Positions 1 to 64,000 of a DNA stretch of 64,000 nt are shown piece after piece (within the stretch, counting starts at the first letter, position 1; every line of letters begins with the position of its first letter). Made by a program: the position numbers and the translations under genes. Below the pieces are notes generated by a model. It was not told where the DNA came from and made no database searches. It saw only the letters and a program-made list of their open reading frames with translations. The stretch is from Paramoeba atlantica (Eukaryota > Protista > Discosea): contig CDRNVI010000012.1 in the NCBI GenBank assembly GCA_977017575.1, positions 496,001-560,000 of the forward strand, written 5' to 3'.

Positions 1-1296
1 ACGTACCAACGGCAGGCTTCGGGCTGTCTGTGGCAATCTCGAAACGTTACCCCTTTGGTTGGAAATCACATTGGCAGAGGAATGAGGGTTAGTGTACATC
101 ACACGATTGCCACCCTTTTCCCTCCACGGAGGCGAAGCTGTGGTCAAATTGTTGGAAATCGCAGTAGTGAGGGAAGGAATAGTGCGATGAGCGTAGGAGT
201 GCAACGCATTGCGCATGTTCTGTCGGTGCGTTTCGGCCAAATCATTCTGATGCTTCCGAGATGCAAAGTCATGTATACCCTCCTGTCTTTGTTGTGTGTA
301 CCACTCCTGGGCGGATCGAACGCCAGCGGTTGTGGAAAATTCGCCCGCGGGTAGAGATCTTGTGCTAGTCGACAGTGCAGGCGCCGGCGTACGCACAAAA
401 CCCGGTACCTGGAGACTGCTACTGGATGCTACAAGCGTGTTCGAGGATGGCTGAATAGTTGTAGAAAATGTCGGTCGACGCGTTTCGCGTGGTGGTGTGT
501 CTACCACTATGTGGGGTGCTCGCTGCGCCATAGGCCGGGTACTTCTTTGAGATTCCCTCGGATACTCGGTCCGGCGTGGCGTTTTGTCTCTCTCCGACAG
601 AAAACTACTGTGTGTGTAAGCTAACTCGAGCAGCGATAGTTCCTCTCTATCCTCCTCCCGTTCCCGTCGTGGACAGGTCGGCGGAGTTGTGTTCGGGGAA
701 TCAACCTCCACAAACGAGATCTCTCTCGGCGGCGTTGTGATCTCCACCTGCTCTCCACGACCCGGACTTCCTTCCCCCCTCGTTCTCTCCTCCCCCCTCC
801 CCCTCACCGGCGTCTCCTCCCCGATCAAACTACACATCCCACAGAACCACTCCCCCTCCGGCACCCTCAACAACACCGGACGCAAACAATCACAATGCGC
901 CGCCCCATCACACCCCTCCCGGGAACACAACAACAGCACCTCCTCCCGGTCCCCTTCTCTGCAAATGTCACACACAATCTCCTCTACCCCCTCCCCCTCC
1001 TCACTCTCCCCCTCCCCCCCCTCCCCCTCACTCCACGTGTAGGCCTCCTCGGGCCGCAGCACCTTCCGCCTCACCGTGGTCTGGGTGAGACAGCGGGGGG
1101 AGGGCTGGCCCTGGCGCACGTGGTGGAGGGACGCGATCTGTGCCCTGCACACGGGGCAGGTGCTCGCGGTGTGGGTGACCCAGTGCGTGATGCAGGGGAG
1201 GTGGAAGGTGTGGGGGCAGCAGGAGAGGGCGCAGAGGGCGAGCGGGGGGATGTCCCCGTCCGTGCCTGTGGGGTCGCAGATGACACAGGGGGGCAT
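1..1296 (-). CDS. RING-H2 + PHD finger protein (PHRF1-like architecture); 3' end runs off the window; absent from the ORF track
   Basis: ATG at 1296 after a pyrimidine-rich leader; I found no in-frame stop down to base 1. Translation gives MPPCVICD...CCPHTFHLPCITHW...TCPVCR (RING-H2), then CDICREGDREEVLLLCSREGCDGAAHCDCL...PEGEWFCGMC (C4HC3 PHD). Confidence 0.87.
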   Translation of the reverse strand, partial: MPPCVICDPTGTDGDIPPLALCALSCCPHTFHLPCITHWVTHTASTCPVCRAQIASLHHVRQGQPSPRCLTQTTVRRKVLRPEEAYTWSEGEGGEGESEEGEGVEEIVCDICREGDREEVLLLCSREGCDGAAHCDCLRPVLLRVPEGEWFCGMCSLIGEETPVRGRGEERTRGEGSPGRGEQVEITTPPREISFVEVDSPNTTPPTCPRREREEDREELSLLELAYTHSSFLSERDKTPRRTEYPRESQRSTRPMAQRAPHIVVDTPPRETRRPTFSTTIQPSSNTLVASSSSLQVPGFVRTPAPALSTSTRSLPAGEFSTTAGVRSAQEWYTQQRQEGIHDFASRKHQNDLAETHRQNMRNALHSYAHRTIPSLTTAISNNLTTASPPWREKGGNRVMYTNPHSSANVISNQRGNVSRLPQTARSLPLVR

Positions 1297-1935
1297 AGGG
1301 GGGGGGGTAGTGGGGTAGAAGGTGGGGTGGAGAAGGTGGTAAGGTGTAGATGGTGGGGTTACATGGGGGGGTAGGAGGGTGTAGGCGTGGGGTAGAAAGA
1401 GAGAAGAGTGTAGAAGGGGAAAGTGGAAAGGAAGGTAGAGGTTTTTTGGGGTGATTTCTGAAAGCTTAGGATATATAAATTGCGCTCTTCAACGGCCTTC
1501 GACACCCATCTTAGAAGTTCACGTTTCCATTTAAAAGCAGTCACCCGGATGACCATACACTGGGATGCTATACTAGACATTTCGACCCTCTGACATGGCT
1601 TAATCCAGAACATGAATTTCATCTTTGACATCTTTTGCTTAGCCGAAAAATAAGGGGCCAAACTGCTTAGCATTACCATTTTGCAGATGTTACTAACGCC
1701 GACCTTAGAGTAGGCAACCTAATCAAACGATAGAAATACCGTTTCTGTAAAAATTGATTTTATCAAGTTGGCAATTTTTTGGGGGGCAGTGAAAAAATTA
1801 GGAAACGAAAATTGATGAATTTTTAATCAGTAAAACCTTTTTATTATTTTACAATAAAAGTTTTACTCAGTTTTGCGAGCACTGTACACCCACTGTAGGT
1901 ACTGTATACCTAAAGTACGAAAAAATATTTAGTTT

Positions 1936-2089
1936 TACTTCCCCCCTGTTTAAGCGCACATGGTAAGTGAGCTTAAACGGGGGGTCTGAATCACTACGTA
2001 AAAACAATTTGGCGCCAGGTCTGCACCGCAACTCTACATGTACGCTTAAACGGGGGGTCTGACCGGGTACGCTTAAGGGGGGGACAGTA
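1936..2089. mobile_element. Non-autonomous TIR element (MITE), TA-CTGT..C-run..TTAA family (pogo/Tc2-like architecture)
   Basis: Eroded left end tactt-cccccctgtttaagcgcac, internal inverted copies gcttaaacggggggtctga (x2), right end cgcttaagggggggacag-ta. Near copy of 52663..52834. Confidence 0.65.
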
Positions 2090-2367
2090 TTATACATCCC
2101 TTGACAGAAGTGTGCTTCCCAAGCGAATTTTGATTCTTTTATCCGGTTTTGTTCATTTTTGTTATATTTTGCTGACCTCGTTCTGATATCGAAGTGACCC
2201 CCTAGTGTTGTATATAAGCAAACTATAGGACGGCATTGAACAAACCGAGGTGAACCGACATCGAACCTGGACGTGTTTATCTTTCATATTGAAAACTCTG
2301 TACATTGAGTTAGGCAAGAATTTAAGCAAAAACTGGCAAAAAAAATGCAAGAAAATGTGTAAAACGA

Positions 2368-3882
2368 TTAGGATTTGTGCAACCTTTTAGGCAAGTGACT
2401 AGACGCTTCGGACTTGGTATCCCTCGAGTTTGAAAGGTCCATAACATCTAATGGTATAGGCACGTACTCTTCCATGTGAGTCGTGACTTGCTTCTCTAAG
2501 TCAGAAACATTACAAGTCGTGAGCAATGTCTCCGCAGAAGGCACATTGAAAGGAAGGGAAGAAGTTCCTGGGCAAAATATTCCCTCCTTTGACGTTACTC
2601 CATAGAGCAACAATGAAGGCAAAGAGCTCGTCGGTGAGAGGTCTGCAGGAGGTAAGGCTACAGCCCATCGATGAGAACGTACTGCAGGTCCCTGTGGGGT
2701 GTGTGAAAGTTGCCCTTCAAGAAGCAGCGCACTACCCTGTCTTGCTAATAACTCTACAATACAACGAAATGTAACATAGTTGGAGCAAAAGAAACGAGCC
2801 TGTTTTCCCGCAAGCTGTTTTTCTGACATAGAGTTCTCGGATGACTTCACTCGAGAGGCCAAAGTAGACTCCGCACAGGGAATGAGATAAGAGGCCTCGC
2901 CACGCAGCCATGCAATGTTTATCGAGCACTGTAGCAGAACCGCAGTAACAACCCAAAGTGTGGGCCACGGAATAATATTATGCTCTGTTGAGTTAACACG
3001 TTGGCAGGGCACCGCATCAACGACGACACCAATGAGTGTGCGTTCTCTACCAGAATACTGTGCTCTGTGTAACTTTTGATCGAAAACAATTTCCACAGTT
3101 TGTGAATGATTTGGGGAAAAGGGTCCCGAAAATAAAAGACGGGAAACGGTTTCCGACACTCTACTTGGACAACAAAAATAACGCGATACGATAACTTGTT
3201 TAGAGTCGTTTTGAGAAGGGACCAAGTTGTGACTGAGCTTACGTTGGGAGCGGGAGAGTGGATCTTGATTGAACCCGGGAACGTGTATCCAGGATAGGTG
3301 TACTGCAGGGCGCTCGCTCTCCTGTTCGGAACAGTGCCATTCTTGTTGACTTTGAAACTCGACTAACAGAGAGCTGATATCGCATATCGAAAAAAGGACT
3401 ATATGGACCACGTAAGTCGAGTTATGTGATTGTAGAAAGCTGCTTCTCTTATCCGTACGGCAACGTTTACTGTTCTTGCGATGCGACAACAGTTCAGCGC
3501 TATCTCTTATACGGAGCGTGACTGCATTCTGCAAGGTGCAAAGAAAGAGATTCTCGCTTTTCGAAAAAAGTGCTTGCTTGGTTGAATAATTTGCATCGGG
3601 ATGTCTAGAACTTGAGGCGTTCGAAGATCCAAAACAGTAAAGCTGTACATACTGTGGTTTTCTAATTACATCCAGTAAATGGGTGTAGTGTACAACTTCG
3701 CTACGTTGATTTAAGAGCAAGGTAACCTGTGGATTAATTTTAAAGTTGGAAGATAGTCTGTCAGAACCTGTGGATTGATTTTCGCTCCTGAAGCTCACCG
3801 AATCGCAGATAATGGAGCATAATCTTTCTAAAAGTTCGGATTGCCCTGGAGGTATCCTGGTATCCAGTAGTATGTGCAACAT
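2368..3882 (-). CDS. Hypothetical protein (~504 aa; likely start MLHILL at 3882 rather than 4035)
   Basis: Long ORF co-oriented with neighbouring genes; upstream 51 codons look like AT-rich leader; no recognised domain. Confidence 0.62.
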   Translation of the reverse strand: MLHILLDTRIPPGQSELLERLCSIICDSVSFRSENQSTGSDRLSSNFKINPQVTLLLNQRSEVVHYTHLLDVIRKPQYVQLYCFGSSNASSSRHPDANYSTKQALFSKSENLFLCTLQNAVTLRIRDSAELLSHRKNSKRCRTDKRSSFLQSHNSTYVVHIVLFSICDISSLLVEFQSQQEWHCSEQESERPAVHLSWIHVPGFNQDPLSRSQRKLSHNLVPSQNDSKQVIVSRYFCCPSRVSETVSRLLFSGPFSPNHSQTVEIVFDQKLHRAQYSGRERTLIGVVVDAVPCQRVNSTEHNIIPWPTLWVVTAVLLQCSINIAWLRGEASYLIPCAESTLASRVKSSENSMSEKQLAGKQARFFCSNYVTFRCIVELLARQGSALLLEGQLSHTPQGPAVRSHRWAVALPPADLSPTSSLPSLLLYGVTSKEGIFCPGTSSLPFNVPSAETLLTTCNVSDLEKQVTTHMEEYVPIPLDVMDLSNSRDTKSEASSHLPKRLHKS

Positions 3883-4043
3883 GGTCCAGAAGAAAATAGA
3901 AGTAGCATTAAAGGAAAGTAAAACTAAAGGACACCGCTTCGTAAGTGCTTTCCGTATACAGTAAAATATTTTGTAATGTAAATAGGTACTCGGTAGTTTC
4001 TGAAACAATTTACACATACATACATGTATGTGCAATACAAATG

Positions 4044-4376
4044 CTATCTATTCAGATACGTTGATTCCATCGCTTTCTTCATCTTTTTCGCGAATGCATC
4101 AAGTGCGTCGTTTTGAAGCCGCATGCCTTTCTTGTAATCGTATTCAGCACTATTGTGATTCGGGGATGGGTCAGGCAGACTCTCTTTTCTACCCCCTTTC
4201 AGAGAACTCGAATGACAGAGAGCCTTTGCTATCCAGTCTCTTTGGTTCTTTCCGTGAGTGGAGGATCGAAGATGTAAATTGCCGGTTATATAGCGATCAC
4301 GTCGGTTTGGCGTCCAACGAGTTCCTCTGGGTTTCGTCAGAGATTGCCTTTTAGAAAAGGCGTTAACAGTACTCAT
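4044..4376 (-). CDS. Small hypothetical protein (110 aa)
   Basis: Co-oriented ORF filling the gap between two genes; no recognised motif. Confidence 0.33.
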   Translation of the reverse strand: MSTVNAFSKRQSLTKPRGTRWTPNRRDRYITGNLHLRSSTHGKNQRDWIAKALCHSSSLKGGRKESLPDPSPNHNSAEYDYKKGMRLQNDALDAFAKKMKKAMESTYLNR

Positions 4377-4613
4377 GGGACTCTCAGTAATGGGAATTAC
4401 GTATTGTCCGTGAAAAAGCTTGTAAGCCGTGCGAGCGAACTTTACTTTGGCTAGTAACGAAATTAAAGTTTGTAAATAATCAAGTCGATACCAAAATTAT
4501 TTACTCATGCTTTTTTATTTATCAGATATTTTTTATTTATTAGATATAGTGAAGCAACAAAATGTGCGTGAAATAGTGACGAACGCAAATTATGGTGTTA
4601 TCATAATTTTCTT

Positions 4614-5999
4614 TTAAGAATCTTGGCACCCAGCCCATCGTGCGATGTATTCTGGATTATATGTCTTGTGCACAATGGAAGGGTTACGTCGAATATATCT
4701 CGCCAGAGCTGAAAGATTCTGCCGAGTGTGGTGTGAACCCTCTTCAAGATATTTGTGCCAAGGTTGCGAAGAGTCTTCCCGCAATGCGTTGCTAACCTCC
4801 GGTGTATAATCGGTAGTTTGATAGGCATGTGATGGGAATTTCTCCAGTGGATTATTAAAAGAACTTCGATTCCTTGAAAAGCGGTGCTTCGTGCTTCTGA
4901 AGGAATAAATTGATGCTAAAAAAAGAATAACGGAGGAGCATGCCCATATATTTTTGTGGACAAGGCCCAAGAGCAACAACGCTTCGAAAAGGTATATTCC
5001 ACTATTGGCGCAAATAAGCAATGGCCTGTCAAGATGAAGATATTGGAGTAGTGCCGTTATGAACACGCCCCATGCGACTAACACGGGGTAAACCCATGGG
5101 CGTCCCATGATGTAAACGTATACAGTTTGCATGATGTTTTGAGTAAGAATACCTCCAATCAGATTCCATGCGCCGAAGGATAGTACGCTTGCAACTCCAA
5201 TTTTTCCAATGCTCGTGCGACATAAATCCGCGCTGGCCCAGTAAAGGACTAATGCTAAGAGCAAGAAGCTTCCCAATGTAGCGCACAATAGCCATTGCAC
5301 TAAACGAACTTTAATGATGAGCCGGGTTGCCGCAAGGACGAGTAAAAGCAGCACGCAGGAACAAAGAGTAGTCGTATCATAACTGCGGTAAACATAGATG
5401 CTAAGAGATACTGGGCCATCGGTCACGCAACCAGATTCTTTCCGGATCCTTAAACTCGCATTACTATCAATAATCCAAAGAGAGAGTATTGGAATGGATG
5501 CCACACAGGACGATATTTCACCTGAGGTTGAACACGTAGAAATTTCCTGAAGTTGTTCTGGGAAAATATATTTACTTAATGCTAACAAGTCAGACCATTG
5601 AGAACGAAGTTGGTCGCTAATATATAGACTCTTCAAGTTGGTTTCAAATTGTAGTTCGGACGATGAATAGGATATTGGCACGGCTGGTTTTGCTTCAACA
5701 CGCAAAGCAACATAAATGCTTGAAATAGGGGCCGAAAAATAGTCCCAGAACAAGGACGGTAATGAGGACCCATATTTTCGCTCGCGCTTCGTCGTCGATG
5801 AGTCCTGCAAAGTGATCCAACAAGTATCCTTTAGAGAACATTGTATGTAATCTCCTGCGTGTAAAGTTTGGAGATGCTCGCAAGGTAAAGACACTGAATA
5901 TCTTTCATCCTGCTCAGACTTCAGTTTAGTTCTCCGGGTCTCTTCGGTGGCATCGTAAAAACTTGCATGCGTCAGAACGAATGGCCAGATCCACCACAT
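4614..5999 (-). CDS. Multi-pass membrane protein, possibly NEMP/DUF2215-like
   Basis: N-terminal hydrophobic signal and about 5 hydrophobic segments. C-terminal YLEEGSHHTRQNLSALARY...NPEYIARW resembles the NEMP tail pattern Y..QG..ETRKAL.EL...P.RFA.F. CDS is solid; family is tentative. Confidence 0.7.
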   Translation of the reverse strand: MWWIWPFVLTHASFYDATEETRRTKLKSEQDERYSVSLPCEHLQTLHAGDYIQCSLKDTCWITLQDSSTTKRERKYGSSLPSLFWDYFSAPISSIYVALRVEAKPAVPISYSSSELQFETNLKSLYISDQLRSQWSDLLALSKYIFPEQLQEISTCSTSGEISSCVASIPILSLWIIDSNASLRIRKESGCVTDGPVSLSIYVYRSYDTTTLCSCVLLLLVLAATRLIIKVRLVQWLLCATLGSFLLLALVLYWASADLCRTSIGKIGVASVLSFGAWNLIGGILTQNIMQTVYVYIMGRPWVYPVLVAWGVFITALLQYLHLDRPLLICANSGIYLFEALLLLGLVHKNIWACSSVILFLASIYSFRSTKHRFSRNRSSFNNPLEKFPSHAYQTTDYTPEVSNALREDSSQPWHKYLEEGSHHTRQNLSALARYIRRNPSIVHKTYNPEYIARWAGCQDS

Positions 6000-6334
6000 G
6001 GTTCAAATAGTTGGTTCACATAATATGAAGAAATTTTAAAATAAGCGCAAAATTTTAGAATATATTTTTTTGTATCGCTCCTACGTGTCGTGGTCTTAAG
6101 GAGGCGGTCCGAATCCATCATATTTCTATTCCACCAAAATTCGTTAGAGTAATATTCTAGTCGTTTATATCATTTTACTTACTTAGTATGTCTAAGACTT
6201 GTTTATTTTAATTATGGGGTTGTCCTAATTTATGGTACCGCGCACTACTTTCGACATTTGATGTATTTTTCGGGATTCGACTGTCACGAACCTTAAAATG
6301 AGTCACGAGGCATGTTTTGCGGGTTTTCACGCAT

Positions 6335-7351
6335 TCACCTTTCCGAATCACCGCACATAATCCCGGGGCTCGATCGCAGATCCATAACAGGCACTTGAAT
6401 GCATTTACGGGTGCGAAAAATGTTGAGCGGGGAGCGTTGAAAGGTTGCACAAGCTTCCCAAGGTGCGTTCAAGTCCTTTAACAGCACATTCACACTCTGC
6501 GCATCCCATAAACCCGACAGTTGTATGGGACCCATTTCACAAACCTGTGTGTTTGACTGAGCCACTGTGACACGAGCCGTCGCACGAGGAGGACCGACGA
6601 CCTCCACAAAGGTACGTTTGTCCAACGAGGGCTGTGCCCGTAGATCTACCGACTCAGACCAATTTTGGTTCGCCCAGATGCACAACAGAGCGGATAAAAA
6701 AATTGTTTTAAAAGCAGGACGTACACGTGCAGTGCCAATGATAAGCCCAACCACGAAATTGGCCACCAGAACGTGCCAAAGATACATCTCTGAGAGAATT
6801 GAAATTCCCACGAAGAATATAATCGCGAGCACAATACTTACTACAAACGCAGCCACTACTGCAGCAGAAGCCATTTTTCCATCAGCCCCAATGAACCCTT
6901 TGTCATAAAGTTTTCTCTTTTCCACACGAGAGAGAATTTCATAACTGTCCTTTATGCGCTGAAACTCAGCCACCTCGCCTCCTTGATCGGGATGATACGT
7001 TTTAGACAATTCGTAAAAGCGACGCTTGACTTCGGAAGAAGACACAGATCTATCGAGTCCAAGTCGTTCATAAAGATTTTCGCTCCAAGGCTTTGGATCT
7101 TTTGTAGAGTTCTGGGTTGTGGATGTAGTGAAGTCTCTTCTACAAAGAATGAAAATAGTGGTGCTTTTACTAAAGGTAACATGAAGATAATTCCTCAACA
7201 CATCACTTCTTTCGCAATATGATGAGTTGATTTGACGAATTTCTCTATGCGCAAAAGGCCTCAGAATGGAATGGTATATTGGTACAGATAGCCTCCTGGA
7301 AAGTCCTTTGGACAATAGATTCCTAGTAACTGATAGTGCCTGCATATTCAT
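6335..7351 (-). CDS. DnaJ (J-domain) protein with a downstream TM region and a basic presequence-like N-terminus
   Basis: NLYERLGL...VKRRFYELSKTYHPDQGG...FQRIKDSYEILS...RKLYD with the HPD motif. Confidence 0.9.
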   Translation of the reverse strand: MNMQALSVTRNLLSKGLSRRLSVPIYHSILRPFAHREIRQINSSYCERSDVLRNYLHVTFSKSTTIFILCRRDFTTSTTQNSTKDPKPWSENLYERLGLDRSVSSSEVKRRFYELSKTYHPDQGGEVAEFQRIKDSYEILSRVEKRKLYDKGFIGADGKMASAAVVAAFVVSIVLAIIFFVGISILSEMYLWHVLVANFVVGLIIGTARVRPAFKTIFLSALLCIWANQNWSESVDLRAQPSLDKRTFVEVVGPPRATARVTVAQSNTQVCEMGPIQLSGLWDAQSVNVLLKDLNAPWEACATFQRSPLNIFRTRKCIQVPVMDLRSSPGIMCGDSER

Positions 7352-7610
7352 GGGATTAGGATGTTTTAAGAATATGGGACAAAATGAACATCATACAGAA
7401 ATTGGGGATTGTCTTAAACACTTCTTGAATAATGTAGCTAAAAGTGCTATGAAGGAAGGCATAAAGTTCGTGTCATAAAGCAAATATCCCCCTGCAAAGA
7501 AGATCTCCTCTATTAAAGAAACTTTTTGTACACCGGTCTCGTAAGAAAATTGCTCATTGAGCGAATCTTGATAATCTTATATTATCAAGATTATCAAAAC
7601 TTTGAGCGAA

Positions 7611-7750
7611 GTCCCCGTTTACGAGTAAAGCCCAACTGCGAGCGTAGCCCTGGGACAGAATTATATTTTTTGGGGACCCGCGCGCTGGAGCGCGCGGGTC
7701 GTGCACTGAGAACCTATGTCTGCACCTCCGCAGGATTGTGTATTTGTTTT
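7611..7750. repeat. Dispersed ~140-bp repeat, copy 1 (copy 2 at ~11860..11980)
   Basis: Both loci share aagcccaactg(c/t)gagcg(t/c)agcc..gggacagaattatattttt...ctgagaacctatg...gcaggattgtgtattt. Copy 1 has an 11-bp GC stem at 7675..7700. Confidence 0.7.
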
Positions 7751-8379
7751 CCTATATGTGTATACTGCGACACCTAGTCGACGTGTCTAGGCCAAATAGT
7801 GAGCCGAATGACCTAGTTGATCAATTCGCGAAAAAATTAGCTTCTTAGAACTCAAAAAAAATCACTCCACTAAAAAAATACTTTCTTTAGAACGAATTTT
7901 AGAAATGTGACGCTCATTTTTTTTGGAAAATATGCGACGCTCTTTGGAAAAAAAGCGCTCGTTGAAATTTCAACGAAATGTGGACACGTCATTGATAAAA
8001 AAACAACGAAGTGTCGCCACGTCGTTGAAATTTCATGATCATCAGGGAGTGATCTGATCAGGGAGCGTTGCGTAAGCCAAGGAACATTGCATAAGTGATA
8101 TGTTAGAAGTTGTGTCCAAGAGATCCTTCTTGGTTAGGAAGCCCAAGTGAATAGAAAGCCCAAGTGGATCCATCGAGCGCGCTATTAGCGGATTATCCTA
8201 TCCCCGAACGCTATTTTCCAAAATTGGAAAATTTACTGTATCCCTCCGGATACATACAAATCAAAAATGGTGTATAAAATATATTATGATATTAAAATCG
8301 TGAAGGAGGCACATCATGATTTGGGCGTGCATGTCCCGAAGCGGTGTGGGACATGTGCGTCTAGTTCAAGGGAATCCGA

Positions 8380-8782
8380 ATGCCACCTTTTTTTGCCACC
8401 CAGTACGTCGAGATTCTTGAAAAGAATCTTGCCCCCTCCATCGAAACTATGGGTCTAGACCCCCCAAAAGTCATCTTCCAACAAGATAATGACTCCAAGC
8501 GCACAAGCCATTGTGCGCAGCGTTACCTTCGGGGTGCCGGGATTGAAGTCATGCAGTGGCCCCCGTAATCCCCTGACTTAAATCAAAATGAAAATGTGTG
8601 GGAGGAACTCAAGCGACGCCTTGCAGCGCAAGATGATCCACCAAGCGGGGTCCGAGAGTTGTGGGAGGGTAAAGATGGAATGGGCGAACATACCACCCTC
8701 AATATACCAAGCCCAGGTGTAGAGTTTGCCTGCCCGTATGAAGGCAGTGCTGAAGGCTCGTGGGGGGAATACTGAATGCTAA
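8380..8782 (+). pseudogene. Tc1-family DD34E transposase, C-terminal remnant
   Basis: IFQQDNDSKRTS...MQWPP*SPDLNQNENVWEELKRRL, then after a frameshift EWANIP...*SLPARMKAVLKARGGNTEC*; 34 residues between the second D and the E. Confidence 0.85.
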
Positions 8783-9244
8783 TTTTACGGACATAAACTC
8801 TCTAAGGCGATTACGTTTCATCCATTTTTTGGGTCAAGATTTTCTCTATAAGAGGTAGCAAAAAAACCCCTCGAATGCTAAACTTTTTTACATTCATTAT
8901 TATTTCTTTGGTAGAACGAGCTGAGATAAACTATCTGTGAGTACTATTAGGTGACACTCATGCCTACACTACTAGCACACATTACCAGCGCAACCGTGAT
9001 ATTTAATCAATGGCTGTATACAAAAGCAAAAAATCGAAAGGTTTTTTTGCTGAAGATGAAAAATTATAACGCCTACCTCACGGTAGTTCGGGGTCATTCT
9101 AGGCGGATTTACGGTGCATGGTCTTGCTTTGGCAAGTAAAAAATGCAAGATAAAAATGAGCTCACAGTATTTTCGGTTTTCGTCCACTATTATAGTGATC
9201 TTTAAAGATGACCTTAAGGGATAAGATCAAAAACGATTCGATCC

Positions 9245-10198
9245 CTATTTGGCGGACCTGTTGCCAGGAACAGCAGTGCCTTGTAATTTACAATTTAACA
9301 TTGAGTATGGATCGGGTATCTTGTGTTTCATTTCAGTATCGTTGTTTCGTGAGCTTCGCGCTTGCAAGTTGTAAAACTCTACTTGCACCTTCGTGTCTAG
9401 GTCGGATTGCTTCTTATGTATTACCTGGCTTACATGTTGCATGACGTCTCCTCTCCAAGTGCGTGTGGAAGCTGGGCCTTGATCCTGCAATGGAATAACG
9501 CTGTCTTGAAGACACTTGATCAAATCAACGATTAACTTTGGAAACGAAATGCAGCTGTCACACAGAAACAAAAGGTGATGCACTGCGTCATTGTTAATGT
9601 TGGTGCGCAATAGCGTAGAAACTTGCTCAACGAGCATTGCCTCTATTTTGTATCGCATGAATCCGTCCTGTGAAGCAAGTTTATCTGGGGGAATTGGTGC
9701 ATTTTCTACAGCGTCAATAACTACGTCTGCCCAATCCCAAGATGCGGATAATCTCTCTCGAAGGATGTCCAAGCATTGGTAGGTCGCATCGGCTACAGTA
9801 AAAATTTTGTTCGACTCTTCCTCACTTTCATCAGCTTTTTCATTTCCTGTGTCAGGGAAACGTACATTCAGTAAACCAAAATTAGAATTCGGATCCGTAT
9901 GAGCCTGCAAGACTGCAAGGGCTATAGCAACACAGTGTAAATAAACCTCTTCACAAATTTCTGTAAGATCCAGTTCTTCGTTGAACTTCTGTAAAAATCG
10001 TGAAAGACGAAGCAGGGTATGATATCGAATAGGGGAATGGTTCAAAAAATTATCAACATCCCAATAGGCAAGGTGTCGAATACACTTCCTTAGTATATTC
10101 TTATCAATAGTGGTTTCCATAAGCATTTTTTTGTTTTCTTCGTTTTTTGGAGCGCAGAGATTCAAGCAACGGAGAACGTAGTTAATTTCAGCTTCCAT
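9245..10198 (-). CDS. Hypothetical helical protein (317 aa)
   Basis: Long co-oriented ORF with normal composition; no recognised domain. Confidence 0.72.
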   Translation of the reverse strand: MEAEINYVLRCLNLCAPKNEENKKMLMETTIDKNILRKCIRHLAYWDVDNFLNHSPIRYHTLLRLSRFLQKFNEELDLTEICEEVYLHCVAIALAVLQAHTDPNSNFGLLNVRFPDTGNEKADESEEESNKIFTVADATYQCLDILRERLSASWDWADVVIDAVENAPIPPDKLASQDGFMRYKIEAMLVEQVSTLLRTNINNDAVHHLLFLCDSCISFPKLIVDLIKCLQDSVIPLQDQGPASTRTWRGDVMQHVSQVIHKKQSDLDTKVQVEFYNLQARSSRNNDTEMKHKIPDPYSMLNCKLQGTAVPGNRSAK

Positions 10199-10626
10199 TC
10201 TGGACTTAAATTATTAATACTTTTCAACTCACACGTACATTGGATTGTCCAAATTCACTCTTACATAAATTGTTTAAAGTGCTTTATGTATTATAAATCT
10301 CCGGCCAAAATAAGGCACCGTCCTCTAAAATCCAAATGCTTCGCTTGTTTTATCTAATTTTTGTAGCATTTTATAGATCTCAACACAAAGAGTTTGCGCG
10401 TTAAGAAACGGAACAAGAAATCTCAAATGCATACGTTTGAAACGTCGGAACATTGCATTTTTAAGCCCTTAAAAATAAAAAAAAACGCCCTCGTAAACGA
10501 AAAACTCTTCTCCCCTCTGAGAAATTCAACTTTAGGGTATTAGGGGAAATTTAACTTTAGGGGTATTATTGCGGGGGTTGTTTACCACCTCTTCCTCTCT
10601 CTTCTTTATGGTATCTTAAAAACCTG

Positions 10627-10713
10627 GGTCCCGGGATTTGAGCCCAGGTAGTCCGAGCCCAGGTAAGACATGCAGTTCAGAATCTGGTGGTTACTTTTTC
10701 ACAACATGCGAGC
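10627..10713 (-). pseudogene. Degenerate tRNA-Gln(CTG)-like sequence or tRNA-derived SINE head
   Basis: Minus strand gctcgcatgttgtgaa..gtaaccaccagattctgaa...cctgggctcaaatcccgg loosely follows the tRNA-Gln layout with a B-box-like GGCTCAAATCC, and has an internal duplication (tacctgggctc x2). Confidence 0.3.
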
Positions 10714-11082
10714 CTGAGCCATACGTTGTTAGTGGGAAACAATTTGCGAAGGGGTGGGCATGGCGAGGGCCCGCATGAGTAGTTCCTACGTAGAAGAGTA
10801 TCCGAAACGAAAATATAGACCACAGTAATAACCCTAGGAACGCAACACGCGTGAAGTCCATTCTAAAAAAGAAAGAACAGACACGAGAATCTAAGTACTA
10901 TCATAGTACTTTGGCACATAGTCTATGTGCAACCACGAAGATGATAAACTGTTGTGGACACCGCGTCGTACGCTGGGACACGTCCACCGCCGTACACAGA
11001 AACCAACTACAGAAGAAATCACGGTGAAAGTGAAGCATTATTGCGCCAAAAAAAAATTCTAATATTGGTTTAAAACAAATAC

Positions 11083-11340
11083 ATGTATGTATTCTTTTGG
11101 AGTGTGCCAGATTATTACAAACACAACCTGTTTTATCACTATGAACTGCGCACAACACAATTAATTAAGTTGTCTGCTGGAAGCCGAACCGTAGCGCGCA
11201 CTGATTGCTGGCGAGCGAGTCGCTCGCTGGGAAACGACTTGCGGCATGAGACAGTTTATCATCGACCTTCTTTGGTGCACACCAACACTGTTGAACGCAT
11301 GAATGAGATGCTCAAGAAAGCAGTACAATCCCGTCGGAAT
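11083..11340 (+). pseudogene. Merlin (IS1016/ISXO2-like) DDE transposase, C-terminal fragment
   Basis: ARTDCWRASRSLGNDLRHETVYHRPSLVHTNTVERMNEMLKK matches the Merlin pattern TDCWRAY..L....H.TVNHS...HTNTIE..W..LK; a YSFGVC...TTCF segment lies in another frame just upstream. Confidence 0.75.
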
Positions 11341-11859
11341 GGGACCCTTGGGTGCCTTGATGAAGAAAGAAAAGATCGACCGAAGTTCAGCGGAGAACTT
11401 GTCAATGATCTGAAGATCGGAAATAGCGCGGGAAACCCTTTAAGAAGGTGTGAGAAGATCTCTAATTAATATGCAGTCACAGCTTTTTAGAAGTGAAATC
11501 AAAAGAAATAAGTAGTAGCGGTCCATAAACCTAAAAAAATGTCTTCATTTATTTTTTTCAAAAAAGGCGCAATAATGCTTCACTTTGGCCGAAATCACTT
11601 ATCCTACACATGCGAAACGAATGAAACCAATGGATATTGAAAAAGCAAGATTTTTAATGAAATCGTGGACTTCACGGGCACTTCCGTGAGTTTTAGCGAT
11701 ACCTTGATGATTTGTCAGGGATGTGCTTACGTGTCAGACCCTGAATCATCGAAAGGTCAATCTCATCATCGAAGGTGATTTTATGTGCTTCTCAGCCGAA
11801 AAAAGTACACAATATATTTTTTGAACCCAACTGTGAGCGTAGCCCACGTTTGCGAGTAA

Positions 11860-11980
11860 GGCCCCCATTTTCGAGCAAAGCCCAACTGTGAGCGCAGCCT
11901 TGGGACAGAATTATATTTTTTCGCGCCCCCGCGAGCTCTGAGAACCTATGCCTGCCACTTCTGCAGGATTGTGTATTTAA
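11860..11980. repeat. Dispersed ~140-bp repeat, copy 2
   Basis: Homologous to 7611..7750; the GC hairpin is shortened here. Confidence 0.65.
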
Positions 11981-12144
11981 TCTGCGACATAAGATGTGCT
12001 AACTGAGTGTATCGGTGTTGTTTTTGAGATCTACGATATTTGTGGCCTGCAAGGAGGAGAGTTGTATTTTTCGGATCGGTGATACTAGCAAGGTACAAAT
12101 GCCATGTAAGCGCTTCTACCCTTCTTCTCATTGTTTTTAGTTTC

Positions 12145-12925
12145 ATGAATTACGAAGAGGATGGTGCGCGCGAAAAACAGGCTCTTTTAAAGAGCCTTTA
12201 TTTTCTTGTGGACAGTGAAGTGCTGCGAAGTCGTGAAGCTAACACACCGTCCGAAGATGAAGATACGCCACCTCCCAGTAGGAGGCTCCTACATAGTTAC
12301 GAACTCCTGGTTCGTGGGCGGACAGAATTTTTAGTCCGCTGGTCGGTGCTGATGCCACGACACGCGCGTTGCTTTCAGTGGAACGTTTGTGCACGTGTTG
12401 CGCTGGGTTTACGTCTGTGCGTGGGTGGCAATCTTACGATTCCATCCTGGCGGACAGTGCGCAGAACAATGGATATCTCACCACGGCTTATTAGATCCCC
12501 CGTCTTGTGTTATTCATGGTCGTGAGATGATGCGCGACGTCCCTGGACGATCTGACATCCAGGTTTGCCGATTTCACGAATTCTCAACAAATCCCTGTCG
12601 ATTGAAGCGTGGGAAATACGAACCCTATGTTTCTTCTCGAATGAAACTTGACGCAGGGAAGTTGTTGCGAGTTTGGGCGGACATCGCGGACAATTTGGCT
12701 GCCGGTCAAACTGTTCGTAATCGTTGCATTCACCGGAAAGTGATGACGAGATTGTTGCAAGATTTGGGGAATGCAGCGCTTCACCAGGATGAAAATACCG
12801 TGTACACTTTCTCACGTCTCCAGATGGATGAAACTCTCCCAGGAAAACGAAAATACCAACGAGGAAGACTCACCCGAAAAACGTATGTGGTTTCTGAATG
12901 TCCTCGTTCACATTTCACGGTTTGA
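12145..12925 (+). pseudogene. Merlin transposase, N-terminal half, frameshifted
   Basis: RLQMDETLPGKRKYQRGRLTRKTYV matches Merlin V(E/Q)IDES.F.KRKYNRGR...WV (first catalytic D); split across ORFs 12040..12525 and 12389..12925. Confidence 0.78.
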
Positions 12926-13806
12926 GCTATTAGTTTAGGCCCCCTGAGCCATAAAATGCAGTGACCTGCATCCCAGGAGTCAACTTTGCTCATGACAATG
13001 CTCTTAGCACAAGAAATATCCGGGCATCCTGCGCAAACCGGAGTAAAATTTTCCTAAGTCATGCGGGAGGAGCGCTTGTAAGACAAAAATGAACATAATT
13101 ATGCTAAGAAACGATGTCTAACGCTTTTACGAGACAAAAAAAAATGGAAGTGTTAAAAAATTGGGCGAAAAGAATTATTTTTTGTGCAATATTGGGTTAA
13201 TTTCACCGTCTTTTCTACTATTTGCATTTTTTTGGATTTGTATTTTTTCCCTTCTTTATAAATCAGAATGAATCGTGTAAATTTGTACGAGCTCCAGCGT
13301 GAAACACATGCCGACATTATCACAGATGCAGGACACTATACCTGTCCCTGGGCAGCGATTCAGATGATGAAAACGAGTCGTCAGACAAAGCTGAAACAGC
13401 TGATGCTCTGCACATAGAAAAACACAGCCGATGCTCTGCACATATTCTGAAAATATATCCGAGAATGCATACACTGTATGATGAATCTGAAGCGAGCTGT
13501 AGTGAGAGTTCCTCTAGCAGTGCCGAAGACGATACTACCAATACAGCTGTCATTAACGTTCTAAAACGAAACTGGACATTTTAAAAGCCATTCTTGGGTC
13601 ATGCGCAAGTCTGCGAGAGCTCTCCAATGCGATGCTACTCTCGGGCCTACGGTATACACTAGATGTATCACTAGATACAAAGAATAGTTTGGTGCAGGGA
13701 GGTTAATCCACCTCATCAAACACGTTTTTGTTGCAAAAGAGAGTTCCTGTTTCATTACGAGCTCTTTTGTAAGTGACTTTATCTACAGTATCATGTTTTT
13801 GTGTTG

Positions 13807-15024
13807 TCATTTCTTGACAGTTTCTTTTGTCATTCCTTCTACTCTTCTCTGTAAAAACAAAAGCTTTCTTTTGTCATCTCCAGAAATCCATGATTTTTCC
13901 AGTAATTTCTGCATTTCTTCTTGTACCTTTGTCTGTTCCCGTTGGTGCTTTTCCTTTACATCTTCGGGGACATTTTCAAGCGAATGTTCATATTTGTTTA
14001 GTGCGGCACCATATTTACACCACTTTAAAAAGGCAGAAGTCACTGAATTGATATTTTCCTTGCATGCTATACGTGTCGGCGCCTCAGGAAACGTTGTCTG
14101 CACTTCACGTACAGAAGTTTCTTCCGGTTTAGCGAGCCGGTCCTTCCCTATTTCGCTATTTTCTGAGGTTGGCGTATTCGTTGTCAACGTGTTCTCCTGT
14201 AACGATAGTGTCTCTTGGTCGTGGGTTATTAGCGTATGTCGACGTAAATTCGAGAGGCTATCAAAGAAAGTATCGCACGTCGGGCATTTGAGAGGTAAAA
14301 TTTGCAACACTTCCGCTATCTGAGAAAGTCTCGGGTACACTTCGTTACCATCCACTTTCAATGATTTATCGTCCAAGCATTGAAAATACTTCTTATTGTA
14401 AATCAAACTCCACAAGTAAGATGCGGATTCTGGGACGTGTTCGAGCTCACTGCTCAGTATATGAAGCTGCGTCGAGCTCCCTTTCCCATGTACTGCAAGA
14501 AAACCTACCCTATATCCTACTCCCGACTTTGATGCGTACGATGACATAAACTCAGCCACTTCCTCTGCCGTCACAAATGATGCATCGTCACCTAGTTGTA
14601 GATCTTCCACTGACAAATTTTCTTTCTTGGCGTACAACTCCGCATAATTAAGAGTAGGATACCGTTCAAGGAGGGCTTGAGCAGCGGAAATCGCGCTGTA
14701 ACGGTCAATAAACCTGCTAACTTGTTGCCGTAAAGTTCTGTGGTAAGCACTTATACTCCGCACGGGCTTCTGGGGTAACACGACAACGTGAACGAAAGCC
14801 CACTTACAGGGATGCATGACAAAAACAGTCTCATCTGAAAACGCAATCACAGTCTCCGGAGTGATAGGCACTTGTAGTTGAGGAAATAGAGGCCCCACAT
14901 GCATGTGAATTGGTGTTCCTTTTTCGTTCAATAGAGAAACTTGCTGCGTGTCTTCGTCAGTGAATTGTAGTGTGTCATCTACCTCCGTGGCCTGCGTATC
15001 TCGGGATCGCTTTGTACCAGTCAT
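13807..15024 (-). CDS. Aprataxin-like HIT + C2H2 zinc-finger protein with a degenerate histidine triad
   Basis: FVHVVVLP, YRVGFLAVHGKGSSTQLHILSSEL (cf. aprataxin FRLG(F/Y)HA.PSM..(V/L)HLHVISQDF), YNKKYF, and PLKCPTCDTFFDSLSNLRRH. Confidence 0.72.
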   Translation of the reverse strand: MTGTKRSRDTQATEVDDTLQFTDEDTQQVSLLNEKGTPIHMHVGPLFPQLQVPITPETVIAFSDETVFVMHPCKWAFVHVVVLPQKPVRSISAYHRTLRQQVSRFIDRYSAISAAQALLERYPTLNYAELYAKKENLSVEDLQLGDDASFVTAEEVAEFMSSYASKSGVGYRVGFLAVHGKGSSTQLHILSSELEHVPESASYLWSLIYNKKYFQCLDDKSLKVDGNEVYPRLSQIAEVLQILPLKCPTCDTFFDSLSNLRRHTLITHDQETLSLQENTLTTNTPTSENSEIGKDRLAKPEETSVREVQTTFPEAPTRIACKENINSVTSAFLKWCKYGAALNKYEHSLENVPEDVKEKHQREQTKVQEEMQKLLEKSWISGDDKRKLLFLQRRVEGMTKETVKK

Positions 15025-15313
15025 AATGAGTAGTTCAATTACGGAAGTTCAATTATGGAGCGATCCCCAAGATCTACCTTATGGCAATTTTTTATAGTAC
15101 TTGTACAGAGTCTTTGGACAAGGTGAGAGCCTACCTCATGATTTCTAAAACCAATTTTAAAACTAAAATTTCAAGAATTCGTAAGTTTTATGCAACGTTA
15201 TTCCGATATAATGTAAGCTTCTTACAAAAAGAATTCCGAACACTTGAAATTTACTGAAAAATTATTTCCTCCAATTTCACAAGTTATTACCTCCCCAAAC
15301 CAAACCTACCCCC

Positions 15314-16252
15314 CTACACCACCTCTTCCGTCGACACCATCCTATTCCCCTTCTCCTCACTCTTTGAAGACCACGGCGGGTTCTGTACCGCCATCTTTCC
15401 ATACCCCGGATCATTCTCAATACGATACGGTAGTGCACTAAACGGCACCGTCTGATAACTCACTCCGGCCTCCTCCATCACCACACTCCGCACCACCCCC
15501 CCACTCGACCCATCCCTTGCAATGGCATGGGCGACCGCGTGGTGGGCGAACCCTACTGCCTGTTCCTTTGTCATCCCTTTCTTATAATGTTCACCGACCC
15601 AGGCATACAAGTAACTCGACCCGCTCCCCCCAAGCGCGTAGTCCTGGGCAATCAGCGACCCCCCGAGGGGAATCGTGTAGACCTGACCGCCATTGACCCG
15701 GTCGTACCCACACACGAGTATCCCGGCCATAATACGAGATCGGTGACGGTAACATAAAAGTTGAGTCACCCGAGCCGCCGTTTTAACTAAGGTGCAATAC
15801 TCATATTTTCTATTCTTGTTATCCGTTTCTTTTTTATGTTCATTGCTGTTCTTTTCTTTATTTTCAATATTTTCATGACTTTCTATTTTTTCACCCTCCA
15901 CTCTCCCCCCGTTTCGTTCCTTCATTTCTTTTTCTTTTAAGTAGTGTGCCACGGCATGGGCGATGGCTTGGGTGTCGGCAGCGGAGCCGGAACGACCACA
16001 GTAGATGGACTCGGATAGTTTTGTGCATTTATTCGACACACGGTTCACGACGTAGGACCCCGAGGAGGTGCGGGAGTCCGCGGCCAGGACCGCACCCCCG
16101 GGGTAGGCCACCGCCAGCAGGGTGGTCCCCATGGACACGGGATGGCCGCAGGGATGGGGGGAGGGGAGAGAGGAAGGGGAAGAGATGTCGGAAGAGTACT
16201 CGCGGAGGTAGTGGGGGTCCATACGGAGGAGGCTGGGGTCGTGGGTGAGCAT
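15314..16252 (-). CDS. PSMB6: 20S proteasome subunit beta-1 with propeptide and a charged insertion
   Basis: SMG|TTLLAV..GGAVLAADSRTSSGSYVVNRVSNK...RSGSAADTQA; GGSGSSYLY; AIARDGSSGGVVR. Confidence 0.93.
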   Translation of the reverse strand: MLTHDPSLLRMDPHYLREYSSDISSPSSLPSPHPCGHPVSMGTTLLAVAYPGGAVLAADSRTSSGSYVVNRVSNKCTKLSESIYCGRSGSAADTQAIAHAVAHYLKEKEMKERNGGRVEGEKIESHENIENKEKNSNEHKKETDNKNRKYEYCTLVKTAARVTQLLCYRHRSRIMAGILVCGYDRVNGGQVYTIPLGGSLIAQDYALGGSGSSYLYAWVGEHYKKGMTKEQAVGFAHHAVAHAIARDGSSGGVVRSVVMEEAGVSYQTVPFSALPYRIENDPGYGKMAVQNPPWSSKSEEKGNRMVSTEEVV

Positions 16253-16621
16253 GGGGAAGGTCGGGGAGGTAAAAATTTGCGAACTGGGTAGGGTAAACTA
16301 GGAAGAAGAGGGATATAGAGAGATAGTCGTGAAAATGTGTGACAAAACGTCAAAACGAGACCTGAAATTGAAGGAAGTATAAAAATTGAGTGACGCGCAT
16401 GCAGAGCTGTACTGATCACTTATGGTTTTGATTGCCTATTAGATCACACCATGAAATGTCTCTCTCATAATTATGATTAACAGTTACTTTATGTCACAGT
16501 ATATCAACTTCAAAACCAATCGACTACGTATCAATTCACTATTATCAAGAAATCTTATCCCACCTGTAAACTTAACCATTCCTCCTCTGCACCCCAAAAT
16601 CCTCATTCTATTTTCCCTTTC

Positions 16622-18091
16622 CTATTTTTTCCGAATCACAAACAGCAATGCGCCTGCAATCACTGCCCCCAACACCCCATACAGGCACAGCTCCACGGTA
16701 TCCGCGGAGATCCCCCAAATCGTGTCCTCCGCCTCCTCCTCCCTCTTATCCTCCCCCTCCTTCTCCTGTGGCGGTTTGTTCACCACGGAGGCGGGATCAA
16801 AGTAGGGGTTGATGTAAACCACGGGGCGACCGCCCGGGGTCACCGGGTTCCCAGGACCCACCCCGGAGGAATAGGGCCCATTGGGGGGGAAATACGGGTG
16901 CATCCCTGTTGGGTGGTTCCAATGCGTATGGGGATACCCTCCACTCCCCTCATTTAGACCATACCCCCCGGAAGGGGCATTTCCTACAACGGGGGGAGGC
17001 CCCCGGGGGTGTAGGCCCACAACGTTTTGTGGTGCAGCACGACTCGAGGGGGCTACGCCAGATTGTGTGGCTCCCCCACCCCCGGTAGTACTCGGGGGAT
17101 TGGCTTTTTGTTGTTTCATCCACTCCGGCTCCCCCTCAATGTGAAGATTGTGACACTGGGGTCCAAACTCACACACCCCGACGCGGAAATACACACATAC
17201 CGCGGGGGTATCTTGTGCCGTTTTCGCCTTATTTTGATTGGTCTCTACTTTCTTTTTCAGCTCTGCCATGGTTTCCTCTGAAATCCCACAATTCTTCGCC
17301 CGCACCTCCACGAGCTGTGGTTTCCGCTCCACGAGCGCACAGAGGCTCTTTCCCACCTCCTCCCCGAGTGCATTGTCACACAAATCCAGACTCGCAACCC
17401 TGGGATGGTCCCCGAGGGCTCGAATCAGTGCGCTCCACCCAATTTCACTCCCCGCTGTGTTTTGAATCGTCACGACACGAATGGATTGGTTGCGGGTTAA
17501 CACGTGACTGATCGCGAGCAACTCCTCATCGGTGATTTTATATTCGTCAGGGTTAGGTTTCGTTTGGGGTTGTCGTGGTGTGGGGGATACGGTTTCCTTT
17601 GCCGTTTCTTCGTGGGTCATCACCTCTTCCTCGTTTGTCACCACCATCTCCTCCTCCTCCTTCTTTACCTTCCCGTCAAACAACCGCACGGCACTAATCG
17701 CGTCGTGATGGATCTCACTGAGTAGCGTTCGTAGATTACTCTCGCGGTCGTTTAACCCATAACTCGAGTGGTAGCACGGGACACCGAGGTGGGAGGCGGC
17801 ACGGCCCGCGGCGTGTCGCGCGTTGGTGAAACGGCGCGGCGGTCGCAGCGGCTCCGAGAGGTACTGCGGGGAGATGCGAGCCCCGTCGGAGAGGGCGCGG
17901 GCGGCGGGGGAGGGGGAGGGGGGAGGGGGGGTGGCGGGAGAACTACTCGTACTGGAACCTGGGGTAGGAAGAAGAGGGGTCGTGGAACCGGGGATGGGGT
18001 CGTGGAGAGGCACTTGACGCATGCCGACACGACGGGAACGACGACGGGTGCGGTCGGTGACGCCTTTGGTGGTGTCGGAATCGGGGTCCAT
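16622..18091 (-). CDS. RNI-like LRR + CCCH zinc-finger protein with a C-terminal membrane anchor
   Basis: LRR segment (ASLDLCDNALGEEVGKSL...), CVYFRVGVCEFGPQCHNLH (C-x7-C-x5-C-x3-H), G/P/Y-rich linker, terminal LCLYGVLGAVIAGALLFVIRKK; polypyrimidine tract plus AG upstream of the ATG. Confidence 0.85.
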   Translation of the reverse strand: MDPDSDTTKGVTDRTRRRSRRVGMRQVPLHDPIPGSTTPLLPTPGSSTSSSPATPPPPSPSPAARALSDGARISPQYLSEPLRPPRRFTNARHAAGRAASHLGVPCYHSSYGLNDRESNLRTLLSEIHHDAISAVRLFDGKVKKEEEEMVVTNEEEVMTHEETAKETVSPTPRQPQTKPNPDEYKITDEELLAISHVLTRNQSIRVVTIQNTAGSEIGWSALIRALGDHPRVASLDLCDNALGEEVGKSLCALVERKPQLVEVRAKNCGISEETMAELKKKVETNQNKAKTAQDTPAVCVYFRVGVCEFGPQCHNLHIEGEPEWMKQQKANPPSTTGGGGATQSGVAPSSRAAPQNVVGLHPRGPPPVVGNAPSGGYGLNEGSGGYPHTHWNHPTGMHPYFPPNGPYSSGVGPGNPVTPGGRPVVYINPYFDPASVVNKPPQEKEGEDKREEEAEDTIWGISADTVELCLYGVLGAVIAGALLFVIRKK

Positions 18092-18533
18092 GGAGGAGTG
18101 GGCTGGCAGAGGGTAAGAATAGAGAAAGGGAAAGTGGAAAAAAAGGAGAATGTTAAGGAAAAATTAAGGCGTAGAAATGCATGGGTAGTGCGGGTCTGAG
18201 AAGGGTGCTTTCAGGGGTGCGGGCTGAATTTAGAAAACTAAAGCAGGTTTAAATGTCGGATGAAGAAATTTTTTATTGGGGTCGCGTTTTTCAGCTTTCC
18301 TCTGATTTGTCTTTTATTTTTTAACTTTTTCAATAAAGTTGCCAAATACATGTACATGCCTTGGAGTGTGGGATCGTCAAAAATGTTCTTTGTGTACACG
18401 TTACATGTACCTGCGTACATCTTTACATTCTCTGATCATTTTTTAAATGTCATTCGCAATGTTCACCTATACACACCTGGTTCCTATCGTACCCCATACC
18501 CTCCTATTCTCAATAGACATACTGAACATGAAA

Positions 18534-19544
18534 CTACTCCACCACCTTCTTCTTGTAACAAGAGCGCATCTCCTCCACAAGCTTCGCGTGGTCCACATTC
18601 TTGGTAAGCTGCGCGGCACGGGCGTAGATATCAAAAATCCGCTCATCCCCATTGTACTCATGCACGACCCGGGACCACGCCTCGAGGGTATCCAAACTCT
18701 TACACTTGCGAATTTCCTCCGAGGAAATCGCCCGGGAGGGGTCAACATCATCCCGGAGCTGGGCGCACTCTTTTTCGAGCTCCGGGGTCCAGTTCGAGGC
18801 CTTCGCCTCCTCGGCGTGGTCCCTCTCCACCTGGTCCACCACCTCCAACATCTCCTTCCGCGCCTCCGCGTCATTCGCCGCGACCGTCTGGAAATCATCA
18901 TAGTACACAATATGGTACTTCTCCGGGAGCCATGCCATCAGCCGCTCACTGATCTCATTCCGGTCATACGGGTGCAGCTCCGTGTTCAAATTCCACCGCG
19001 TCTTCTCCCGCAACGACGACGGCGAGCCCCCGGGGAGGATATCCAGCCGGTTATCCTCCGCGACCTCATTCGCCCGGATACACTTCACGTACTTCATCTC
19101 GGCCTGGACGTGCTCCTCATCCGCGATGCGGGCCAGCATGCTGTCCTCGACCTCGGGGCCGCGCGCGGCGTACCTCCCCTCGCGGAGGAGCGCCTGGGAG
19201 CGGGCCACGACGTTGGCCTGCTTCTCCAGCCGCAGCCGCGTCTCGTTGCCGAACTCCTTGCGGTTGAGGCCGGGGTTCATGCGGTCCGCGTCGAAGAGGA
19301 GGCACTCGTAGGTGGAGAGGAAGGTGAGGGGGGGGAACCAGGTGAGGATGTCGCGGACCTCCTCGGGGGGGCGGTGGACGGGTTTGAGGTGGGCGGGCCT
19401 CTCCCCGGTCCAGCGGAACGCGCTGAGGTCGCACTCCATGAGGTGGCCGTACCACCGGTCCGGGTCCCCGGCACGGCCTTGGGCGAGCAGGGAGGGGGTG
19501 GGGCGGAGCAGGGAGGAGAGGGTGCGGCGGAGGAGGGAGGGCAT
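18534..19544 (-). CDS. Probable mitochondrial protein of unknown function (336 aa)
   Basis: Clear coding bias; N-terminus MPSLLRRTLSSLLRP is presequence-like; no domain I can name. Confidence 0.8.
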   Translation of the reverse strand: MPSLLRRTLSSLLRPTPSLLAQGRAGDPDRWYGHLMECDLSAFRWTGERPAHLKPVHRPPEEVRDILTWFPPLTFLSTYECLLFDADRMNPGLNRKEFGNETRLRLEKQANVVARSQALLREGRYAARGPEVEDSMLARIADEEHVQAEMKYVKCIRANEVAEDNRLDILPGGSPSSLREKTRWNLNTELHPYDRNEISERLMAWLPEKYHIVYYDDFQTVAANDAEARKEMLEVVDQVERDHAEEAKASNWTPELEKECAQLRDDVDPSRAISSEEIRKCKSLDTLEAWSRVVHEYNGDERIFDIYARAAQLTKNVDHAKLVEEMRSCYKKKVVE

Positions 19545-19806
19545 GGAGGGGGGAGGGGAGGGGGTGGATTTGGGGTGGGAAGAGGGGGTAGATAAAAGAG
19601 TAAAGAGAACTTGGAGGATAAAATATGGTTTGGAAAGTGTGGGTTACGAAAAAGAATAAATGTCGTGTATAAAGTGAGTTTGTTTGATTCTAAAAAGTTT
19701 TTTTTTTTGATACTAAACATTTTTTTAAATAGAGAGCTCTTTGTCACGCTTTCGTTACATTCTTGCTTTATGAGGGGAAATTTCACGGACCTTCCCTTTT
19801 CTCCCT

Positions 19807-20301
19807 TTAGTGTTTCACAAACGCTTTGCCTTGCTTCTCTGTGCCCCGCTTGTGTAGCTTAATCACGTTGTAGCGTACCGTCTTGCTCAGCGGGCGGCAT
19901 TCCCCAATCACAACCTCATCCCCAACAGCAGGACGAAAGCACGGGGCGCAGTGTACGGCCATGTTCTTGTGGCGCTTCTCGTAACGGCCGTACTTCTTCC
20001 GGAAGTGCATGTAGTCCCGGCGGACGATAATAGTGCGCTGCATCTTGGCCGAACGCACCACACCACGAAGAATGCGGCCACGAATGGAGACTGCGCCCGT
20101 GAAGGGGCATTTCTTGTCGACGTAGTGAGACTCAATCGCTTCCTTGGGAACTTTGTAGCCGAGACCAATGTTTTTGAAGTAACGACACTTGCCCTTGCGG
20201 CCGAGGTGGCTTTTGCTGTCCTCGAAAACGTTTTCCTGCTTCTGGTACGCGCGTTCGGTCTGGTCCGCGTGTTCGGTGGATACGACGTATCGTTTTACCA
20301 T
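19807..20301 (-). CDS. RPS11: 40S ribosomal protein S11 (uS17); likely start MVKRY at 20301
   Basis: [22 protein letters not shown]...[45 protein letters not shown]. Confidence 0.96.
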
Positions 20302-20551
20302 TGAAAAAGGGGGTAATTCGAGTAAAGATTCTTGTAAAGACAGCAAAGATGGAAATAAAGGAGTGATTTCTTCAAAGGAACAAATACTTTTTAATCATCC
20401 CGCTTTTTAATCACTTCCAAGGAATGAAAGAAACCTAAACAAAGAGATATTCTAATCCAACTTTGTACATAAGAAATAAAAATGTTAATGTCTTGTGTGG
20501 CCCATTTTTGCTTGTCCGTCTCGCTTGGAACATCACAAATGGCCTGGAAGG

Positions 20552-21340
20552 TCACGGGCACGTACCTCTCCAATCACTGTGGTTTTCCGGCAACATCATT
20601 TGCCGACGAGTCCATTGAAATTCGCTCTCTGAACTCTCGGGTGGGAGACAAGGACAAAACAGCGGTGCGGAGATCCGAATCTCGCGCGCGTTTTTATCCT
20701 CGTCGCCCTTCTGAGCATTCCGGTGAAACACCTGTCGAATGCGCAGTTCTATTTCGGGTGCAGTGCGCAGCCAACGGGGAAGATAGCCCCACCCACTCGT
20801 ATCGGAGTCCTCCTCTTCGCTCTCGTCCTCTCTCCACTGTACCATACAGTGGCCGTCACGTGCGTTGGGGTCGGAGCCATATTGTATCGCAACGTCATCT
20901 AATTTTTCTAAGATGGGGTCGGGGGGACAAATACCGCCTGCTTCGAAGGCCTCATCTTTATCGTTGTGTTGACACCAAACATTAGACTCCCGCAAGTGGG
21001 AGTACGATACCACTTTGCCCCGTTTTAAAATCTCCATTTCGTATGGTGAGGAGGGAAGACGAAACACTTTCTTCCGTTTCGCAATGCGATGGGCGAAGGG
21101 AAAAATTCGAATCGGGTATTCGACTCGTTGTATGGAGAAGCCAAGAAAGGAAAGTACTTCCTCGTCGAGTTCTAGATAACATTTATGGTTGATCGTGGTT
21201 GGAGCAGTGACCTCAAAAGCCGGGGATGTGTTCTGAAGGAAGGTGAAGAAGCATGCTAATAACAGCAGCAAAGAGTAGAAAATGCAACCGTTTGATTGCA
21301 TTACATAAAAGACAGCAACGTAGACTTCAAATAGCAACAA
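20552..21340 (-). CDS. Hypothetical protein with hydrophobic N-terminus
   Basis: 262-aa co-oriented ORF; no recognised domain. Confidence 0.55.
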   Translation of the reverse strand: MLLFEVYVAVFYVMQSNGCIFYSLLLLLACFFTFLQNTSPAFEVTAPTTINHKCYLELDEEVLSFLGFSIQRVEYPIRIFPFAHRIAKRKKVFRLPSSPYEMEILKRGKVVSYSHLRESNVWCQHNDKDEAFEAGGICPPDPILEKLDDVAIQYGSDPNARDGHCMVQWREDESEEEDSDTSGWGYLPRWLRTAPEIELRIRQVFHRNAQKGDEDKNAREIRISAPLFCPCLPPESSESEFQWTRRQMMLPENHSDWRGTCP

Positions 21341-21600
21341 AATCGTTTTTATTTTTAATTTTTAGGGGGCGGGGGTGCCACTATATTTCGTATGAGAGGG
21401 GATGCACTGACGCGCCTGTAAGACTAGCTCTTCTTCCTTCTTCCTTCCCATGTCCCATCAAAAATTGAAACTATTTCATAATTAGTCCTGGATATAAACG
21501 TTGTAGCTTTTAAATTCGCACATTTATTACGATGACCTTTTCATGAAATGTATCTAAAAAGGAAGAAAAATTATATATATTCTATCGGTAATTTCATCGG

Positions 21601-22685
21601 TATCTCGTCGCAGACAGGTACAGATGAATTGTCACAGGATTGAAGTTTAAAACTTCAAGTCAAAGTCTGCGTTTTAAGCGACTCAGAACAATGTAATTGT
21701 TTAAATATGGAATTCTAACCCCTGATTCTAACCAACATGTTCAGGTCAAAGCGCATTAGTAGAAAAGTATTCATGCAAATCATACAAGGCTGAAACAAAG
21801 GTATCATCACGTTAGAAAAATACTCCCCTTGGCACGAACCAAACTGAAATTCGCGAGTAAACAGTGCTGGATAAAAACAATGTAACCTTAAATTGGAACA
21901 TTCATTACGATGACCTTTTCATCCGTATCTCGTCGCAGACAGGTACAGATGAATTGTCACAGGATTGAAGTTTAAAACTTCAAGACAAAGTCTGCGTTTT
22001 AAGCGACTCAGAACAATGTAATTGTTTAAATATGGAATTCTAACCCCTGATTCTAACCAACATGTTCAGGTCAAAGCGCATTAGTAGAAAAGTATTCATG
22101 CAAATCATACAAGGCTGAAACAAAGGTATCATCACGTTAGAAAAATACTCCCCTTGGCACGAACCAAACTGAAATTCGCGAGTAAACAGTGCTGGATAAA
22201 AACAATGTAACCTTAAATTGGAACATTCATTACGATGACCTTTTCATCCGTATCTCGTCGCAGACAGGTACAGATGAATTGTCACAGGATTGAAGTTTAA
22301 AACTTCAAGACAAAGTCTGCGTTTTAAGCGACTCAGAACAATGTAATTGTTTAAATATGGAATTCTAACCCCTGATTCTAACCAACATGTTCAGGTCAAA
22401 GCGCATTAGTAGAAAAGTATTCATGCAAATCATACAAGGCTGAAACAAAAGTATCATCACGTTAGAAAAATACCCCCCTTGGCACGAACCAAACTGAAAT
22501 TCGCGAATAAACAGTGCTGGATAAAAACAATGTAACCTTTAAATTGGAACATTCATTACGATGACCTTTTCATCCGTATCTCGTCGCAGACAGGTACAGA
22601 TGCATTGCCACAGGATTGAAGTTTAAAACTTCAAGACAAAGTCTGCGTTTTAAGCGACTCAGAACAATGCAACTGTGTAAATATT
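21601..22685. repeat. 325-bp tandem repeat array (~3.3 near-identical copies)
   Basis: tatctcgtcgcagacaggtacag recurs at 21601, 21926, 22251 and 22577 (period 325/325/326). Confidence 0.95.
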
Positions 22686-23218
22686 GTTTTGTCATGCATT
22701 CATAGTGCAGAGATAAGCCCCACAGTGTCCTTAGCCGCATACGACAGGTGGATCAAGTGGGGGTTCGTCCTCGCCGGAGGGGTACGGGTGCGGAGAGCTG
22801 ACGTCCCAGGTGCAGAGAGCTCGGTTGTCATGTGCAGGTGCAGAGAGCCGGATGCGCAATACCCATATTACAGTTTCGGGGGCAATACGGGTACAGAGAG
22901 CTGCGACAGAGCCGAGGTGCGGAGAGCTGGGTGACCGCCAGGTGCAGAGAGCCGGGAGGCTCGTGGGCGGAGGACACGTCTAGTGGTCCTCAAGGGAGGC
23001 CACCGTGACGCATTGCCTCCTCGGAAAGGCAGGCACGGGAGAAAGAGAAGCCGAGAGAGGGAAGCACACTCACTCCAGGGGGTGAGTCGGGAAGGGGTGA
23101 AGGGGTGGAAGCGCGTGCCCTGCTTCAACAATATAGAGGGACAGTTTCAGGTTTAGTGCCGGCCGGCAAAGGGCATAGAAATACAGTATGCCCGTTGCCG
23201 GGGAAAGAAAGGATGAAC
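22684..23218. mobile_element. ~535-bp GC-rich dispersed element inserted in the 325-bp array (copy 1)
   Basis: Colinear with 49734..50267; internal ggtgc(a/g)gagagc repeats; 15-bp stem at 23163..23201; the array resumes at ~23255. Confidence 0.85.
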
Positions 23219-23254
23219 TAAGGAAAAAGTACCAACAAGGTCCAAAAACTGTAT

Positions 23255-23680
23255 TGGAATTCTAATCCTTGTGCAATCAACATGTTCAAGTCAAAGCGCA
23301 TTAGTAGAAAAGTATTCATGCAAATCATACAAGGCTGAAACAAAAGTATCATCACGTTAGACAAATATCCCCCTTAGCAGGAACCTACTATGCACTACTA
23401 CTATACCAATACACTACTGCATGGGGAAAAAGAAATTGCAGAACGATTCAATGAAAACTATTCTACATTTCGCGCTAAATCGTGAGGAACAAGAAACTCG
23501 CGAGTGAAAGTAGTGCTGGATAAAAACAATGTAGCTTTTAAATTCGCACATTCATTACGATGACCTTTTCATCGCTATCTCGTCGCAGACAGGTACAGAT
23601 GCATTGTCACAGGATTGAAGTTTAAACTTCAAGACAAAGTCTGTGTTTTAAGCGACTCAGAACAATGCAACTGTGTAAAT
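23255..23680. repeat. Diverged continuation of the 325-bp repeat family (further pieces at ~25909..26297 and ~26666..26790)
   Basis: Same ggaattcta...gtcaaagcgcattagtagaaaagtattcatgc and tatctcgtcgcagacaggtacag blocks. Confidence 0.9.
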
Positions 23681-24186
23681 AATTTTTATTGAGGGAGATA
23701 CCACTCCCTCGCTATCCTCTGGCCCGAAATTTCGCCTCGACAAAAACATTTCCGGAAAAAAAATCGCTAAGAATCAAAGGCAACACCACAAATACCAATA
23801 ATTTGCACCAGTGAGAAACCCCTTCTCCGGATGTTGGCGATACTAGGCTCGGAGGGTAACGTAAAGAAATATGAGTTTCAAACCCAGCCCCTTGGAATGA
23901 GAATCCCTCGGCAAGGTGTCTCTCGTGTGTTCTCGATCAAAACGAAACTCAGTTATTGTATGTGAAGCCGGGTTTTGCTTATTATGATATTTCTTCATGT
24001 GTGTTCCGATATCGCTTAGTGATTGTTTTCAATAGCATGTTGGGTTAAGCCTGAAAGCTCCCCTGGTAGAAACTTGAGCTTTATGATACGGTCGGCTTTT
24101 TTCTATGCTTATCAGGCAGGTTCTCGGGATATGCAACATGTTCGCTCCAAGTGGAGATACCATAAGGAAGATCACGATAATTGTCA

Positions 24187-24637
24187 TCAATAAGCTTTAA
24201 AGGGACTTTCATAAGATCTAGGGGATGGACCGGCCACGTCGCCAGTGCAATTAAATCGTTCCACCCAGAGTTTCACAGTTCCCTCGTGGACACCAAAATT
24301 TTGGGCAGTCCGGGAATAAGACTCTGTTTTCTCAAAGTCCGCCACAAGAAGCATCATGTGACTTTCCATAATCTTCCCTGGTGAGGCATAAAACACCACG
24401 GGAAGCCCTTGAACGAACTCGCTTTTGAGGCATGAAACGGGGAAAAAACAAAAAATTGCCATATTTTCACAGGAAAAAAATACTCTTTTTGTCATCAGGT
24501 TAAATCTTTCAAGTCAAGCGTTCCGAATACGCCAAAGACATACAACCCTGCGAGAGCTCTCCAATGCGCTATTATTTCAAAAAATTGAGCAAATTTTACA
24601 AATTTTAGACCCCCCTAGATGGAAGTTTTCACCCCTG
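24187..24637 (-). mobile_element. Left end of a Tc1/mariner element (TA|CAGGGGT TIR) with an N-terminal HTH remnant
   Basis: TIR ending acccctg|ta at 24637; SYSRTAQNFGVHEGTVKLWVERFNCTGDV is a Tc1-type HTH; shares the aatagcgcatt(c/g)gagagctct core with 31792, 34430 and 63183. Confidence 0.7.
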
Positions 24638-25114
24638 TATGGAATGTATATGCAACATAAGGCGTTGTTCAGGAAAATAAGAATCGAACATCTTCCTTTT
24701 ATTCAGCACCTACCAGACAATATCTTAACAAAGGGGGTAAATTTGCTTCCTTTATTGCTCCGGAAAAGATTACCTCTCCAATGCAATAAATAGAACAGAT
24801 AAAAAATCTTAGGTGATTAGTTAAGCTTAACCCGGGTCCAATGCTTATAACTGAGTTTCATTTTGCTCGAGAACACTTGAAAGACACTAGCATCCGAAAT
24901 TTTCTGATTGGGCACGTAAGGATCCCGCTTTGTAATGTTTTCAAAAATAAAAACATTGAAACATTTTATATGAGTTTACCTGATTTTGGTGCAGCCTCTT
25001 GCTACAAAAGAACAAGATTACTTTTGACTTATATTATCTTGTTCTTCTATGCCTACACCGAGAGCTTTGAGAAACACTACACCCGACTCAGTCTAAACCT
25101 CAAACGAAGCTCTT

Positions 25115-25700
25115 TTGTCTAAAACTGGTAACGAGTGCTTCATAAATGAGGGCAACGTCATGAAATGCACCATATGCGATACTGAAGTTCATTCGAGAAG
25201 ACTACCAGAACATTTAACTTCAAAAAGGCATGTGAAAAATACTACACCCGACCCTCCTCAAACTTTAAGCGAAACTAAGAGAGACATTATGGAAGAAGAT
25301 GTTTCATGCAACGAAGAACTGGTAGATGAAAAATCAAATTATGAAGTTTCTGACCAATCAGAGAAAGATCCCAGGGAAGTCGTCAGGATATTTTTAAAAG
25401 ATTCACCTTTTTTCACTCGCGACTGGAGAAACATTATTCAACTCTGCGCAAGTAAAATAAAATCAGGTTGCATTCGCAAATATAAAGAGCGTTACGATAG
25501 CCTTGGCAGTTTTGCTTGTGGAGCCTGCGGAATATTACAGGAATCAACTGCTGCACTAAATCGTATTGACTTGTCCGAATGATCAGTACTTCAAGAGGAG
25601 AAAAATCCTGTAATGAGCCACATCGATATTAGCGTAAGACACATGCCCCTTGTAAATGAATCGTACTATCACGTAAACAATAACCTTTTGGAACACCAAG
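25115..25700 (+). pseudogene. Zinc-finger ORF remnant (matrin/U1-type C2H2 plus a CGACG motif), probably TE-derived
   Basis: CTICDTEVHSRRLPEHLTSKRH; FACGACG; an in-frame TGA at 25580 followed by open sequence up to the MITE at 25694; opposite strand to host genes. Confidence 0.5.
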
Positions 25701-25877
25701 GTAATGTGGACGAGGGAGATACCAATAGTGTAGGTGCGGCAGTTTTCCACAGGACAAACGGCATCTCTACCTTTTTAGGCGTCTGTCTTCAATTCCATAA
25801 GGGAAATGCCGTTTTTCCTGCGGGAAACTGCCGCACCTACACTATTGGTATCTCCCTCGTCCACTTTACCCAGGGTT
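25694..25877. mobile_element. Fold-back MITE with ~75-bp arms (gtggacgagggagatac family)
   Basis: gtggacgagggagataccaatagtgtaggtgcggcagttt and its reverse complement; same terminal motif as 59372..59564. Confidence 0.8.
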
Positions 25878-26839
25878 GGATATTTTTTAGAAATACGGAA
25901 GTCTGCACGGAATTCTAATCCTTGTGTAACCAACATGTTCAGGTCAAAGCGCATTAGTAGAAAAGTATTCATGCAAATCATACAAGGCTGAAACAAAGGT
26001 ATCATCACGTTAGAAAAAGAGATTCCTTTAGCACGAACCAATGAACTACTACTGTACTAATACACAAAGAGAGTTTGCAGAACGATTCAATGAAAACTAT
26101 TCTACATTTCGCATTACATAATGAGGAACACGAGACTCGCGAGTGAAAGTAGGATATAAACAATGTAGCTTTTAAATTCGCACATTCATTACGATGATTT
26201 TTTCATCAGTATCTCGTCGCAGACAGGTACAGATGCATTGTCACAGGATTGAATTTTAAACTTCAAGACAAAGTCTGCGTTTTAAGCGACTCGCAACAGT
26301 ATAAAGATTGAATAACCATCACTTTCATTGATTATTTATTCGAGCTAATAGTTCTATCCGATTATTTCAAGATCGTGGGAATTCGACTAAGAATGGACCC
26401 TCCTCAGTCGGGTGGTAACGATCCTGCTTGAGCACCAAATATGTTCAGCACCAACTAAGTATGTTATGAAAGCTCTTGAAGAGCAAAAAACAAAGTCATA
26501 AATATATGATATTTTATAATTTTCATAATCTCTCTTCAGAACCTTTGACTTGCCATTTAAAGAACCCAAGAAGAGATAGAGTAGACAATGAGGAAGACGA
26601 AACATGTGAGAGAAAAATACGCAGAATAAAAACGAAGCTACTCATACATTTTCACATTTCGATTACCTTTTCATCGGTATCTCGTCGCAGACAGGTACAG
26701 ATACATTGTCACAGGATTGAAGTTTAAAACTTCAAGACAAAGTCTGCGTTTTAAGCGACTCGCAACCGTGCAAAGATGGAATTCTACCCCTCGAATAACC
26801 ATCACTTCTATTGATTACCTGTACACCGAACACACCCTC

Positions 26840-28708
26840 CTAGCCTCCTCCCAGCATCCTCGTCGCCTCCCCATACACCCTTTCATACCTCTCTGGACGT
26901 TGTGCGAGATGGAATGCGTAGCTCACCGCACCTGCGGCATGCATGGAGAAACTAAACTGTTTTCGTCTCATGTGCAGCGCGAGGCGAAGGGCGAGGCCCC
27001 ACTGCGCGCCCTGGGCTGCGCCCCCGATGACGAGATTCCCCGCGAGGTTACTGGAAAGTCCCCTCCAGTGGGTGTAGACCCAGAGGTGGTGCCTCCACTG
27101 TTGTTCCCTTAGCAATAAATACTGTATCTCGAGCTGTTGTTTAAGGGAGAGAAGTACATGTGGGTGTTGTTGTTGTTGTTTTAACTTATTATTATTATGA
27201 TTATGAAAACAATCGTTTAAAAGGTTAGAATACAAAGCAAAAGCGGGCTGCCAGCGTTGGCCCGCGAGACACTGCTGGACGAGGGTTTGGAGGGTTCTGT
27301 GGTGGGGGGTTACGTTCCGGTGGGTCATGAGGGTGTAGGTCGCGAGGGCTTGTCGCCATTGGGTGGGGGTACAGCTGGAGATGAGGAGGTCATAGCCCAG
27401 GCCGTGAGCGGTGTGGCTGGCGTCGTCCATCCAGGATTGAGAGGAGATGCGTGAGGTGTTGTCAAGAGCGCAGAGGGCAAGGATTTGGGATGGGGAAGAG
27501 GAGGAGGAGGAGGAGGAGGAGGCAGAGACCAGTCGAAACGCGGCTAATGTCACGACCCAGTCCTGTTGGGAGGTAGCGGAGTGTAGAATATCCCAGAAGG
27601 TAGTACTGGCGTGAAATGGGGCGTATTTAGCAAGGAAACGAAACCCTTTGCGCCAGTGGGTCCCGGAGAAAAGCAGTGCGGCGATACGACTCAACCAGTT
27701 GGAGGGGATCCCGGACGCGACGTCGGAGAAACTTTTGAGCACACGCAACGCGGCGTCCCAATGACCGGTCTTAATTCCGAGGCATACCATCATCGCAAGT
27801 GTCTCGGAGTCCAGCGCAATGCCTTGACAGACCACCTGATGAAGGGATTGAAACGCAGCCGCCCATGACCCCCGAGATAAGTACTCGGGAAGGGACACAG
27901 GAAGCGAGATGGATTGCCCCTCAGAGAGGTGGAGCATGTCGCTTTTTCGCAGAATCGCCGACAGAATAGCAGGGGAAATGCGTTGTTGAAAGGAGGCCTC
28001 ACGGAGACACTCAATGAGTTGTTTGGGAGGAAGAGGAATTCGTCGCTTGATGGCCCATTGTACCACAGCGGTTGTATTGTGTGGGGATAATACACCAAGG
28101 AGTGGAGGCCGGGGTGGTCGTATTTGTGTGTAATATTTCAACGCCTCCGTCCACAGACCGGTGCATGTACAGCTATGATAGAGCAGCTCGCTATCTTGCG
28201 AGTTGATTTGTTTAGGAGGGTGAGTACGAAGTAACTTCAGGAGAATCATGAGTAGCGGTGCGATTTGTTTAAGTGTGCCCTCATATAGTCGATGTCGCAG
28301 CAAGGCCAATAAACTAACACAAGCGTATTTTGAAAATGCTGCAGCATGCCCTAAGAAAAGCACGTACGACAATGCGCTTTCCCCATGTATCATAGCTAAC
28401 GCCCGGGACCATATGGAGTCCATCGATTCTCTTTTCAACTCGGTTTCAATAAATCGGATACATGAGAGTGCTGAAATCCAGCATTCATCTTGTAGAAGAG
28501 GTAGGCAGAGGTAGCGTTGCAAAATGTGGGCGAATTTATCGTCCTCCTTGTCCGTCTCCGCGCAAGCCCGGTGCAGCGACGTGGCACACAAGGCAACATC
28601 CTCCACGCTTGTGGGAGGAACAATACGGCAGACAGTAGCAAGGGCGTAAAGGTGCTCTTTGGTCTCCTCGAGCTCTTCTGATGGGTCAACCACGGGCTTA
28701 TTGCACAT
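26840..28708 (-). CDS. PPR-like helical-repeat protein
   Basis: Recurring W..A(L/F) helices: GLWTEAL, GSWAAAF, GHWDAAL, TQWRQAL, QRWQPAF, AQWGLAL. Confidence 0.78.
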   Translation of the reverse strand: MCNKPVVDPSEELEETKEHLYALATVCRIVPPTSVEDVALCATSLHRACAETDKEDDKFAHILQRYLCLPLLQDECWISALSCIRFIETELKRESMDSIWSRALAMIHGESALSYVLFLGHAAAFSKYACVSLLALLRHRLYEGTLKQIAPLLMILLKLLRTHPPKQINSQDSELLYHSCTCTGLWTEALKYYTQIRPPRPPLLGVLSPHNTTAVVQWAIKRRIPLPPKQLIECLREASFQQRISPAILSAILRKSDMLHLSEGQSISLPVSLPEYLSRGSWAAAFQSLHQVVCQGIALDSETLAMMVCLGIKTGHWDAALRVLKSFSDVASGIPSNWLSRIAALLFSGTHWRKGFRFLAKYAPFHASTTFWDILHSATSQQDWVVTLAAFRLVSASSSSSSSSSPSQILALCALDNTSRISSQSWMDDASHTAHGLGYDLLISSCTPTQWRQALATYTLMTHRNVTPHHRTLQTLVQQCLAGQRWQPAFALYSNLLNDCFHNHNNNKLKQQQQHPHVLLSLKQQLEIQYLLLREQQWRHHLWVYTHWRGLSSNLAGNLVIGGAAQGAQWGLALRLALHMRRKQFSFSMHAAGAVSYAFHLAQRPERYERVYGEATRMLGGG

Positions 28709-29278
28709 AAGACAAAAATTGGTCGTATGGTGTAACGCCCGCGGCGTTGACCGCCATTTCAGAAAACTCTTTTTGGTAACGGCAAACGTTTCCGTCCCTT
28801 GATTGCCTCCTCTCTTCTTCGGTTAGTGTTCCGGATAGCATGAATCATGGTGAAGCGGCAAAAAAAATTGTACAACTTACATGTATATTGAGTTCAGCCG
28901 CGTTAAAAAGTTCTTGAGCAAGAACGAAAATGAGAGTGCAATATAAATAATATCTCGTTGTATCCAAATAAAGAATCAAAGAAAAAATAATACTGTCGTG
29001 ATAAATGCGCACCACAACTACGAGAGTTATTGACTGTCCTGAATAGAATACCGAACTATTCGTATATTCTATTAGAGACTTCTTGCAGAAATATTATCTA
29101 CCCGCTACGTGGAATGCCGTCATATGGGGTACAATACAACGGCCTTTACTCAACGTTATCCCATTCACACCCCATTGATCTACTCTATCTAAATGAGCGG
29201 GATGCACTAAAAGCCACAAGAGCCGTAATCAGGATCACAACCTTGTTCCACGAAACCTCACACCCCAACCCCTTGTTT

Positions 29279-31648
29279 TCACGTCACCAACGTCACCTCA
29301 TCCCCCCTCTCGTTCTCATTCTCCGTCAGAATCACACTCCCCGCCTCATGGGCCTGTTTCAACGCCTGCGCAACCTGCACCAGTGAAATTCCCCCATGTT
29401 GGACCTCATTATGAACCTCATGCAGCGGAAACGTCACCACCCCCGAATTCTGATACAACGAACTTAACGCCCCCATAACCTCTGCCATAACCTCGGGTTC
29501 TACCCCCCTAACCCCCCCCTCTACCCCCCTCCCCCCTCCAGAACTCCCCTCCTCCCCATCTCCCCTCCCCCCTTTCCCTTCCCCCCTCCCCCCCTCCCCC
29601 ACCCCCTCTTTTCTCTTCTCCTTCCCTCCCCCCCTCCTCCCCCCCCACTCCGCCATCTCCCCGACCCTCTCCTCCCTCGCACTCACCGTGGCGTTCACAC
29701 TCCCCCTCACCAGCCCGTACCCCACCCCCACGTCCTCCACCCCCACCACGGGGCTCATCCGGAGCCGGGCGTGGGCGGTGGAGAGCCGGATCAGGGACTC
29801 CAGGGTTCGCGGGGAGACGTGGAGGACGTCCTTCTTGTCGGCCTCGGGTAGCGGGCCCTGGGCCCTTCGCAGCTCCGAGTAGAGTTCGGAGACCAGGGCG
29901 ACGGCGGGGGGGGAGAGGAGGGGGTGGAGCTGCCGCGCCTTGTGGAGGTATTTGCGTAGGAGGGGGAGGGGGAGGAGGGAGGGTTTGTGCCAGGGGTTGG
30001 GGAGGTCGTGGGGGGAAGGGGGAGAGGAGGAGGAGGAAGAAGAGGAAGAGGGGGTTTCGTTTTGTAAGGGGAAGGCGGTCATGTGGTTGGTAAGGACGTG
30101 GGAGGCGAGGGAACGGGTGTGGACGGTCCCGCGACGGTCAAGGATGAGAAAGGTGAGGTCGAAACGGGAGAGGAGAGACTCGGGGAGGCCGAGGTTTGTC
30201 CCGAGGGAGTGGGCGGTGGAGTAGTACCCGAAGAGGGGGTTGGCAGCCGCGAGGACGGAACACCGGGCGTTGATACTGGCGTGGATTCCGGCCTTCGCGA
30301 TGGTAATGGTTTGCTGCTCCATCGCTTCGTGCATGGCCACCCGGTCTTGGGGACTCATTTTATCGAATTCGTCAATCAGAAGCACGCCGCGATCAGCGAG
30401 GACCATCGCCCCCGCACACAGCGTGCGTTCCTTCGAATCCGCATCCTGCATCACCGCCGCCGTGAGCCCCACCCCTGTGGATCCCCGCCCTGTGGTGTGA
30501 ATCGCCGTCGGCGCTAGCGCATACACAAACCGCATCAACTGCGATTTCGCCGTCGCGGGTTCCCCCACAAGCAGTACGTTAATATCCCCACGAATATGTG
30601 AATCCTTCACATGACGTTCCACCCCACCCGCAAGCATCAACAAAATCCCTTTCTTCTCCTCCGTCCGTCCATGCACACTCGGGGCCACACTCTCCGCCAA
30701 CACCTCCAACACATCCCCTCGGGCCGCGATTCGCGCAATCACCTCCTCTTCCTCCTCCGAGATTGCATTTTCCCCCTCCTTCTCCCCGATATTCCCCCGG
30801 TACGGGGTAATCCCTTTCGCCAGCAGCACGGCATCAAAATCCTTCCTCCCTACCCTATCCCGGACATAGGGCTGGTGCACCCCCACCACCACCACCTTAT
30901 CCCCGCTCTTCACCACGTCCACCAAGTCCTCCTCGGCGCGGACCTCCACGCTTCGGGGGAGCTGTCCCGGGGGGGTGGACTCCGGGGACTCCTGCAGGGT
31001 GAACCGCTGAACGTCCTGGTAGGTGGAGAGTCCAAACTCGGTTCGGAGGAGATGCCCGAGGTTGTCCTTGGTGGGCATGTGGTTAATGACGGGGAGGGTG
31101 TCGTTCTCTAGGGAGGGGGCCACGCTGTCACGGTAGCTGCGGGAGGTGTAGCGGGAGGTGGTGGGGCAGTAGTGGGTGGTGTGGAGGACGCGGCAGCGGG
31201 GGAGGGCGACTTTGGTGACGATGCCACGGACCGAGACGAGGTGGGTGGCGCAGGAGGCGGTGAGGTCACGGGGGGAGAGGGTGGGGCCGGCGAGACCGCG
31301 GAGACCGATGCGGAGGGAGGGGGAGGGGGAGAGATTTTGGGTTTTGGATTTGGTAAATGGGGGGGTGTGGCGTTGGGTGAGCTCGGTGAGGGCCATCTCG
31401 AAGAGGGGGAGACAGAGGTTGGGGTTTTCTAAAAGGTCGTGACCGAGGGAGCGGCCACGGTCTTTGTCGGCGGCGGTGGGGTAGAAATCGAGGAGGTCTT
31501 CGAGGTCGACGAGGAGACGGGAACGGCCGAGCTGAAGGGTCTCGTTCATGCGGCGAGCGTAACGTTCCTCGACGTGGTCCCAGTTGAGGAAGTCGAGGAA
31601 GTGTCGACGTAGGGTGGTTTGTTCATCGGTTAAAATGCGTCGGTTCAT
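29279..31648 (-). CDS. MCM3: DNA replication licensing factor MCM3
   Basis: HYCP (no full Zn finger), IRGDINVLLVGEPATAKSQL, TTGRGSTGVGLTAAV, LADRGVLLIDEFDKM, HEAMEQQTITIAKAGIHASINARCSVLAAANP, SRFDL, PRTLESLIRLSTAHARLR. Confidence 0.93.
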   Translation of the reverse strand: MNRRILTDEQTTLRRHFLDFLNWDHVEERYARRMNETLQLGRSRLLVDLEDLLDFYPTAADKDRGRSLGHDLLENPNLCLPLFEMALTELTQRHTPPFTKSKTQNLSPSPSLRIGLRGLAGPTLSPRDLTASCATHLVSVRGIVTKVALPRCRVLHTTHYCPTTSRYTSRSYRDSVAPSLENDTLPVINHMPTKDNLGHLLRTEFGLSTYQDVQRFTLQESPESTPPGQLPRSVEVRAEEDLVDVVKSGDKVVVVGVHQPYVRDRVGRKDFDAVLLAKGITPYRGNIGEKEGENAISEEEEEVIARIAARGDVLEVLAESVAPSVHGRTEEKKGILLMLAGGVERHVKDSHIRGDINVLLVGEPATAKSQLMRFVYALAPTAIHTTGRGSTGVGLTAAVMQDADSKERTLCAGAMVLADRGVLLIDEFDKMSPQDRVAMHEAMEQQTITIAKAGIHASINARCSVLAAANPLFGYYSTAHSLGTNLGLPESLLSRFDLTFLILDRRGTVHTRSLASHVLTNHMTAFPLQNETPSSSSSSSSSPPSPHDLPNPWHKPSLLPLPLLRKYLHKARQLHPLLSPPAVALVSELYSELRRAQGPLPEADKKDVLHVSPRTLESLIRLSTAHARLRMSPVVGVEDVGVGYGLVRGSVNATVSAREERVGEMAEWGGRRGGGKEKRKEGVGEGGRGEGKGGRGDGEEGSSGGGRGVEGGVRGVEPEVMAEVMGALSSLYQNSGVVTFPLHEVHNEVQHGGISLVQVAQALKQAHEAGSVILTENENERGDEVTLVT

Positions 31649-31791
31649 GGAGAACTGGAGAGGGTGTGCGTGGTGTTGTGAGACAGAAATGTATGTGGTC
31701 CCTAGGAAAGGAACATTGATGAAGACAAGATGTCGTAAAAGATAACCTCGAAAGAAAATGCACTGAAAGGTGGAGAAAGTTCTTTTATATA

Positions 31792-32491
31792 CAGGGGTAT
31801 AAATTTGGATGTGGGGTTTCTAAATTTTGAAAAACTTAGCCAATTTATATAAGCTAATAGCGCATTCGAGAGCTCTTGAACAGGAATCATGAACGTGCAT
31901 GATCATGAACGGCATCTGCGTTAATTAGATTTTCAAGTTTTTTGGGAGACAAAATCTTGCATTTTCCAGTTTTTTTGTTTTCCCCCCTGATTCATGCTAC
32001 AAAGACGGGACGGTGGACGATCGCCCGAATATAAAGACTACAAAAGGGATTATTCTTCGCCTGGGCAAGTTGGCGCATACTTCTTGTTGCCGATTACGAA
32101 ACAACACAATCATTTTGGCGTTGAAAATTTATGGTCCATAGTGAACGACTTCAAAAATGGTTGAGCCCCTCGGAATCGTGCAGATTTCATCATTCCAATC
32201 GAAAGTGTTTCAAGGCCCCTCAAAGCGCTGTGAAGAGCTTTCGAAAGCGATGCCGTATTGTGAATGGAAAGAACGGCCATAATTGCGATTCTTAATTATT
32301 TTTTTCGATATTTGCTATTGCTTTAGAAAGTACAAATCGTATTGGGCACGTTGTCGAGGGGGAAATACTCCCTTGTGTCTAGTTCGGCTATGTTCGGTGC
32401 ATGAGCCCTGTTCGAGAGCTCTCGAATGCGCTATTATTTTCCAAAATTGGTCAAGTTTTGGATCCCCCCCACATCCAAATTTACACCCCTG
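31792..32491. mobile_element. Non-autonomous Tc1/mariner element, 700 bp, ~100-bp imperfect TIRs, TA TSD
   Basis: ta|caggggtataaatttggatgtgggg...aatagcgcattcgagagctct mirrored by agagctctcgaatgcgctatt...ccccacatccaaatttacacccctg|ta. Confidence 0.88.
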
Positions 32492-32730
32492 TAAGTTGTA
32501 GATTTGGGCGTACCTTGTAGGTTTGAGTACGGAAAAATAGCGCTCGTACGCAGTGCTCGAATTTTTCTCTCTCGGATCGTAATTCACATTCTTCCTATGT
32601 GCATTTTCATTAGGAAAACTTCTATGATTTATATTTCACAGAAGAAATCGTTTGTCATTTACTTACGGGTTTCGTTGTGTTTTCGTTCTCATAGAATAAA
32701 TGATGCTCCTACATCGCTAGCTCATGCGTC

Positions 32731-34296
32731 CTACTTATCGGACTCAGTCTCTACCGTTGAGTTGACCAGGGAACGCTGATACGGGGATAGTGAAGCCAAG
32801 AACTCCTCAGTAAGAATGGTCCCATCTCCGGCACACACCTTGACGGGTGAAAAACGGGGGGGTTGGGTTTCCCATTTCTCACACCACTTGGGCAGCACCT
32901 CGGTTCGCAGACGTTCATCACAGATTCGTTTATTTTCTGCCTGTGACCTCGTCTCCTGTGACTGCGTCCGGCACACTTCTGTGCCGTCCAAAAAGAGAAC
33001 AGCGGTCACATGGGTCTCTGTTACGTTCGCGGCCTGACCTCCAGGTCCGCTGCTTTTTGTGGTATGGTATTCCACTCGGGTACGAAGTCCGGCGTCCAAC
33101 GTCTGTGCAGCAATCACAGGACGTACGCGAAATGTCAATCTCTCCTTGTCCATTCCTTTTCTCTCATGGGTACGTTGCTCCTGAGCTGCTGTAGCGCCGA
33201 GTACCAACCCATACGCTCCCATACCACCAAGCTTCTGAGTGAAATACACTGCGGTTTGTTTTCCTACGGGCTGGAGTACAAACCCTCGTGTAGTGAGTTC
33301 TTCTCGGAGGTCACCGGGGACTTTGTCCAATGCGCAGCACAGAACACAGTCGAATCGATGCATGGGAAAGCTTCGCGTGATGTACTCCTCGCAGAGCTCC
33401 GCTAGACACTGCGGCGCGCGGATTGTCGTTGCGTGATCGTGGAATTGCTCCTGCAGCAGGTTGGCATATAACCGATGCACCTCACCGACGGCACGGTCTG
33501 CGTTCGAGTGTTCCTGTACAGTACTCGCGGTTAGTATACGGGAACACAGATTAGAAAATGCAACAATGCCAGGTGACTGTGCCCGCAGCCGCTCGATGCG
33601 CTTTTGCATTCGGTGGATCTCCACGTCTCGTGTAGCGAACTCCTTTTCACGCAAAATGGTGTTCTTATGACTGTCCTCGACACGGGCGAGCTGTTGCGTA
33701 AGAGCGGTGTGCTTCTGTTTCAGGTCGCGCACCTCACGTTCTTTTTGCTTTAGGTCCATTTGTTCGTTTCGCAAGTCCATGTATTTTTGATCGATCTCGT
33801 GCAGTGACTTGCGGATACTTCTCTCGGATGTTACCAACTGCGAATTTTGCTGCAGGGTCTCGTTGTGCTGATTTTGTAGCTTTGTAAATTTTTCGGTTAC
33901 ATTGTCCAGTTGCACTTGTAGTTCTTGTATTCGCTCTCTTCTATGCTTCAACTCGTAAAGGATTTTTTGAACGCTTTGCGGAAGCTGCGAGAGAGAGTCA
34001 TCGGTCATACCTTCTTTGTATTCACATATGGGTGCATAATCTGAAATTTTCGGTGCTGGCGGATAGGGAATCTTCCTATTAAAAGTACGCTCATATCGAT
34101 TCGCCTGATCACGAGCCTTCTCGTATAATGAAATCTGCACTTCGATAGCTTGGTGCATGTTTGATAAATTGCTCGTTATGAAGCGTTGCATGAACGTCGG
34201 TTCATTATCTTTTTTAGCATCGCTATTTTTAAAGCGCACCAAAAAGAAGTATGGATTCCGCGAACGTGGAAGGCTATCAACACACTTGCGTATCAT
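32731..34296 (-). CDS. Coiled-coil protein fused to a degenerate class-I peptide release factor region (GGQ)
   Basis: N-terminal ~240-aa coiled coil; GMGAYGLV..., then TTKSSGPGGQAANVTETHV...SQETRSQAENKRIC (GGQ codons at 33034..33042). Confidence 0.82.
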   Translation of the reverse strand: MIRKCVDSLPRSRNPYFFLVRFKNSDAKKDNEPTFMQRFITSNLSNMHQAIEVQISLYEKARDQANRYERTFNRKIPYPPAPKISDYAPICEYKEGMTDDSLSQLPQSVQKILYELKHRRERIQELQVQLDNVTEKFTKLQNQHNETLQQNSQLVTSERSIRKSLHEIDQKYMDLRNEQMDLKQKEREVRDLKQKHTALTQQLARVEDSHKNTILREKEFATRDVEIHRMQKRIERLRAQSPGIVAFSNLCSRILTASTVQEHSNADRAVGEVHRLYANLLQEQFHDHATTIRAPQCLAELCEEYITRSFPMHRFDCVLCCALDKVPGDLREELTTRGFVLQPVGKQTAVYFTQKLGGMGAYGLVLGATAAQEQRTHERKGMDKERLTFRVRPVIAAQTLDAGLRTRVEYHTTKSSGPGGQAANVTETHVTAVLFLDGTEVCRTQSQETRSQAENKRICDERLRTEVLPKWCEKWETQPPRFSPVKVCAGDGTILTEEFLASLSPYQRSLVNSTVETESDK

Positions 34297-34429
34297 TCAG
34301 TTAAATTTTTTGAGTAAGATTTTAATCAAAATCAGTTAGTGATATTGTTCAAAAGTACACAGCAGAAACGAAGTCAGAACGATAATACATGTATACGCAT
34401 GCATGAGTACGAATACCTGATATGCTATA

Positions 34430-34520
34430 CAGGGGCGCAAATCGGGTGCTGGGGGTCTAAATTTTGTAATATTTTCTCAATTTTGGAAAATAATAGCGCA
34501 TTCGAGAGCTCTCGCAGAGG
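34430..34520 (+). mobile_element. Solo TIR of the TA|CAGGGG mariner-like family
   Basis: ta|caggggcgcaaat...aaaataatagcgcattcgagagctctcgcag. Confidence 0.7.
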
Positions 34521-34697
34521 TCTATGTTTTTGAATAGGAAGTTTTCCGGGGTGTAAGGCGGTGCTTAACTGAGCAGAAGTCCAAAAATGTCACGCGTTGA
34601 CGACAATGTCATGACTATCTGTTTTAATGTAATCAACTGCCTTTTCAATAGATCACAAAATTTCTATTAGTGTGATACGGACAGATTTTTGGACTTT

Positions 34698-35145
34698 GTC
34701 CGTATTAAATGGGGGGTGCCCATGGCGCAGAAAATGACGCTATTTCTTACCGATAAAATATGTGTATAATATTAAATATTCCCCTGCACTTTTACCGGAG
34801 GTATCGTATCTTGGTCGAGTGATATATGAGATTCGTCGCCGATTCGCGGCTTCGGTGGATGCTTCCTGATCCATGATGTGAGCAGATCATTTGTACCACG
34901 TGGTGAAGTATCACACTGTTGAGACATGGTGTTGTTATGAAAAATATTCTCTGAATCAAATTCTAAGCACAAAAATGAGGAAAACTGAGGAAAATATACT
35001 TCAATATTTTTGATATTGCTCAAAACAGGCGTCTAAGCCAAAAAGATAATTTTCTCCGAAAATCGAAATCGGAAGGTAAAAAAATTTCCCAAAAAAAATC
35101 CGGGCAGGGGGGTCAGGGGGTCCGTATTAAAGGGGGGTCACAGTA
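34698..35145. mobile_element. Right-end remnant of a TA-CTGT family element
   Basis: gtccgtattaaatgggggg (internal copy) and gtccgtattaaaggggggtcacag|ta (terminus); no left TIR found. Confidence 0.55.
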
Positions 35146-35401
35146 TGACGACACTTACGGTATTTAGGTCAACCTCTCCACGCTACAAAATCTCTGCGCG
35201 GATAAACGCCTTCATTTCGAAGATTTGTATCGTTCGTTAAAGTGACATTGGTATTCATAAAATTGAAGCTCAATGTAGGTAAAAAACTTGAAATGTCGAC
35301 AATTCCGCAAAGACTTGGATTGAAAGCCACAAGGTTATGATCATACGCTCGTGGCGCAGAGATACGTCTCTCTGTGTGACGGCCGATACCATCAGCGCAT
35401 G

Positions 35402-35700
35402 ACCCGCATACGACGGGTGTCACACAGAGAGTGGAGTGCGAGGTAGGAGACGAGTCGCCCATCGGTCATGCTACAGCACGTATAGCCATGGTTCATGCTG
35501 CAACACGGTCAAGCCGTGGGTTCATGCTGTCAGATGGTCTATCGTGGATCATGATGCATCATGGGGAGGTCCGTTACCGCCGCACTCGCTACAGCATGTA
35601 GGGAGAGAGGGGTGCAAGTTCGCATCCCCTATACACGCATACAACGTGTCCCGCTGTAGCACGCCCAGTGGTCCTCAAGGGAGTCCTCAAGAGTGGTCCT
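35402..35700. repeat. Diverged relative of the ~535-bp element
   Basis: Shares cccgcatacgacgggtg and agtggtcctcaagggag in the same order and at similar spacing. Confidence 0.55.
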
Positions 35701-36047
35701 CAAACGTCAAAATTCACTTCTCCCGTAAATTTGGCATCGAAAACAGAAAAGTCTTCTACAGTTTTTGGAAGGAACTCAAAATTTAGCTTTCCACCTATGT
35801 TCAAAAGATCCCAATTAACTGAGGAAATTTCTGACCGTTCATTGCATGTTACGCCTTGCCAAGTACACACGGATACTATTTTGACACGCCCTAACAAACC
35901 CCTTCGTTTCGTAGTTTTCCACGATTTCATTTTGTGTCGTACATTTTCAGTAAAGCGTTCCATCATTTGTTCCTGAGGCAGAAGGGCCATAGATACCTTT
36001 CCACGCCGCAGATCACGACCGTCATCGACACAGTATAAGTTTAGCAT
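35700..36047 (-). pseudogene. Truncated LRR protein of the Perkinsela-type expanded family
   Basis: GKVSMALLPQEQMMERF...VCTWQGVTCNERSEISSVNW...IGGKLNFEFLPKTV...FTGEVNF: N-cap (W.GV.C) plus first LRRs; family assignment from memory. Confidence 0.65.
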
Positions 36048-36691
36048 CTAGGTAAAACGTTTAAAGATAATTATTTTTTAAACATAAACCCTGTTCCGGG
36101 TTAATGTGTCTATAGCTACGTATTGTGCCGGGGGGGCACAATAACCCGGAACACGGTTTACTAGTGATACTGTAAGTACAGTGAGGCCAATATTCGTGGA
36201 ACAAAAGTAAGTAGGTTTTTTTATTAAAAAGGGCCTTTATTTCGGTTTTCCGGAGTGCGATCTTTTTTTCCTTATTCGAACCCTCTGGTATGGACATCCG
36301 ATATCGCTTTATCACTGCCACCGCCATCGAACTTGGTAGAAGTATGTGTAGGGCTACGTGCGTAGGGTTGTACAAACGCATGAAGGACTTAAACGAAATT
36401 GAAGCACGTGAGCGCCATAATATACTGATTCAGTATATCATGCTCATAAAAGTTGATGCGAATAAAACCTTACAAGCTCACTAGGCGCATCAGGGGACAT
36501 CGTATTTGATGACGTAGATGATCCTCAAAAGCAAACTTCAATGCCAATAACGAACGACGAGACAGCTGCCTCCAATTCGCACAGCGAAAAAAGAAAATGC
36601 AAACGCCCTCGAAAAACACTATCGAGTGAAGACCTTGAAATACAGCGACGCGTGGTGAACTATTCACTTTCCTGCGAGCTCTTATTAGTTA

Positions 36692-38431
36692 CAGTGGTTT
36701 CAGTTGATCTTGCCCCCCCCCTCGGAATTTTGATTTTTTTTATCCATTTTTGCTCATCTTTGCAGCATTGGAGAGATCTCGTTCCCCTAGCGAAGAGCTT
36801 TGCCGCCTTTTTTTCATAGAGACCCTCTGGTGCCCCCTGGGTCCGAAAAACACTGTTTTTTTGGACGTTTTCTGTGTACACAACCATTTTTTGTCACATT
36901 TTCCCTATTTTTTGTACATTTTGAACATGTAAGTACGAGTAATAGTGTTCTAAATTGATAATTTGAAAGCTCTATGTCTAGTACCATCCCTATCGCCTAA
37001 TTTAATATAGTCAACACCTCTACATTATGCAGACCAGACCCTCTAACCCCAAACAGGGGGAGTACGTACAAGGATGGAATGACAAAAGAGAAGACAATCC
37101 CCCAATATCCCACAAAGGAACCGTGGCATTACCTCTTTGCGAGAGAAAAGAAATAATAAAGCAACACAAAAAGGGATTAAGCATACATAAATTATCTAAT
37201 AATTTCGGACGTGACCGTCGCACCATAAGAAGAATTGTTAACCTGTGGAAGGAAGGAGAAGATCTTACACCCCAAAAATCCCCAGGAAAAAAATCATCAA
37301 GGCGGTTTAAGGACCTTGTAAAAAAAATTGTGGATGATGAAAACGAAACGTACGATGGTTGCTTAACTTATACTTGGATACACGAGCAAGTGCTGAATAT
37401 GGGGTATAAATGTTCGTTAAATAAAATAAGAACTATTTTGAAAAATATTGATTACGGTAGATGGGCTAAGTCGCCGAACTGTGACCTAACTGAGGAACAC
37501 AAGTCGCAACGTTTGAGATTAGCAAACGAATTGCTTACATGGCCTAAAGAAGATTTAAACAAAATCATTTGGACCGATGAAAAGTTGTTTACCTGTGGGG
37601 TTCATGGGTCTCAGTTTTTCATTGGACCTAAAGGGTGCCAAAGAAAACCTCGCTGCAGAAACCGTAGGTGGTATGGGGGGAAGGGGGTAATGGCTTGGAT
37701 GGGTATTAGTGTAGAACACGGATTTTTCTTGCACGTGTTTGAACCCAATGACAATACAACTTATGAAAACGCGCACAAGGTCACTGGGGGAGTGATCCTT
37801 GACTCCTTTCAGAAGCCTAATGGGTTTTTACATTATCTCAAAGACCACGTTGACAATGTGACTGTGCAAATGGATAATGCTACCACCCATAACTTGGCAA
37901 AAGGTGAATTGATTAAATATCGTACTAAACAATTGTCTTGGCCAGCGAATTCGCCTGATTTAAATCCAATAGAAAATGTTTGGAAACAAATGAACGGTAT
38001 CATAAAGAAAAAAATTAAGCCCCACAATCATGCTACCCTCGCCGATGCCATTAAAAAAGCTTTTCAGATTCTAAAACGTCCTCAAGAAAAACGTAAAGTG
38101 TGCAACACAATTGATTCAGTCCCTAATAGACTTCAAAAAGTGTTGCAAAACAATGGAGGCCATTCCGGATACTAGTTCTTTTCCTTTAGAGTTAACTTTT
38201 GGACATAAAATCCGTTTTTCGTTCTATTTTTGATATGGTAAAAAAATATCATTTTTTATTATTTTGGTCAACTTTCGGGTCACCCAAGGGGCACCAGGGG
38301 GTCTCTATGAAAAAAAGGCGGCAAAGCTCTTCGCTAGGGGAACGAGATCTCTCCAATGCTGCAAAGATGAGCAAAAATGGATAAAAAAAATCAAAATTCC
38401 GAGGGGGGGGCAAGATCAACTGAAACCACTG
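36692..38431 (+). mobile_element. Intact Tc1/mariner DNA transposon (1740 bp), ~150-bp TIRs, TA TSD
   Basis: ta|cagtggtttcagttgatcttgcccccccc... at 36692 and its near-perfect reverse complement ending ...gaaaccactg|ta at 38431; encloses an uninterrupted transposase. Confidence 0.96.
37027..38175 (+). CDS. Tc1-like transposase, DD32E
   Basis: HTH (SIHKLSNNFGRDRRTIRRIV), WTDEK, QMDNATTH, WPANSPDLNPIENVW, NNGGHSGY; D codon at 37873 and E codon at 37972 give 32 intervening residues. Confidence 0.95.
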   Translation: MQTRPSNPKQGEYVQGWNDKREDNPPISHKGTVALPLCERKEIIKQHKKGLSIHKLSNNFGRDRRTIRRIVNLWKEGEDLTPQKSPGKKSSRRFKDLVKKIVDDENETYDGCLTYTWIHEQVLNMGYKCSLNKIRTILKNIDYGRWAKSPNCDLTEEHKSQRLRLANELLTWPKEDLNKIIWTDEKLFTCGVHGSQFFIGPKGCQRKPRCRNRRWYGGKGVMAWMGISVEHGFFLHVFEPNDNTTYENAHKVTGGVILDSFQKPNGFLHYLKDHVDNVTVQMDNATTHNLAKGELIKYRTKQLSWPANSPDLNPIENVWKQMNGIIKKKIKPHNHATLADAIKKAFQILKRPQEKRKVCNTIDSVPNRLQKVLQNNGGHSGY

Positions 38432-38466
38432 TATTTTGGGGCTTCTTTCACGGTGCTATTGACATA

Positions 38467-39155
38467 CTGTACCCCCCTATTTAAGAGTCCGTCGATTTTG
38501 GGCATTTGGACTCTTACTATCCCCCCCTATCCTAGCGTTGCCTCAGTACCCCCCCTCATTAGCGTTGCTTTTTAGACCGTCTCTTCAAGCGGCGATTTTT
38601 TTTGACCCCCCCCTCCTAGCGTTGCTTTTTCCCAAAATCAGGCAACGCTAGGATAGGGGGGATAGTAAGTGGGGGGTCAGAATTTTCCGGACTCTTAAGT
38701 AGGGGGTCAGCATTTTTTCATAAAATTTCAATATGGCCGGTCCCTTTTTTCTCTATTTTTTCCTCTAATGAAGGTCGGCGTCTGTACTATCGATAAAATA
38801 GCAGTGCCAGGGAAGACCACGAAGAGGTCTCAACCATACTTTCCATTACGCACTCACATCAGGAGTGGTAAAGTTTATAAATGTCTGTAACAATTCTAGT
38901 CTAGTTAAGGGTTGAGGAGGGTGGTTGTGTTTCATGCTTGCCCGTAATCTACTCCTTCCTCGGAGTACTATCACGTACATGTATAGATAAACATGTATAG
39001 ATAACATGTATAGATACGCTTGGAAATATTAAAAACGCATCTAAACGCAATGAGCTGACAAAAAAAATAACAAAAAAATTGTCAGCCCAAGGCTTCGTCA
39101 AAAAGGACTCTTAAGTAGGGGGGTACCCCTTGGACTATTAAGTACGGGGGTACAG
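38467..39155. mobile_element. TA-CTGT family MITE (aagagtcc subfamily) hosting a nested MITE
   Basis: ta|ctgtacccccctatttaagagtcc ... ggactcttaagtaggggggtac, ggactattaagtacgggggtacag|ta. Confidence 0.85.
38517..38665. mobile_element. Nested 149-bp MITE, ~27-bp TIRs, TA TSD
   Basis: ta|ctatccccccctatcctagcgttgcct ... aggcaacgctaggataggggggatag|ta; removing it restores the host repeat ggactctTAagtggggggtcag. Confidence 0.88.
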
Positions 39156-40040
39156 TACATGTATTGATTTTTCCTCTCTCGAAAATTTTCTATCTCTGAC
39201 TTTTTTGTTTCACCATGCAAATATTAGTGGGACAAAAATTAATATTTGTATGCGTCCTACACTTACACAATGAATGGAACCATTAAAAAATTTTGGACGA
39301 CAGTAAAAATTCAGTGTAATTAGTCTTTGGGAAAATTCGTTGGATTTCTTCGTCGCAAAGGTCGGAAACAACTGAAGAAGCATCACCGCTGAGTCCGGGG
39401 GTGGTTTTAGTTGAAAGCAGGTTGTAGTTACACGGACCAACATCCCCCCCCGAGGGAAAACAACTAGAATGTGACGAGTTCACATTCGAAATTCGTTCGA
39501 TTTTGGAAAGCTAAACCAAACCGTTGACTTCCGAAATAATCGTCCAAGCATGCTAGCGTCGTACCGAGATATTGTCACCAGAAATCGCTTTCGAGAATCG
39601 CGATTATTCCCTGTACGGGTAATTTTCTTGACGTAAACAAAACTTGCAATTTTTTTACTCGCAAAAACTATCCAACCTTCATGGCTGGACACACCTCTTT
39701 TTCATCTTCGAAAGGCCTTCGTGAGCACTATCTGTGGGTATGAAAATACGTCGCTACGAAAAGGAGAATACAAGGGTATAGCTCTGCAACTGCCATTGTT
39801 AGAGTTCGATGACACCGTCAATCAGGCAGCCAATGAATTGCAAAGGTACCACGGTCAGCTACAAGGACAGGGAATTGGGAAGAACGAACGAAGGGCGCAT
39901 ATCCTTTTCGAACTTTCTCGACGAATATCCTAGATATCAGTGAACAGAATAGAGTACTCCTTCCCGAAGAGGAATCGCATATTGTACTGTGAGAACTTAT
40001 TCGGTCTATAAACGTTGGACTTCCTGCCACCTGGACAAGC

Positions 40041-41654
40041 CTACTGCCACCTGGACTTTCGAATCCATTCTTTAAATACCCCATAGGATCTGAACTCTTT
40101 CACTGCGTCGGAATATTCGTTGGACTCATCTTTCATTTCTCCTCTTGTCGGACCCGTAACAGGGCACGTACGAAGGGTGCGGCTTATTGTCAGTGACTCA
40201 CTCGACGCATACTTCCAGGCTCTGTCCTTCATTTTCTCGGAGCTCACTGTGCTATGTGAGCTAGGACAGTTTCTACGTTTTCTCGTCGCACCCATTAACA
40301 TACCGTGTTTGGAGTCAATACGCTCATACAGGGGTGGCACATCTCGCGACCACAGCTCCGAATATGAACGCAAGGACAAGGGGATCCCCTCGTGTATACA
40401 ATCTACGCAATCCCGAAAGCAGGGTACCGAACCGACCACCGCTATACTTCGCAATGTCGAAGACGACGATGCATGGGTCCATAGCACATCGCTATCATTT
40501 TCTTCCCTTAACCTGCATTTACTGTTCCTCTCTCCTTTCCCTGCTCCAGAAAGTCTTCCCCAGAAAGCTCTCTCCAGTGCCGGTCGCTCCACAAGTTCGG
40601 AATGTGTCGTATGGACCACGAGGTACTCTAAATTGAGTTTTATGCCGCACAACGCTAGCAGAGCTCCCTGCAATCCCACAACTCCCCATTTGGCGATCTT
40701 ATCCGAGCACGACATGCTGTGGCTGGGATGCCCACGACCGGGTTTCGTACGGACCAGTCCGGGGAGGAAATCGGAGGGATCGCCATGGGGAGCAATCATC
40801 TGGTTGTGGAGGGCATGGGCCCCCGTGGTGGGTCGTTTGCGGAGAGTACCGCCGGGTGGGCAAGTAGCTCCAGAACGCAGTTTCTCCGGATGAACGCTCT
40901 CTACAGGGATGTTATCCCATTCTTCACTCGTCTCTTTTTCCGCACTCTCACCTGAGACAATCTTTATTTTCCTTTTCTTGACGCTCCCTCCATCGATTTG
41001 GACATCATCCTCAAATTCCCTACCCGTCTCTTCTCGTATCTCCGGGACACACGCATCCCCACACGGGGGGTGGGATACGTACAACACCCACCCGGTCGAT
41101 GGAAGGCCATCCCTTTTTTCCTCTTTTCGTTTCAATGCGACATGCAGCAGTGCTCTCCGTGCTAACACCTCAGCATGACTATCCCGTAGAATATGAGAAT
41201 ACAAACCACCGGGGACGTTCCCCACACAACGAGATCCGGTACCCATACTGTGAACGATAGGAATTATTTTGGATGCTTCTGGATCTGTTTGATTATTATT
41301 CGCATTCATTTTCTCTTTTCTGTGATACGTCTCTGGACTATTCAGATCCTCATGATGCTTTGTTTTCTCTTCTTGTTCATGATTGGTTTCTGGACTGTTT
41401 GGGTTGTGATTCACTTTCTCTTTCTTATGATTGGTTTCTGGACTCTTCGTATTTTTATGATTATTGATGTTCTCTTCTTCTCTTTTATGATTGGTTTTAC
41501 GTGAAACATGTACCAGCGCGGCTAGAATGGTACCCGAGGGGGTTGGGGTTCTGAACTCTGGGATTGTGTTATAATGATGTCGAACACAGCGGACAATGGC
41601 ACGGGTGTCCTCAAGAGTAAGGGAAAGGGGGAAGGTACTCGGGGTGGCTTTCAT
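40041..41654 (-). CDS. ADAT1: tRNA-specific adenosine deaminase (ADAT1/Tad1-type, ADAR-family catalytic domain without dsRBD)
   Basis: SMGTGSRC, DSHAEVLARR, LYVSHPPCGDA, RTKPGRG..S.SMSCSDKIAKW.V.GLQGALL. Confidence 0.86.
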   Translation of the reverse strand: MKATPSTFPLSLTLEDTRAIVRCVRHHYNTIPEFRTPTPSGTILAALVHVSRKTNHKREEENINNHKNTKSPETNHKKEKVNHNPNSPETNHEQEEKTKHHEDLNSPETYHRKEKMNANNNQTDPEASKIIPIVHSMGTGSRCVGNVPGGLYSHILRDSHAEVLARRALLHVALKRKEEKRDGLPSTGWVLYVSHPPCGDACVPEIREETGREFEDDVQIDGGSVKKRKIKIVSGESAEKETSEEWDNIPVESVHPEKLRSGATCPPGGTLRKRPTTGAHALHNQMIAPHGDPSDFLPGLVRTKPGRGHPSHSMSCSDKIAKWGVVGLQGALLALCGIKLNLEYLVVHTTHSELVERPALERAFWGRLSGAGKGERNSKCRLREENDSDVLWTHASSSSTLRSIAVVGSVPCFRDCVDCIHEGIPLSLRSYSELWSRDVPPLYERIDSKHGMLMGATRKRRNCPSSHSTVSSEKMKDRAWKYASSESLTISRTLRTCPVTGPTRGEMKDESNEYSDAVKEFRSYGVFKEWIRKSRWQ

Positions 41655-41825
41655 ACATGCGTATGTTATGAAAACATGCGCGTAGGAGAATAATGAGATT
41701 CGGAAAATAGATGTGTTCGGTTTCTACGGAACAGGGAAAGTCAAAAAAAAATACTTAGGTAAGAGGCATGAATCAATTTTTTACATAAAATACCGCATTT
41801 AAAGAACTGAGGATTCTTTTGGAAA

Positions 41826-43814
41826 TTATAGAATATCGTCTATAAGCGAGGTTGAATGATACGTCGATTCTTTCGGCTTGGTACTCTCCAGCAACTGTGT
41901 TGGAAAAGAGGCAGAGGGCAGGCCGTCCTGAATTCCCTTATTCGGATCCTCTTTAGAAGGAAAAGGTGGCATTGCTTGTAGAATAAGCGGCAGTGAATTG
42001 TGACGGCAAAGAACAGCGCACTCATGGGCTCTCTGTTGCACCTCCGGACTCGCATCCCCGCGGGCCGCGTAAAAAAAGGTCTCAAGACTATGTCGAAGTT
42101 CGGGATCGGGGAACATGAGGTAAAATTTAAGCAAGCAGCTGAGCACTCGGCTCCGTAAACGAGGTGTCGCGTCGGGGTACACCAAGTACAGTTTTCGAAC
42201 CTGATCCTGAACAGTAAATTTCAGTGGAGTCGATGCCAGTTTTCCATACTCGCCCAGAACAAACGCACAAAGCGAAATCAATGCCTCAGGAGGTGAGCTC
42301 GATGCCTCAATTTGCGACAAGCTTTCCAGAGCCATCTCCACGGCACATTTTCGCATAGTACCCTCACGTGTGAGAACGCGGCAGAAGTGTTCCCACACCT
42401 CCTGGCTGTTGCTTCCTAACGTGTGCACGACGTGAAACACAATGTTCACGTACCAATTCGGATCAGCCCGGTGTTTATCAATAATCGGTAGGATCGCGTG
42501 GATCGCACATTTTTGTAAATCATCGGATGCGCTAGTCTGTGCCACGTCTAACAGCTCCCCGACAATCTCAGGGGCGTTTCCTACATTACACACCGCGGGA
42601 AGTGCCTCCATAGCTCGGCGCAGGACGAAACTGTCAGTGTCCTTTAGCCCAGCTAAAATCGCACTTTGGTACGACGAAAGGGCATGAAACGGATCCCCAG
42701 TTCGACACGCTGCGAAACGGGTTAACAGCCCAAACCCAAGAGTGCGTAGATTCGCATCTTTGATGTGGGACGAACGGAGAAACCGACCCAGAAGCCCCCC
42801 AACGGCTTTGATCAGATCGGGATTGCTGTCCTGGTGAATGACGACTCGAATGGCCTCGATCACTACGCTGTTCATCGCGTTAGCTCGATTTGAGGACCCA
42901 CGTGAGGAACTTTTCCCTGCTCGATTCTCGATAAAAAGTTTGTTTCCGGCCTGGAGAATTCGTGCGAGTAACGCATCAATTTTTCCTTCCATATTCACAT
43001 CCGAACCCGGCGGGAGTTTGGCCAACACACGCAGTGCTCGAACTTGCAGCCAGGGAGCGGGAATACCGAAGTACGTGTAGTCCGGCTCAGACTCTTGTTT
43101 CAGTATAATACGTTCTAGTACAGCATAAATCTCTCTTCGGATGGCAGCAGTAAGCTCACCGTGCTCCGCAGATGAGCTCCCTGAGGTGTAAAGCTCCTCA
43201 AATAATGCAAAGCAGGCGTTCAACACACCATAGCCTCCATTTTCGGGAAGTGGTATCAAACTCTGCGCTACGGGAAGCAGATCTACATGTCGGGGATCGC
43301 GCCGGTGAAACCCAACAAACGTTAGGATCGCTTTTTTCCGCGAACCCGATGACGTATTGATTGAGGTCGCTAGCCGTGCGATGTCATGGGAGAGAGCATC
43401 CAGGAAATCTGGACAGGGGAGATTGGCAGCAGCTGTGAGGGCTACACACTCAAAAGGCTCCTTGCCGGAGTTCAGGTCATTTCGAAGCTGATTCACCAAC
43501 AGAGTGAGCATGTCGTCTTTTTCAGTTAGTAGAAGACTACAGGCGAGGTACCCGACGTACTTGGCATGAGGCTGGGTGCTACAGATCAGACGAATGGCCT
43601 CAATGTGTCCAAACTCAACATCGTACCCCATCATGGAGATGTAAAGCAGTTTACATACACATTTCTTGCGCTCATACTCGGTGAGTTGGGTTCCTTTTTG
43701 GAAGCGGGAGCGAATTTTGGCTAATTCTTGTTCCACGCGGTTTTTCTCTCCCGTCTCGTTTCCGGCCAGTCGCCGGACGTCCGCAATGAATGCTGACAAA
43801 CCACGCATATCCAT
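41826..43814 (-). CDS. AP2A: AP-2 complex alpha adaptin, trunk only (start MDMRGL at 43814; 662 aa)
   Basis: MRGLSAFIADVR...ELAKIRSRF...YERKKCVCKLLYISMMGYDVEFGH.EA; YTYFGIPAPWLQVR; AFVLGEYG; EVQQRAHE; ILQAMPPFP. Confidence 0.92.
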   Translation of the reverse strand: MDMRGLSAFIADVRRLAGNETGEKNRVEQELAKIRSRFQKGTQLTEYERKKCVCKLLYISMMGYDVEFGHIEAIRLICSTQPHAKYVGYLACSLLLTEKDDMLTLLVNQLRNDLNSGKEPFECVALTAAANLPCPDFLDALSHDIARLATSINTSSGSRKKAILTFVGFHRRDPRHVDLLPVAQSLIPLPENGGYGVLNACFALFEELYTSGSSSAEHGELTAAIRREIYAVLERIILKQESEPDYTYFGIPAPWLQVRALRVLAKLPPGSDVNMEGKIDALLARILQAGNKLFIENRAGKSSSRGSSNRANAMNSVVIEAIRVVIHQDSNPDLIKAVGGLLGRFLRSSHIKDANLRTLGFGLLTRFAACRTGDPFHALSSYQSAILAGLKDTDSFVLRRAMEALPAVCNVGNAPEIVGELLDVAQTSASDDLQKCAIHAILPIIDKHRADPNWYVNIVFHVVHTLGSNSQEVWEHFCRVLTREGTMRKCAVEMALESLSQIEASSSPPEALISLCAFVLGEYGKLASTPLKFTVQDQVRKLYLVYPDATPRLRSRVLSCLLKFYLMFPDPELRHSLETFFYAARGDASPEVQQRAHECAVLCRHNSLPLILQAMPPFPSKEDPNKGIQDGLPSASFPTQLLESTKPKESTYHSTSLIDDIL

Positions 43815-44030
43815 TTTATGGCACTGTGTAAGGAGTGAGTAAGTGTAAGAAAAAGACTCTAAATGCAATGTAGAATATTTTAGCAAAGAGAGGATATGTG
43901 GGTAAGAGAGCAATTTTGCTTTCGATAAGATGTACCCTGCCATACATTGGGCATTCAGAACATTCAAGGGGGGTTAAAAACTTGATTCATAAAGGGAAAG
44001 AACAAAAGAAATTTACTTTACTTCAGAAGA

Positions 44031-45176
44031 TTACTCATTATTGCATGTAGATTGATTTACTAATTGGTTGATATGATTCGACAAGGCAAGTAATTCATTG
44101 ATTTCCAGATGAGAGGCACAACTTCGTAACCGTTCAAAATTGCAAACCATTCTCCTGCTGCGCACGTACTTGACGTAGTAAAAATACGTGAAGGCACCCA
44201 TGAGAAGCTGGCAGTCCATCCTATCCGTCATTCCTCCATGTCCTGGGATAAGATCACTAAAATCTTTTAGTTTGAAAGCACGTTTGAAACCACTGGCAAA
44301 AAACCCAGCGGCAGGCGCGATCAAGGACGCAAAAGCTGCTAAACTTAGTGCATGCAGCTGCACGGGGCGAAACGTGAAAACACTTTCGCCTCCCCCACAG
44401 CCAAGGAATAACTTAGCGAAAAAATGAAGCATACGGTGCTCAATTATTATTTTTTGGGGTAGAAAAGTCAGCGGTATGTCGCTATACACAGGGCTACTAA
44501 AATCTTTAGTTTCGCATACGAGGGATGGAAATTGACTTAAAAAGTCAGAAAAGAACCATGCCCAAGCAATTGTGAATAAACAGGCTCCCGCGAAACCTTC
44601 GAGAGTTTTATTCGGAGATAAATGCGACAGTCGAGTTCTTCCGAATAGTTTTCCGCATACATACGCAAAAATATCATTCACAACCACACAGCTACAGGGA
44701 AGGATAAACCAAAACATCCCTTGTAGCATATTCGGTACCACGAGAGAACTCTGTACATTAATAAAGAGCAGAGTGACAGTGACCCAAGTAAGGTGTTCAA
44801 ACTGGGAGCGGATGAGTCCTTTGCGAAGACTCACTACAAACATGAGAAACCCGATCAAGTATGTGACAAAAGTAAGAAAGTGAAAATGCTCATAAAAATG
44901 TATCGCTTCCGGCCACGAGGCTACCAGTTGAGGTCGCAGATTCATTAACGTGAGAGAAACCGACGTGATGAGCAAAAGATAGTCCGGAAGAATGCGAAAC
45001 AGCAGGACTTGGCTTGCGCGTTTCTGACTGTTACTGACGGCGGTAATTTCGTGAAACATGCGCAACTGGATGAGTAGAACGAAAACTATGGTGGGAAGAG
45101 TCCCAAGATACAGGATAACGCCGAAACCTGCCACCATGAATATGGTGAGCAACAGCCTCTTCCAGAATTCGTGCAT
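44031..45176 (-). CDS. CDS1: Phosphatidate cytidylyltransferase (CDP-diacylglycerol synthase)
   Basis: NDIFAYVCGKLFGRT.L..LSPNKTLEGF.G; GFFASGFKRAFKLKDFSDLIPGHGGMTDRMDCQ. Confidence 0.95.
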   Translation of the reverse strand: MHEFWKRLLLTIFMVAGFGVILYLGTLPTIVFVLLIQLRMFHEITAVSNSQKRASQVLLFRILPDYLLLITSVSLTLMNLRPQLVASWPEAIHFYEHFHFLTFVTYLIGFLMFVVSLRKGLIRSQFEHLTWVTVTLLFINVQSSLVVPNMLQGMFWFILPCSCVVVNDIFAYVCGKLFGRTRLSHLSPNKTLEGFAGACLFTIAWAWFFSDFLSQFPSLVCETKDFSSPVYSDIPLTFLPQKIIIEHRMLHFFAKLFLGCGGGESVFTFRPVQLHALSLAAFASLIAPAAGFFASGFKRAFKLKDFSDLIPGHGGMTDRMDCQLLMGAFTYFYYVKYVRSRRMVCNFERLRSCASHLEINELLALSNHINQLVNQSTCNNE

Positions 45177-45698
45177 GGAAACAAACTGTTGGGCGAAACG
45201 TAATCAACGGCTCCTGTGACAAACAACGCGATAGATATAGAAGAGTATAGAATAGGAAATTTACTAAGCCATGATCCTCATTCGACTAATAACGCTAATA
45301 CAAAACACAGAAATGTAGAAGAGTGTCGAATACTTCGTTAAATTGACGTCCAATATCCCTTGATTTTGAATATTTGCGGGACATTTACTAAGTACGGGGA
45401 ACGGCACCAAGCGTTCTCACAACGAAACAGTTTCTTATTTCTGTGTCTTATCTATGATGTCTCACGCTCCAGCGCTTTGCTAGTACGTATGGCAAACAAC
45501 TCTGGTCCCCAGTTTGACTCATTGCAGATGCTTTAAAGGAATGCTTTTGAGGGTTACCTTTTGCTAGTAACCTTTTGAGTAAGAAATCATGGAATCAACT
45601 ACTCCGTTGTTTGTCCGCCTTGTTGATCATGGTGAGAAGCTGCTTTTATTCGGTTTGGTCTCGTACTTCATCGTTTTACAGCAGGTAGTGTTGAAAAC

Positions 45699-47966
45699 TC
45701 AGAGTGGTTCAGGTGACGATTCGCGTTCCATGTCCTCGATTTCCGCAGTGCCGACATCGGATACTAAAAGCGGATGCGAAGTCTCTTCTTCTCCACCGTT
45801 GCCCGAAGGTGGGGTTCCATCCGATTCCGGTTTGTGCATAAACTCTACAAGATCATTCTTCGTAACTATACCGAGTAGAGCGCCGTTCTTGGTTATCAAC
45901 ACATGATGTACTCCAAGTGAGACAAAAAGTTGCAACAAACGCGAAACTGAATTCTGATAGTGCAACACAAGAGGGGAGTAGTCCATAAACTGTGCCAAAT
46001 TCAACACCCCCGCCTCACTCGAATGCGTCAATCCCTCCTCACCTTCCTTAAAATTCACCACATGCGAAGAAACATCTCCCTCTGCACCCTTTCCAGCATT
46101 CTGCAATTCCCTCCACAAGTCTCTTCGCGTGATATACCCCAAAAGCTGCCCCGTTGCCAAAACCACCGGATACCCCCGATAGTCACACCTCTGCACCACC
46201 CCCCGCAGCTCCCCCACCGTCACCCCCCCCGCCCGCACCACACACATCTCCCGGCTCAACAACCCCATCTGCCCCACGGTGGTGGGGCCCTCCACACTCG
46301 CGCCGGGGGGGAGAAACGGGTACCGCATCGCCGCGAACTGCTCCTCGTAGATCGACCCCACCCCGAGCCAGGCCCCGAACGCCTTGGCGGCCATAATCGC
46401 CACCGCGCACGGCACCAGGTACTCAAGCCCCCCGGTCATCTCGAACGCCACCACCACCAGGCTCACTGTCATCCGGGACACCCCCGCGAGCACGGCCAGG
46501 GACCCCACGAGCGCGTAGATCCCGGGGTGCACACACGCGACGCCGTGCTGGCAGGCTGCCGGGAGCACGGACTGCGGGAGGAGCGCGACCTGGGCTTTTC
46601 GTAGCGCGATCCCCAGCGCTCTCCCCATCGCGCCCCCGATGAAGAGGGAGGGGACGAAGACCCCCGCGGGGAGGGGGGCGCCGTAGGTGAGGGCGGTGAG
46701 CAGGGTGGCGACGAGAGCGGTGAAGAGGAGTTGGAACAGCACGGCGCCCTCGTGGGGGTCGCAGAGGCCGTGGAGGTGGTGCCGGGAGCAGCCGTGGTAG
46801 GTCGCGGAGAGGAACTCGAGGGGGTTGCCCGTCATAAAGGGGTTGGAGAAGTTAAAGAGGGCGGTGAGGAGGGTGAGGAGGGCGACCTCGGTGGTGGGGT
46901 AGCGCCGGAGGGGGGTGGAGTGGCGGAAGGAGGTCCAGCGGAGGTTGAGGTAGGTGAGGGCGCTGCCGAGGGCACCCCCGAGGAGACCGAGGAGGAGGAA
47001 ACCGGAGAGTTCGAACCAGTACCAGGCGTGGCGGTAGTCGACTTGGAACATGGTAAGCTTGCCGGTGTGGGTGGGGTCGATGCGTTGGAGGAGGATGGCG
47101 GCGGTGACACAGCAGATCAGGGCTTGGTGGAGAAGGCGGTGGGTGAAGAAATAGGAAATCTCCTCGATGCTGAAAATCACCCCACCGATGGGAGCTCCGA
47201 AGGCTACACTGATGCCAGCACCCGCGGAGGCCGCAATGAGGTCACGGTATTTCGTCTCACTGTCGCGTACGGCGGGGAACAGTCGTGAGGTGACGTGACC
47301 CAAACAGCTGGCAATGTGAACAAAGGGACCTTCCTTGCCAATGCGCAGGCCGCTGCCTACGGAGAGGCAGAGCCCCAGAACCTTAACGATCAGTGTACGC
47401 AACGATAACAGGTGTTTAATGTTGGTCCCGGAGACGATCATTTTGAGTTCTAAAATACCCCCGCCTGCGGCAAAAGGGGCGTACCATTGGACTAAAACAG
47501 AGCTCGACACGGCCATGACGACAGAGAGTAAGACGTAGATAAAACCTCGGAGTGCAAAATCTGAGGCGTGGTTGTGGTCCAACAGCGAGCCTTTTCCCCA
47601 TGTTGCCCATTCCGTACATTTCGCGACGTGCTGACCGACATATCCCATACAGCACTCATTTCTGGGGAGCCAAAAGAAATCTTGGCAAACACCGGTTTTC
47701 AGATCACCCAGCCAGCGACTCGTCACGTCCACGAAGGAAGCAACAACTCCGCACAAAACACCTGTTAGGATCAAGGTGAGCAAAAGTTGTGCGTGGTGTC
47801 CTGAAAGACCCCAAGGCAATCTTTTACTGGAACTACGGTCAGATGCAACGTGTCTTGTGCCCTCTAGTTCCCGGTGATGAACCCAATCCAAGTGGGTCCA
47901 GTTCTGCGGCATCCGTCCAGGGGTCCGCAGTATCCATGTTTTCAACGCATCGAGACTAAATACCAT
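45699..47966 (-). CDS. ClC-family chloride channel/antiporter with two CBS domains
   Basis: GGGILE (GSGIPE position), GKEGP, FGAPIGGVIFSIEE, GVFVP, SRMTVSLVVVAFEMTG, GYPV and CBS pair. Confidence 0.95.
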   Translation of the reverse strand: MVFSLDALKTWILRTPGRMPQNWTHLDWVHHRELEGTRHVASDRSSSKRLPWGLSGHHAQLLLTLILTGVLCGVVASFVDVTSRWLGDLKTGVCQDFFWLPRNECCMGYVGQHVAKCTEWATWGKGSLLDHNHASDFALRGFIYVLLSVVMAVSSSVLVQWYAPFAAGGGILELKMIVSGTNIKHLLSLRTLIVKVLGLCLSVGSGLRIGKEGPFVHIASCLGHVTSRLFPAVRDSETKYRDLIAASAGAGISVAFGAPIGGVIFSIEEISYFFTHRLLHQALICCVTAAILLQRIDPTHTGKLTMFQVDYRHAWYWFELSGFLLLGLLGGALGSALTYLNLRWTSFRHSTPLRRYPTTEVALLTLLTALFNFSNPFMTGNPLEFLSATYHGCSRHHLHGLCDPHEGAVLFQLLFTALVATLLTALTYGAPLPAGVFVPSLFIGGAMGRALGIALRKAQVALLPQSVLPAACQHGVACVHPGIYALVGSLAVLAGVSRMTVSLVVVAFEMTGGLEYLVPCAVAIMAAKAFGAWLGVGSIYEEQFAAMRYPFLPPGASVEGPTTVGQMGLLSREMCVVRAGGVTVGELRGVVQRCDYRGYPVVLATGQLLGYITRRDLWRELQNAGKGAEGDVSSHVVNFKEGEEGLTHSSEAGVLNLAQFMDYSPLVLHYQNSVSRLLQLFVSLGVHHVLITKNGALLGIVTKNDLVEFMHKPESDGTPPSGNGGEEETSHPLLVSDVGTAEIEDMERESSPEPL

Positions 47967-48546
47967 GGAGTGTCAAGGACGCAATAAGTAGCAAGGATGT
48001 AATAGATGGATACAACCGACAAAAGAAGCGACGCGATTCAGAAACGGTAGGTGTGCTCCGATTAAAATTTTAGAACATCTCACTCAATGCGCAATATCCT
48101 GGAGAATGAGCAAGTGCATCGTTGAAGCGCATAGGACGTCCCCGGCGTACAGAAAATGCAGAGAAGATCGTGTCATACGTTTTAAGTTTAATATTTGAAA
48201 AAATGATTGGAGCTTTGGTCTGCAGACTCTATTAGACTCTGACAATAGTTAAAAAGCGAAAAACTAATATGCTACAAAGAAATGTACTTCTCGACAGGTC
48301 ATCCTCATTTTCCCTCTCTTTGTCTTTATTGTACTATCCCGTTCTCTGAGGAAAATTGCTTTTTGAAAATTGTTGGAAAATGAAGGATGATAGAAAGAGT
48401 GGTTAAATATTTTCTGTCTTTTACGAAAAAAATGAATTTTTAGTTTTCAGTATGTTCTGAAATTTTGATAGCCCCGTGACTTTGTTCATCAAGAAATTTC
48501 AGAAAGCAATCAGAAAAATGTGCAAAGTCAGGGGGTACATACAGTA

Positions 48547-48753
48547 TGCAAAAAAACTGTTCACATGTTTGACACTTTTTTGTTGGTGGTGTTTCCCTGT
48601 GGCCAGGTGTCGTGTGCATTGAAGTAGTATATCAGAGTAGTGTACGCGTGGGTACTAGGTATATGTTGCCATAGAGCTTCCGACTCAATCGGCTTTGTAA
48701 CAAAAGTGTGATCGTATGCAAGTAAAGAAAAACATGTGAACAGTTTTTTTGCA
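48547..48753. repeat. Perfect 24-bp inverted repeat pair, 159-bp spacer (MITE-like)
   Basis: tgcaaaaaaactgttcacatgttt (48547..48570) and aaacatgtgaacagtttttttgca (48730..48753). Confidence 0.7.
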
Positions 48754-49733
48754 ATTTCGAGTTAAGATTTTTTAGGCGAAAAACACAATTTACTGATGCA
48801 TAAAAACGGAGTATGTACCTTCAAATGAATACTAGCGGAACTCTTTCTTGTGCCTTGATTGATGTCTATATGCGCCTACGCATGTAGTCGACCAAGGAAT
48901 GGCTTAACCTTGTGATATGCTTGCTCATTTCTATTTGACATGACTTTAGAGCTCCAGAACACCTGTGAATCGAGTTGCGCGACTTGCAATTGTTCTTTTT
49001 GGATGTTCTCTGTATGTGTTCTGGGGCTCCGAGGTGCGCCGAATGGGCTGTACATTCTAAAATCGTGTAAATCTCATTAACAGAGAAGATCTTCGTCAAC
49101 TTGCGACGCGAACTCTCCTCCCCCGTTCATCTCTGGCGAATTCAGATCCCCATGTAATCCACTCATTTTGAGCGGCTAAGGGCATGTGTGGCATTATTCT
49201 TCATTATTAGCGTATGCAAAATCAACGAACAGTTCAGTATTCGTGGTCCTTTGAAGCAGTACAATCTTACTAGTACCGTTGAGTGATATGCAGCACTATC
49301 AGGCCACCACACTCAATGGTACCTTGGGCAGTACACTCATCAAGACCTTTCGTTAGGAAAGGTTCGAATTCGTTAAGAATTCACGGCAAAGCCCCAAGTC
49401 AACCTTAAAAAATGTAAGTAGAAACTTGTAAAAAGTATGAACTTGTAAAAGTGTGAACTTTTAAAAACGTAAGCATGAACTGAAAAAGGACTTTGATATA
49501 TGAAAAAATACGATACTGATTTGATTTCAACCTTTTTAATGAGATATTACATCCCAGACGCGGGGTGGACATTATGCTGAGAAAATTCTGGTGAACTTAA
49601 ACATAAGCACGTCAAATCTATGTGTGTAATTGTACATGCCTGATAACTCCTCGTTACCTTCCAAGTTCAGTATACGTACGGACGACGGAAGCGTAGAAAA
49701 TCCAAACGTGCCTGAAAATCTGTTCCATTCCAG

Positions 49734-50267
49734 TTGTTTTTTCATGCACTTATAGTGCAGAGATTTGCCTCACTACATGTCCTTACCCGCATACGACGGG
49801 TGGATCACGTGAGGATTTGCCCTCGCTGGAGGAGAATGGGTGCAGAGAGCTGACGTCCCAGGTGCAGAGAGCTCGGTTGTCATGTGCAGGTGCAGAGAGC
49901 CGGTTGCGTAATCCCCATATTACAGTTTCTGGGGCAATCCGGGTGCAGAGAGCTGCGACAGAGCCGAGGTGCGGAGAGCTGGGTGATCGCCAGGTGCGGA
50001 GAGCCGGAAGTCGTAGCGAAGAACACGTCTAGTGGTCCTCAAGGGAGGCCCCCGTGACGCATTGCCTCCTCGGAAAGGTAGGCACGAGAAAGAGAAGCCG
50101 AGAGAGGGAAGCACACTCACTCCAGGAGAGTGAGTCGGGGAGGGGTGAAGGGTGAAAGGCGCGTCCCCTGCTTCAACAAAAAGAGAGACAGTCCCGACCT
50201 TAGTGTCGGCCGGCAACGGGCATATAATGTAAGACTATGCCCGTTGCCGGGGAAAGAAAGGATGAAC
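49734..50267. mobile_element. ~535-bp GC-rich dispersed element (copy 2)
   Basis: Colinear with 22684..23218; perfect 15-bp stem at 50210..50250; abuts the broken 3' end of an LRR gene. Confidence 0.85.
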
Positions 50268-50708
50268 AAGCAAAGGATGATGCAGATTTTCCAGCGACCG
50301 TGGAAGCAACGCAGTCTCCAACTCACCGCGCAGCTCGTTCTTGGAAAGGTCCAACTTTATTAGTCCCTGAGGAAGACTCTCCAATTGAAGTTCCCAGGTC
50401 AGATAGTTACACTGAGTACGATGCCCTCCGCAGTCAAAAATAATCAAAGAAGCAGGGATATTTTCCCAATGCATCGGGCCGTGCAGCTCAAGAGCGTTCC
50501 ATTGAATCGCAGTCACTTCGCCGGATGGGTCTAAATGTACACCAGGCCATTCGCTGGCTGGGATTTCGTCCCTCCATTGAATCGGAGTTTTTAGCAGATC
50601 TTTTACCATACGAAATAAGTAAAACTCTGGAGGTAGCGTTGCGCGTGAGACTTTCCCACAGAGTGAAGTTCGTGGTTCGTCCTCAGCGCAAGAGTACAGC
50701 AGAATCAT
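50235..50708 (-). pseudogene. Truncated LRR protein of the Perkinsela-type family
   Basis: ASEWPGVHLDPSGEVTAIQW...LHGPMHWENIP...SLPQGLIKLDLSKNELRGELETALLPRSLENL, after which the ORF reads into the 535-bp element. Confidence 0.75.
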
Positions 50709-51377
50709 AAAAAAATCTATGCGTTAATGAACGTGGTGATGGGAATAAAAATGTAACCGTTTATACGACGAGGTGGAACTCAAGCTGAGTCTAAAACAAA
50801 TGTCAAAATACAAAATTCGGAAAAGGCTTACCAGCAATCGTATTACTTTCATCGAAGTAGGCTTTCTACAATAAAAATACTGCACAACATAGGATCTAAT
50901 TCCTAAACACAGTGGAGCGCTTCGCAACTATTTCCCATTTTATGACTATACGTTTTCCCCTTTTATGACTATATGTTTTAAAAATTACGTAACTGAGCTG
51001 GAAAGAAGCAAACAAATGAAAAGGGTTCACGATGTTAGCGCGTCGATCAAAATACTTCAGATTTGCTAGAAGAAAAATGGGGGAAACGACTTTTTCAAAT
51101 TCTTCGCTTGTGTAAATATGAAATGAGAAACTGCATCAACGTAAAATGTGGCAACAAAATGTAATTTATGTTACAATAAGGGATCAACATTTTCTTCATC
51201 CAAGGGGCAAATAGCCGATATTTAATCAAAACAATGCAAAACGCCAACATGACGAGCCAAACGGGGCAACTTCTGATCTCGTATAACATTACCTACTACC
51301 TTGTAGTTTAACTAACATACCCAACTTACCTGAACTCATCTTTATAAAGAATAAAACTTCTATTTTTGTATCACGCC

Positions 51378-52607
51378 TCACAGTTGACTTTTATGAACCT
51401 TCGGCACGTCATCCGGGAACTCCTCCTCAAGCGGCAGCGTCATCGCATAGGTCACCAAATCCTGCGCACTCATCTTCCCCTCCAGCAACTGCGCCACCGC
51501 GGACAAAATCGGAACCCGAATCCCCAACCTCTCCGCCAACCTCTTTGTCGCCTTCGCCGTCGGCAACCCCTCCACCACCCCCCCTGCCCCCTCCAACGCC
51601 TTCTCCACCCCCACCCCGGTCGCCAGCAGCTGCCCGAACTTCGCATTCCGACTCAACCCCCCATAGCAGGTCAGCATCAAATCCCCCATCCCCGCGAGCC
51701 CCCCCATGGTCTGCGAGCGCCCCCCGAGCCCCACCACGAGCCTGCGGAGGTCCGCCCAGCCGCGGGTGAGCAGCCCGTTGGTGGTGTTCGGCCCCAGCCC
51801 CAGGGCCACCGCCATGCCGCACAGAATGCTCAGCACGTTCTTCAGTGCGGAGCACGCCTCCACGCCGCGCACGTCCGTGCTGGTGTAGACCCGGAACACG
51901 TCGGAGGAGAGGGCGCGCTGGATGAACCGGGCGGTCGGGGGGCTCGCCGAGGCGACGGTCACCCACGTCGGCCGGGCCTCCATGACCCCGCGCGCGAAGC
52001 TGGGCCCCGCGAGGAAGGCGGTGGGGTGGTGGGGCCCGAGCTCCGCGGAGAGGATGTCCTCGATGAAGTGGAGCGTGTCGACGGCAATGCCTTTGCTTAC
52101 GGAGAGGACAGGGACGGAGGGGGGGAGGTCGGGTTTGAGCGCCCGGAGGTAGGCACGGGAGAATTGGACCGGGATGGCGTGGATAAGGAGAGTGGAGCCG
52201 GGGATGGCCTCGGTGGGGGAGGTGGTGGCGGTGACGGTGGGGGGGAGGGGGGATTCGGGAAAACAGAGCGTGTTGCGGTGATGGGTGTTGATGTGGGTGA
52301 CGTGTTTGGTTTCACTCTCCCGCATGAGAATTTTTACGTGATGGCCGCTTCGTCCTAGGGTACATGCCATGGCAGTACCAAACGCTCCACCCCCCATCAC
52401 GCACACACGCATGATTTGTGTAGGATGGCGTAAAGGTCGGGAGGCGAGGTCCTTATGAATGAGCGCCATTTCCGCGTGTGTTACGAAACGTGGAGAGGCG
52501 CAGTGCTGTTGTGCCAGATCCCTCGCAATCACAGCACACAATTCGGGTGTGACGGAAATAGTGTCCCCGGCAAAGTGGTTCTGCACAGCAATCAAAACTT
52601 GGTCCAT
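51378..52607 (-). CDS. gpsA: NAD-dependent glycerol-3-phosphate dehydrogenase (GpsA type) with PTS1-like SQL; likely start MDQVL at 52607
   Basis: VCVMGGGAFGTAMA, VSKGI, LAGPSFA, SALKNV, GMGDLMLTC...SRNAKFG, VVEG; ends KSQL*. Confidence 0.93.
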   Translation of the reverse strand: MDQVLIAVQNHFAGDTISVTPELCAVIARDLAQQHCASPRFVTHAEMALIHKDLASRPLRHPTQIMRVCVMGGGAFGTAMACTLGRSGHHVKILMRESETKHVTHINTHHRNTLCFPESPLPPTVTATTSPTEAIPGSTLLIHAIPVQFSRAYLRALKPDLPPSVPVLSVSKGIAVDTLHFIEDILSAELGPHHPTAFLAGPSFARGVMEARPTWVTVASASPPTARFIQRALSSDVFRVYTSTDVRGVEACSALKNVLSILCGMAVALGLGPNTTNGLLTRGWADLRRLVVGLGGRSQTMGGLAGMGDLMLTCYGGLSRNAKFGQLLATGVGVEKALEGAGGVVEGLPTAKATKRLAERLGIRVPILSAVAQLLEGKMSAQDLVTYAMTLPLEEEFPDDVPKVHKSQL

Positions 52608-52662
52608 TTTCCTCGGAAAAAAGGCAGTAAAAAGTAGTACATACGGTAGTAAGGTATACGTA

Positions 52663-52834
52663 ATGTCCCCCCGTTTAAGCGCACCTCGTTTTCCGTGAAA
52701 AGTGCGCTTAAACGGGGGGGGCTGAATCTGTACATTAAAAAAAATTGGCGCCGCTTCGCGGCGCCGCAGTCTACACCTCACCTCTATGTGCGCTTAAACG
52801 GGGGTCTGACTGCGTGCGCTTAAGGGGGGGACAG
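52663..52834. mobile_element. TA-CTGT family MITE (taagcgcac subfamily) with central GC hairpin
   Basis: ta|atgtccccccgtttaagcgcac, inverted copies gtgcgcttaaacggggg (x2), hairpin at 52747..52765, gtgcgcttaagggggggacag|ta. Confidence 0.85.
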
Positions 52835-52867
52835 TATATGTAGTAGTAAGGTATACGTAGTAAGGTA

Positions 52868-52969
52868 TACAGTCCAGCTCTTGGCTCCCCCCCGGCTGCA
52901 GATCGCACCGTAAGAGCTTTTGACCTGATTCCTTCGGCATTCAACAGATCTCGAAAAACTAGAGCGTTT
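52868..52969. repeat. ~100-bp dispersed repeat, inverted copy at 59859..59964
   Basis: acagtccagctcttggctc...gcaccgtaagagcttttgacct.att..ttcggcattcaacagatctcgaaaaactag is the reverse complement of 59859..59964. Confidence 0.85.
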
Positions 52970-53119
52970 ACTGCCGTCATTTTGACCATACCGACCCCTA
53001 TGCGCATCATAGCTAAAAAATACAGGAAAAAGTAGGTGTTTTTTTCATAATTTAAAAAAATCCATTTGTTCTAATTTTTCAGAGCTTTTTTCTTTATAAA
53101 TGGTTTCTCATTCCCCCAG

Positions 53120-53188
53120 CTAGCCTCGTACCCCGCGGCGGTACCAGTCTTGTACTGCCGCCTGTACAATCTGGGCATTGCCTTTCTC
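53120..53188 (-). pseudogene. 5'-truncated relic of a sibling RLE retroelement (last 23 codons)
   Basis: Translates EKGNAQIVQAAVQDWYRRGVRG*, versus QKGNAQIAHAAVQNWYRRGVR* at the end of ORF 53523..56948. Confidence 0.9.
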
Positions 53189-53288
53189 ATTCAATGAATT
53201 TGCGGGATACTCCCGTTCAATCTACACAAGGACAGTATATCAACTCTCCCAAAAACAAAACACCCCCAATCAGTCATAAAATAGTGCG

Positions 53289-53352
53289 ATGAATCCAATA
53301 GAGAACGTTTGGTCCATAATGGACCGAATTGTAAAGGAAAAATTGAGGGAGA
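53289..53352 (+). pseudogene. Tc1-like transposase sliver
   Basis: NPIENVWSIMDRIVKEKL, cut at a TA by the TIR element starting at 53355. Confidence 0.6.
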
Positions 53353-53492
53353 TACTGTGCCCCCCCACTTTTTCGAAAAAAGGACAATTAAATGGGGGGG
53401 ATCAATTTATTTGGTTAGATGAAACAAAGGTCCCAAACTTTTTTCATTATTTTAGGAATGAAAACAGGTTTAGGAAGCAAATGAAAGAAACC

Positions 53493-56400
53493 TTTTTTTT
53501 TGTTTGTCCGCCCCCGAGCCCATTAGCGCACGCCCCTACGGTACCAGTTTTGTACCGCGGCATGCGCTATCTGGGCGTTCCCCTTTTGGATGGCTACCCC
53601 GATTGCCATGATGAAGTGGCTGAGGCAACCATTCTTCTCGCCGGTGGCCTTCCGAGCGACCAGATTTAGAAACTGGAGGGTCTCGGGTCCGGGGACACCG
53701 TACGTGGTGAAGGCCAAGGGGAAGAAATCCATCTCCCTGTCCCCCGTCATTTCCTCGTGAGTGCGCCTTTTGAGACGCTCTGCCTGCCTCACGGTGAAGG
53801 AGGGATCAGCAGCCTCCTTATCTACGTAGGACGGGGCCAGTGGGTTTACCACCGTCGCGTCCACTAGGACTAGCTTCCGCCCCAAAAGGAAACAAATGTC
53901 CGGTCCCCGACCGTTATCGAATCTAGGTTCGACGAGGTCTGGGGAGAATCCGTACTGGATTAATAGGTTGCGGAAAGTTTCCTTGACCCCCTTGTGGCGA
54001 GAGGCTTGTGTCTTTCCCCGAACCTTCTTACAATCCATGGCGTGGACGCAGAACTCCTCATTTTTGAGGGCCGCGCCACACACACATTGGATTTCTGGTT
54101 CGGAGGTGGGGGCCACCATGTACCGGACTCTAGCGGCGGTCTCCCATTCGGGATCCCGCATGTAGTACTCCGGCCTGTTCGGCCACGCATTCATCCACTT
54201 GGTCGAGTGGATGTTCTGGATCTGTCGCATGCAGACCAGATGCGTGGCCGACGGTGCCTTGTCCAAAGCAGCCGCCCCATAGGCGCGTCTTTGCTCCCTG
54301 GCGGGGGTGCCGGGGGACTGGCCTTGTAAGGCCTTGACTGCTTTGGCCTGCATGTCCTCCGCTTTGTCTTCGAAGGGGATGGTGCCCAGGAAGTCCGCCG
54401 TAAAAAGTTTGTTTACGAACGGCGTCGTTCCCATAGCACCCATCCCTCCGATAAGAGCTTCGGAGCATGCGGTGATGGCCGCGTCCACCTGCAGGTTCGC
54501 CTTTTTGGTCACCCCCGGTTCGTGCGTGCAAACTATGTGGTTCCACCGGGGGCTCCCGCATAGGCGGAGGAGAGGGAGGGCGCACTGTCTGGGTAAATCC
54601 TTGAGTTTACCCAGGAAATTAGTGACCTTGGGGACCTTGGAGAGGACCCATTCCTCTTCCCGCGCTTCCGAGGCGCCAATGTACGCCCCCAGAAGTTTCA
54701 GTCCCCCCGGACCGTGTTGCATCCGGCTCCCCGAGAAAGCCGTGTGCAGGCCTGGGTGGCGGGTAGCAACCTTGCACTTGGCCAGCTGTGCCAGGCTGTC
54801 CGGGGAAGGCGTGATGTCACCCTGCTCCGTCACCGCGCCTTGGGTATTGGGGGGCGTGACACTGGGGGCCTTGTAGGGAGGGTCCGTCCCAGCCATATGG
54901 GGGTAAGGCGGCGGAGGGGAGGTGGGGCACTCGCATTCCTGACGGGAGGAGTTACGAGGAGAAGTAGAGGCCGCGATTCCCTCCATGATAGTACCTGCCC
55001 CACCCGGGGTAGGGGTTGTAGCGCCAGGGGTAAGGACATTTTGGGTCTCCCTCCGGGCCCGCCACGTCTTAGAATGAGGACCTGGGTTTGCCTCGATACA
55101 GCCTCTGCGGAGGTTGCATTGAACAACACGGGTGGTCCAGCCCGTTTCGCTTACCAGGGTTTCCGTGGGAAGGAAACAGCAAAGGAGCCCTTCTTCGTAG
55201 TTGCGGGGCTCCCAGGCACCGGTCATGATCCGGGGGATACCCAAGACCTCGTTCAGACCGGCGGGGATGTCGTGCGCCGCACTCACCCCTGGGGCGGAGA
55301 CCATGCCGTGGTGTGTCCCGTCATACACCCTGACTGTGGCTCCATCGCTAGGCCCTGGGGGAAAGGGGGGAAGGGAGAGGCTGACCGCGACTCTTTGCGC
55401 TCTGTCCAGCCCTTCCCAGTCGGTGATGGGGGTGGCTTCGCCGGAGATGTCCTTCGGCAGCAGGCTCTCTCCGGGGACCCCTAACGTGTTGCCCACAATG
55501 CTGATTGTGGCTTGAAACGAGCGTTCGGGCGGGCAGGGGATGACTATGTGACCCACGCGCTCGGGGCCAATGTCGAGGAGGATTTTGAGGACCTCTTCCC
55601 CAGCCGGCTCGTATGGTTTGTCCGGGACTTCCCCACAGGGTGCTCTCGCCTGTATCGGGTACGCGCCCGACCTGTCCGCCAGTGGAACTGGGGGGAAAGG
55701 AGAGGGGGGAGGGAGGAGAGGAGGGAAGTTGGGAATGGGGGGATGAAAGGAGCGTAGGGGGGGCACGGGCCATGGAGGTCCTTTAGCCACTGTGTTGACC
55801 TGGGCCAAGCGCAGGCGGGCTTCCTCGGCGCAGAACCCCTCATAGTACGCCAGCATGGAGGCGTACCGCTCCGTTTTGATCCGGAGGGCTTCAGGGGCAT
55901 GCTCCTTTAGCAGGGCAATAGATGCTTTCCTTAGCCGCTTGGGACCGTGCATCTTTACTAGGTGCGACTGTAGGGCTACATGGTGGGGTTGGGCTACCCC
56001 ACATTCAATGCAGACCAAATGGCCGGCATTGATCAGAAGAAAGCGATCCTCGATGGCTTTCTGGGCCGCGTGCAGACCACTGACAGCCTCCAGGGTCAGC
56101 TCATGGCGTGCCCGGGCCTCCATTTCCTCAAGGGAGATCCTCTCGTGCTCCGAGTGTAGGGTCGAGAGGAGACGCAGAGAGACAGAGCATCTTCTAGTTT
56201 GTGCTAGAGGGAGCCCCGAGCTAGAAGGGGAGGGGAGGAGTTTAAAGCGCACAGCGTCCATCTCCTTGAACTGCTGCGCTAGCGTGGGGAGTTTCGGCGG
56301 ACGCTCCGACGGGGCGGGGGCGTCGCTGTCCATCGCGTCCGACGTGATCGGGGGGGCGGTCGCCAGGCCAGGCGTCGAGATGCGGGAGTATGACGTGTTC

Positions 56401-57090
56401 CGACTGTCGGAGGTAGGGAGGGGAGCGAAGGAAACGTTGGCAGCTTTCCTCAAGATGGGGGTGGGGGCGACCGTAGTACCTGTACGGTCAAAGCTCCGGG
56501 ATCTGTCCCGAGAGGAAGAAGAACGTGGGATCCTGCGGGCTGTGGAGTTGGCTCGGGAGGATCGAGAGGAAGACGTGGAACGGGATGGAGGGGTCCCTGA
56601 GGCTTGCGTCGAGGCACGCACTCTAACGTCGTTCCTGTGCCGAGAGCGCAGAGTAACGCACTCCTCACACAGGCGGTTGTCCCGCCTGGTTGGCACGAAA
56701 GGGAGGCCACAGAAGTCGCAGGCACATGACTTGTGCTGCTCCTTGACACGGACGACCAAGTCCGGCCTCGCCTTCTTCAGCTCCTCGATGGAGAGCTGGC
56801 GCAGCCCCTCGGCCCCTACGGAGGGGTGGGGGCTGGAGCCTCGCCTGAGAGGGGTGGTAGCAAGTCCCCCTGAGGTCGAGGATGATGGGGTGTTAATCCC
56901 AGTATCGGAATCCTTGTATCCCCGGTGGCCACGCCGACGTCTGGTCATGGGCTTGCGCCGGGGAGAGAGAGAGTAGAGGTAGAAAAAGAAAAGGATTCAA
57001 CTTTAGGAATCTCCAAAGCGTTCGGATAAAGTTGGCTTTACAGAAACGGTATCTTTATCGTATGAGTAGTTTTTCTACCTATCCCGTACT
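53493..57090 (-). mobile_element. CRE/SLACS-like RLE-type non-LTR retroelement with internal RT deletion; poly(A) at 53493..53501; 5' boundary uncertain
   Basis: Short 3' UTR then A9; ORF ends with CVCG..CVHAMDC..RH and GPDICF...LVDATV...AERLK (CCHC plus PD-D-K endonuclease). Confidence 0.88.
53523..56948 (-). CDS. 1141-aa retroelement polyprotein: Zn ribbon, C2H2 finger, 2A-like motif, distal RT/thumb remnant, RLE endonuclease
   Basis: CDFC..LCEEC; CIECG..HVALQSHLVKMH; LRRGCIEANPGP; LAKCKV...GLKLLGAYIG; no QG..LS or Y(A/L)DD motif seen. Confidence 0.88.
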   Translation of the reverse strand: MTRRRRGHRGYKDSDTGINTPSSSTSGGLATTPLRRGSSPHPSVGAEGLRQLSIEELKKARPDLVVRVKEQHKSCACDFCGLPFVPTRRDNRLCEECVTLRSRHRNDVRVRASTQASGTPPSRSTSSSRSSRANSTARRIPRSSSSRDRSRSFDRTGTTVAPTPILRKAANVSFAPLPTSDSRNTSYSRISTPGLATAPPITSDAMDSDAPAPSERPPKLPTLAQQFKEMDAVRFKLLPSPSSSGLPLAQTRRCSVSLRLLSTLHSEHERISLEEMEARARHELTLEAVSGLHAAQKAIEDRFLLINAGHLVCIECGVAQPHHVALQSHLVKMHGPKRLRKASIALLKEHAPEALRIKTERYASMLAYYEGFCAEEARLRLAQVNTVAKGPPWPVPPLRSFHPPIPNFPPLLPPPSPFPPVPLADRSGAYPIQARAPCGEVPDKPYEPAGEEVLKILLDIGPERVGHIVIPCPPERSFQATISIVGNTLGVPGESLLPKDISGEATPITDWEGLDRAQRVAVSLSLPPFPPGPSDGATVRVYDGTHHGMVSAPGVSAAHDIPAGLNEVLGIPRIMTGAWEPRNYEEGLLCCFLPTETLVSETGWTTRVVQCNLRRGCIEANPGPHSKTWRARRETQNVLTPGATTPTPGGAGTIMEGIAASTSPRNSSRQECECPTSPPPPYPHMAGTDPPYKAPSVTPPNTQGAVTEQGDITPSPDSLAQLAKCKVATRHPGLHTAFSGSRMQHGPGGLKLLGAYIGASEAREEEWVLSKVPKVTNFLGKLKDLPRQCALPLLRLCGSPRWNHIVCTHEPGVTKKANLQVDAAITACSEALIGGMGAMGTTPFVNKLFTADFLGTIPFEDKAEDMQAKAVKALQGQSPGTPAREQRRAYGAAALDKAPSATHLVCMRQIQNIHSTKWMNAWPNRPEYYMRDPEWETAARVRYMVAPTSEPEIQCVCGAALKNEEFCVHAMDCKKVRGKTQASRHKGVKETFRNLLIQYGFSPDLVEPRFDNGRGPDICFLLGRKLVLVDATVVNPLAPSYVDKEAADPSFTVRQAERLKRRTHEEMTGDREMDFFPLAFTTYGVPGPETLQFLNLVARKATGEKNGCLSHFIMAIGVAIQKGNAQIAHAAVQNWYRRGVR

Positions 57091-57093
57091 AGT

Positions 57094-57105
57094 GTAGTAG
57101 TAGTG

Positions 57106-57136
<31 letters not shown>
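57094..57136. repeat. (GTA)n microsatellite
   Basis: gtagtagtagtggtagtagtagta... about 14 units with one interruption. Confidence 0.95.
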
Positions 57137-57137
<1 letters not shown>

Positions 57138-57229
57138 TTCTTTTGTCAAACCGCTATAAGGTATGGGGTATGATAGAGCACCGACTCGTGGAGTAGGAGG
57201 GCATATTGTAACCCAAGCATGAAGGCGAC

Positions 57230-57410
57230 GTGGGCGAGACGATTCGGACGGTGGTGGCGAATGACGGTTCGCAGAGAGGAAAGGTTCGCAGGGAAGAAGG
57301 GAGTGGTGGTGGTGGTGGGGAATGGTTGTTCGCAGAGAGGGGAGAAGAAGGGAGTGATGTTGGAGGACAATGACGGTTCGCAGGGAGGGGAGAAAGGAGG
57401 GGTGGTGGGG
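57230..57410. repeat. Degenerate purine-rich tandem repeats
   Basis: gttcgcag(a/g)ga(g)ggg(g)agaa(g)aaggga-like units recur 3-4 times. Confidence 0.6.
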
Positions 57411-58118
57411 GTGAATAACTATTATCCATACAAAGGAAGTAACCGAAAAAAAGTTAGAAACGTAGGTATAGCATATTGTAACATGAAAAACTTGAACTAG
57501 ACAGTATATAAATACAAACTGACGTCGGGCCCTGATATACTGTATGTATCAGGTTCGTAGGGAAAAAATTGAGCCCCCCCTCAAAAAAAAATCCGGAGCC
57601 GCTTCGCGGCGCCTCCTGCCCAGTCTCGCCAAAAAGGACAATTAAGTGGGGGGGGGGGGACTACGACAATTAAGTGGGAGGGGGACACAGTACTACCCCC
57701 TCGCTACCGTAGGTAAATTCGTCGTGCCCGATTTCGTGCCCGATTTGTGGCCCGATATCGTTTCAGGTGAGTTTTCGAAAAAAATGTTTACAAAGACGTA
57801 TGTATCGAATAGAGTGACATGATCACTAGTTTTTATTATGGGTGAAGCTAAAAAAATATATTTTTCCGAAAATCAACTCCTAGACCGCTTTTTGAGAGTT
57901 TGGGGCCTGATATACCTGCATACACTTTGGTTTCATTCGATATTTCTCCATCCTGTGCCGGTAATTCACTTACAAAGGCTAAAATCTACCTGAAAGTGTG
58001 TGACACACAAGGCCGTAGAGGAAGGAGGAGGCGCAAGGCAAAAAGACAGAAGGCTCCGCCTTCTGCCTTTTTGCCGCAGCGACGACGACTTCCTCGCGTG
58101 GGAAGCTGTAAGGGGTGG

Positions 58119-58365
58119 AAGTATAGGAATATTGCATAAGTATAGGAATATTGCATAAGTATAGGAATATTGCATAAGTATAGGAATATTGCATAAGTAT
58201 AGGAATATTGCATAAGTATAGGAATATTGCATAAGTATAGGAATATTGCATAAGTATAGGAATATTGCATAAGTATAGGAATATTGCATAAGTATAGGAA
58301 TATTGCACAAGTATAGGAATATTGCACAAGTATAGGAATATTGCATAAGTATAGGAATATTGCAT
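58119..58365. repeat. 19-bp minisatellite, 13 copies (aagtataggaatattgcat)
   Basis: 247 bp = 13 x 19; two units carry gcac. Confidence 0.97.
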
Positions 58366-58496
58366 AGCCGTCTAATCATGTCACAAAATACTGTGAATTG
58401 GTTTAGTATAGGTTTAGTTTTTGGGTATCACGCTTTCACGTGACTCAGTGGCCCGGCCGGCCCCTCCGTGCGTTCGGCCTCTCATTTCCCCCAAAA

Positions 58497-58573
58497 CAAC
58501 TACCACCTTCCCCCCATTTATCAGGGGTCGCTCGCGCGACCCCCGCTAAATAGGGGGGGGAAGGTGGTAGTTG
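58497..58573. repeat. Miniature fold-back (19-bp arms with a central GC hairpin)
   Basis: caactaccaccttcccccc / ggggggaaggtggtagttg flanking ggggtcgc-tcgc-gcgacccc. Confidence 0.75.
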
Positions 58574-58707
58574 TGGGGTATGGAGGCCTCTCGCAACTCC
58601 GGGGCCTCACCGGGAGCAAAGGTGAGTTCCCATAGCACCCCGCACCAACTTTTGGTAAAAGTTGAAATCGGTGCCTAAAACTTTATGCATGTGATTGTGC
58701 TGTTCCG

Positions 58708-59340
58708 AAGTATAGGAATATTGCATAAGTATAGGAATATTGCAGAGCCCCTCTAATTTTTTTTTAACTTTTGAAAAATTTCTCCTGGCAAGATCCCACC
58801 TGTATTGGATCTTACAAATCCTTTTCCTTGTAGATGAGACTCCAAAGTATATACGCACATCACATTTTCTAAAAATGGAAAAGTTGCATATAGGGGGTGA
58901 CCCCGCCAAAGTAGCCAAAAACAGGTGAAAATGGGCTTTTTTAAGCAAAATCCACGAAAAGTGGCCATTTTAGGGCATTTTAGAAGGGTCACCCCTTATA
59001 CATGTATGTGAAGTCTTCATTTGAAGTAAAAGTAGTTCAAAGTGATAGATTAGGGTACGTTATAGCGTCCATATGTTCGGTATTCCATTTTCCCGGGGAT
59101 ACAAGTCTATGAGGCACGTAACAAATAAAAAAACTCGTATATTTTCGAGAAATATACCACCCTTGACTTTGTAAAAATTTGTTTCAAATTACAAAAAATA
59201 GGTGGTTTCCCGACAGTGTAATCGCAGATCTATACAACGGTTATAATTGTCTACCGAAATCAAGAAACTCATATTAAGGGGTGGGGGGTCAAAAATAGAG
59301 TTATGCAATATTCCTATACTTATGCAATATTCCTATACTT
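58708..59340. mobile_element. Fold-back-like element whose ends are two copies of the 19-mer in inverted orientation
   Basis: aagtataggaatattgcataagtataggaatattgca (58708..58744) versus ttatgcaatattcctatacttatgcaatattcctatactt (59301..59340). Confidence 0.7.
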
Positions 59341-59371
59341 TGACCGCTGTAAGGGGTCCTAAGGCTATGTA

Positions 59372-59564
59372 ACCCAGGCTAAAGTGGACGAGGGAGATAC
59401 TAAAAGCACCTTTGGAAGACCGCCACAAAACTGGAACGTCATCTCCCGTTAAAGATCCTTTTGTGACATCAGAATGCTCTACAAAACGGGAGATACGGTT
59501 CCAGTTTTGTGGCGGTCTTCAAAAAGGTGCCTTTAGTATCTCCCTCGTCCACTTTAGCCTGGGT
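59372..59564. mobile_element. Fold-back MITE, ~79-bp arms, CCC..GGG ends
   Basis: acccaggctaaagtggacgagggagatactaaa...ctcccgtt and its reverse complement; flanks gtaa / ttta. Confidence 0.85.
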
Positions 59565-59858
59565 TTAAACCCGAGACCGAAAAACGGCTCCGAAAGGCAA
59601 TAAAGAAAGCCTTTGCAATGCTTAAGCGTCATCCTTATCGACGCCAAGTTTTAAATTGTGTAAATTCTGTTCCTAAATGCTTGCGCATTGTGCAGCGCGT
59701 TCAAGGAGACCATTGTGGGTACTAGTGCATAGGAATTTGTACTCATTTCTTATTTTTTTACCCCCCGTGAAAAAGCAAAATTGGGGGAAATTTCCCAACT
59801 TTCACCACGCCCACCTAGGACCCAGGGGGGGGGGGGTGATAGGCAAAGCAACGGTGGG

Positions 59859-59964
59859 AAACGCACTAGTTTTTCGAGATCTGTTGAATGCCGAATGAAT
59901 TAGGTCAAAAGCTCTTACGGTGCGCTCTGGAGCCTGGGGGGTGCGAGCCAAGAGCTGGACTGTA
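59859..59964. repeat. ~100-bp dispersed repeat, inverted copy of 52868..52969
   Basis: Direct inspection of the reverse complement. Confidence 0.85.
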
Positions 59965-60619
59965 TGTATGGTAGTAAAGCCTATAGGATGCGCAATATTA
60001 ATTTTGCAAATTTTTCTATTTTAGTGGCTTCGTTAAATGCGGTGGTTGTTTTCAACTTAGAAGTCACTCATGCTGCGCGCTTCGCGTTGAAAACGCATTG
60101 AAAACTACCTCCGCGTTTAACGGAGCCACTAAAAAAGAAAATTTGCCAAAAGAACACGAATAACGTATTTTTTTGGGTAAAAAAGCTCCCGTTTTCGGCG
60201 AAAATTGCGAAATTTTAATCCAAATTCGGACTTTTTTTGATGCCTTACCAGTAGGGGCAGGGGCCGCATCTGCCAAAAAAAATGTCGTAGAATGGTAGCC
60301 GAGATCCCAAGCTCTTAAAATACGTTTTACACACCTTAGCAGTTAATTAATTAATTTACTATTAACAAATTAGCACAATTAATTTGCAATTAATTAACAA
60401 ATTAGAAGAATTTGTATATATTAGATTCATCCCCATCGCTGTTTGTATAATGAAAGAGTCATCCCTGAGAGAGAGAGAGAGAGAAACATATTGGAACTCG
60501 CATGGGTCCCATGGAATGTAGAGTTCGTGCCGCAGGGGCTGCGCGATTCGCGGACGATTCGGAGCGGGAGGAGTCACTGGGAAGCTACGTATTTTTGAAT
60601 GGACATCTATAATACAGTA

Positions 60620-62619
60620 CTGTGACCCCCCCCTTTAATATGCACACGTTTTTGGGGTTTGTGCATATTAAGGGGGGGGGGGGTAAGAGGGGGAAGAACC
60701 AGCCCCTCCGGGAAAAAAATTGCGCCGCTTCGCGGCGCCTTTATTTCCTGTGCGTTTTTCGAACTTGATTGATTGATTGATTTTAAGGGCATGTATCCCA
60801 TAGGGACGTACCCTCCCGGAGATAGCCGGGCACTAATTTTTTTATTATTCCAAAATACACTTATTATTCCAATTTTTTTAGTATTCTGCCACCTGAAAGT
60901 TTTCTCAAATTATATTCCATGGATGCCTTTGTGCCTGGCTACATAGAGAATCTTTTGTATCTATCTTTAGAGAATGCACAAGAACGGCGCGGCTACGGCC
61001 TAGGGATCGTAGAAGGCTCAAGCGATGACGATAGTGAAGTGAATTCTGTTTCTTCCGATGAAGAACATGGTAGCGATATAAAAAGTGTTAGCCTCGAAAC
61101 CCCTGATGGGGTTCTACCACTGATGACGGCAGTGATAACGAGGAAGGTTTGGTTGATTGAAAGTACGCCGCGATGTTCCTTTCGTTGTGAAGCATAAAAC
61201 TGTTTTCAAAACAGAAATGGCGAACTATGTCTCAAACGCACCACAAAGCTATGGCAACAGTACAACAATGGATGAGAAAAACCTTTGGTGAATTATACAC
61301 TGTGCATTCTAAATCTCAACTAAAAAAGTGGGATGCAGAAATCAACCGGCAACTTTCCAGTAACCTAGGCGAGGAACGCCTGCTAAAGCTTAAGTTCTTG
61401 ATGGTGGATGGCGCCACTGTCAACCATGTTGCCCGTGTGAATTGCGAAGGTTTCTTAAAATCCATTTACGATCGTATTGACCCGGTGGGAGAAGAGGACC
61501 TAGGAAACATACAGCGCGGAATAAATCAAAAGTACCGTGTGTCACTATTATCTTGTATAGGACACATGTTAAATAATGTCTGCAAAACGGCGTTTCAACC
61601 CTACGAATCGTCTCCAGCCTTTAATTTTAAAAGAAGCTTTCCGAAGGCTTTTTTTTCAGGGGGCAAGGCGAGTGCCACAAAGGGAAAATACAGAGGAATT
61701 GCTTTATCCCACTTGCTGGTACGATTCGATTCCAACGTAATGCGAGCTGAGGCACTTCTAAAGCAGTGCTACCTGGTTCTTGGAACAATTTCTCCGACAG
61801 CATGGAAAACCAATTTGGCGGAAAAGTTGTGCGAAAGCCTTTGTGTGCTCAAGCAAGTGATACTACAGGAAGTTAGTGAAGTGCAGGAGAAACTTTTAAA
61901 CCTTGGGGAAAACGATTTCCAGGAAAAACATCGAATATTTTCAGAGTGTGGTCCAAAATTTTTGAACACCATGACCAGTGCTCGCATGTAGCATGGCGTC
62001 GTTACTCCGAAACTTGGAGGGGTTACTCGCTGGTGCTCCGACAAGTTTACGTCCATGGAATTTCTGGCAAACTATTTGCAAACTATTCAGTTATTCATCG
62101 AAGAAGCGAAAAAAGGGCCACGAGATTCTAATTCCATTAAGCGGTGTCAAAAAATCTTGACTAAATACGGCTCACAATGCATTCAGAAGCAGTGTGAAAT
62201 TTTTTTGAGCGAATGTAGTGAACTACATGCGGCACTCAAGGAATTTAGTGAAAGCGAAGATACTCCTATGGCCACACACATTTGCCAAATGTTGGAGCAT
62301 CTATACGAAATTTCCGAAGGTACAGGAGCACCACAAGGATTACGATCATCCCTTTTGCACCACAAGAAAAGACTAGATAAGAATCATAACATGCGTCTCT
62401 GGAAACAGGTAATATGGTTTCGACCAAGTTGGGTTGTCCTGTTCGGTCGGCCAATACGTCAACATGCTTTGTGATATTGGCGAACTGAAATTTTGTCTGC
62501 GCAACCACCGTGAAAAAAAATTATTTTTTTGGGGGAGGAAAAAAAGTCCCCTTTCACCAAAATTTGTGCATATTAAGGGGGGGAGGGAAGGGGGTGCATA
62601 TTAAAGGGGGGGGTCACAG
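60620..62619. mobile_element. TA-CTGT family TIR element (aatatgcac subfamily), perfect TIRs, carrying a hAT transposase remnant
   Basis: tactgtgacccccccctttaatatgcac (60618..60645) and its exact reverse complement (62594..62621); internal gtgcatattaagggg copies; GC hairpin at 60722. Confidence 0.9.
60919..62474 (+). pseudogene. hAT-superfamily transposase pseudogene (frameshift near 61190, in-frame TAG at 61989, no C-terminal dimerisation domain)
   Basis: LMVDGATVN (catalytic D), SCIGHMLNNVCK (CxxH), and after the TAG in the same frame GVTRWCS (TRWxS). Confidence 0.82.
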
Positions 62620-62625
62620 TATATA

Positions 62626-63140
62626 TAAACCCCCCTCCCACTTAATATTTACACACACTTACTATTTACATGGCTTTTAATCTCTCAAATTTTGAAAAAT
62701 ATCACTGAAGCAAATTACAAAAACGCGATGAAAGCAGTTCCTACGACTCAAGCGGCGCACCCGAATACTCATCGGAAACTCTATCCGATGAAGGCGTACA
62801 ACCTTCATGTGAGCAGCCCAACCGGCCATTTGCAATGAGTCACAGCAGAGACATGAGAAAAGTAAGACTAGGAACGAATGACCCACGGCATCACATAAGG
62901 AAAGGCGTTCCATCATCAGTGAAAAAACGAGTTGTTGAAATGAGATTGAACAGCATGATAAAAGTGTCTCTTCTCACCTTCAATCATGGATCGGTCAGAA
63001 AATTTTATAACACCTGCAGGAGCCCATGTAAATAATAAGTGGAATTTCCCCGTAATATTAACATGGACACTTATTATTCACACACTCTTATTATTTACCA
63101 TTTTTTGCATGTAAATATTAAGTGGGAGGGGGGTTTACAG
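62626..63140. mobile_element. TA-CTGT family element (aatatttac subfamily), abutting the previous one
   Basis: taaacccccctcccacttaatatttaca (62626..62653) and tgtaaatattaagtgggaggggggttta-cag|ta (63110..63142). Confidence 0.8.
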
Positions 63141-63182
63141 TATATATACAGGTATACATATATAGGTATATACAGATGTATA

Positions 63183-63270
63183 CAGGGGGGTGCACGAAAA
63201 TATGGGGGGGTCAAAATTCGTATAACTCGACCAATTTCGGAAAGCAGCACCGCATTCGAGAGCTCTCGCA
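63183..63270 (+). mobile_element. Solo TIR of the TA|CAGGGG mariner-like family
   Basis: ta|caggggggtgcacgaaaat...gcaccgcattcgagagctctcgcagag. Confidence 0.65.
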
Positions 63271-64000
63271 GAGTTACGTGTCATGTGATAATGCGTTTCC
63301 AGCATTTTTAGATTCTTTAAAAAATTAAAAAAAGTATGATTTTTCAAAGTTCAGAATTCTGCTGCTTTTTGAAAAAAATGCTTTTTTTCTGAATTTATCC
63401 ACTTTTTTGATCCTAATACACTACTATGCCCCAGAAAAGGTCGTATTCGAATAATAGAAAGGTGCAGAAACGGAGTAGATTTTGTTATTCGCCTCGTGGG
63501 CAACTTAAAGCATCTCACAGGATACTTTTGGTTAAAAAATTTGAGGAAATTGATTCTTTTTCGGCTGTCGCCAAGACGTTTAGGTGACTTAAAACTTTTA
63601 GGAATCGATTTTGGAAGAGTAATGTTGCAGGGCCCGCGGAAACTTTTTAAAAGCGAAGAAAAGCTTTTTCAGATCGTTGAAAGCGCTTTAAAAGCGCTTT
63701 TCGAGCTTTTTTTAGCTTTCGAACTTTCGAGCACGTGTGTACACCTTTACCCTGAGGATGCACTTATGTAAATGAGCATGTAGTGTGTTCATCCGTGGAA
63801 TGCCGACTGAAAATGTGCGCCAGACTTACACTTGAAACGTTGTCGTAGAAATTTGGCCTAAAGCAGTACTCCCCCACTCATTAATAATTATAAACCTCCA
63901 AAACTTATTAAAAGGTTCGTTTATAGAAATTTAATGAGATCATAATTCTCAGCCTCACTTCTATAATTATAAACCTCAAATTCTTCATTTTTTATCTAGA

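Follow-up and report, generated by a model that had tools for sequence, protein, structure and literature searches.

Several described groups of non-LTR retrotransposons invite comparison with the locus analysed here. CRE, SLACS and CZAR are RLE-type elements of trypanosomatids that are inserted site-specifically inside spliced-leader RNA genes, while RIME and ingi form a non-autonomous/autonomous non-LTR pair of trypanosomes. NARTc and L1Tc are another pair from trypanosomes, and L1Tc also carries a 2A sequence (PMC5814959). Short internally deleted R2/R1 and CR1 elements have been described as SIDEs (PMC3414825, PMC6740152).

The 64-kb stretch of DNA that was analysed, hereafter the window, contains a copy from an RLE-type (R2-like) non-LTR retrotransposon family, of which it is a deletion derivative. 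In sequence, a copy from a sister subfamily is matched best by R2 proteins, which are also the best fold match of the C-terminal part of the window copy.

Architecture of the window copy

The window copy carries an uninterrupted ORF of 1141 codons with its ATG at 56948 and its TAA at 53525–53523, and in 2000 shufflings of its letters the frame was never free of stops; the fully open retroelement ORF described in the earlier note was borne out and located on the minus strand. From the N- to the C-terminus, the ORF holds putative zinc fingers, a 2A-like motif, a linker, a thumb, a CCHC knuckle and a PD-D-K nuclease, with the RT core missing. The features, in window positions, are as follows:

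53493..57001, minus strand: whole retroelement copy, 3.5 kb; 5′ end and A-run 3′ end common to siblings, flanks unlike
56949..57001, minus strand: 5′ UTR, 53 nt, pyrimidine-rich, from the sequence
53523..56948, minus strand: ORF of 1141 codons, stop at 53523–53525, from translation
56658..56726, minus strand: Cys-rich zinc-ribbon-like stretch, CxCxxC...CxxC, residues 75–97, from translation; no significant Pfam match
55947..56012, minus strand: putative C2H2-type zinc finger, C-x2-C-x12-H-x4-H, residues 313–334, from translation; kept in siblings
55077..55112, minus strand: 2A/StopGo-like motif LRRGCIEANPGP, residues 613–624; the same in six siblings
54786..55076, minus strand: Pro/Ser/Thr-rich linker, about 97 residues; precedes the RT in intact relatives
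54783..54785, minus strand: deletion junction within codon 722 (CT|G); in every sibling the alignments of the two flanks join at 54784
54189..54782, minus strand: last palm strands and helical thumb/linker, residues 723–920, from an AlphaFold2 model and an R2 alignment over about 430–476 columns
54030..54086, minus strand: CCHC zinc knuckle, C955/C957/H969/C973; (nearly) invariant columns among relatives
53679..53999, minus strand: restriction-like PD-(D/E)xK endonuclease, R984/H985/D1017/D1030/K1060; (nearly) invariant columns
53493..53522, minus strand: 3′ UTR of about 21 nt and an A9 run, from the sequence
53112..53188, minus strand: 76-bp relic of a sister-subfamily element (its 3′ end), 96% identical to L015:4347-4422

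The relic lies 300 bp downstream and is separate from the window copy. The expected length of intact relatives is about 4.76 kb, against 3.5 kb for the window copy. The 5′ end (GTTGAATCC...) is common to the siblings and the window copy, and the 3′ ends likewise lie in an A-run, while the flanks differ. The first four nucleotides of the 5′ UTR (GTTG) are the last four of the genome's spliced-leader-like sequence (...GTTTCTGTACCTTGTTG), which directly precedes element 5′ ends elsewhere in the genome, and copy C30a retains 8 nt of it at its 5′ end. The poly(A) tail claimed earlier amounts in the window copy to only a nine-A run about 25 nt past the stop codon; siblings end similarly, in A8–A20. 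These 3′ runs, together with copies retaining only the 3′ 0.7–0.96 kb, are hallmarks of target-primed reverse transcription. Inspection of the printed flanks by eye showed neither a clear target-site duplication nor a common target sequence, and an Rfam scan of the window returned no family. The ORF lies inside a same-strand host gene cluster (G3PDH, CLC channel, CDP-diglyceride synthase) and is therefore probably co-transcribed.

In the N-terminal part, the C2H2-type finger had weak Pfam matches only (zf_C2H2_ZHX, E 0.05–0.17). A structure model of residues 290–622, preceding the 2A-like motif, had a pLDDT of 36, and leads from the ESM Atlas for the pre-2A part all stayed below threshold (0.82 for C2H2 plus Par3_HAL_N_term). 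The 2A-like motif LRRGCIEANPGP is identical in six sibling copies and differs by one residue (E→G) in the C20 copy; the sister subfamily also has such a motif (CNLRRGCIEANPGP), and the N-terminal sequence downstream in that subfamily cannot be aligned. NPGP (621–624) and LAKCKV lie about 98 residues apart, in agreement with the short spacer noticed earlier. The motifs named in the earlier note are likewise in place: LAKCKV at residues 722–727, LLGAYIG at 752–758, the four CCHC residues, and P1016-D1017, D1030 and K1060 of the nuclease.

The C-terminal module is an R2-type thumb-CCHC-RLE. All CCHC and nuclease residues are retained in the window ORF, as judged from a 31-sequence alignment with relatives at 18–77% identity. 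The AlphaFold2 model of the C-terminal 420 aa had a pLDDT of 89, and the top seven PDB matches in a fold search with it were R2 proteins (probability 1.0), followed by arenavirus cap-snatching endonucleases and Hjc resolvases, which matched weakly (E 0.02 or worse). In phmmer, the same 420 aa found no match among PDB sequences, and R2 was reached only by the fold search and through the RT-bearing sister copy, whose PD...VDVTV aligns with the R2Tg nuclease in HMMER. An exhaustive protein search found 1513 relatives of the module, against only 2 in a word-based search, and RVT_1 lies upstream in six of the seven long relatives scanned from the 1513. A search for other contigs encoding the exact 1141-codon protein gave no record.

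The missing RT core and its relatives

Pfam searches with the whole ORF and with its thirds gave no significant match of any kind and no RVT_1 even at E ≤ 10, and tblastn found no match to the RT core of RT-bearing siblings anywhere in the 64-kb window; both results agree with the earlier observation that no QG/YxDD motif or frameshifted RT lies nearby. Siblings (94–97% nucleotide identity) have, precisely at window 54784, an extra 1254 bp (418 codons), and this stretch contains RVT_1 (Pfam, E 3.7e-21) and YLDD; therefore, the RT core has been deleted in frame, as had been proposed. The lost 1254 bp comprise the RT N-terminal extension and motifs 0–5, ending where motif 6 starts. In the sibling alignments, a natural copy with a frameshift, minus the transposon nested in it, was used only as a coordinate ruler. 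The compared breakpoint sequences share at most 1 bp of microhomology, by which repeat-mediated deletion is ruled out; an intron is ruled out as the cause of the missing stretch by the lack of GT..AG.

The RT with YxDD of an RLE-type (R2-like) non-LTR retrotransposon is present in the siblings and the sister subfamily and absent from the window copy. The sister subfamily, with 77% amino acid identity in the thumb-RLE region, has open frames of 1159–1465 aa with YLDD, PD and VDVTV, and its RT matches RVT_1 (E 5.5e-20). No RT-intact copy of the window element's own subfamily was seen; its siblings carry different deletions that are equally clean. This subfamily has six large deletions, and each of them overlaps the RT core.

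These features suggest a single-ORF R2-like (RLE) non-LTR element in a kinetoplastid-like genome, from which one deletion of 1254 bp removed the whole catalytic RT core, in frame by chance. The deletion may have occurred in the DNA of the inserted element, or else the template may have been jumped intramolecularly while target-primed reverse transcription was under way; the resulting copy is incapable of reverse transcription. If the ORF is translated, as its place in the same-strand gene cluster may suggest, a functional 2A would yield two products, predicted to be a zinc-finger N-terminal protein and a linker-thumb-CCHC-nuclease piece of about 520 residues lacking the polymerase.

One locus on two contigs and the rival explanations

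Among 41 candidates, of which 40 were scored, the junction occurs only in the window contig (C12) and its syntenic partner (C2); the check for recurrence at independent loci thus returned a single locus. C2 is collinear with C12 at 99.3–99.5% identity over about 10 kb, other element pairs stand in the same order on both, and SNPs and indels separate the two contigs at 66 aligned positions across the ~10 kb, with the junction identical. The window/C2 pair is on its own in the tree, with C54 as the nearest copy at a path length of 0.036; no progeny of the RT-less form and no 5′-truncated copy closer than 97% to the window copy were found. Since the split, the window allele has acquired R282H, L422P, R807C and A1068T, three of the four being CpG transitions, and one synonymous change, and the C2 allele a premature stop (Y584*) and one synonymous change. 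These counts, which are small, give no sign of purifying selection after insertion. The private changes of the window copy (21 synonymous, 31 nonsynonymous) resemble those of visibly broken siblings.

The reading that fits best, with a probability of about 0.8, is that of an internally deleted R2-like copy at a single locus that decays neutrally on two homologous contigs, one allele already with a stop codon and the other still open by luck. Several observations count against decay: over 3.4 kb the window allele is free of stops and frameshifts, although its private divergence is about 1.6%, unlike most siblings, which are broken in the N-terminal part; the alleles diverge less in the ORF (7 changes/3426 bp) than in the flanks (about 45 substitutions/6423 bp); and the pooled private-branch ratio, about 0.5, is below neutral. 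The last is expected if the branch was partly spent in an active lineage before insertion.

The earlier note had offered three origins, and of these only a recent deletion fits. One is a derivative that is non-autonomous but supplies endonuclease (a coding 'SIDE') and that RT-competent relatives would mobilise in trans. The retention of both element ends, the A-run and the open frame speaks for it; the sister subfamily, with its open YLDD frames, could supply the RT, and spreading internally deleted R2 derivatives are known (PMC3414825). This origin is nevertheless very unlikely: the junction is confined to one locus on two homologous contigs, no full-length or 5′-truncated copy groups with the window copy, and no RT-intact copy was seen in its own subfamily. 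A similarly slight chance attaches to a domesticated or otherwise functional RT-less protein, for instance a nuclease with site specificity or a regulator acting on the family as a dominant negative. Internally deleted P elements, which encode repressors, offer an analogue for such a regulator, and the fully open ORF with every CCHC and RLE residue, the probable co-transcription with host genes and the lower allele divergence in the ORF would all suit a retained function. Against it stand the nonsense codon at residue 584 in the C2 allele, the 4:1 ratio of nonsynonymous to synonymous changes with three CpG transitions in the window allele, as in neutral decay, and V1031A, a change private to the window copy beside the catalytic D1030; we know of no orthologue. 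Misassembly, in which the assembler would have collapsed out the RT core, is the least probable of the rivals, even though repeats are prone to collapse, because the separately assembled C12 and C2 share the junction despite their SNP and indel differences; moreover, no repeat or microhomology above 1 bp could mislead an assembler there, and siblings show other deletions just as clean.

A more speculative and improbable view would be that the RT-less ORF is expressed from the polycistron and its 2A-freed nuclease half acts on family targets without making cDNA, either inhibiting active relatives trans-dominantly or serving as a nickase. Another would be that the six independent RT-core deletions of this subfamily reflect a real bias rather than chance, because RT-competent copies are selected against or because template switching has a hotspot there. 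Should more genomes show deletions clustered on the RT core, this would point to a mechanism or selective pressure worth testing. The window copy itself is of little import, dead internally deleted non-LTR copies being common and this one showing neither spread nor selection; it is useful as a clean deletion made by nature, marking the boundaries of the RT core in an undescribed R2-like family with both a 2A-like site and spliced-leader heads.

Comparison with known systems

R2 proteins (R2Tg 9nl3/9dou, R2Pm 9nl2, R2Bm 8gh6/8ibw) resemble the window family in their single ORF, N-terminal zinc fingers (putative in the window family) and, as regards the siblings, RT, and resemble the window copy in the helical thumb/linker, CCHC knuckle and C-terminal PD-(D/E)xK nuclease, although identity with the window C-terminal part is only 13–16%. 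Unlike R2, the window family has no rDNA target, its flanks varying among copies; a 2A-like motif divides its ORF, spliced-leader remnants stand at its 5′ ends, and the window copy lacks the RT. In SIDEs, as in the window copy, an internal deletion of a full-length non-LTR element joins 5′ and 3′ parts. However, SIDEs lack coding capacity, are short and occur as many independent insertions, whereas the window copy retains 73% of the coding sequence and its junction occurs at one locus, not at several independent insertion sites. CRE, SLACS and CZAR share with the window family the RLE-type non-LTR organisation, a kinetoplastid-type host and an association with the spliced leader; in the window family, by contrast, independent copies have unrelated sequences on both the 5′ and the 3′ side, unlike insertions into spliced-leader RNA genes, and the leader sequence forms a 5′ head on the copies. 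Finally, RIME/ingi and NARTc/L1Tc parallel the present case as truncated or deleted non-LTR derivatives beside autonomous elements in kinetoplastids, but these are APE-type with high-copy non-autonomous families, whereas the window element is RLE-type and single-copy.

Open reading frame and missing RT core

The ORF listing and its translation give an ORF of 1141 aa with an ATG start and zero internal stops, so that the stop-free 1141 codons described in the earlier note are borne out, on the minus strand. None of 2000 mononucleotide shuffles of the ORF remained open, and the ORF stretch has about 60% G+C vs. about 40–45% in the flanks.

Features of the window copy
57001 to 53493 (-): whole copy
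53 nt preceding the ORF (-): 5′ UTR, pyrimidine-rich
53523..56948 (-): ORF
residues 621–624: NPGP
residues 722–727: LAKCKV
residues 752–758: LLGAYIG
C955, C957, H969, C973: CCHC knuckle
P1016-D1017, D1030, K1060: nuclease residues
after the ORF (-): 3′ UTR of about 21 nt, then an A9 run

LAKCKV, LLGAYIG, CCHC and PD..D..K each lie where they had been placed, while the supposed poly(A) tail is only a 9-A run about 25 nt past the stop codon. The Pfam profile RVT_1, suggested as a check, has no match in the ORF, whole or in thirds, even with E ≤ 10 allowed, and tblastn with RT-bearing relatives as queries finds the RT core nowhere in the 64-kb window.

In a protein search of the genome (45.7 Mb, 248 contigs), other copies match residues 1–724 and 721–1141 separately, with a gap of about 0.9–1.25 kb. 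At the DNA level, both flank alignments meet at window position 54784 in every sibling (same-subfamily copies, 94–97% identity), where the fullest siblings hold 1254–1255 bp (C26:191716–192969, C26:208111–209364 and C59:81011–82265). The 1254-bp stretch encodes the RT N-terminal extension, a PGPSGW motif, KQGDP and YLDD, as far as GLKLNM|AK; RVT_1 scores E 3.7e-21 in the C54 sibling and E 5.5e-20 in a sister-subfamily copy. The proposed in-frame deletion of the RT core is confirmed by this RT-encoding sequence at exactly 54784: the junction falls within codon 722 (CT|G), and 418 codons are lost with the frame preserved. Microhomology at the window breakpoints is at most 1 bp, and these breakpoints do not resemble those of an intron. 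The deletion may have occurred at the DNA level or through a template jump while the element was being reverse-transcribed.

Each of the six large internal deletions detected in the window subfamily reaches into the 1254-bp RT core (only 26% of element length), and none lies wholly outside it; under random placement, the chance of this is roughly estimated at 0.009. A 6-bp microhomology occurs in one deletion only (C30b).

Large internal deletions in the window subfamily
window and its C2 counterpart: 1254 bp
C54:585.7–590k (L013): about 331 bp
C30:347.6–354.6k (L014): 136 bp
C30:266.8–270.5k (L016): 400 bp
C44:306.3–310.8k (L022): 218 bp
C66:67.9–70.1k (L024): 1650 bp

An exhaustive HMMER search with residues 722–1141 yielded 1513 relatives, and RVT_1 lies directly upstream of the matched part in 6/7 long relatives scanned. 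In an alignment of 31 sequences (18–77% identity to the window copy), C957, H969, C973, H985, D1017 and D1030 are invariant and C955, R984 and K1060 nearly so. The confident AlphaFold2 model of the C-terminal part (pLDDT 89.3, pTM 0.88) has R2 retrotransposon proteins as its best seven PDB fold matches (probability 1.00, E 4e-8 to 2e-5), followed by weak hits (E 0.02 or worse) to PD-(D/E)xK nucleases, among them arenavirus cap-snatching endonucleases and Hjc resolvases; R2 proteins are also the best sequence match of an RT-bearing sister copy. Thumb, CCHC knuckle and nuclease are therefore retained, in agreement with the earlier note. V1031A, private to the window copy, adjoins catalytic D1030.

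One locus on two contigs, and related copies

Recurrence of the junction at independent loci, as the earlier note envisaged, was not found: with 40 of 41 candidates scored, a 200-bp junction probe aligns over its full length only in C12, the contig on which the window occupies 496001–560000, and at C2:362403–362602, and all remaining matches end at the junction. Around the element, C2 and C12 are collinear for about 10 kb at 99.3–99.5% identity, other element pairs stand in identical order on both, and near-identical contig pairs are seen for many other element copies; from this collinearity and pairing, the two are read as haplotypes or homeologues. The identical junction on two separately assembled contigs argues against misassembly. 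A maximum-likelihood tree of the 3′ 729 bp places the window and C2 copies together as a pair standing apart from the rest (support 100/99, stem length 0.016), with C54 as the nearest copy (path length 0.036).

No 5′-truncated copy more than 97% identical to the window copy was found, nor any RT-intact copy of its subfamily in the genome. Sister-subfamily copies have open frames of 1159–1465 aa containing YLDD, PD and VDVTV, which suggests that a trans-acting RT may exist; no sign was found that it acted on the window copy.

In the sister copy at L015:17–4411 (C12:830k), the N-terminal region after the 2A contains tandem repeats with a unit of about 49 residues, and head-to-tail behind this copy, separated by poly(A) plus a leader-like sequence, lies a second open frame longer than 1050 aa with YLDD and PDI motifs (L015:4848–8000). 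The C26/C59 siblings carry, nested in their N-terminal part, a 2.6-kb DNA transposon of the PIF/Harbinger type (DDE_Tnp_4, E 6.8e-10; L017:2305–4921, also L018 and L019); C26 has this locus at two positions separated by 16.4 kb, and C59 has it once.

Selection and decay

Between the two alleles, the ORF shows 7 differences, vs. about 45 substitutions and a few indels across 6.4 kb of flanking sequence. Polarisation against siblings assigns R282H, L422P, R807C, A1068T and a single synonymous change to the window allele, and Y584* plus a single synonymous change to the C2 allele; the total of 5 protein-altering vs. 2 silent changes agrees with the neutral prediction, the numbers being small. Of the changes found only in the window/C2 lineage, 8 are synonymous and 8 nonsynonymous in the C-terminal part, and 13 and 23 in the N-terminal part, ratios resembling those in visibly broken siblings. 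Thumb–RLE dN/dS across the family is 0.08 at depth and 0.2–0.3 among close copies, and such a pattern is the usual mark of selection in active lineages with post-insertion decay.

The C-terminal part is without stops in 6/7 copies compared, and the N-terminal part is open also in copy C30a; partial openness is thus common among siblings. The window copy is best read as an element with an internal deletion that sits at one locus and decays neutrally, whose frame is still open because the deletion size is by chance divisible by three, the sequence is G+C-rich and the copy is fairly young.

Surroundings, target and comparison with known elements

The 2A-like motif CNLRRGCIEANPGP is kept in siblings, with a single E-to-G change in the C20 copy, and is present too in the sister subfamily, where the adjoining N-terminal sequence is unalignable. 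A 76-bp relic of a sister-subfamily 3′ end (53112–53188, (-); 96% identity to L015:4347–4422) lies 300 bp downstream of the A-run, and an (ACT)n microsatellite (57105–57150, (-)) about 100 nt upstream of the 5′ end. Just downstream, same-strand host genes for glycerol-3-phosphate dehydrogenase, a CLC channel and CDP-diglyceride synthase belong to a long same-strand series of intronless ORFs, a kinetoplastid-style organisation.

A 23-nt spliced-leader-like sequence, ACGATAAAGATACAGTTTCTGTA, then CCTTGTTG, occurs at 634 dispersed genomic sites, and includes GTTTCTGTA, the conserved core of kinetoplastid spliced leaders; the label "kinetoplastid-like" for this genome rests on gene organisation and this sequence. 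It is often sandwiched between a poly(A) run immediately before and a retroelement 5′ end immediately after (e.g., L015:4460), and its last 4 nt, GTTG, are the window family's first bases. A variant with a different continuation, AAGCCAAC..., lies at 57039–57061 (-), 40 nt upstream of the element.

The window copy works like and belongs with RLE-type (R2-like) non-LTR elements. Siblings share the element ends; because their flanking sequences are unrelated despite these common ends, no common target is seen, and targeting is thus unlike that of CRE/SLACS/CZAR. Among published elements, the deletion is most closely paralleled by SIDEs, derived from R2/R1 (PMC3414825) and from CR1 (PMC6740152). 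SIDEs are short, non-coding and multi-copy; the window copy is none of these.
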